20,878 nucleotides of DNA from Candidatus Helarchaeota archaeon. Its GTDB lineage: Archaea; Asgardarchaeota; Lokiarchaeia; Helarchaeales; RDOG01. The DNA lies in assembly GCA_029838215.1 (NCBI GenBank), contig JALGVI010000052.1, positions 1 to 20,878 on the forward strand, given 5' to 3'. The notes below the pieces were generated by a model, which saw only the letters and a program-made list of their open reading frames with translations, was not told where the DNA came from and ran no database searches. Each line of letters starts with the position of its first letter. The stretch's first letter is position 1. Both the position numbers and the translations under genes were made by a program. Of the stretch, positions 1 through 20,878 are shown piece by piece.

Positions 1-159
1 ACGGTTTTTCCTTGCATGGCATGTTCTAAGCTCATTCTTAATGCAGATATTAAAGAAGTTGTATATATTGAACCGTATGACATGGAAAATGAAATTAAAA
101 TGAAGATGTTCGAACAAAAGGGAATTAAAATCCGGCAATGGAAACCATCTGAAAAATAA
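1..159 (+). CDS. dCMP deaminase / cytidine-deoxycytidylate deaminase family, C-terminal fragment (5' end outside the window)
   Basis: Not in the ORF track. Frame 1 reads TVFPCMACSKLILNADIKEVVYIEPYD...KPSEK*, with the PCxxC zinc motif followed by the typical LIxNAxIKEVVY segment. Stop TAA at 157-159. Confidence 0.85.
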   Translation, partial: TVFPCMACSKLILNADIKEVVYIEPYDMENEIKMKMFEQKGIKIRQWKPSEK

Positions 160-181
160 AAATTCGGTTCGTGTTTTTGAA

Positions 182-1357
182 ATGGATGATAAAATCATTT
201 TACAAGAGCTTTATGCGATAGAAGAAAATACACTTTCCAAGTTTGCAACGTTAAGTCGTTTTGGTTTCCGGCGAAGGCACGAACCCACGGATGTTCGCCC
301 CATTTTTGCCCGTGATGCCGATCGAATTCTGCACTCACTATCTTTCACCCGCTATATCGATAAGACGCAGGTTTTTCATCTCATTAAAAACGATCACATT
401 ACTCATCGCGTCATCCACGTTCAAATGGTCTCGAAAATAGCCCGGCAAATTGCTCGTGTCTTGAAATTGAACGAAGACTTATGCGAGGCAATTGCCATTG
501 GTCACGATATCGGACACACGGCATTCGGTCATGATGGCGAGCAAATTCTTTCTGAATTGTGTAAAAAAAATGGCATTGGGGAATTTCATCATTCGGTTCA
601 AGGTATTCGGTTTTTGGATCAACTCGAAAAACGCGACCGCATCCAAAAAGATGCAGAAGGATTGAACCTGACCCTGCAAGTTTTGGATGGCATTCTAACT
701 CATGATGGTGAGATCGACGAACAAGGATTACATCCAAACCATGAAAAAACATGGAAGATCTTTGACGAAGAAGTCGCTGCAAGACAAAGCGGAAAGAACG
801 TGAACCTCATTCCAATGACTCTTGAAGGATGCTTGGTCCGGATCGTTGATACAATTTCATACATAAGCCGAGATTTTGAAGATGCGATTATCTTGGGTCT
901 TATCGAAAGAGACATGTTGCCCGAAAATTGCCGGAAAATTCTCGGTCAAACACATCGCAAAATCCTGAATACTTTAATTCGAGATATAATGACAAATAGC
1001 AGGAATATTGACCGTATCTCTTATAGTGAACCCGTTTATGAAGCCCTCATCGAAATGAAGAATTTTAATCGGCAACACATCTATTTCAATCCCAAAATTA
1101 AAGTAAACGTTCCAAAAATTCGACAAATGTTCGAAAAGATGTTTGATGTCTTTCGCAAAGATGTAAAAACAAGAAACATGGAATCCCTAATTTTTAAAGA
1201 TCACGTAAATCTGGTCGGCGAGAACTACTTGCAATCAAATAGTGCAGAGGAAATTGTCCGCGATTACTTGGCAGGGATGACCGACAATTATTTTTTAAAA
1301 ATCGTTCAAAAAGAATTTCAATTAGAAGATTTTTTCACGGAGATAGAGATTCATTAA
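182..1357 (+). CDS. dgt: HD-domain deoxyguanosinetriphosphate triphosphohydrolase (dGTPase-like)
   Basis: RDADRILHS, KTQVF, THRVIH, GHDIGHTAFGHDGE (HD motif), later RIVDTISY, and C-terminal RDYLAGMTD all match the Dgt family. Confidence 0.9.
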   Translation: MDDKIILQELYAIEENTLSKFATLSRFGFRRRHEPTDVRPIFARDADRILHSLSFTRYIDKTQVFHLIKNDHITHRVIHVQMVSKIARQIARVLKLNEDLCEAIAIGHDIGHTAFGHDGEQILSELCKKNGIGEFHHSVQGIRFLDQLEKRDRIQKDAEGLNLTLQVLDGILTHDGEIDEQGLHPNHEKTWKIFDEEVAARQSGKNVNLIPMTLEGCLVRIVDTISYISRDFEDAIILGLIERDMLPENCRKILGQTHRKILNTLIRDIMTNSRNIDRISYSEPVYEALIEMKNFNRQHIYFNPKIKVNVPKIRQMFEKMFDVFRKDVKTRNMESLIFKDHVNLVGENYLQSNSAEEIVRDYLAGMTDNYFLKIVQKEFQLEDFFTEIEIH

Positions 1358-1390
1358 ATAAAACGTGTCGTGATCCCTCTCATCACCAGC

Positions 1391-1404
1391 TTTTCTTTAA
1401 TTTT
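1391..1404 (+). terminator. Putative oligo(T) terminator after dgt
   Basis: TTTTCTTTAATTTT follows a 5-bp hairpin (GTGAT-N7-ATCAC, 1370-1386) between two convergent genes. Confidence 0.3.
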
Positions 1405-2183
1405 CATCTTGAAATAAATTCAAGCATGACTTGATTAAGCTTGGGGAAATATCTGGAGTCGTAATGGAACGTGTGTTCGGCATCCTTGAATATTCTCGTC
1501 TGGGCACCCAGCTTTTGATAGAAACTTAAATTTTCCGTGAATAGGTCATGAGTTCCCGTAATGAATAAAATCGGAACCCGCAGTTTTTTAACTTCCTCTT
1601 CAAATGAGACTTCTAAAATGCTGGCAAGCGAAGCGAAAGAACCGTGTGGATCTGTTGCGAAAGCTCGTCGGAAATCATCACGAATTTGTTCTTTAGTCAT
1701 GTTATGGTGCGGTATTTTTATCATTAGATAATTGATCGGCTTGAATAGTCTTGCTAAAATATAAACTAATGGTCGAAGAAGGATTCGTGCGTTTGGAATG
1801 GTTGAAGTTCCCGGTCCAGTGCATAGAAGAATCAGTTTCGAAAGAAGATCGGGATGCTTTATGGCGAAATATTGGGCTAAAATACCGCCCATGGAATGTC
1901 CGATAATGACTGGCTTTGATATTTCCAATTTCTTTATGAACTGGTATAATACGGCTTCCATCAGATCTATCGAATACTGGATTTTTCGTGATTTTTCGCT
2001 CTTGCCATGTCCCAATTGGTCGTAAGCATAGACTTTTGCATGCTTGGAAAAGAATTGAATTTGACGATACCAACCTGTCACGTTGTTTTGCCATCCATGA
2101 AGGAAGATCATTGGTGGTAACTCGTTAGTTTGACCGAATTCCTCATATCTTATGTGATGTCCTGCACAAATAATGACTGGCAT
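1404..2183 (-). CDS. Alpha/beta-fold hydrolase (Ser-Asp-His)
   Basis: HGW oxyanion loop, YDQLGHGKS, nucleophile elbow GHSMGG, GTHD acid and AEH base. Confidence 0.9.
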   Translation of the reverse strand: MPVIICAGHHIRYEEFGQTNELPPMIFLHGWQNNVTGWYRQIQFFSKHAKVYAYDQLGHGKSEKSRKIQYSIDLMEAVLYQFIKKLEISKPVIIGHSMGGILAQYFAIKHPDLLSKLILLCTGPGTSTIPNARILLRPLVYILARLFKPINYLMIKIPHHNMTKEQIRDDFRRAFATDPHGSFASLASILEVSFEEEVKKLRVPILFITGTHDLFTENLSFYQKLGAQTRIFKDAEHTFHYDSRYFPKLNQVMLEFISR

Positions 2184-2281
2184 GACATGTTCCTCAATTT
2201 ATCTCAAACATCTTCTTTAGATATTATTTTAAGCAACTGAATGAATTAATAAATTATTGCACCGACTTAAAAAGAATTTGA

Positions 2282-3286
2282 GTGACAATGACCCGCCCCG
2301 AAGACCTGTTGCAACCGATCAAAGAGCAGAACTCACCTCTGCAAATCACGGAGCCGAAAATCAAGCAATATATTTCAAAAAAACTTGATCTCCAAGTAGA
2401 AGATCTTGCGTTTACAAGATTTCCAAATGGGATCGTGAATGATGTATTCAAAATTGACTGCATTACCTCAAGAGGTTCCCGTTCTTTCGTTCTCAAGTTT
2501 TGCTCTGACCGCTTTGATGGTCAAAAAAACCTGCGTGAATTTCAAATTTTAAAAAATATGGAAAAAATTAACTTGCCTGTTCCTGAAATTCTTTTCTTTG
2601 ATGCGAGTAGGACTTCATGGAATCGTGATGTCATTTGCTGGAGATATGTTGATGGCATTCCATTGTCTGAATTAATTAACACGCGAGATGATGCATGTTA
2701 TTCAATAATTGACCAACTCCAGCAAGTTCTCAAGAAATTGCACGCTAAAACTAAAACCGCTCATTTTGGAATTTCTATCGATGAAAAAGAACGACAAAAA
2801 GAAAGACATGATTCTTATTTTGCGTTTGTTTTTAAATTAGTCTTTGACAAGATGCCCAGATTGCAAGAGTTGCAATTCCCTATAGAGCCGTTTAGGGATT
2901 TTTTCCTACGCGTTAAGGAATCATTCAACGAGATTTCTTTGGATCATGCACTCTGCCATCGTGATGTCACGCCGCTAAATGTCATCGTACATCCTAAAAC
3001 TCATGAGATTTTGGCAATTTTAGATTGGGAATTTGCATGGTATTCTCATCCCACGCTTGATATCGCTTCCACGTATTACCGGCTTTCAAATTATTGGCAA
3101 GATCTTGCAGATTATTTCAAGAAAGATTATGATGACATGCCTTTATTACCGCTCTATATTCTCCGTCGTGGTTTGCTCACGTGTAGTACATACTTCTATA
3201 AACAAAACGACATGTCCCGTCTTAATGTCGAGTTCAACAAATTGAAAACTTTGTTATTAAGACTTGAAAAGGACGCGTGCACGTAA
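2282..3286 (+). CDS. Aminoglycoside phosphotransferase / choline kinase family protein
   Basis: N-lobe GIVNDVFKI and FVLK, Brenner motif HRDVTPLN, and metal-binding LDWE. Alternative ATG at 2288. Confidence 0.85.
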   Translation: MTMTRPEDLLQPIKEQNSPLQITEPKIKQYISKKLDLQVEDLAFTRFPNGIVNDVFKIDCITSRGSRSFVLKFCSDRFDGQKNLREFQILKNMEKINLPVPEILFFDASRTSWNRDVICWRYVDGIPLSELINTRDDACYSIIDQLQQVLKKLHAKTKTAHFGISIDEKERQKERHDSYFAFVFKLVFDKMPRLQELQFPIEPFRDFFLRVKESFNEISLDHALCHRDVTPLNVIVHPKTHEILAILDWEFAWYSHPTLDIASTYYRLSNYWQDLADYFKKDYDDMPLLPLYILRRGLLTCSTYFYKQNDMSRLNVEFNKLKTLLLRLEKDACT

Positions 3287-3402
3287 ATATTTTCATTCAA
3301 ATAAGATAAAAAATATTAAAATACAAAGATACAAATTTTATATCATCAAGTAAAAAGCTTAAGCTTTCATGTAAAAGCCAAATATTACGGAGTGGATGAG
3401 GC

Positions 3403-4068
3403 GTGTCATCAGCCCCAAAAGTCTCGTTTATTTCTGATGAAATAAAAATTGCTGGAACCGATTTTACTTTCCAAGTTGCCGAACTGAAAGGAAATTGGGC
3501 AATAAGAATAATCAATCGAAAAGATAATAAAGTCTTGACAGTCGAAAAACTGGCAAATACGACAGATGCGGCAATCACCGACGTGATCAAGAATGTATTA
3601 GGTCGCAAGTATGGAAAAGAATTGGTTCAGAAAATCGATTATTTCGATTTGGGTGGAAAAATGCCTGCATTGCTCCAAAAGATCCAAGAATTCAAAAATA
3701 CGGGTAAGGTACCTGAGCCCACAATGCCAGTAACTACAGCCGCTCCGACAGCATCACCTGCAAAACCAACACGGAAACCCGATGACTTCTGGTCTGCATA
3801 TGCATCGGCATCTCCTTCAATTCAACGGGCTCCTTCATTACAAGAAGAATCAATCTCCTTTGTTCCCGAACAACCCGTGGAAAATGACACTCCGACACCG
3901 CAGATAGATTATCCAGAAATGCAATATTCTGCACCTCCACCAACGATAGATACTGCTTCCGCTCTTGATTCGACTCTTTCCATTCTAGGCGTAAAATGTC
4001 CAAAGTGCGGAGCCGAGATCGACAACGATGAAGACCGGTGCCCATATTGTGGACAAGAGATCGATTAA
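3403..4068 (+). CDS. Hypothetical protein: N-terminal globular domain, Pro/Thr/Ser-rich linker, C-terminal zinc ribbon
   Basis: GTG start after a GGAG-containing leader. CPKC(3997)-x10-CPYC(4039) at the C-terminus and a low-complexity middle. Confidence 0.75.
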   Translation: MSSAPKVSFISDEIKIAGTDFTFQVAELKGNWAIRIINRKDNKVLTVEKLANTTDAAITDVIKNVLGRKYGKELVQKIDYFDLGGKMPALLQKIQEFKNTGKVPEPTMPVTTAAPTASPAKPTRKPDDFWSAYASASPSIQRAPSLQEESISFVPEQPVENDTPTPQIDYPEMQYSAPPPTIDTASALDSTLSILGVKCPKCGAEIDNDEDRCPYCGQEID

Positions 4069-4090
4069 TCTGACTTTTTTAACAGGATTT

Positions 4091-4612
4091 TTAACCATTC
4101 TCCTGAAGAATGGTGATTAAATCATTATCTAATATTAAAGGATGTAAGTCGTGGTAAAGATCTGATACTTTCTCTGCGTTCTTGCTATTTCTTATCTTCT
4201 CTGCTTGTAGCAACGTTTCGCACGCCTTGATTTGGAAAATAAACCTTGCTTCGGCGTTGTTTTTTCCGTAAAAATCCTTTAAAAATGTCATCACTTCATC
4301 GGGATTGGAAAAAATCGACTCCACTTGCCGTTGGACAAACTTTTCGTTCTTTAAAAACGCTTTCAAGATTGAAGCATCATGGAAAGAAGGAAAATCTGAA
4401 ATTAGGATTGCAGGAATACCATGCAACAAGGACATCGGAAGCAAGACGTTTTTTTCGAACGGCTTGTCTTGACCAATCACGTGGCACATTAAAGCAACAT
4501 GCATGGAATGCTCGGCAATAGATTCTTGAAATTCAATGCCATATTCTGGCCAAATCCTTCTATGAGTATTTTTAAAACGAGTCAACAAAGCAATTATCTG
4601 ATGCAAGTTCAT
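4091..4612 (-). CDS. Degenerate HD-domain protein (YfbR/HDDC2-like 5'-deoxynucleotidase fold)
   Basis: FKNTHRRIW, ESIAEHSMHVA and EARF..E.LLQA match the family. The HD dyad reads HG (LLHGIP) and the late Asp is missing. Confidence 0.7.
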   Translation of the reverse strand: MNLHQIIALLTRFKNTHRRIWPEYGIEFQESIAEHSMHVALMCHVIGQDKPFEKNVLLPMSLLHGIPAILISDFPSFHDASILKAFLKNEKFVQRQVESIFSNPDEVMTFLKDFYGKNNAEARFIFQIKACETLLQAEKIRNSKNAEKVSDLYHDLHPLILDNDLITILQENG

Positions 4613-4642
4613 CTCATTTCAACAAGCATTGATTTTTTAAAT

Positions 4643-5134
4643 TCAGGATTTTATCCTAAACTCATTTAATTGCAAGAAATTCTGAACGTGTTTGAAGAAA
4701 TTTCCAAAGAATTTACCACAACCGATGCGGTCTAGCTTTGGATTCTTCTTCACGTAGTCTAAAATATGAGGATATTGCTTAAATTTTTGAGGACTATTCA
4801 CGACTTTTTGAAAAATGGTCAAAAACCGCAGGTACAACACTTCAATATATGGTTTTATTGGTCGCTTTGCCTCAAAATCTTCGAGAACATGAGAATTTGT
4901 TGCTGTTAGCAATACTATGGCCGTTTGAGCAGCATCGAGGTGTAATAATCGCTCAAACATAATCTTATTTTCTTTTTGAGTGCCAAAAGACGAATCAACA
5001 GATATTCTTTCGGTGATGAAATCCATTAAATCTTGTCTGTATCGTGTTTTTTTTCGATTGGAGCTTGTTTTAGAATCTTGGAAATCTTTGATTTCTTTTA
5101 TTAATTCAAGAATTTCTGTCTTATCGTCCTTCAT
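4643..5134 (-). CDS. Hypothetical protein, predicted helical
   Basis: The ORF is open to 5143. The ATG at 5134 overlaps the JAB gene stop as ATGA, which suggests translational coupling. No motif recognised. Confidence 0.6.
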   Translation of the reverse strand: MKDDKTEILELIKEIKDFQDSKTSSNRKKTRYRQDLMDFITERISVDSSFGTQKENKIMFERLLHLDAAQTAIVLLTATNSHVLEDFEAKRPIKPYIEVLYLRFLTIFQKVVNSPQKFKQYPHILDYVKKNPKLDRIGCGKFFGNFFKHVQNFLQLNEFRIKS

Positions 5135-5799
5135 TTCAACCATTCATTCAGCCGCTTTCTTACCATTTTTTCACTCTTTTCAATGGTCTTCTTTCTAACC
5201 TTATAAACTAATAGGAAATAAGTCTTTAGGATGGCTTCACGTGCCTCCGTCTCGGAAGTGAAAGGTGTAATGACATGCGGGATTTCCCGATAACCATAAT
5301 GATGTTCCATGAACCGTAAGCGGAAAATGCGAAATCCCTCTTGTTCTCGTTCAAATGAAACGTGATCAAAAACGATGGCTATCGCCTTGGGATTGAGTTG
5401 TTGAAAACCCAACTGATTGATGATGTCCGTGTGAGAAAGAAAGAATCCCATTCCCGGATGGCTATGATACCAGCCCACGAAAAATTCCTCACGTTCTTTC
5501 TCCAACAAAAGGTCATTAACTTGGGCTGCAAAGACGTAATCTCTTTCCGAAAATTCCACGTGAACAGAACTTCCATGCGTTACTGGAATGGCATTTGTAA
5601 CCACGACCTCTTGAGTTTCTTCATCATTATATCCAATAATCAACCCATAGCACTCCTTCCATCTAAAGACGTGTTTCCTAAAGTTTGCGTGTTCCACGAC
5701 GTGCTGTATCATCTTTTTTAACGCGGAGAACTCAATGCGCACGGTCCACGCGAAATGCTTGTCAATAAAATCATCCAAATCCGAAATATTAATCACCAT
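5131..5799 (-). CDS. JAB/MPN+ (JAMM) metalloprotease, Rpn11/CSN5-like
   Basis: ECYGLIIG and GWYHSHPGMGFFLSHTD (5425-5472) form an intact E-xn-HxH-x7-S-x2-D motif, followed by Q..FQ....AIAIVFD. Open to TTG 5808, likely ATG at 5799. Confidence 0.9.
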   Translation of the reverse strand: MVINISDLDDFIDKHFAWTVRIEFSALKKMIQHVVEHANFRKHVFRWKECYGLIIGYNDEETQEVVVTNAIPVTHGSSVHVEFSERDYVFAAQVNDLLLEKEREEFFVGWYHSHPGMGFFLSHTDIINQLGFQQLNPKAIAIVFDHVSFEREQEGFRIFRLRFMEHHYGYREIPHVITPFTSETEAREAILKTYFLLVYKVRKKTIEKSEKMVRKRLNEWLK

Positions 5800-5916
5800 C
5801 AATTGCAAGAGAGATTACTTGTAGATTAATTTTTGACATAGCTACATCTTAACTTTTTATGCAAATTGTTTCTATTAGTTATTATCATCATCATCATCAA
5901 AAATGGATGTTTTCAA

Positions 5917-6414
5917 ATGAATGATGAGAATCGAATGGATGGTTTAACTCATTTAAAGAAAAAGGTCGAGCCACAAAAATATACATACGATCCGAAGCTT
6001 TTAGAACATTTTCCCAATAAATATCGAGATCGTGATTATTGGGTTTCCTTGACCTGTTTTGAATTCACCAGCTTGTGTCCTGTTACAGGTCAACCTGATC
6101 ATGCAACGATTTTCATCAATTATGTTCCTGATGAGTTCTTGATAGAGTCCAAATCATTAAAACTGTACTTGCAATCTTTTAGAAATGAAGGTGCCTTTAA
6201 CGAAGATCTCACAAACCGCATTCTCGATGATTTGATAAATCTAATAAATCCAAGGTACATGGAAGTCATTAGCGAATTCAATTCAAGAGGTGGGATAATC
6301 ATCATTCCATTCGTCAACTACGGAAAAGACCCTGACTGGAAAGAATTTGCCAAAGAACGGTTTTTAACGCGTGAATTGGAAACCTTCACGATCGAAGAAG
6401 AAGAATCAGAATAA
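5917..6414 (+). CDS. queF: NADPH-dependent 7-cyano-7-deazaguanine (preQ0) reductase, unimodular Bacillus type
   Basis: EFTSLCPVTGQPD (catalytic Cys/Asp), QueF signature ESKSLKLY (from 6145), FRNEGAFNED and RGGI..PFVNYG. ATG 5917 is preferred over the TTG 5866 extension. Confidence 0.93.
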   Translation: MNDENRMDGLTHLKKKVEPQKYTYDPKLLEHFPNKYRDRDYWVSLTCFEFTSLCPVTGQPDHATIFINYVPDEFLIESKSLKLYLQSFRNEGAFNEDLTNRILDDLINLINPRYMEVISEFNSRGGIIIIPFVNYGKDPDWKEFAKERFLTRELETFTIEEEESE

Positions 6415-6428
6415 CCATTAGGTCTGGT

Positions 6429-7562
6429 ATGATGTTTGATTTTCTATTAAAGGAAAAGACTGATGATGCTCGATGTTGCATCATGAAGACACCTCACGGT
6501 TCTGTTGAAACTCCTGCATTCATTTGTGTTGCAACGAAAGGAACGATTCGAAGTCTCTTTGCAAAAGATTTGGAAGAACTCGGTGCCCAACTTCTAATTG
6601 TAAATGCCATTCACGTTTTTCTAAAGCCAAGTGCCGATATCATTAAAAAAGCAGGAGGACTGCACGAATATATGGCATGGAAAAAGCCTCTCATCACGGA
6701 TTCTGGTGGTTTTCAAGTCATAAGTCCTCAATTTGGCGGCGTTGTCAAAGAAGAGGGAATTCGATTCAAATCACCTTATTATCCCGCAAAACATCATTTT
6801 ATCACGCCAGAAATCTCCATGCAGATGCAAGCCGATTTGGGTGCTGACATTGTAATGGCCTTTGATGAATGCCCTGCATATGGCGGAGCTAATGACCGTT
6901 CTTACATGGAAAGTTCTTTAGAACGTACGGCGCGCTGGCTAAAATCGTGTAGAGAATATAATATCAAGAATAACGGAAGACAGGCATTATTCGGAATCGT
7001 GCAAGGCGGGAGTTTTCTTGATCTCAGAAAAAAAAGCCTTGAATTAACACTAAATGCCGGATCATTACCAGGTTATGCGTTAGGTGGTCTGAGCGTGGGA
7101 GAGCCGCAAGACGTTCGGTTCAAAATACTCAAAGAAATAACGCCGCTACTACCTCCTGAAAAGCCGCGCTATTTGATGGGTGTCGGCACGCCCGAAGATA
7201 TACTCGAAGGCGTTGAACACGGAATTGATCTCTTTGATTCCGTTTATCCCACTAAAATTGCTCGACATGGATCTGTTTTCACTCATGAAGGCATCAAGCA
7301 CATCGATTCAATGAATCATTATAATGATCTTGGTCCAATTGACCCCGAATGCAACTGTTTTATTTGTCAAACGTATTCCCTGTCTTATGCATGCCATCTA
7401 TTTCGAGATCCTGCCACGTATCTAACTGGTGCACGAATGCTGATTTATCACAACCTGCATTTCTTATTGAAATTAATGCAAGACATTAGGGAATCCATAC
7501 GCGCTAATACTTTTCGTGAATTCAAAGCTGAATTTCTGAAATCTTACAAAAAAAGGCATTAG
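6429..7562 (+). CDS. tgt: tRNA-guanine transglycosylase, bacterial (queuosine, G34) type
   Basis: TDSGGFQV, AFDEC, GIVQGG, GGLSVGE, PRYLMGVG, DLFDSVYPT and zinc site CNCFIC...HN. At 377 aa it lacks the PUA-containing extension of archaeosine TGT. Confidence 0.93.
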   Translation: MMFDFLLKEKTDDARCCIMKTPHGSVETPAFICVATKGTIRSLFAKDLEELGAQLLIVNAIHVFLKPSADIIKKAGGLHEYMAWKKPLITDSGGFQVISPQFGGVVKEEGIRFKSPYYPAKHHFITPEISMQMQADLGADIVMAFDECPAYGGANDRSYMESSLERTARWLKSCREYNIKNNGRQALFGIVQGGSFLDLRKKSLELTLNAGSLPGYALGGLSVGEPQDVRFKILKEITPLLPPEKPRYLMGVGTPEDILEGVEHGIDLFDSVYPTKIARHGSVFTHEGIKHIDSMNHYNDLGPIDPECNCFICQTYSLSYACHLFRDPATYLTGARMLIYHNLHFLLKLMQDIRESIRANTFREFKAEFLKSYKKRH

Positions 7563-7724
7563 ATTCGTTAAAAACTTTCATTCTGAACTAATACCTCGGA
7601 TTCAGCAAGTCATGTTTTCAAATCATGGAATAAAAGATTTATATCAAGATTTTCAAAAATTAAAATGAATGAGAATACAATGGATTTTAAATTAATGGTA
7701 ATTCTTACTTCGAGTGAAATGTAG

Positions 7725-8738
7725 ATGGAGTTCTTTCAACCGGGATTATCTGCTGAGAAAAATGAAAAAGAAGAGGCTTCTCCGAAATCATCTTTCAATT
7801 CCCAAGTCGAAGAAGAATTAAGATCCCGGATTTCTTCTCTGAACCAAGAAATCGCGACCCTAAAGCAATCATTAGAAGAAATGAAAAAACAGATTGTAAC
7901 ATTAAAGCGGGAGCATAAAGCCGAAATTCTCGAACAACAGGCACAAATAAAGGAAAAAAGTCGAGAAGTAAAAAGCGTCAAACACGAATTAAATGAACTC
8001 AAATCAAAAAGACGCTTGCTTCAGTTGAATCAGGAAAAAACTGAAAAGAATCTGATGGAACAGGTCAAGGAATTTACCGAGCTAACGGCTAAATTGCAAA
8101 AAGAGATAGAAGAAAAGGACGTTCAGTATAGGCTCTTAAAAAGAGAAATTGAAGAAAAAACGAACGCATTGGATGCAAGCGAATCGTTAAAAAAAGAGAA
8201 TGAAGAGCTAGCTGAAAAGTTAAAACAACAGCAGGAGAAAATGGTTCACGAAAAAGCACTAATCAAGGTCTTAGAAAGTCGGATTGCTGAATTAGAGCTC
8301 CAGATTCACGATGTTGATCAAGTTGAAGAATTAAAGAATGAAATTCAACGACTAGAAATTGAAAACATGGCAATGCGCAAGGAAAAAGAGCAAATTCTGG
8401 AAAAAAATAAAAAACTTCACTTGAAAATGCAGAAGGCATTGAGCTCCGCCAAGAAACTCGAACAGCAGGAAGATCAAATGAACATGATTCAAACACGGAA
8501 TAAAGCATTGCTAAATAAAATTAAAAATCTTAATGAAGAAATAGTCTCACTTAAAACCGAGAACGAAAAACTCCTCGAAATCAAGGAACGAGTTCATCAG
8601 CTCGAAGAAGAATCAATTCAGGATTTTTCGTCCATCAAGTCTGAACTTGAAAAATTAAAACAAGAAAACACGGCGTTGAAAGAAAAATTATCTAAAAAAG
8701 AGATACGGGTTTACACGATAAAAATTCAAGAAAAATAA
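7725..8738 (+). CDS. Long coiled-coil protein of unknown function
   Basis: About 300 aa of E/K/L/Q-rich heptads, no Walker A motif, short beta-like tail IRVYTIKI. Confidence 0.75.
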   Translation: MEFFQPGLSAEKNEKEEASPKSSFNSQVEEELRSRISSLNQEIATLKQSLEEMKKQIVTLKREHKAEILEQQAQIKEKSREVKSVKHELNELKSKRRLLQLNQEKTEKNLMEQVKEFTELTAKLQKEIEEKDVQYRLLKREIEEKTNALDASESLKKENEELAEKLKQQQEKMVHEKALIKVLESRIAELELQIHDVDQVEELKNEIQRLEIENMAMRKEKEQILEKNKKLHLKMQKALSSAKKLEQQEDQMNMIQTRNKALLNKIKNLNEEIVSLKTENEKLLEIKERVHQLEEESIQDFSSIKSELEKLKQENTALKEKLSKKEIRVYTIKIQEK

Positions 8739-8756
8739 AAAGTTTTAACGAGGAAT

Positions 8757-9713
8757 CTATTTTACTTCTAGCAATTTTTGTTTCCATGTATCTAATACTT
8801 GCTTGAACTCCTCAATTTCACGTTGTGTAAGACTTTCTGTCTTCCTTGCTTTAAAAATCCTGGCTGATTTTCCCATTTCGTATAAAATTGGGGTCCACTT
8901 GTAATTTTCACTCAAATATTTCTTTGTTTTTTCTAGCGTAACTGCCAAATCCCTGGCAATTTCACCGACTTGAATTTGAACTAATGCATCAAATATTTGA
9001 TTTATTAAGTCTGTTCCCGTGACTGAATTATCAGCGAAAATTTTGCCTATTATTGCTTTATAATCTGCACCCGAAGCCGCTACGGACGAAGTCGATAGAT
9101 CTGCATCCAACTCCGAAACTGCACTCATCAAGGCCGTTTCGTCCTGTGGTTTGGTCTCAATTGGAAGTTTTGTAGTTGTGGCAACTGTTGTATTGGTAGA
9201 TGACGCTTGAACGGGATTTGCAACTGCTGCGGGTGTTGCATTGGCTTGCACATTCTTAATTGGAGCAGATCGCAAGAGTTGCTTAAACTGCTGAAGTTCT
9301 GCTGAAATATCCATTCTATCCAAGCGATCAAGTTTCCTATTCAATTCATCCATGGTCTTTTGAAGATTCTTATTAAAATATTTCATCTCCGCTACGAGAT
9401 TTTCAACCTTTTCGATGCGAGCAACTGTCATCATCATTCGTTCCAAGGTCGTTGCAAACTCGCCCATTCGTCCAATTAATGTCAATCCGATCTTTTCAAA
9501 AGCATCACTTAACCGTTTCATTGCTTGGTTAATGGATTCAATATCTCCCTTCTCAAAAACAGGACCCGGCGCGGGTTTGGGTGCAACACCAAGTTCCGCT
9601 TTTACGTGGTCAGGTAATTGATCTAATACTTCCTGTGGTATCTCCTGATTTTTTGCGGTTTCCTTTTTTGAATCAGGGGGTTGATTTTTCTCAGACAAAA
9701 AGTTATCCTCCAT
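8757..9713 (-). CDS. Hypothetical protein: coiled coil, Ala/Thr/Pro-rich linker, helical C-terminal domain
   Basis: 318-aa ORF with an AGG-containing leader and modular composition. No family recognised. Confidence 0.7.
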   Translation of the reverse strand: MEDNFLSEKNQPPDSKKETAKNQEIPQEVLDQLPDHVKAELGVAPKPAPGPVFEKGDIESINQAMKRLSDAFEKIGLTLIGRMGEFATTLERMMMTVARIEKVENLVAEMKYFNKNLQKTMDELNRKLDRLDRMDISAELQQFKQLLRSAPIKNVQANATPAAVANPVQASSTNTTVATTTKLPIETKPQDETALMSAVSELDADLSTSSVAASGADYKAIIGKIFADNSVTGTDLINQIFDALVQIQVGEIARDLAVTLEKTKKYLSENYKWTPILYEMGKSARIFKARKTESLTQREIEEFKQVLDTWKQKLLEVK

Positions 9714-9816
9714 GTTTCCTTGAAAGCATTTTTTTTAAGATATTCCTAATTTGGTCTTTGAATTAATCATCATGCTACTTAATTTTTCGTGTTATGTTGA
9801 ACATTGGAAACAACAA

Positions 9817-9826
9817 TTTTATTAAA
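9817..9826 (+). promoter_or_regulatory. Candidate TATA box for the histone gene
   Basis: TTTTATTAAA preceded by an A-rich BRE-like stretch, about 52 nt upstream of ATG 9879. Confidence 0.35.
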
Positions 9827-9878
9827 CTATCGTCAATTAATAACAAGGATTTATCATGAAAGAGGAGAATCCTTAGAA

Positions 9879-10106
9879 ATGAGAAAAACTGAAAGAATTA
9901 TACCTCTTGCTCCATTAGATCGACTCATACGCGAAGCCAAGGCTGAAAGGGTATCCGAGAAAGCCTCTAAAGAACTGGGTGAAATTCTCGAAGAAATTGC
10001 TCTAGAAATCGCCACGATGGCAAAAGACCTCGCACAACACGCACATCGAAAAACTATTAATGACTCTGATATTCGACTGGCGTTCAAACAATGGAAGAAT
10101 AAATGA
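9879..10106 (+). CDS. Archaeal histone (HMf/HTk family), 75 aa
   Basis: IPLAPLDRLIR..AERVS...LEE...A..LAQHAHRKTINDSDI is the HMfB histone-fold pattern. ATG 9879 follows the RBS GAGGAG (9862-9867), so the upstream TTG 9804 extension is unlikely. Confidence 0.95.
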   Translation: MRKTERIIPLAPLDRLIREAKAERVSEKASKELGEILEEIALEIATMAKDLAQHAHRKTINDSDIRLAFKQWKNK

Positions 10107-10115
10107 TTCTTAAAA

Positions 10116-10244
10116 TTAAAGACTTACTAAAAGGTCGTCTTTTTCTCCGCATTTTGGACATTTTATGTCGTCAAATGCGACACCATCTTCAATTGAAAAT
10201 TCTTCCTTGCATTTATTGCATTTAAACTCAAGTTTCTTGGACAT
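10116..10244 (-). CDS. Small Cys4 zinc-ribbon protein, 42 aa (not in the ORF track)
   Basis: Hand translation gives MSKKLEFKCNKCKEEFSIEDGVAFDDIKCPKCGEKDDLLVSL*, a CxxC-x16-CPxCG pattern. It starts 42 nt after the CoA-transferase beta stop on the same strand. Confidence 0.75.
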   Translation of the reverse strand: MSKKLEFKCNKCKEEFSIEDGVAFDDIKCPKCGEKDDLLVSL

Positions 10245-10286
10245 GTTTGTTAACTTCTTTACGTTTTCAATAAAAATGAAAAAAAA

Positions 10287-11171
10287 TCAAGGGGAAATGA
10301 TCGGCATTACTCGTTTTTCCATTTGCATTTCTTTCATCACTATATCTGTCAGTAGCTTTGCCCGTTCTTTACCTGTCAACGTTTCGAGTTTTCTGATTCC
10401 CAACGGATCGACTTTTTCTCTTAACAACTGAATTTCCCGAACGGTCGGTATCTCTGTTTCAGGCACGTTATCAGGAATTATTAATTCAAAGCCTGTATTC
10501 TGTTGAACCTGTTCCACCGTAATACCCGGGTGAACCGATTTAATCATCATTCTCTTGGTTTTCTCATCAAATCCCAGAACCGCTAGATCCGTGATTACAA
10601 TTTGTGGACCTGCTCCACCGCAAATTGATGGCTTTCCATCCTGAAAACCCACGCCCGAAATGAAAAACAATTTCTCACTAGGGACGAACGTCCGTGAATC
10701 GTGCCTTGTAACGTATAAGTATTGACCTTTTTTATAGAACATGCTGAAATCCCCGATTCCTGCGCATCCCGGTAATCGAATTTTCGGTTTATTCCAATCA
10801 CCAATACAGATGTTATTCGTGTTTCCATATTGGTCTATTTGCGCAGGTCGAAAGAATTCTATCGTTGTAAGCGTATCGTGAGGTAACAATTCAATCGTGC
10901 ATTCACCACTATTGTGTTTCCTGTATGCACGTTGCACATTGGTGTTTTCAAGCCAAAGCAACGAAACTTGTCGCGGTTCCAAGACGAAAGTGTTTCCCAT
11001 GATATAGTGGAAGATGGCTTTCGGTGCATGTGTGACTTTAGCCAGCGTAAATGCTGCCCAAACGCAAGGCGTGGCAACACCCACGATCATGACATCGTCG
11101 TTGGTAACCTGACGTGCCATCTGAACCGTAATCATCTCATCAATCGTATAATCTTTTGAATACTCAACCAT
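10287..11171 (-). CDS. Family I CoA-transferase beta-subunit homolog (GctB/AibB/IpdB-like), non-canonical
   Basis: GVATP, THAP, AQIDQYGNTN, RLPGCAG, ITDLAV, SVHPG..VEQVQQNTGF and VDPLG. ATG 11171 follows GAGGTG. Open to GTG 11180. Confidence 0.85.
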   Translation of the reverse strand: MVEYSKDYTIDEMITVQMARQVTNDDVMIVGVATPCVWAAFTLAKVTHAPKAIFHYIMGNTFVLEPRQVSLLWLENTNVQRAYRKHNSGECTIELLPHDTLTTIEFFRPAQIDQYGNTNNICIGDWNKPKIRLPGCAGIGDFSMFYKKGQYLYVTRHDSRTFVPSEKLFFISGVGFQDGKPSICGGAGPQIVITDLAVLGFDEKTKRMMIKSVHPGITVEQVQQNTGFELIIPDNVPETEIPTVREIQLLREKVDPLGIRKLETLTGKERAKLLTDIVMKEMQMEKRVMPIISP

Positions 11172-11181
11172 GATCTGCACC

Positions 11182-12036
11182 TCATGTCTTAATGTTTAAA
11201 ATCGTTTTTACTCCTCCAACTGCTTCTAAATATTCAGCATTCGACTTGCCCGTAATGAATTTCTTACGATACTCTTCAAAGGGAGTACTCACGTATTCCT
11301 GAATGTGGAGTGGATCAAAGGAGTAGTCCGGAAAACAACTGGTAGGATGAGCACCATAAGGTAACTTTACAACCGCATCGACTTTTTGCATCGGAATTTG
11401 TGCAGTTCCTTGGGACCTGATAATGTCTTCTGTTTCTACTATTCTTTCACAAGTGATGATGGTTTTTTTGGCTGTTTTTGCCAAATCATCATCGATCCAT
11501 ACAACTCCCGCAACATTTCCGTTTCCCTTTTCATCCGCATAAGGAACGTGGATGATTGCCACGTCTAACTGAATGGGTGGCAGGGCCATTAGAGGCTCAT
11601 TGTTCAACGGATCGTTAAATTGTTTCATGTCAGGACGTACTTTTGGGATGTCTGTCCCAATGATCCCTTTTAAAGGCATGAAAGGAAGCCGCAAATACGT
11701 GGCTTTTAACCCCAAAACAATTGATGCTTCTGTTTCTTCATATATTTTTATACGACCTTCTTCAACTGCCTTTCTATGATTAGGGGCTAAACCAAATAAT
11801 TCCATGCCTACAAAACTACATCTCACCTTGTTGCAGCATCCTGCTCCAATTAACATGTCGGTACAAATGCCTCCAACGAAAGAAACTACACCTAAATCCT
11901 TCTTATTCTGACGAATTATCTCTCTCGTGATTCCAACGGCTTTTCTCCAGAAGCTCAATCCACCAATCCCGACCCAGTCGCCATCTTGGACGTAGGTGGA
12001 AACAGCTTCTTCTAAAGACATGATCTTATCAACCAA
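11182..12036 (-). CDS. Family I CoA-transferase alpha-subunit homolog (GctA/AibA/IpdA-like)
   Basis: MSLEEAV..YVQDGD.VGIGG, RK, DVAIIH...ADEKGN and GAHPTSC. The ORF is open to ATG 12129, but TTG 12036 follows GAGG and matches the usual family N-terminus. Confidence 0.87.
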   Translation of the reverse strand: MVDKIMSLEEAVSTYVQDGDWVGIGGLSFWRKAVGITREIIRQNKKDLGVVSFVGGICTDMLIGAGCCNKVRCSFVGMELFGLAPNHRKAVEEGRIKIYEETEASIVLGLKATYLRLPFMPLKGIIGTDIPKVRPDMKQFNDPLNNEPLMALPPIQLDVAIIHVPYADEKGNGNVAGVVWIDDDLAKTAKKTIITCERIVETEDIIRSQGTAQIPMQKVDAVVKLPYGAHPTSCFPDYSFDPLHIQEYVSTPFEEYRKKFITGKSNAEYLEAVGGVKTILNIKT

Positions 12037-12439
12037 GTTCAATCGCCTCGTTAAGACTTCTCTAAAATGATTAGAATTTGGATATCCTGTAATAGAGTAA
12101 TACTTCAGAATATCTCTTTCATTTCTCATTTTAAGAAATTGAATAAAAAGATTATTCGTGCTACGAACTCGAATCTAAATTATCACAGATTTTACTCATC
12201 TTGACCATTCACGTGATTTTTTCGTTCAGAAGGATGTGAAAAACTTGATTAACCTGAGAAATCAAACCGAAGACTTGAAATGATCCTGACGTTGTATTAA
12301 AGAAAACCTTGAAAATCGAGAACTAATCAATGGTATTAATAACTCATGCTTAAACGAAAATCTTTATTTAATTCTTCAAAATCAATTAACAATGATCGTC
12401 GTTTTTGAGTGCTTTCGGAAAAATGAGAAGTGATGAATA

Positions 12440-13060
12440 ATGGAACCCCCCGAGAACGAGCGGTATTTAACCAATCGAATTATCATTATTCTCTGTCTTA
12501 CAGGAATGAGCACTTTCATTACATCATTCATATTCTATTTAATAATCAGGACCATGTTTCCCGGACTCCTGATGTTGATCCGTCCCGATATTTGGTTATA
12601 CTTCATAAATATTGGAATGGCGACCGTTTTCGGAACTCGTCAAGTGATATTAGATCGAACAAGAGTCAAATCAATTAAGGCATTGATTTTCATCGGCATT
12701 AAGTTCATGATCCTTTATTCCCTTTTATTTCCGATCTTTTCCGATTTGATTGGTCATTTGATCCTTGAATATCAACCATCTTATCTATACATGTATTCAA
12801 CTTTTGTTGCAATCTTGGCATTGTTGACATTCCCCGTTGCTCTCTTTGATCGAATCGATCAACTCCTCCCGATCATTCCATTGCTGGTTTTCTTTTATTT
12901 TTCGGGTCTCATACTCCAGACAGTGGACGACATCGTCATGTATCAAGCCATTCTCGTGATTTCGGTCGGGTTCATTTTGACGATTGAAGTCTTCATTTAC
13001 ATCTTAGGAGTGATCATACTTCATCACCGCGAGAAACCAAAAAGAAGATCAAGGACTTGA
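12440..13060 (+). CDS. Integral membrane protein, about 6 TM helices, unknown function
   Basis: Repeated hydrophobic segments of about 20 aa and a basic C-terminal tail HHREKPKRRSRT. Its 3' end overlaps the convergent gene by 12 nt. Confidence 0.7.
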   Translation: MEPPENERYLTNRIIIILCLTGMSTFITSFIFYLIIRTMFPGLLMLIRPDIWLYFINIGMATVFGTRQVILDRTRVKSIKALIFIGIKFMILYSLLFPIFSDLIGHLILEYQPSYLYMYSTFVAILALLTFPVALFDRIDQLLPIIPLLVFFYFSGLILQTVDDIVMYQAILVISVGFILTIEVFIYILGVIILHHREKPKRRSRT

Positions 13061-14101
13061 ACAGAACTCCTGCTTGCTATTATATGTTTCCATATCGATC
13101 GTAGAGTCGTAAAGCGTAGATATCATTGCTTCTATGCTCGATTTGTCAAATTTATCGAAAACTTGCTGAGAAAGTTCGATGACGGCTTTTATCTTTTGTA
13201 ATAAGTATCTCTTGTAATCTTCATTTAGCTTGCGTGGTGAATTAACCTGCAATTCTTTGAGACAATTGAAATAACTATCCGTCCAATATCTACGCAAATA
13301 AACCTTTCGATAGATGAAATTGGTGAGTTTCGGCAAGAGATCCTGAATGATTTCTTCATTGAAATTAAACAAGTTAAGAATCTCTTTCTTTACAAAGTCT
13401 TGAAGTGATTTTCGTCTCTTTAATAATTCAAGTAGAACATCAGAATCATTTTTTTCTAGGTGGTTGAAATACATTCTTCCTGCCGGTGTCACGGTGGCAT
13501 CCTTTCCTCTAAAAATCCTTCCATCGGGACCCAACTGAATGATGATGGTGTTCTTAAATCTCTGGACTAGGCCATTTATGACAAAAAACTCTCCCTCGTG
13601 AAACCCCCGACCCATTTCAACTTCTTCGTTATAAAACATGATGGTGACCGGTTGTCCCATTATGTCGACTGCAACCAGTTTTTTCGATTCTACGTGATTT
13701 GATTTCGTAGGAAAGATCTCGCTTATGCAGGATGCAAATTGGACCTTTTGTAGGTTTTCATCTCGAATATCATTCACGAAGATGACGGGTTTCCGAGCTA
13801 ATCGTTCTCTGACTTTCTGATATAATGGGTTATTTTCGATTTCTTTTCCAGATAGGACTTTCCCATTTCGACCAAGTGAAATTGATAATCCCCTGCTTCC
13901 TTCCTTTACCCAACAATTCACGCACAGCACGATGTATCCATTTTCTAACTCGAGATCTCTTGTAGAGAAAAGAGAGATTTCTCCTGTCCCATCAATTAAT
14001 TTATACATGATCCACTTCTTGTCCTTATCTCTCATCACGTGAATGATTTGTCCGCATATCGTATCTTCCATGTTACTTTTAAGATCTTTAATATCAGTCA
14101 T
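13049..14101 (-). CDS. Tandem OB-fold protein (RPA/SSB-like) with C-terminal helical domain
   Basis: LIDGTGEISL...GYIVLCVNCWVKEG...ISLGRNGKV resembles the RPA OB1 pattern. A second repeat reads V.IMFYN...GEFFVING...IQLGPDGRI. RBS GAGGA. Confidence 0.65.
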   Translation of the reverse strand: MTDIKDLKSNMEDTICGQIIHVMRDKDKKWIMYKLIDGTGEISLFSTRDLELENGYIVLCVNCWVKEGSRGLSISLGRNGKVLSGKEIENNPLYQKVRERLARKPVIFVNDIRDENLQKVQFASCISEIFPTKSNHVESKKLVAVDIMGQPVTIMFYNEEVEMGRGFHEGEFFVINGLVQRFKNTIIIQLGPDGRIFRGKDATVTPAGRMYFNHLEKNDSDVLLELLKRRKSLQDFVKKEILNLFNFNEEIIQDLLPKLTNFIYRKVYLRRYWTDSYFNCLKELQVNSPRKLNEDYKRYLLQKIKAVIELSQQVFDKFDKSSIEAMISTLYDSTIDMETYNSKQEFCSSP

Positions 14102-14215
14102 GATTCCTCATCTCTCTACAAGAATAAGATGGGTTTAAATTTATAAGTTCAAGCTGAGGGATCATTATATTAAAGACATATTTAAAATATCATGAAGAAA
14201 CAAAGGCAGGCTCTC

Positions 14216-14890
14216 ATGACACGGGCAATTGTGGTTTTATCAGGTGGAATGGACTCCACGACCGTTGCAGGAATCTTGCATGCCAAAGGGTATGAGATTT
14301 ACGGGATAACGGTCGACTATCTTCAACGGACTTCGAAAAAGGAATTGGATTGTGCTAAAAAAGTCGGGGAATTTTATGGATTCAAGGATCACCTTTTTAT
14401 TAATCTGAGTTTCATGAAAGAAATCTTGAAGGATTCGACATCATTAATCGATGAGAAACTTGAAATTCCAACCGAATCATCTGAAGATGAAATCCCAAAT
14501 ACTTATGTTCCCTTTCGAAATACCATCATTCTCTCTCTTGCTGTAGCGTGGGCTGAGACTCTCAATGCTGAGTTGATAGGAATTGGTGTCAATGCTCTAG
14601 ACTATTCTGGCTATCCCGATTGCCGTCCCGAATATATCGAAGCATTTGAAAAAGTGGCAAGACTGGGGACAAAACCTAATTATGCACCACAAATTTTCAC
14701 GCCATTACAACACATGTCGAAAGCAGAAATTGTAAAAAAAGCCGTTGAATTGGGAGTTCCATTGGATTTAACTTGGTCTTGTTACCAAAACCAAGAAAAA
14801 GCATGTGGTACGTGCGAATCTTGCCAATTACGCATTAAAGGTTTTAAAGAAGCTGGAGTGACTGACCCGATCCCCTACGAATCGACTTGA
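14216..14890 (+). CDS. queC: 7-cyano-7-deazaguanine synthase
   Basis: SGGMDS PP-loop, TYVPFRN, YSGYPDCRPEY and zinc ligands SCY...CGTCESC..R. Upstream in-frame ATG at 14192 is an alternative start. Confidence 0.95.
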   Translation: MTRAIVVLSGGMDSTTVAGILHAKGYEIYGITVDYLQRTSKKELDCAKKVGEFYGFKDHLFINLSFMKEILKDSTSLIDEKLEIPTESSEDEIPNTYVPFRNTIILSLAVAWAETLNAELIGIGVNALDYSGYPDCRPEYIEAFEKVARLGTKPNYAPQIFTPLQHMSKAEIVKKAVELGVPLDLTWSCYQNQEKACGTCESCQLRIKGFKEAGVTDPIPYEST

Positions 14891-14896
14891 ACTTGC

Positions 14897-14918
14897 AAGA
14901 AAAAAGAGAAAAAAAGAA
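14897..14918 (-). terminator. Oligo(T) terminator of the oxidoreductase operon
   Basis: A T-rich tract (runs of T with few C) lies on the minus strand directly after the stop at 14919, typical of archaeal terminators. Confidence 0.55.
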
Positions 14919-16505
14919 TTATTTTTTTGCACTGATATAGAAGCCCGAGTCTGCAACTGCGTTCGGATCGAACATTGCTTTTATTTTACGGAGCCACAAA
15001 TGATAATTTGAGCATTGAGGACCATACCAGTCGTGCATTTCATCACCTTCAATGAAGAAGGGAATGCCCAGTCGTTCTTCAAGATCCAATTGATTACATT
15101 CCATTAGATATTCTGCCATGCCCTTGATGCTTTCTCTATCTGTTTGGTCATACATTGTCGGCATCTCTGCATGAAAGAAATGTCCGTGCTCAAAAGATTC
15201 TGTCCACACACCTTCGCCCCTGTCGTCTGCCAGAACTCCTTTTTTAATGTACTTGCGTTTTAAAGGAATATTCGCTTGCATGATGTGCTTGCAGAAATTA
15301 ATGGTATCCATTGCTCCATGCGTGCTTTGAAATGCTCCTGTTGCAAGGAAGCCGTGCATGCCTAACGCAGATCGAAGTGCTTCAGCATACGAAATCTTAG
15401 GAGGCGTGAATTTCTTTCTTCCTGCTAATGCCGTTACATCCTTGAGTCCGAGTTCTTCTACTATTGCGGCAAGTGCTTTTTCCTTATAATCAAATTCTCG
15501 TTGCGTTCGTGCAACGATCATTACTAAGACGGGATTTTTTATTCGCGAATAAATCGAGATTTTTTGCAACATTTCTTCTTTCGTCGGGGAAAAGAGGCAC
15601 ATGAGTGCAAAATTACTGGCATGAAATACCATGAAAGCAATTTCTTCTTCTGCAATCCGTAGAAGTGCTTTTTCGACTTCGTCATAGTCCCGCAAGCTAA
15701 ATATGTGGTATCGCATTAATTCAATGCTTTCAAGGTCATACTTGGGTATGGTTCCTTTAATCTTATTAAAGATCGTGGGTTCACACGGAAACGGAAACAA
15801 TCGAATTGCAACGCGCGTGAAAACGCCCAATCCTGACTTCGTTCCGGTAAATCCTCGCATGATGCCTCGAAGACTTGGTCCGGGACCATCACCATGAAAC
15901 CAGTCAGGATCATCTGTCAAGCCGAGTGAGCCAATTTGTAATACTTCTCCTGTTGGTAATACCCACTCAGTACCCAACACGTTTCGTCCGCTAAATCCTG
16001 TATTTGAAGAGGTAAATCCGGGACCACACATTGAAGTGGCACTTGCTAAAGGAGAAACTTGTGGACCTGCTCCGGGCATGTGACAATTCAAACCGTGCTT
16101 GAGGAGTTCCGCTTGAAGCTGTGCGCCCGTGACGTATGGTTCAACGACAGCATATAGATTTTTCTCGTCAATTTTGACGATTTTATTCATTCTCCTCATG
16201 TCCAGAACGATGGATTTTTCAGAGCTGGGTTGATTCCAAGGTCCCAGTCCCGTTGATTGTGCCTTGAATTGCAATCCGTGCTTGTTGCAAAGTTTTACTA
16301 TTTGAACGACTTCTTCCGTTGAGCCGGGTAAAATCACTGCAGCAGGAGTTATGTAGAATGGAATGGGTTCTTTTCCTTCAATTTCGTTAAGGAATTCCAC
16401 GCACCAATTATAAGTATACGTTTCTAAGATTGCCTTATTGGTGGAAATATTACTTGGACCTACAACGGCTTCAAAATCTTTATATTGTGCTTCATTTAGG
16501 ACCAT
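14919..16505 (-). CDS. FAD-binding oxidoreductase (VAO/GlcD superfamily, FAD_binding_4)
   Basis: PAAVILPGSTEEV..IVKLCN, LDMRRMNKIVKID, VEPYVT, VLPTGEV, GVFTR and C-terminal FDPN. Confidence 0.85.
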   Translation of the reverse strand: MVLNEAQYKDFEAVVGPSNISTNKAILETYTYNWCVEFLNEIEGKEPIPFYITPAAVILPGSTEEVVQIVKLCNKHGLQFKAQSTGLGPWNQPSSEKSIVLDMRRMNKIVKIDEKNLYAVVEPYVTGAQLQAELLKHGLNCHMPGAGPQVSPLASATSMCGPGFTSSNTGFSGRNVLGTEWVLPTGEVLQIGSLGLTDDPDWFHGDGPGPSLRGIMRGFTGTKSGLGVFTRVAIRLFPFPCEPTIFNKIKGTIPKYDLESIELMRYHIFSLRDYDEVEKALLRIAEEEIAFMVFHASNFALMCLFSPTKEEMLQKISIYSRIKNPVLVMIVARTQREFDYKEKALAAIVEELGLKDVTALAGRKKFTPPKISYAEALRSALGMHGFLATGAFQSTHGAMDTINFCKHIMQANIPLKRKYIKKGVLADDRGEGVWTESFEHGHFFHAEMPTMYDQTDRESIKGMAEYLMECNQLDLEERLGIPFFIEGDEMHDWYGPQCSNYHLWLRKIKAMFDPNAVADSGFYISAKK

Positions 16506-17804
16506 TTATTTCTCCTCCATTGCCATTAAGATCAGTTCGCTTATATCATAAAACTTCATTTTCGAGTTACTGGCTTCAATGGCATCTTTCAGGTTTGTTT
16601 CACAAAAAGGACACGCTGATGCTAAAACTGTTGCACCAGTTGATTCGGCTTCATCGAGTCGCCGCTTTGCCGTGTTTAGTGCAAACTCGGGAAACTGTGC
16701 TTTGCACCCGCCTCCTGCACCGCAACAATATGAATATTCTTTAATACGTTCCATTTCCTTTAATGTCAGTCCCGGAATATTATGAAGGACTTCTCTAGGT
16801 GGTTCATATACGCCATTTGTTCCACGTCGAATTGGTTTTGGAGGAATATCCATGTAAACTGTCGGCATTGGTTGAACCGTTTTTCCGTGCCACTCTTCAT
16901 AGGGCTCCGAACATCGCCCTAAATGACACGGGTCGTGATATGTTACTTCCATTGGAACATTTTTTGTCAATTTGAGTTTACCATCACTGATCAATTGGGC
17001 GAAAAGTTCCGTTGAGTGTAATAATTCAAAATCGTACTTGCGATGACGTGCATATTCTGCTTTGAACGTGCTGTAACATCCTGCACAGCTCATTATGACC
17101 TTTTTGACTCCTTTCTTCTTGAACAGGTCAAGGTTATAGTCCATTAATGGTTCGAATTTATCGATCTGACCTGTTCTGTACACTGGACTTCCACAGCAGC
17201 GTTCCTCTTCCAAAATATCAAATTCTACACCTGCCTTAGTGAGAACGCGAGCCGTTGCAATTGCAATTTCTTGTCTGCGATATGAAGATGTACAACCAAC
17301 ATAATAAACCGTAGTTGCACCTTTTGTCAGTTTTATATCATCTGGAATCCAATCAAGCCGTTTCGAATGTTCCTCATTGTAAGGATTAAATTTCTCGACG
17401 GTTATTTCACCATATATCTTTTGTTTATCCATTGGCCCTATCCCTGCTTGACAGAGCTTTTCACGTAATTCTTGAATGACCTCTAACGGCTCTAAATTGT
17501 TGAGATACTTGCAAGCCGTTGCACAACCACCGCATTCCGTGCATTTAAATACAATATCAGCAATATCTTGAGAAAGTTCCATTCGTCCGAAATACAAGGA
17601 ACACGCCAAGATGATTTTTCCACCGCCACTATAAGAATGAAAATTAAACTCGTCTATTGCAGGACAAATCGAAGCGTATTTCTGGCTTTTTATTTGAATT
17701 TGCGGAATCCACTTACAAATCGAACAACGAAGGCATTTCTGGATTGATTGCTCATACTCTGATTCGTAATGTTTTTTATCTGATTCTGTTCCCATTGCAT
17801 TCAT
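16506..17804 (-). CDS. Fe-S oxidoreductase, GlcF/HdrD-like (two 4Fe-4S motifs plus two CCG domains)
   Basis: CLRCSIC..CP, CTECGGCATAC, YVGC..CCG..CAGC and YHDPCHLGR..CCGAGGG..ACPFC. Its TAA abuts the next ATG. Confidence 0.9.
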   Translation of the reverse strand: MNAMGTESDKKHYESEYEQSIQKCLRCSICKWIPQIQIKSQKYASICPAIDEFNFHSYSGGGKIILACSLYFGRMELSQDIADIVFKCTECGGCATACKYLNNLEPLEVIQELREKLCQAGIGPMDKQKIYGEITVEKFNPYNEEHSKRLDWIPDDIKLTKGATTVYYVGCTSSYRRQEIAIATARVLTKAGVEFDILEEERCCGSPVYRTGQIDKFEPLMDYNLDLFKKKGVKKVIMSCAGCYSTFKAEYARHRKYDFELLHSTELFAQLISDGKLKLTKNVPMEVTYHDPCHLGRCSEPYEEWHGKTVQPMPTVYMDIPPKPIRRGTNGVYEPPREVLHNIPGLTLKEMERIKEYSYCCGAGGGCKAQFPEFALNTAKRRLDEAESTGATVLASACPFCETNLKDAIEASNSKMKFYDISELILMAMEEK

Positions 17805-17807
17805 CTC

Positions 17808-19265
17808 CTACTTTTTAAAACACAACACTCCTGGTTGTAATACTCCATTTGGATCGAAAATTTGCTTGACTTTGTTTAATGCCTGTGCCGTAATTGGTGA
17901 ATGGTGTTTGTATGCTTCCTCTGCCCAAGGTCCATACGGTCGGTTGAAAAACGCTCCTGCGTCCATCAACTTCTTGCTAAGTGTCAGAAAGACTTCTTTC
18001 GCTTTCTTAACCTCATCTCCGTTCTTCGGGTCGAAATACAAGTCCAATTCTAAATGAAAGGACGTGCCCTGCACGATTGGTTGGAGATACACGCCCCATT
18101 TGAAATCAGGATAATCATTTATCATTCCAATAAACTTCTGAACCTTTTCATAAGGCGTGATGAAGAAAATATCTTGACAACCTTCTGTAAGTCGCAATTT
18201 CCACGGCTTATCCGTACAGCTTGTTAATACATCAAGTATTTCATCATTTTTTATTCCCGTAATTTCCTCTGTAACGGTCAATCCTAATTCTTTGAGAATA
18301 TCACCAATATCTCCTTCTAGATAATCTATCTTGTCTTGAGCGACTTTTCCCCGTCCCGTGAGTTGAAAGATCAAGATCCACTTCGGAAGTTTTTCTGAAA
18401 GTGAAATGATCTCACTCGGATCGGCTTTCACGAGTGCTGCAAGATTCAAGTTGTTTAATATGACCACTTCATCGCATAGCCTGTACTTGATGAGACGATG
18501 TTGTAATTCCATGATGTCTTCAAGCTTATCCGTAGCAAGAAATTTCAACTTCTGAATCGTTGGTTTAAATTCAACTTTCAGAGTGGCCCACGTCACTATT
18601 CCCATCGAACCTTGTGCGCCCTGGATGACTCTATAAGGACTGAATTGCGTGGGTCCCATCGGATTTTTCTGCACTGCTCCTGCTTCTAATTGTTCCTCTA
18701 ACGATCCGGGACCTGCTGCTGAACCCGTCCGAAACTGATCTCCCGTTCCAAAAATCACTTCCGTGCATAACAACGGATCTGAACTGTCCCACTGATAGCG
18801 TGGAATGGTTGTTGGTTCTCGCTCAAGAGCTGCTGTTAAAACGGACTTGGAAGCCCGAGGACATAACGGCATCAATAAACGGAGTCCTGCTTTTTGCACT
18901 TCGGGGAGAAGCTGGGCAAACGTAACTCCCGGTTCAACCATGATCTCCCGATTTTTAGCATCAATGCGCAAGATTTTATTCATTTTCGATAAATCAATGA
19001 TGACGGCGTTGTCTACTTGTGGAATCGTGTCTCCATGTGCTCGAGGTCCTTGCGGCGAACTCACGGGAACTATGGCAAAATTCATCTCATTTGCCAACTT
19101 GACGACCTGCTCAACCTGAGCTGATGTTTCAGGTGAAACAATGGCTTTAGGTGCTTTTCCAGAAACAAAGCTTAAATCAAAAGAAAAATTAAGAATCAAA
19201 TCTTCATTTGTCGAAACGTTGTTTGCACCACAAATTTGTTGCAACTTGTTAATTAATTCTGACAT
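17808..19265 (-). CDS. FAD-binding oxidoreductase (VAO/GlcD superfamily), second paralog
   Basis: PKAIVSPETSAQV, IDLSKMNKILRID, VEPGVT, QGAQGSMGIVT and FDPNGVLQPG. RBS AGGAG. Confidence 0.85.
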   Translation of the reverse strand: MSELINKLQQICGANNVSTNEDLILNFSFDLSFVSGKAPKAIVSPETSAQVEQVVKLANEMNFAIVPVSSPQGPRAHGDTIPQVDNAVIIDLSKMNKILRIDAKNREIMVEPGVTFAQLLPEVQKAGLRLLMPLCPRASKSVLTAALEREPTTIPRYQWDSSDPLLCTEVIFGTGDQFRTGSAAGPGSLEEQLEAGAVQKNPMGPTQFSPYRVIQGAQGSMGIVTWATLKVEFKPTIQKLKFLATDKLEDIMELQHRLIKYRLCDEVVILNNLNLAALVKADPSEIISLSEKLPKWILIFQLTGRGKVAQDKIDYLEGDIGDILKELGLTVTEEITGIKNDEILDVLTSCTDKPWKLRLTEGCQDIFFITPYEKVQKFIGMINDYPDFKWGVYLQPIVQGTSFHLELDLYFDPKNGDEVKKAKEVFLTLSKKLMDAGAFFNRPYGPWAEEAYKHHSPITAQALNKVKQIFDPNGVLQPGVLCFKK

Positions 19266-19361
19266 TTCATTTTCTCCTAAATGTATTCTGTTCTAAACCT
19301 TTCATTTCTAGGAGTTCTCAAAAAATGATTTATAACTATTATAACAACTTAGTAACTAATA

Positions 19362-19391
19362 CTCTCGAAAAAATATATACTTTTCCGAGAG
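19362..19391. promoter_or_regulatory. Imperfect inverted repeat upstream of the oxidoreductase operon
   Basis: CTCTCGAAAAA-ATATATAC-TTTTCCGAGAG has 11-bp arms with one mismatch. Confidence 0.35.
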
Positions 19392-19504
19392 ATCTTATAT
19401 GTTCTTTAAATGCCAATACACGAAATATTTTTGCCCAGAAGAATTTTCTCTTTGCGAAGTTCAAGTAGTAAGAGAACTGGAAAAATTGGATATCTTCAAT
19501 CTTA

Positions 19505-19915
19505 TTAGAATTTATATTTTTTCACAAATAAATTGGGAATTTTAGGTAGATCCTTTTCTGTCGTATGTAACGTCATTTTTTTATTTAATGAATAAGCAAT
19601 TACCAAGCAATCATTATAAGAGAGGATGTTTCGGTATTGGCACTTTAAAGCACCTGCCTTTAAAATTAGAGATAAATCCATATCTACTAAAATAATCGGA
19701 TAATTATTCATTAGTGAGGCAATAGTGGATTCGGCATATGCTTTTCCTTTCAAGATACAAAGGTTTTTGTAAACTTCTATCAAGATTGGCCAAATAACGT
19801 GTGCTTTAACTTTTTTTTGTTTTATATTTTTTAATAAGCTTGAAATTTCGTTTGGGGGCTTTTTTGAATAAAATAAGGATATTGGACCTGTATCAAGGCA
19901 AATATCCCTTGGCAA
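19505..19915 (-). CDS. vapC: PIN-domain ribonuclease toxin, VapC family
   Basis: LDTG, ILIEV, LSYNDCLVIA and HTTEKDL place the acidic PIN residues. The TTG start abuts the antitoxin stop. Confidence 0.85.
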   Translation of the reverse strand: MPRDICLDTGPISLFYSKKPPNEISSLLKNIKQKKVKAHVIWPILIEVYKNLCILKGKAYAESTIASLMNNYPIILVDMDLSLILKAGALKCQYRNILSYNDCLVIAYSLNKKMTLHTTEKDLPKIPNLFVKKYKF

Positions 19916-20155
19916 TTATTTTTCCAACTCCAAATCTTCTTTTCGAGATTTTTCTATCAGTTTTAGAACGTCTTCAGTAGATGGTCCTACTTCTTGGAGC
20001 TCCTTGGTGGTTCTTATGGGAATCAATTTTAAAAATCCCTCATCCTCTATGACATTCAAGTATTGACCATCCTCTAAGTCATATTTTTTTCTGAGATTTG
20101 CTGGGATGCTAATCATCCCCCTGTTTGTAATCTTCACAACATTATTAGTTGTCAT
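19916..20155 (-). CDS. vapB: AbrB/MazE/SpoVT-family antitoxin
   Basis: VKITNRGMISIPANLRKKYDLEDGQ is the swapped-hairpin motif, followed by an acidic C-terminal tail. ATG 20155 (open to GTG 20164). Confidence 0.85.
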   Translation of the reverse strand: MTTNNVVKITNRGMISIPANLRKKYDLEDGQYLNVIEDEGFLKLIPIRTTKELQEVGPSTEDVLKLIEKSRKEDLELEK

Positions 20156-20235
20156 TAATATCACTTATCAAAAATAAGTATTACCAAGCATTTATAATTT
20201 TTGCATTGTAACGAGCCTATTCAATTATTGCAAAT

Positions 20236-20853
20236 TCATGTTTTTTCCGCGGACCTTGCTCGCCTGATCCGCTTTATCAATAAATACACAAAAAATCCAA
20301 ATAATGCAAAGGTGATGGCAATTATTATCAGGTCGTAAAATGATAGAAATTCCATTCCGATCGGAATGCCCCATCCCAAATTGTACATTAACGTCCATAA
20401 GTCGTGAAACATGTAAATTGGATTCTTCCAGTATTCACTTGTCCAAGATAAACCTGGCAGAATTCCGATTGGTGTGAATAAGCCAGATTCGATATAGGGA
20501 ATGAATGGACCAAGTGGTGAAATGGAATTATCGATCCAATCCACGAGCAGGTGAGCACCGAAACCCGCAAGAAGTGGTAAGGACCACTTTCTTTTTCGCA
20601 ATATGAACCAGACCGCAATGGCAATACCTAGAGCTAACAACGTATGCGTGAAGAAATGGTGGAATGTATATGAATGAACATTAATGAGCAAGGCAGGAAT
20701 CACGTCCAGATCTGGAATCAGTCCTCCCAACATCCCAACAAACCAATATATCAACCTATCCTCCGACCTTTTGGAAGGATCTTTTACACGAAGCCTCAAG
20801 ATCAATTCCGAGAAGAGAATTCCGATTCCCATATGAGAGATGAAACTGACCAC
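20236..20853 (-). CDS. Membrane-bound metal-dependent hydrolase (YdjM/DUF457-like)
   Basis: SH, IPDLD, HHFFTHT and HLLVD motifs with hydrophobic helices. GTG start follows the RBS AGGTGA. Confidence 0.8.
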   Translation of the reverse strand: MVSFISHMGIGILFSELILRLRVKDPSKRSEDRLIYWFVGMLGGLIPDLDVIPALLINVHSYTFHHFFTHTLLALGIAIAVWFILRKRKWSLPLLAGFGAHLLVDWIDNSISPLGPFIPYIESGLFTPIGILPGLSWTSEYWKNPIYMFHDLWTLMYNLGWGIPIGMEFLSFYDLIIIAITFALFGFFVYLLIKRIRRARSAEKT

Positions 20854-20878
20854 GATTTTTTCACCTTGTTTTTCATTC

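Follow-up and report, generated by a model that had tools for sequence, protein, structure and literature searches.

The locus analyzed here raises the question whether an archaeon can synthesize queuosine (Q) de novo and place it at position G34 of its tRNAs; to our knowledge, Q has so far been shown in no archaeal tRNA. In bacteria, the de novo pathway consists of FolE or FolE2, QueD, QueE, QueC, QueF, Tgt, QueA and either QueG or QueH. Reviews assign queuosine to Bacteria and Eukarya and not to Archaea (PMC8879553). The bacterial queuosine pathway is already known from archaeal genomes, for which the available text of Castelle 2021 describes bacterial-type Tgt, QueA and QueH that are sometimes co-localized; here it is found in an order of Asgard archaea. 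The window, i.e. the entire 20.9 kb contig of an Asgard metagenome-assembled genome (MAG), encodes a preQ0 reductase directly followed by a tRNA-guanine transglycosylase (TGT) of bacterial type (Table 1). Judged from sequence comparisons, we consider it likely that these genes belong to a working bacterial-type queuosine module, in which the TGT has been acquired once and is unrelated to the origin of the eukaryotic enzyme QTRT1. The locus would then show that an Asgard order possesses, beside the archaeosine transglycosylase, a bacterial-type pathway that is complete and intact and has been passed on vertically, and it supplies concrete genes for testing the presence of Q in archaeal tRNAs.

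Table 1. Features of the queF-tgt region and its surroundings, in window positions.
Feature	Position	Strand	Description
JAB/MPN (Rpn11-like) protein	5131..5808	-	divergent from queF; Pfam JAB 63.6 bits
queF	5917..6414	+	165 aa; preQ1 synthase, an NADPH-dependent preQ0 reductase of the unimodular YkvM type
tgt	6429..7562	+	377 aa; bacterial-type tRNA-guanosine(34) transglycosylase (EC 2.4.2.29)
archaeal histone	9804..10106	+	NF043032 86.3 bits (cut-off 50); probable start 9879
queC	14192..14890	+	preQ0 synthase; alternative start 14216

The spacer between queF and tgt comprises 14 nt (6415-6428) with both genes on one strand, and the histone gene is situated 2.3 kb downstream of tgt, exactly as the original prediction had stated; use of a second Met of tgt at 6432 would shorten the enzyme to 376 aa. 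The histone is a marker of an archaeal chromosome that stands outside the pathway, while the JAB/MPN gene is a conserved neighbour anchoring queF-tgt in archaeal synteny. An assembly artefact, meaning that queF-tgt represent a bacterial contaminant or that the contig is a chimera with archaeal DNA, has to be weighed at this point, because the incomplete MAG has an estimated contamination of 6.2%, the nearest named non-archaeal homologues are Bacillota sequences with 46-50% identity, and another Asgard MAG (G188) does carry a bacterial-type TGT (bTGT) on a short, high-GC contig that resembles a contaminant. Against such an artefact, the genes for a Zn-ribbon protein, JAB, QueF, TGT, an unknown 318-aa protein and the histone are collinear with the 1.48 Mb contig C3 of genome G001, the series JAB-queF-tgt-histone is also present on a 481 kb contig of GCA_011365055.1 (named Lokiarchaeota by NCBI), the JAB-queF-tgt order recurs on a 29.8 kb ENA contig, and a second assembly shows the identical 21 kb gene order within a contig of 44.8 kb. 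Moreover, the composition of the window contig fits its genome, the GC content and tetranucleotide usage of contigs C134 and C75 being typical of the genome (ranks 33 and 39 of 170), and the branching of the TGT tracks the family structure of the order. An artefact thus has a practically negligible probability and can for practical purposes be regarded as already refuted. The NCBI names of the nearest homologues point to Helarchaeales. Hence, taxonomy and synteny bore out the predicted archaeal, probably Asgard origin, and the window most likely lies in a genuine archaeal chromosome of the Helarchaeales.

The TGT was assigned by profile and reference comparisons as well as by mapping its residues in an alignment with the structures of the Z. 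mobilis, E. coli-type and T. maritima enzymes. It reaches 428.1 bits against TIGR00430 (equivalog cut-off 306.75) and 423.8 bits against the Pfam TGT family. This single Pfam domain covers residues 13-374 of 377, and the profile search detected no extra C-terminal, C1/C2 or PUA domain in the protein, in agreement with the earlier description of a TGT without PUA. Among reference proteins, the highest score was obtained with the TGT of T. maritima (2ash; 323 bits), followed by Z. mobilis (305 bits), human and mouse QTRT1 (252 bits) and arcTGT (50 bits). In Z. mobilis numbering, the window TGT has D102, D156, C158, G230, L231, S232, V233, E235, D280, C318, C320, C323 and H349. The nucleophile Asp280 corresponds to residue 270, the likewise catalytic Asp102 to residue 91, and Asp156 and Gly230, which bind the substrate, to residues 146 and 220, whereas the zinc ligands Cys318/Cys320/Cys323/His349 are found as residues 308, 310, 313 and 341. 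The Cys of FDEC and the Val of GGLSVGE, from whose pairing a preQ1-type enzyme acting on G34 had been deduced, are residues 148 and 223, and their codons start at 6870 and 7095 as reported before. The pairs Leu231/Ala(Ser)232 and Cys158/Val233 are determinants of a preQ1-type pocket, whereas a Val/Val pair confers preQ0 specificity on arcTGT and the queuine pocket of QTRT1 has Val/Gly, with Cys158 changed to Val and Val233 to Gly (PMC5699537). Apart from one row with a gap, all TGTs of the order retain the residues of catalysis, preQ1 pocket and zinc site, and the pocket pattern GLSVE is the commonest one among the TGT sequences compared (64 of 129).

Other members of the superfamily were considered as well. 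Identity with arcTGT (TgtA, TIGR00432) was rejected, because the window TGT scores 124.5 bits against this model, far below the cut-off of 350, lacks the additional domains and has the Leu/Ser instead of the Val/Val pocket; common to both are the homologous TIM-barrel and zinc site. QTRT1 resembles the window TGT in its fold, the catalytic Asp residues, the zinc site and the use of G34 in tRNAs with GUN anticodons. However, it differs by its queuine pocket and by forming a heterodimer with QTRT2, and QTRT1 identity was dismissed because the pocket of the window TGT stays Cys/Val, QTRT1 sequences form a separate clade and their union with the window TGT is rejected by the AU test (see below). 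The NCBIfam families that the window TGT matched at E <= 0.001 did not include DpdA (NF041059). Collectively, the sequence data support the prediction that the window TGT is a G34-type enzyme with a preQ1 pocket and not an arcTGT, DpdA or QTRT1.

The upstream gene is likewise supported by its sequence as a putative true QueF and not QueF-L, which agrees with the original prediction. Its product scores 164.5 bits against TIGR03139, above the NCBI curated cut-off for preQ1 synthase (86.9), and 105 bits against Pfam QueF. It aligns end to end with the QueF of B. subtilis (PDB 4f8b; 167 bits) and yields only 22 bits with QueF-L (5jyx), the crenarchaeal archaeosine synthase, which was rejected as identity of the gene also because, unlike QueF-L, the window protein contains the QueF (NADPH) motif. 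This motif, ESKSLKLY, and the catalytic residues Cys55 and Asp62 (in SLCPVTGQPD) had all been named before and were all found, together with Glu97 (in NED); with the motif written as E(S/L)K(S/A)hK(L/Y)(Y/F/W), none of the 120 homologues deviates at these positions. As a further detail, which was absent from the earlier description, the auxiliary active-site His (His96 in B. subtilis; His229 of a proposed Cys-Asp-His triad in E. coli) is replaced by Asn. The position is occupied by His in 112 of the 120 homologues, by Asn in the window QueF and two close relatives, and by Ser in five further archaeal relatives, counting one on L070. This His can be regarded as auxiliary and not family-defining, because the QueF variants H96A/F and H229A remain active (PMC13740343). 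On the broader view of archaeal Q34 considered below, Asn or Ser in place of His96 would define an archaeal QueF variant with a possibly altered proton relay.

Additional genes of the pathway were found within and outside the window. The product of queC scores 210.8 bits against TIGR00364 (cut-off 150.3) and 243.8 bits against Pfam QueC, and the second assembly calls it as a 224-aa gene. queA and queH are intact and adjacent on another contig (C75:24523-26084), beside a gene for an archaeal-type ATP-dependent DNA ligase; QueA exceeds its NCBIfam equivalog cut-off and QueH its Pfam cut-off. The nearest named homologues of QueA come from Helarchaeales, Thermoplasmata, Hydrothermarchaeota and Lokiarchaeota, with Bacillota sequences interspersed among them. 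The genome also contains a gene for a FolE2/MptA-type cyclohydrolase (GCHY-1; 206 bits), a QueD-like gene (Pfam PTPS 80 bits) and a QueE-like radical-SAM gene, the latter two falling below the NCBIfam equivalog cut-offs, as well as a true arcTGT on contig C112 (501 bits; cut-off 350). Of the other genes suggested for the search, FolE (PF01227) was not found in the genome, its place being taken by the FolE2/MptA-type gene, ArcS (NF040592) gave no match above cut-off, and QueG (TIGR00276) yielded only weak Fe-S matches below cut-off, its step being filled by QueH. The tRNA genes of the genome include those of tRNA-Asn(GUU) and tRNA-Asp(GUC), predicted substrates for an exchange of G34 within U33-G34-U35, whereas neither aragorn nor Rfam RF00005 identified tRNA-His or tRNA-Tyr in the incomplete MAG; the Rfam model recovered 28 tRNA genes and aragorn, run on the whole genome, few, owing to introns.

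This gene set indicates that all steps leading de novo to Q34 are encoded beside preQ0/archaeosine formation at G15, and the best reading of it remains de novo synthesis of preQ1 and Q34, as originally proposed. According to the family memberships, the FolE2/MptA-type cyclohydrolase, the QueD-like and QueE-like proteins and QueC would produce preQ0, which would be the branch point delivered by QueC to both QueF and arcTGT. The arcTGT would insert preQ0 at G15, while QueF would reduce preQ0 with NADPH to preQ1, which a homodimeric bTGT would exchange for G34 of the tRNAs with GUN anticodons (Asp, Asn, His, Tyr). Finally, QueA and then QueH would convert preQ1-tRNA via epoxyqueuosine to queuosine. 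One cell would consequently need to divide its preQ0 between the modifications of G15 and G34.

The genes might also be real and archaeal without forming a canonical de novo Q34 pathway. For example, preQ0 or a salvaged base could be what the TGT inserts, its target could be another tRNA position, and QueF with Asn instead of His96 might perform altered chemistry or replace a missing archaeosine synthase. Such a function could account for the four TGT-bearing genomes of the order in which QueF was not found, for the presence of arcTGT without an ArcS above cut-off in the genome, and for the loss of His96 in the archaeal QueF clade. Nevertheless, it appears unlikely, because QueA and QueH, which act only on preQ1-tRNA and oQ-tRNA, are present and intact, and because QueF retains its NADPH motif and matches B. 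subtilis QueF much better than QueF-L. Moreover, the TGT retains the preQ1-type pair Leu231/Ser232 and not the Val/Val of arcTGT (PMC5699537), and His mutants of QueF are still active (PMC13740343).

Compared with the pathway of bacteria such as B. subtilis and T. maritima, the predicted canonical route involves the identical enzyme set in its QueH version, including a unimodular YkvM-type QueF, a TGT pocket with Cys158/Val233 and Leu231/Ser232, and HMM scores at equivalog level. It differs by the Asgard host, which additionally carries arcTGT, by the scattered arrangement of the Helarchaeales genes, with queC 6.6 kb from queF-tgt and queA-queH on another contig, by the Asn in QueF and by the placement of the TGT in an archaea-only subclade. 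With the archaeal archaeosine system, in which TgtA cooperates with ArcS, QueF-L or GAT-QueC, it would have the preQ0 precursor made by QueC in common, and a true arcTGT coexists with the bTGT in the same genome. The 34 genomes of Castelle 2021 are a further close parallel, and in both cases the pathway is known from genomes alone. As far as the available text of that study goes, it names no Asgard genomes as carriers and covers only the last three steps, whereas the present host is a Helarchaeales-type Asgard archaeon in which QueF and QueC extend the pathway to a de novo route. Vertical inheritance throughout the order, and an archaeal clade of TGTs to which genomes labelled Thermoplasmata also contribute, likewise go beyond this text.

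Regarding the distribution, TIGR00430 was matched above cut-off in all seven genomes of the order and in one of 393 other Asgard genomes searched. The lone exception, G188, has its bTGT on a 3.4 kb contig of 54-58% GC, the sequence groups with bacterial ones, and the contig is a probable contaminant. QueF was found only in the family of the window, directly upstream of tgt, and has probably been added later than the TGT, which can evidently work without a resident QueF in the four genomes mentioned above. The FastTree phylogeny of QueF was poorly resolved and placed the protein of G001 on a very long branch, hence no donor was inferred from it.

The TGT tree is unrooted and no direction of transfer is claimed from it, arcTGT being too distant to serve as outgroup (50 bits); scattered bacterial TGTs of 34-47% identity from a pattern-based scan of genome contigs were used solely as named bacterial rows. 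The TGTs of the order are monophyletic (support 100/98) and branch in accordance with the family codes. Their sister clade contains 14 archaeal representatives (joint support 100/99), among them two clusters named Thermoplasmata archaeon at NCBI, and five of six examined contigs of this clade encode archaeal markers such as thermosome, rpL35Ae, Sec61-beta, RFC, TFIIB, Gar1 and PolB. The proposed tree thus placed the window TGT among archaeal bTGTs, next to Thermoplasmata-labelled and other sequences. The whole archaeal clade branches among bacteria, nearest to Bacillota-type sequences, with 92/60 at the joining node; Bacillota TGTs are also the closest named ones outside archaea. Tree and gene distribution together argue for lateral acquisition and for a bTGT subclade moving between archaeal phyla. 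The TGT, a member of this clade circulating among archaea, was probably acquired once in the order's ancestor and then passed on vertically, and the probably later gain of QueF would have turned a system dependent on salvage into one capable of de novo synthesis. We also lean, with some reservation, towards the broader view that Q34 regularly occurs, by vertical inheritance, in the whole Asgard order and in several other archaeal lineages, for example of Thermoplasmata and Hydrothermarchaeota type, realized by an archaea-specific G34 TGT clade that works beside arcTGT and draws on a shared preQ0 pool. If true, such a trait would overturn the textbook absence of Q from Archaea.

The original prediction had furthermore pointed out that an ancestral position of this TGT family among Asgard archaea would matter for where the eukaryotic enzyme came from; in the boldest form of this idea, the family would be the source or a close relative of QTRT1. 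The Asgard host and the membership of the TGT in the superfamily of QTRT1, with a recognizable similarity to the human and mouse proteins, make this idea attractive. However, it did not withstand the comparison and is very improbable. In the 400 genomes searched, the bTGT was found in one order only, apart from the probable contaminant, and no QTRT1-sister bTGT was seen across Heimdallarchaeia/Hodarchaeales or other classes. The pocket is of the preQ1 type (Cys158/Val233) and not Val/Gly as in QTRT1 (PMC5699537), and the scores are closer to bacterial TGTs than to QTRT1. Moreover, named QTRT1 sequences from a plant, a crab, an apicomplexan and an oxymonad cluster by themselves in another part of the tree. 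The queuosine module would accordingly be unrelated to the origin of QTRT1, and tree and distribution together close off the idea that Asgard archaea passed their G34-TGT to eukaryotes; in the topology test, a forced clade of Helarchaeales and eukaryotic TGTs costs 196.8 lnL units (p-AU 4.3e-14).

On the basis of gene content, de novo preQ1 and Q34 synthesis in the Asgard genome G000 is well supported, in agreement with the original prediction of de novo G34 modification, since the pathway genes are found in the genome. As judged from family membership, QueC would provide preQ0 as the branch point, from which arcTGT would insert preQ0 at G15 of tRNA, while QueF would reduce preQ0 to preQ1, the bacterial-type transglycosylase (bTGT) would exchange it into G34 of GUN tRNAs, and QueA together with QueH would finish queuosine (Q).

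Coordinates of the features in the window and on other contigs of G000
Feature	Contig	Position	Strand	Remark
queF	window	5917-6414	+	165 aa
tgt	window	6429-7562	+	377 aa; starts 14 nt past queF
Coiled-coil protein	window	7725-8738	+	337 aa; weak SMC/ASRP-like matches
318-aa protein	window	8757-9713	-	no family
Archaeal histone	window	9804-10106		probable start 9879
CoA-transferase subunit pair	window	10287-12129		
queC	window	14192-14890		
Two FAD_binding_4 (GlcD/D-lactate dehydrogenase-like) and one CCG/4Fe-4S (HdrD/GlcF-like) gene, co-directional	window	14919-19265	-	probably a 2-hydroxyacid oxidoreductase complex
queA and queH, adjacent	C75	24523-26084		beside three-domain ATP-dependent DNA ligase
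arcTGT, TGT-like paralogue, ORF matching ArcS C-terminal region (listed jointly)	C112, C89, C130	76686-77690, 26886-27512, 33680-34123		
Locus L051 with Ras/Rab-like small GTPase	C46	5348-8773		260 nt downstream of QueD-like gene
tRNA-Asp(GUC)	C160	27809-27925	-	interrupted
tRNA-Asn(GUU)	C43	2253-2354	+	interrupted

The window, one entire contig of a 3.62 Mb MAG (170 contigs, completeness 94.3%, contamination 6.2%), is archaeal and correctly assembled, as follows from its composition, its collinearity with the related genome G001, and the recurrence of its neighbourhood and gene order in further assemblies. The GC content and tetranucleotide usage of this contig and of the contig with queA and queH are typical for G000. 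A 1.48 Mb contig of G001 (5.8 Mb, 10 contigs, same family) keeps the gene order of the window for the Zn-ribbon protein, JAB/MPN, QueF, TGT, the 318-aa protein without a family and the histone. A 481 kb contig of GCA_011365055.1 (Candidatus Lokiarchaeota archaeon) carries, in this order, two CoA-transferase genes, JAB, queF, tgt, MaoC and the histone, JAB-queF-tgt also occurs on a 29.8 kb ENA contig, and a 44.8 kb contig of a second assembly, GCA_054384155.1, repeats the 21 kb gene order exactly. The recurrence of the neighbourhood and the typical composition argue against a chimeric assembly or a bacterial contig. The host likely belongs to Helarchaeales, an order of the Asgard phylum (Promethearchaeota in NCBI taxonomy), and the closest homologues of TGT (74% identity), QueF (68%) and QueA (60%) are named Candidatus Helarchaeales/Helarchaeota archaeon by NCBI; these names and the synteny on the two long contigs bear out the earlier suggestion of an archaeal, probably Asgard host. 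The Ras/Rab-like GTPase gene on C46 (TIGR00231, 92.8 bits) fits an Asgard genome. The CoA-transferase pair is found again near queF-tgt in related genomes, and the counterpart of the 318-aa protein near tgt in G001 shares 35% identity.

The tight spacing of queF and tgt on one strand, the downstream histone, and the Cys codon of FDEC (TGT residue 148) at 6870 and the Val codon of GGLSVGE (residue 223) at 7095 were all found exactly as predicted. The TGT reaches 428.1 bits against NCBIfam TIGR00430, the tRNA guanosine(34) transglycosylase (cut-off 306.75), and only 124.5 bits against the arcTGT model (cut-off 350), and NCBIfam profiles gave no match to DpdA. Pfam recognizes one TGT domain (residues 13-374) and no PUA or other C-terminal domain, as had been claimed. 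Among solved structures the T. maritima TGT is the best match (323 bits), ahead of the E. coli-type (315 bits) and Z. mobilis (305 bits) enzymes; mammalian QTRT1 reaches 252 bits, QTRT2 77 bits and the arcTGT of P. horikoshii 50 bits. The residues D102, D156, C158, G230, L231, S232, V233, E235 and D280 as well as the zinc ligands C318, C320, C323 and H349 (Z. mobilis numbering) are kept, and the full functional set likewise occurs in every readable TGT of the order. Leu231/Ala232 have been described as preQ1 determinants, and Cys158/Val233 distinguish prokaryotic TGTs from eukaryotic ones with Val/Gly (PMC5699537). The assignment as a G34-type, preQ1-inserting enzyme rather than arcTGT, DpdA or QTRT1 was thereby upheld.

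QueF was likewise correctly recognized as a true QueF rather than QueF-L. It scores 164.5 bits against TIGR03139, the unimodular preQ1 synthase (cut-off 86.9), aligns over its full length with the B. subtilis enzyme (4f8b, 167 bits) compared with only 22 bits to QueF-L, and retains Cys55, Asp62, the NADPH motif ESKSLKLY and Glu97. However, the site of His96 (B. subtilis; His229 in E. coli), kept in 112 of 120 QueF homologues, is occupied by Asn (residue 90, window 6184-6186), as in the two closest relatives, whereas five further archaeal relatives, including the copy at locus L070, have Ser. The proposed proton relay has thus been altered in a lineage-specific way. Because the variants gkQueF H96A/F and ecQueF H229A are still active on preQ0 and the His has been termed auxiliary (2026 review, PMC13740343), the window QueF is expected to be active despite the Asn.

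Regarding the remaining pathway, G000 encodes QueA (TIGR00113, 330.7 bits, cut-off 267; NF001140, 361.7 bits, cut-off 324) and QueH (Pfam, 220 bits, cut-off 23.5), while QueG was not found by profile search. A FolE2/MptA-type cyclohydrolase (206 bits) is present; a PTPS protein resembling QueD and a radical-SAM protein resembling QueE were also recovered, but neither reaches its NCBIfam equivalog cut-off. In addition, C112 encodes a genuine arcTGT (501 bits, cut-off 350), but no ArcS was detected at cut-off, and there was no sign of QueF-L or GAT-QueC in G000. A divergent 343-aa TGT-like paralogue gives 41 bits to arcTGT and 39 to ArcS, and a 169-aa ORF matches model positions 443-574 of ArcS.

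Among 41 genomes of one class (G000 and 40 relatives), a TGT above the bTGT cut-off occurs in all seven of the window's order, and the other 34 have arcTGT only or no match. In 400 genomes of the phylum bTGT was found in the same seven and in G188, an Asgard genome outside the order. The latter copy is a probable contaminant of the bin, because it resides on a 3.4 kb contig (L043, G188:C91:1-3376) with 54-58% GC and clusters with bacterial sequences; it adjoins an Opp/Dpp-type ABC ATPase fragment. Hence, bTGT is an order-wide trait. In a search of six genomes of the order, no family but that of the window yielded QueF, which went undetected in G002, G003, G004 and G006 although all four have bTGT; QueF therefore seems to have been added later, immediately upstream of tgt. 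The gene queA occurs in four of these six genomes, and QueA accompanies bTGT in G004 and G006. Judging from this distribution, the QueF-less families probably rely on preQ1 or preQ0 salvage.

In TGT trees (129 rows; careful tree of 78 rows, LG+C20+F+G4 PMSF), the Helarchaeales enzymes form a single clade (support 100/98), whose internal branching matches the family codes and is consistent with vertical descent. Its sister comprises 14 archaeal cluster representatives (joint support 100/99), two of these clusters being named Thermoplasmata archaeon by NCBI, and genes typical of archaea (thermosome, rpL35Ae, Sec61-beta, RFC, TFIIB, Gar1, PolB) were seen on five of the six sister-clade contigs inspected. 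On two of these metagenome contigs, L048 and L068, tgt adjoins queA, and L048 encodes queH as well. L048 has a thermosome gene and a VapBC toxin-antitoxin pair between tgt and queA, and L068 has Sec61-beta and RFC. The nearest named QueA relatives are a mixture of Bacillota with Helarchaeales, Thermoplasmata, Hydrothermarchaeota and Lokiarchaeota. In the unrooted tree, the archaeal TGT clade is placed within bacterial sequences, close to Bacillota-type enzymes, with no more than 92/60 support, and named eukaryotic QTRT1 (Salix, Eriocheir, Cardiosporidium, Streblomastix) branch as a clade of their own among different bacterial sequences. The proposal of an Asgard-ancestral family with a bearing on the origin of eukaryotic TGT was rejected, because in the 400 genomes bTGT is limited to one order apart from the probable contaminant, QTRT1 is placed elsewhere, and constraining Helarchaeales with eukaryotes is 196.8 log-likelihood units worse (p-AU 4.3e-14).

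Bacterial queuosine genes in archaeal genomes are already known; according to Castelle et al. 2021 (PMC8204110), complete or partial pathways (QueA, QueH, Tgt) occur in 34 archaeal genomes, including DPANN and Methanosarcinales. Full-text literature searches for queuosine in Asgard archaea or Lokiarchaeota gave no report for Asgard. New are the pathway in Helarchaeales with its order-wide inheritance and de novo completeness, the archaeal bTGT subclade common to Helarchaeales and Thermoplasmata-type genomes, and the His96-to-Asn/Ser variant of QueF.

Q is not known to have been detected experimentally in archaeal tRNA. The GUN tRNA genes found in G000 are those for tRNA-Asn(GUU) and tRNA-Asp(GUC), while tRNA-His and tRNA-Tyr genes were not recovered in the MAG. 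According to aragorn, a 46-nt intron splits the anticodon of tRNA-Asp(GUC) between positions 35 and 36, and tRNA-Asn(GUU) has a 14-nt intron after position 38; the order of splicing relative to G34 exchange could be relevant for these interrupted tRNAs.
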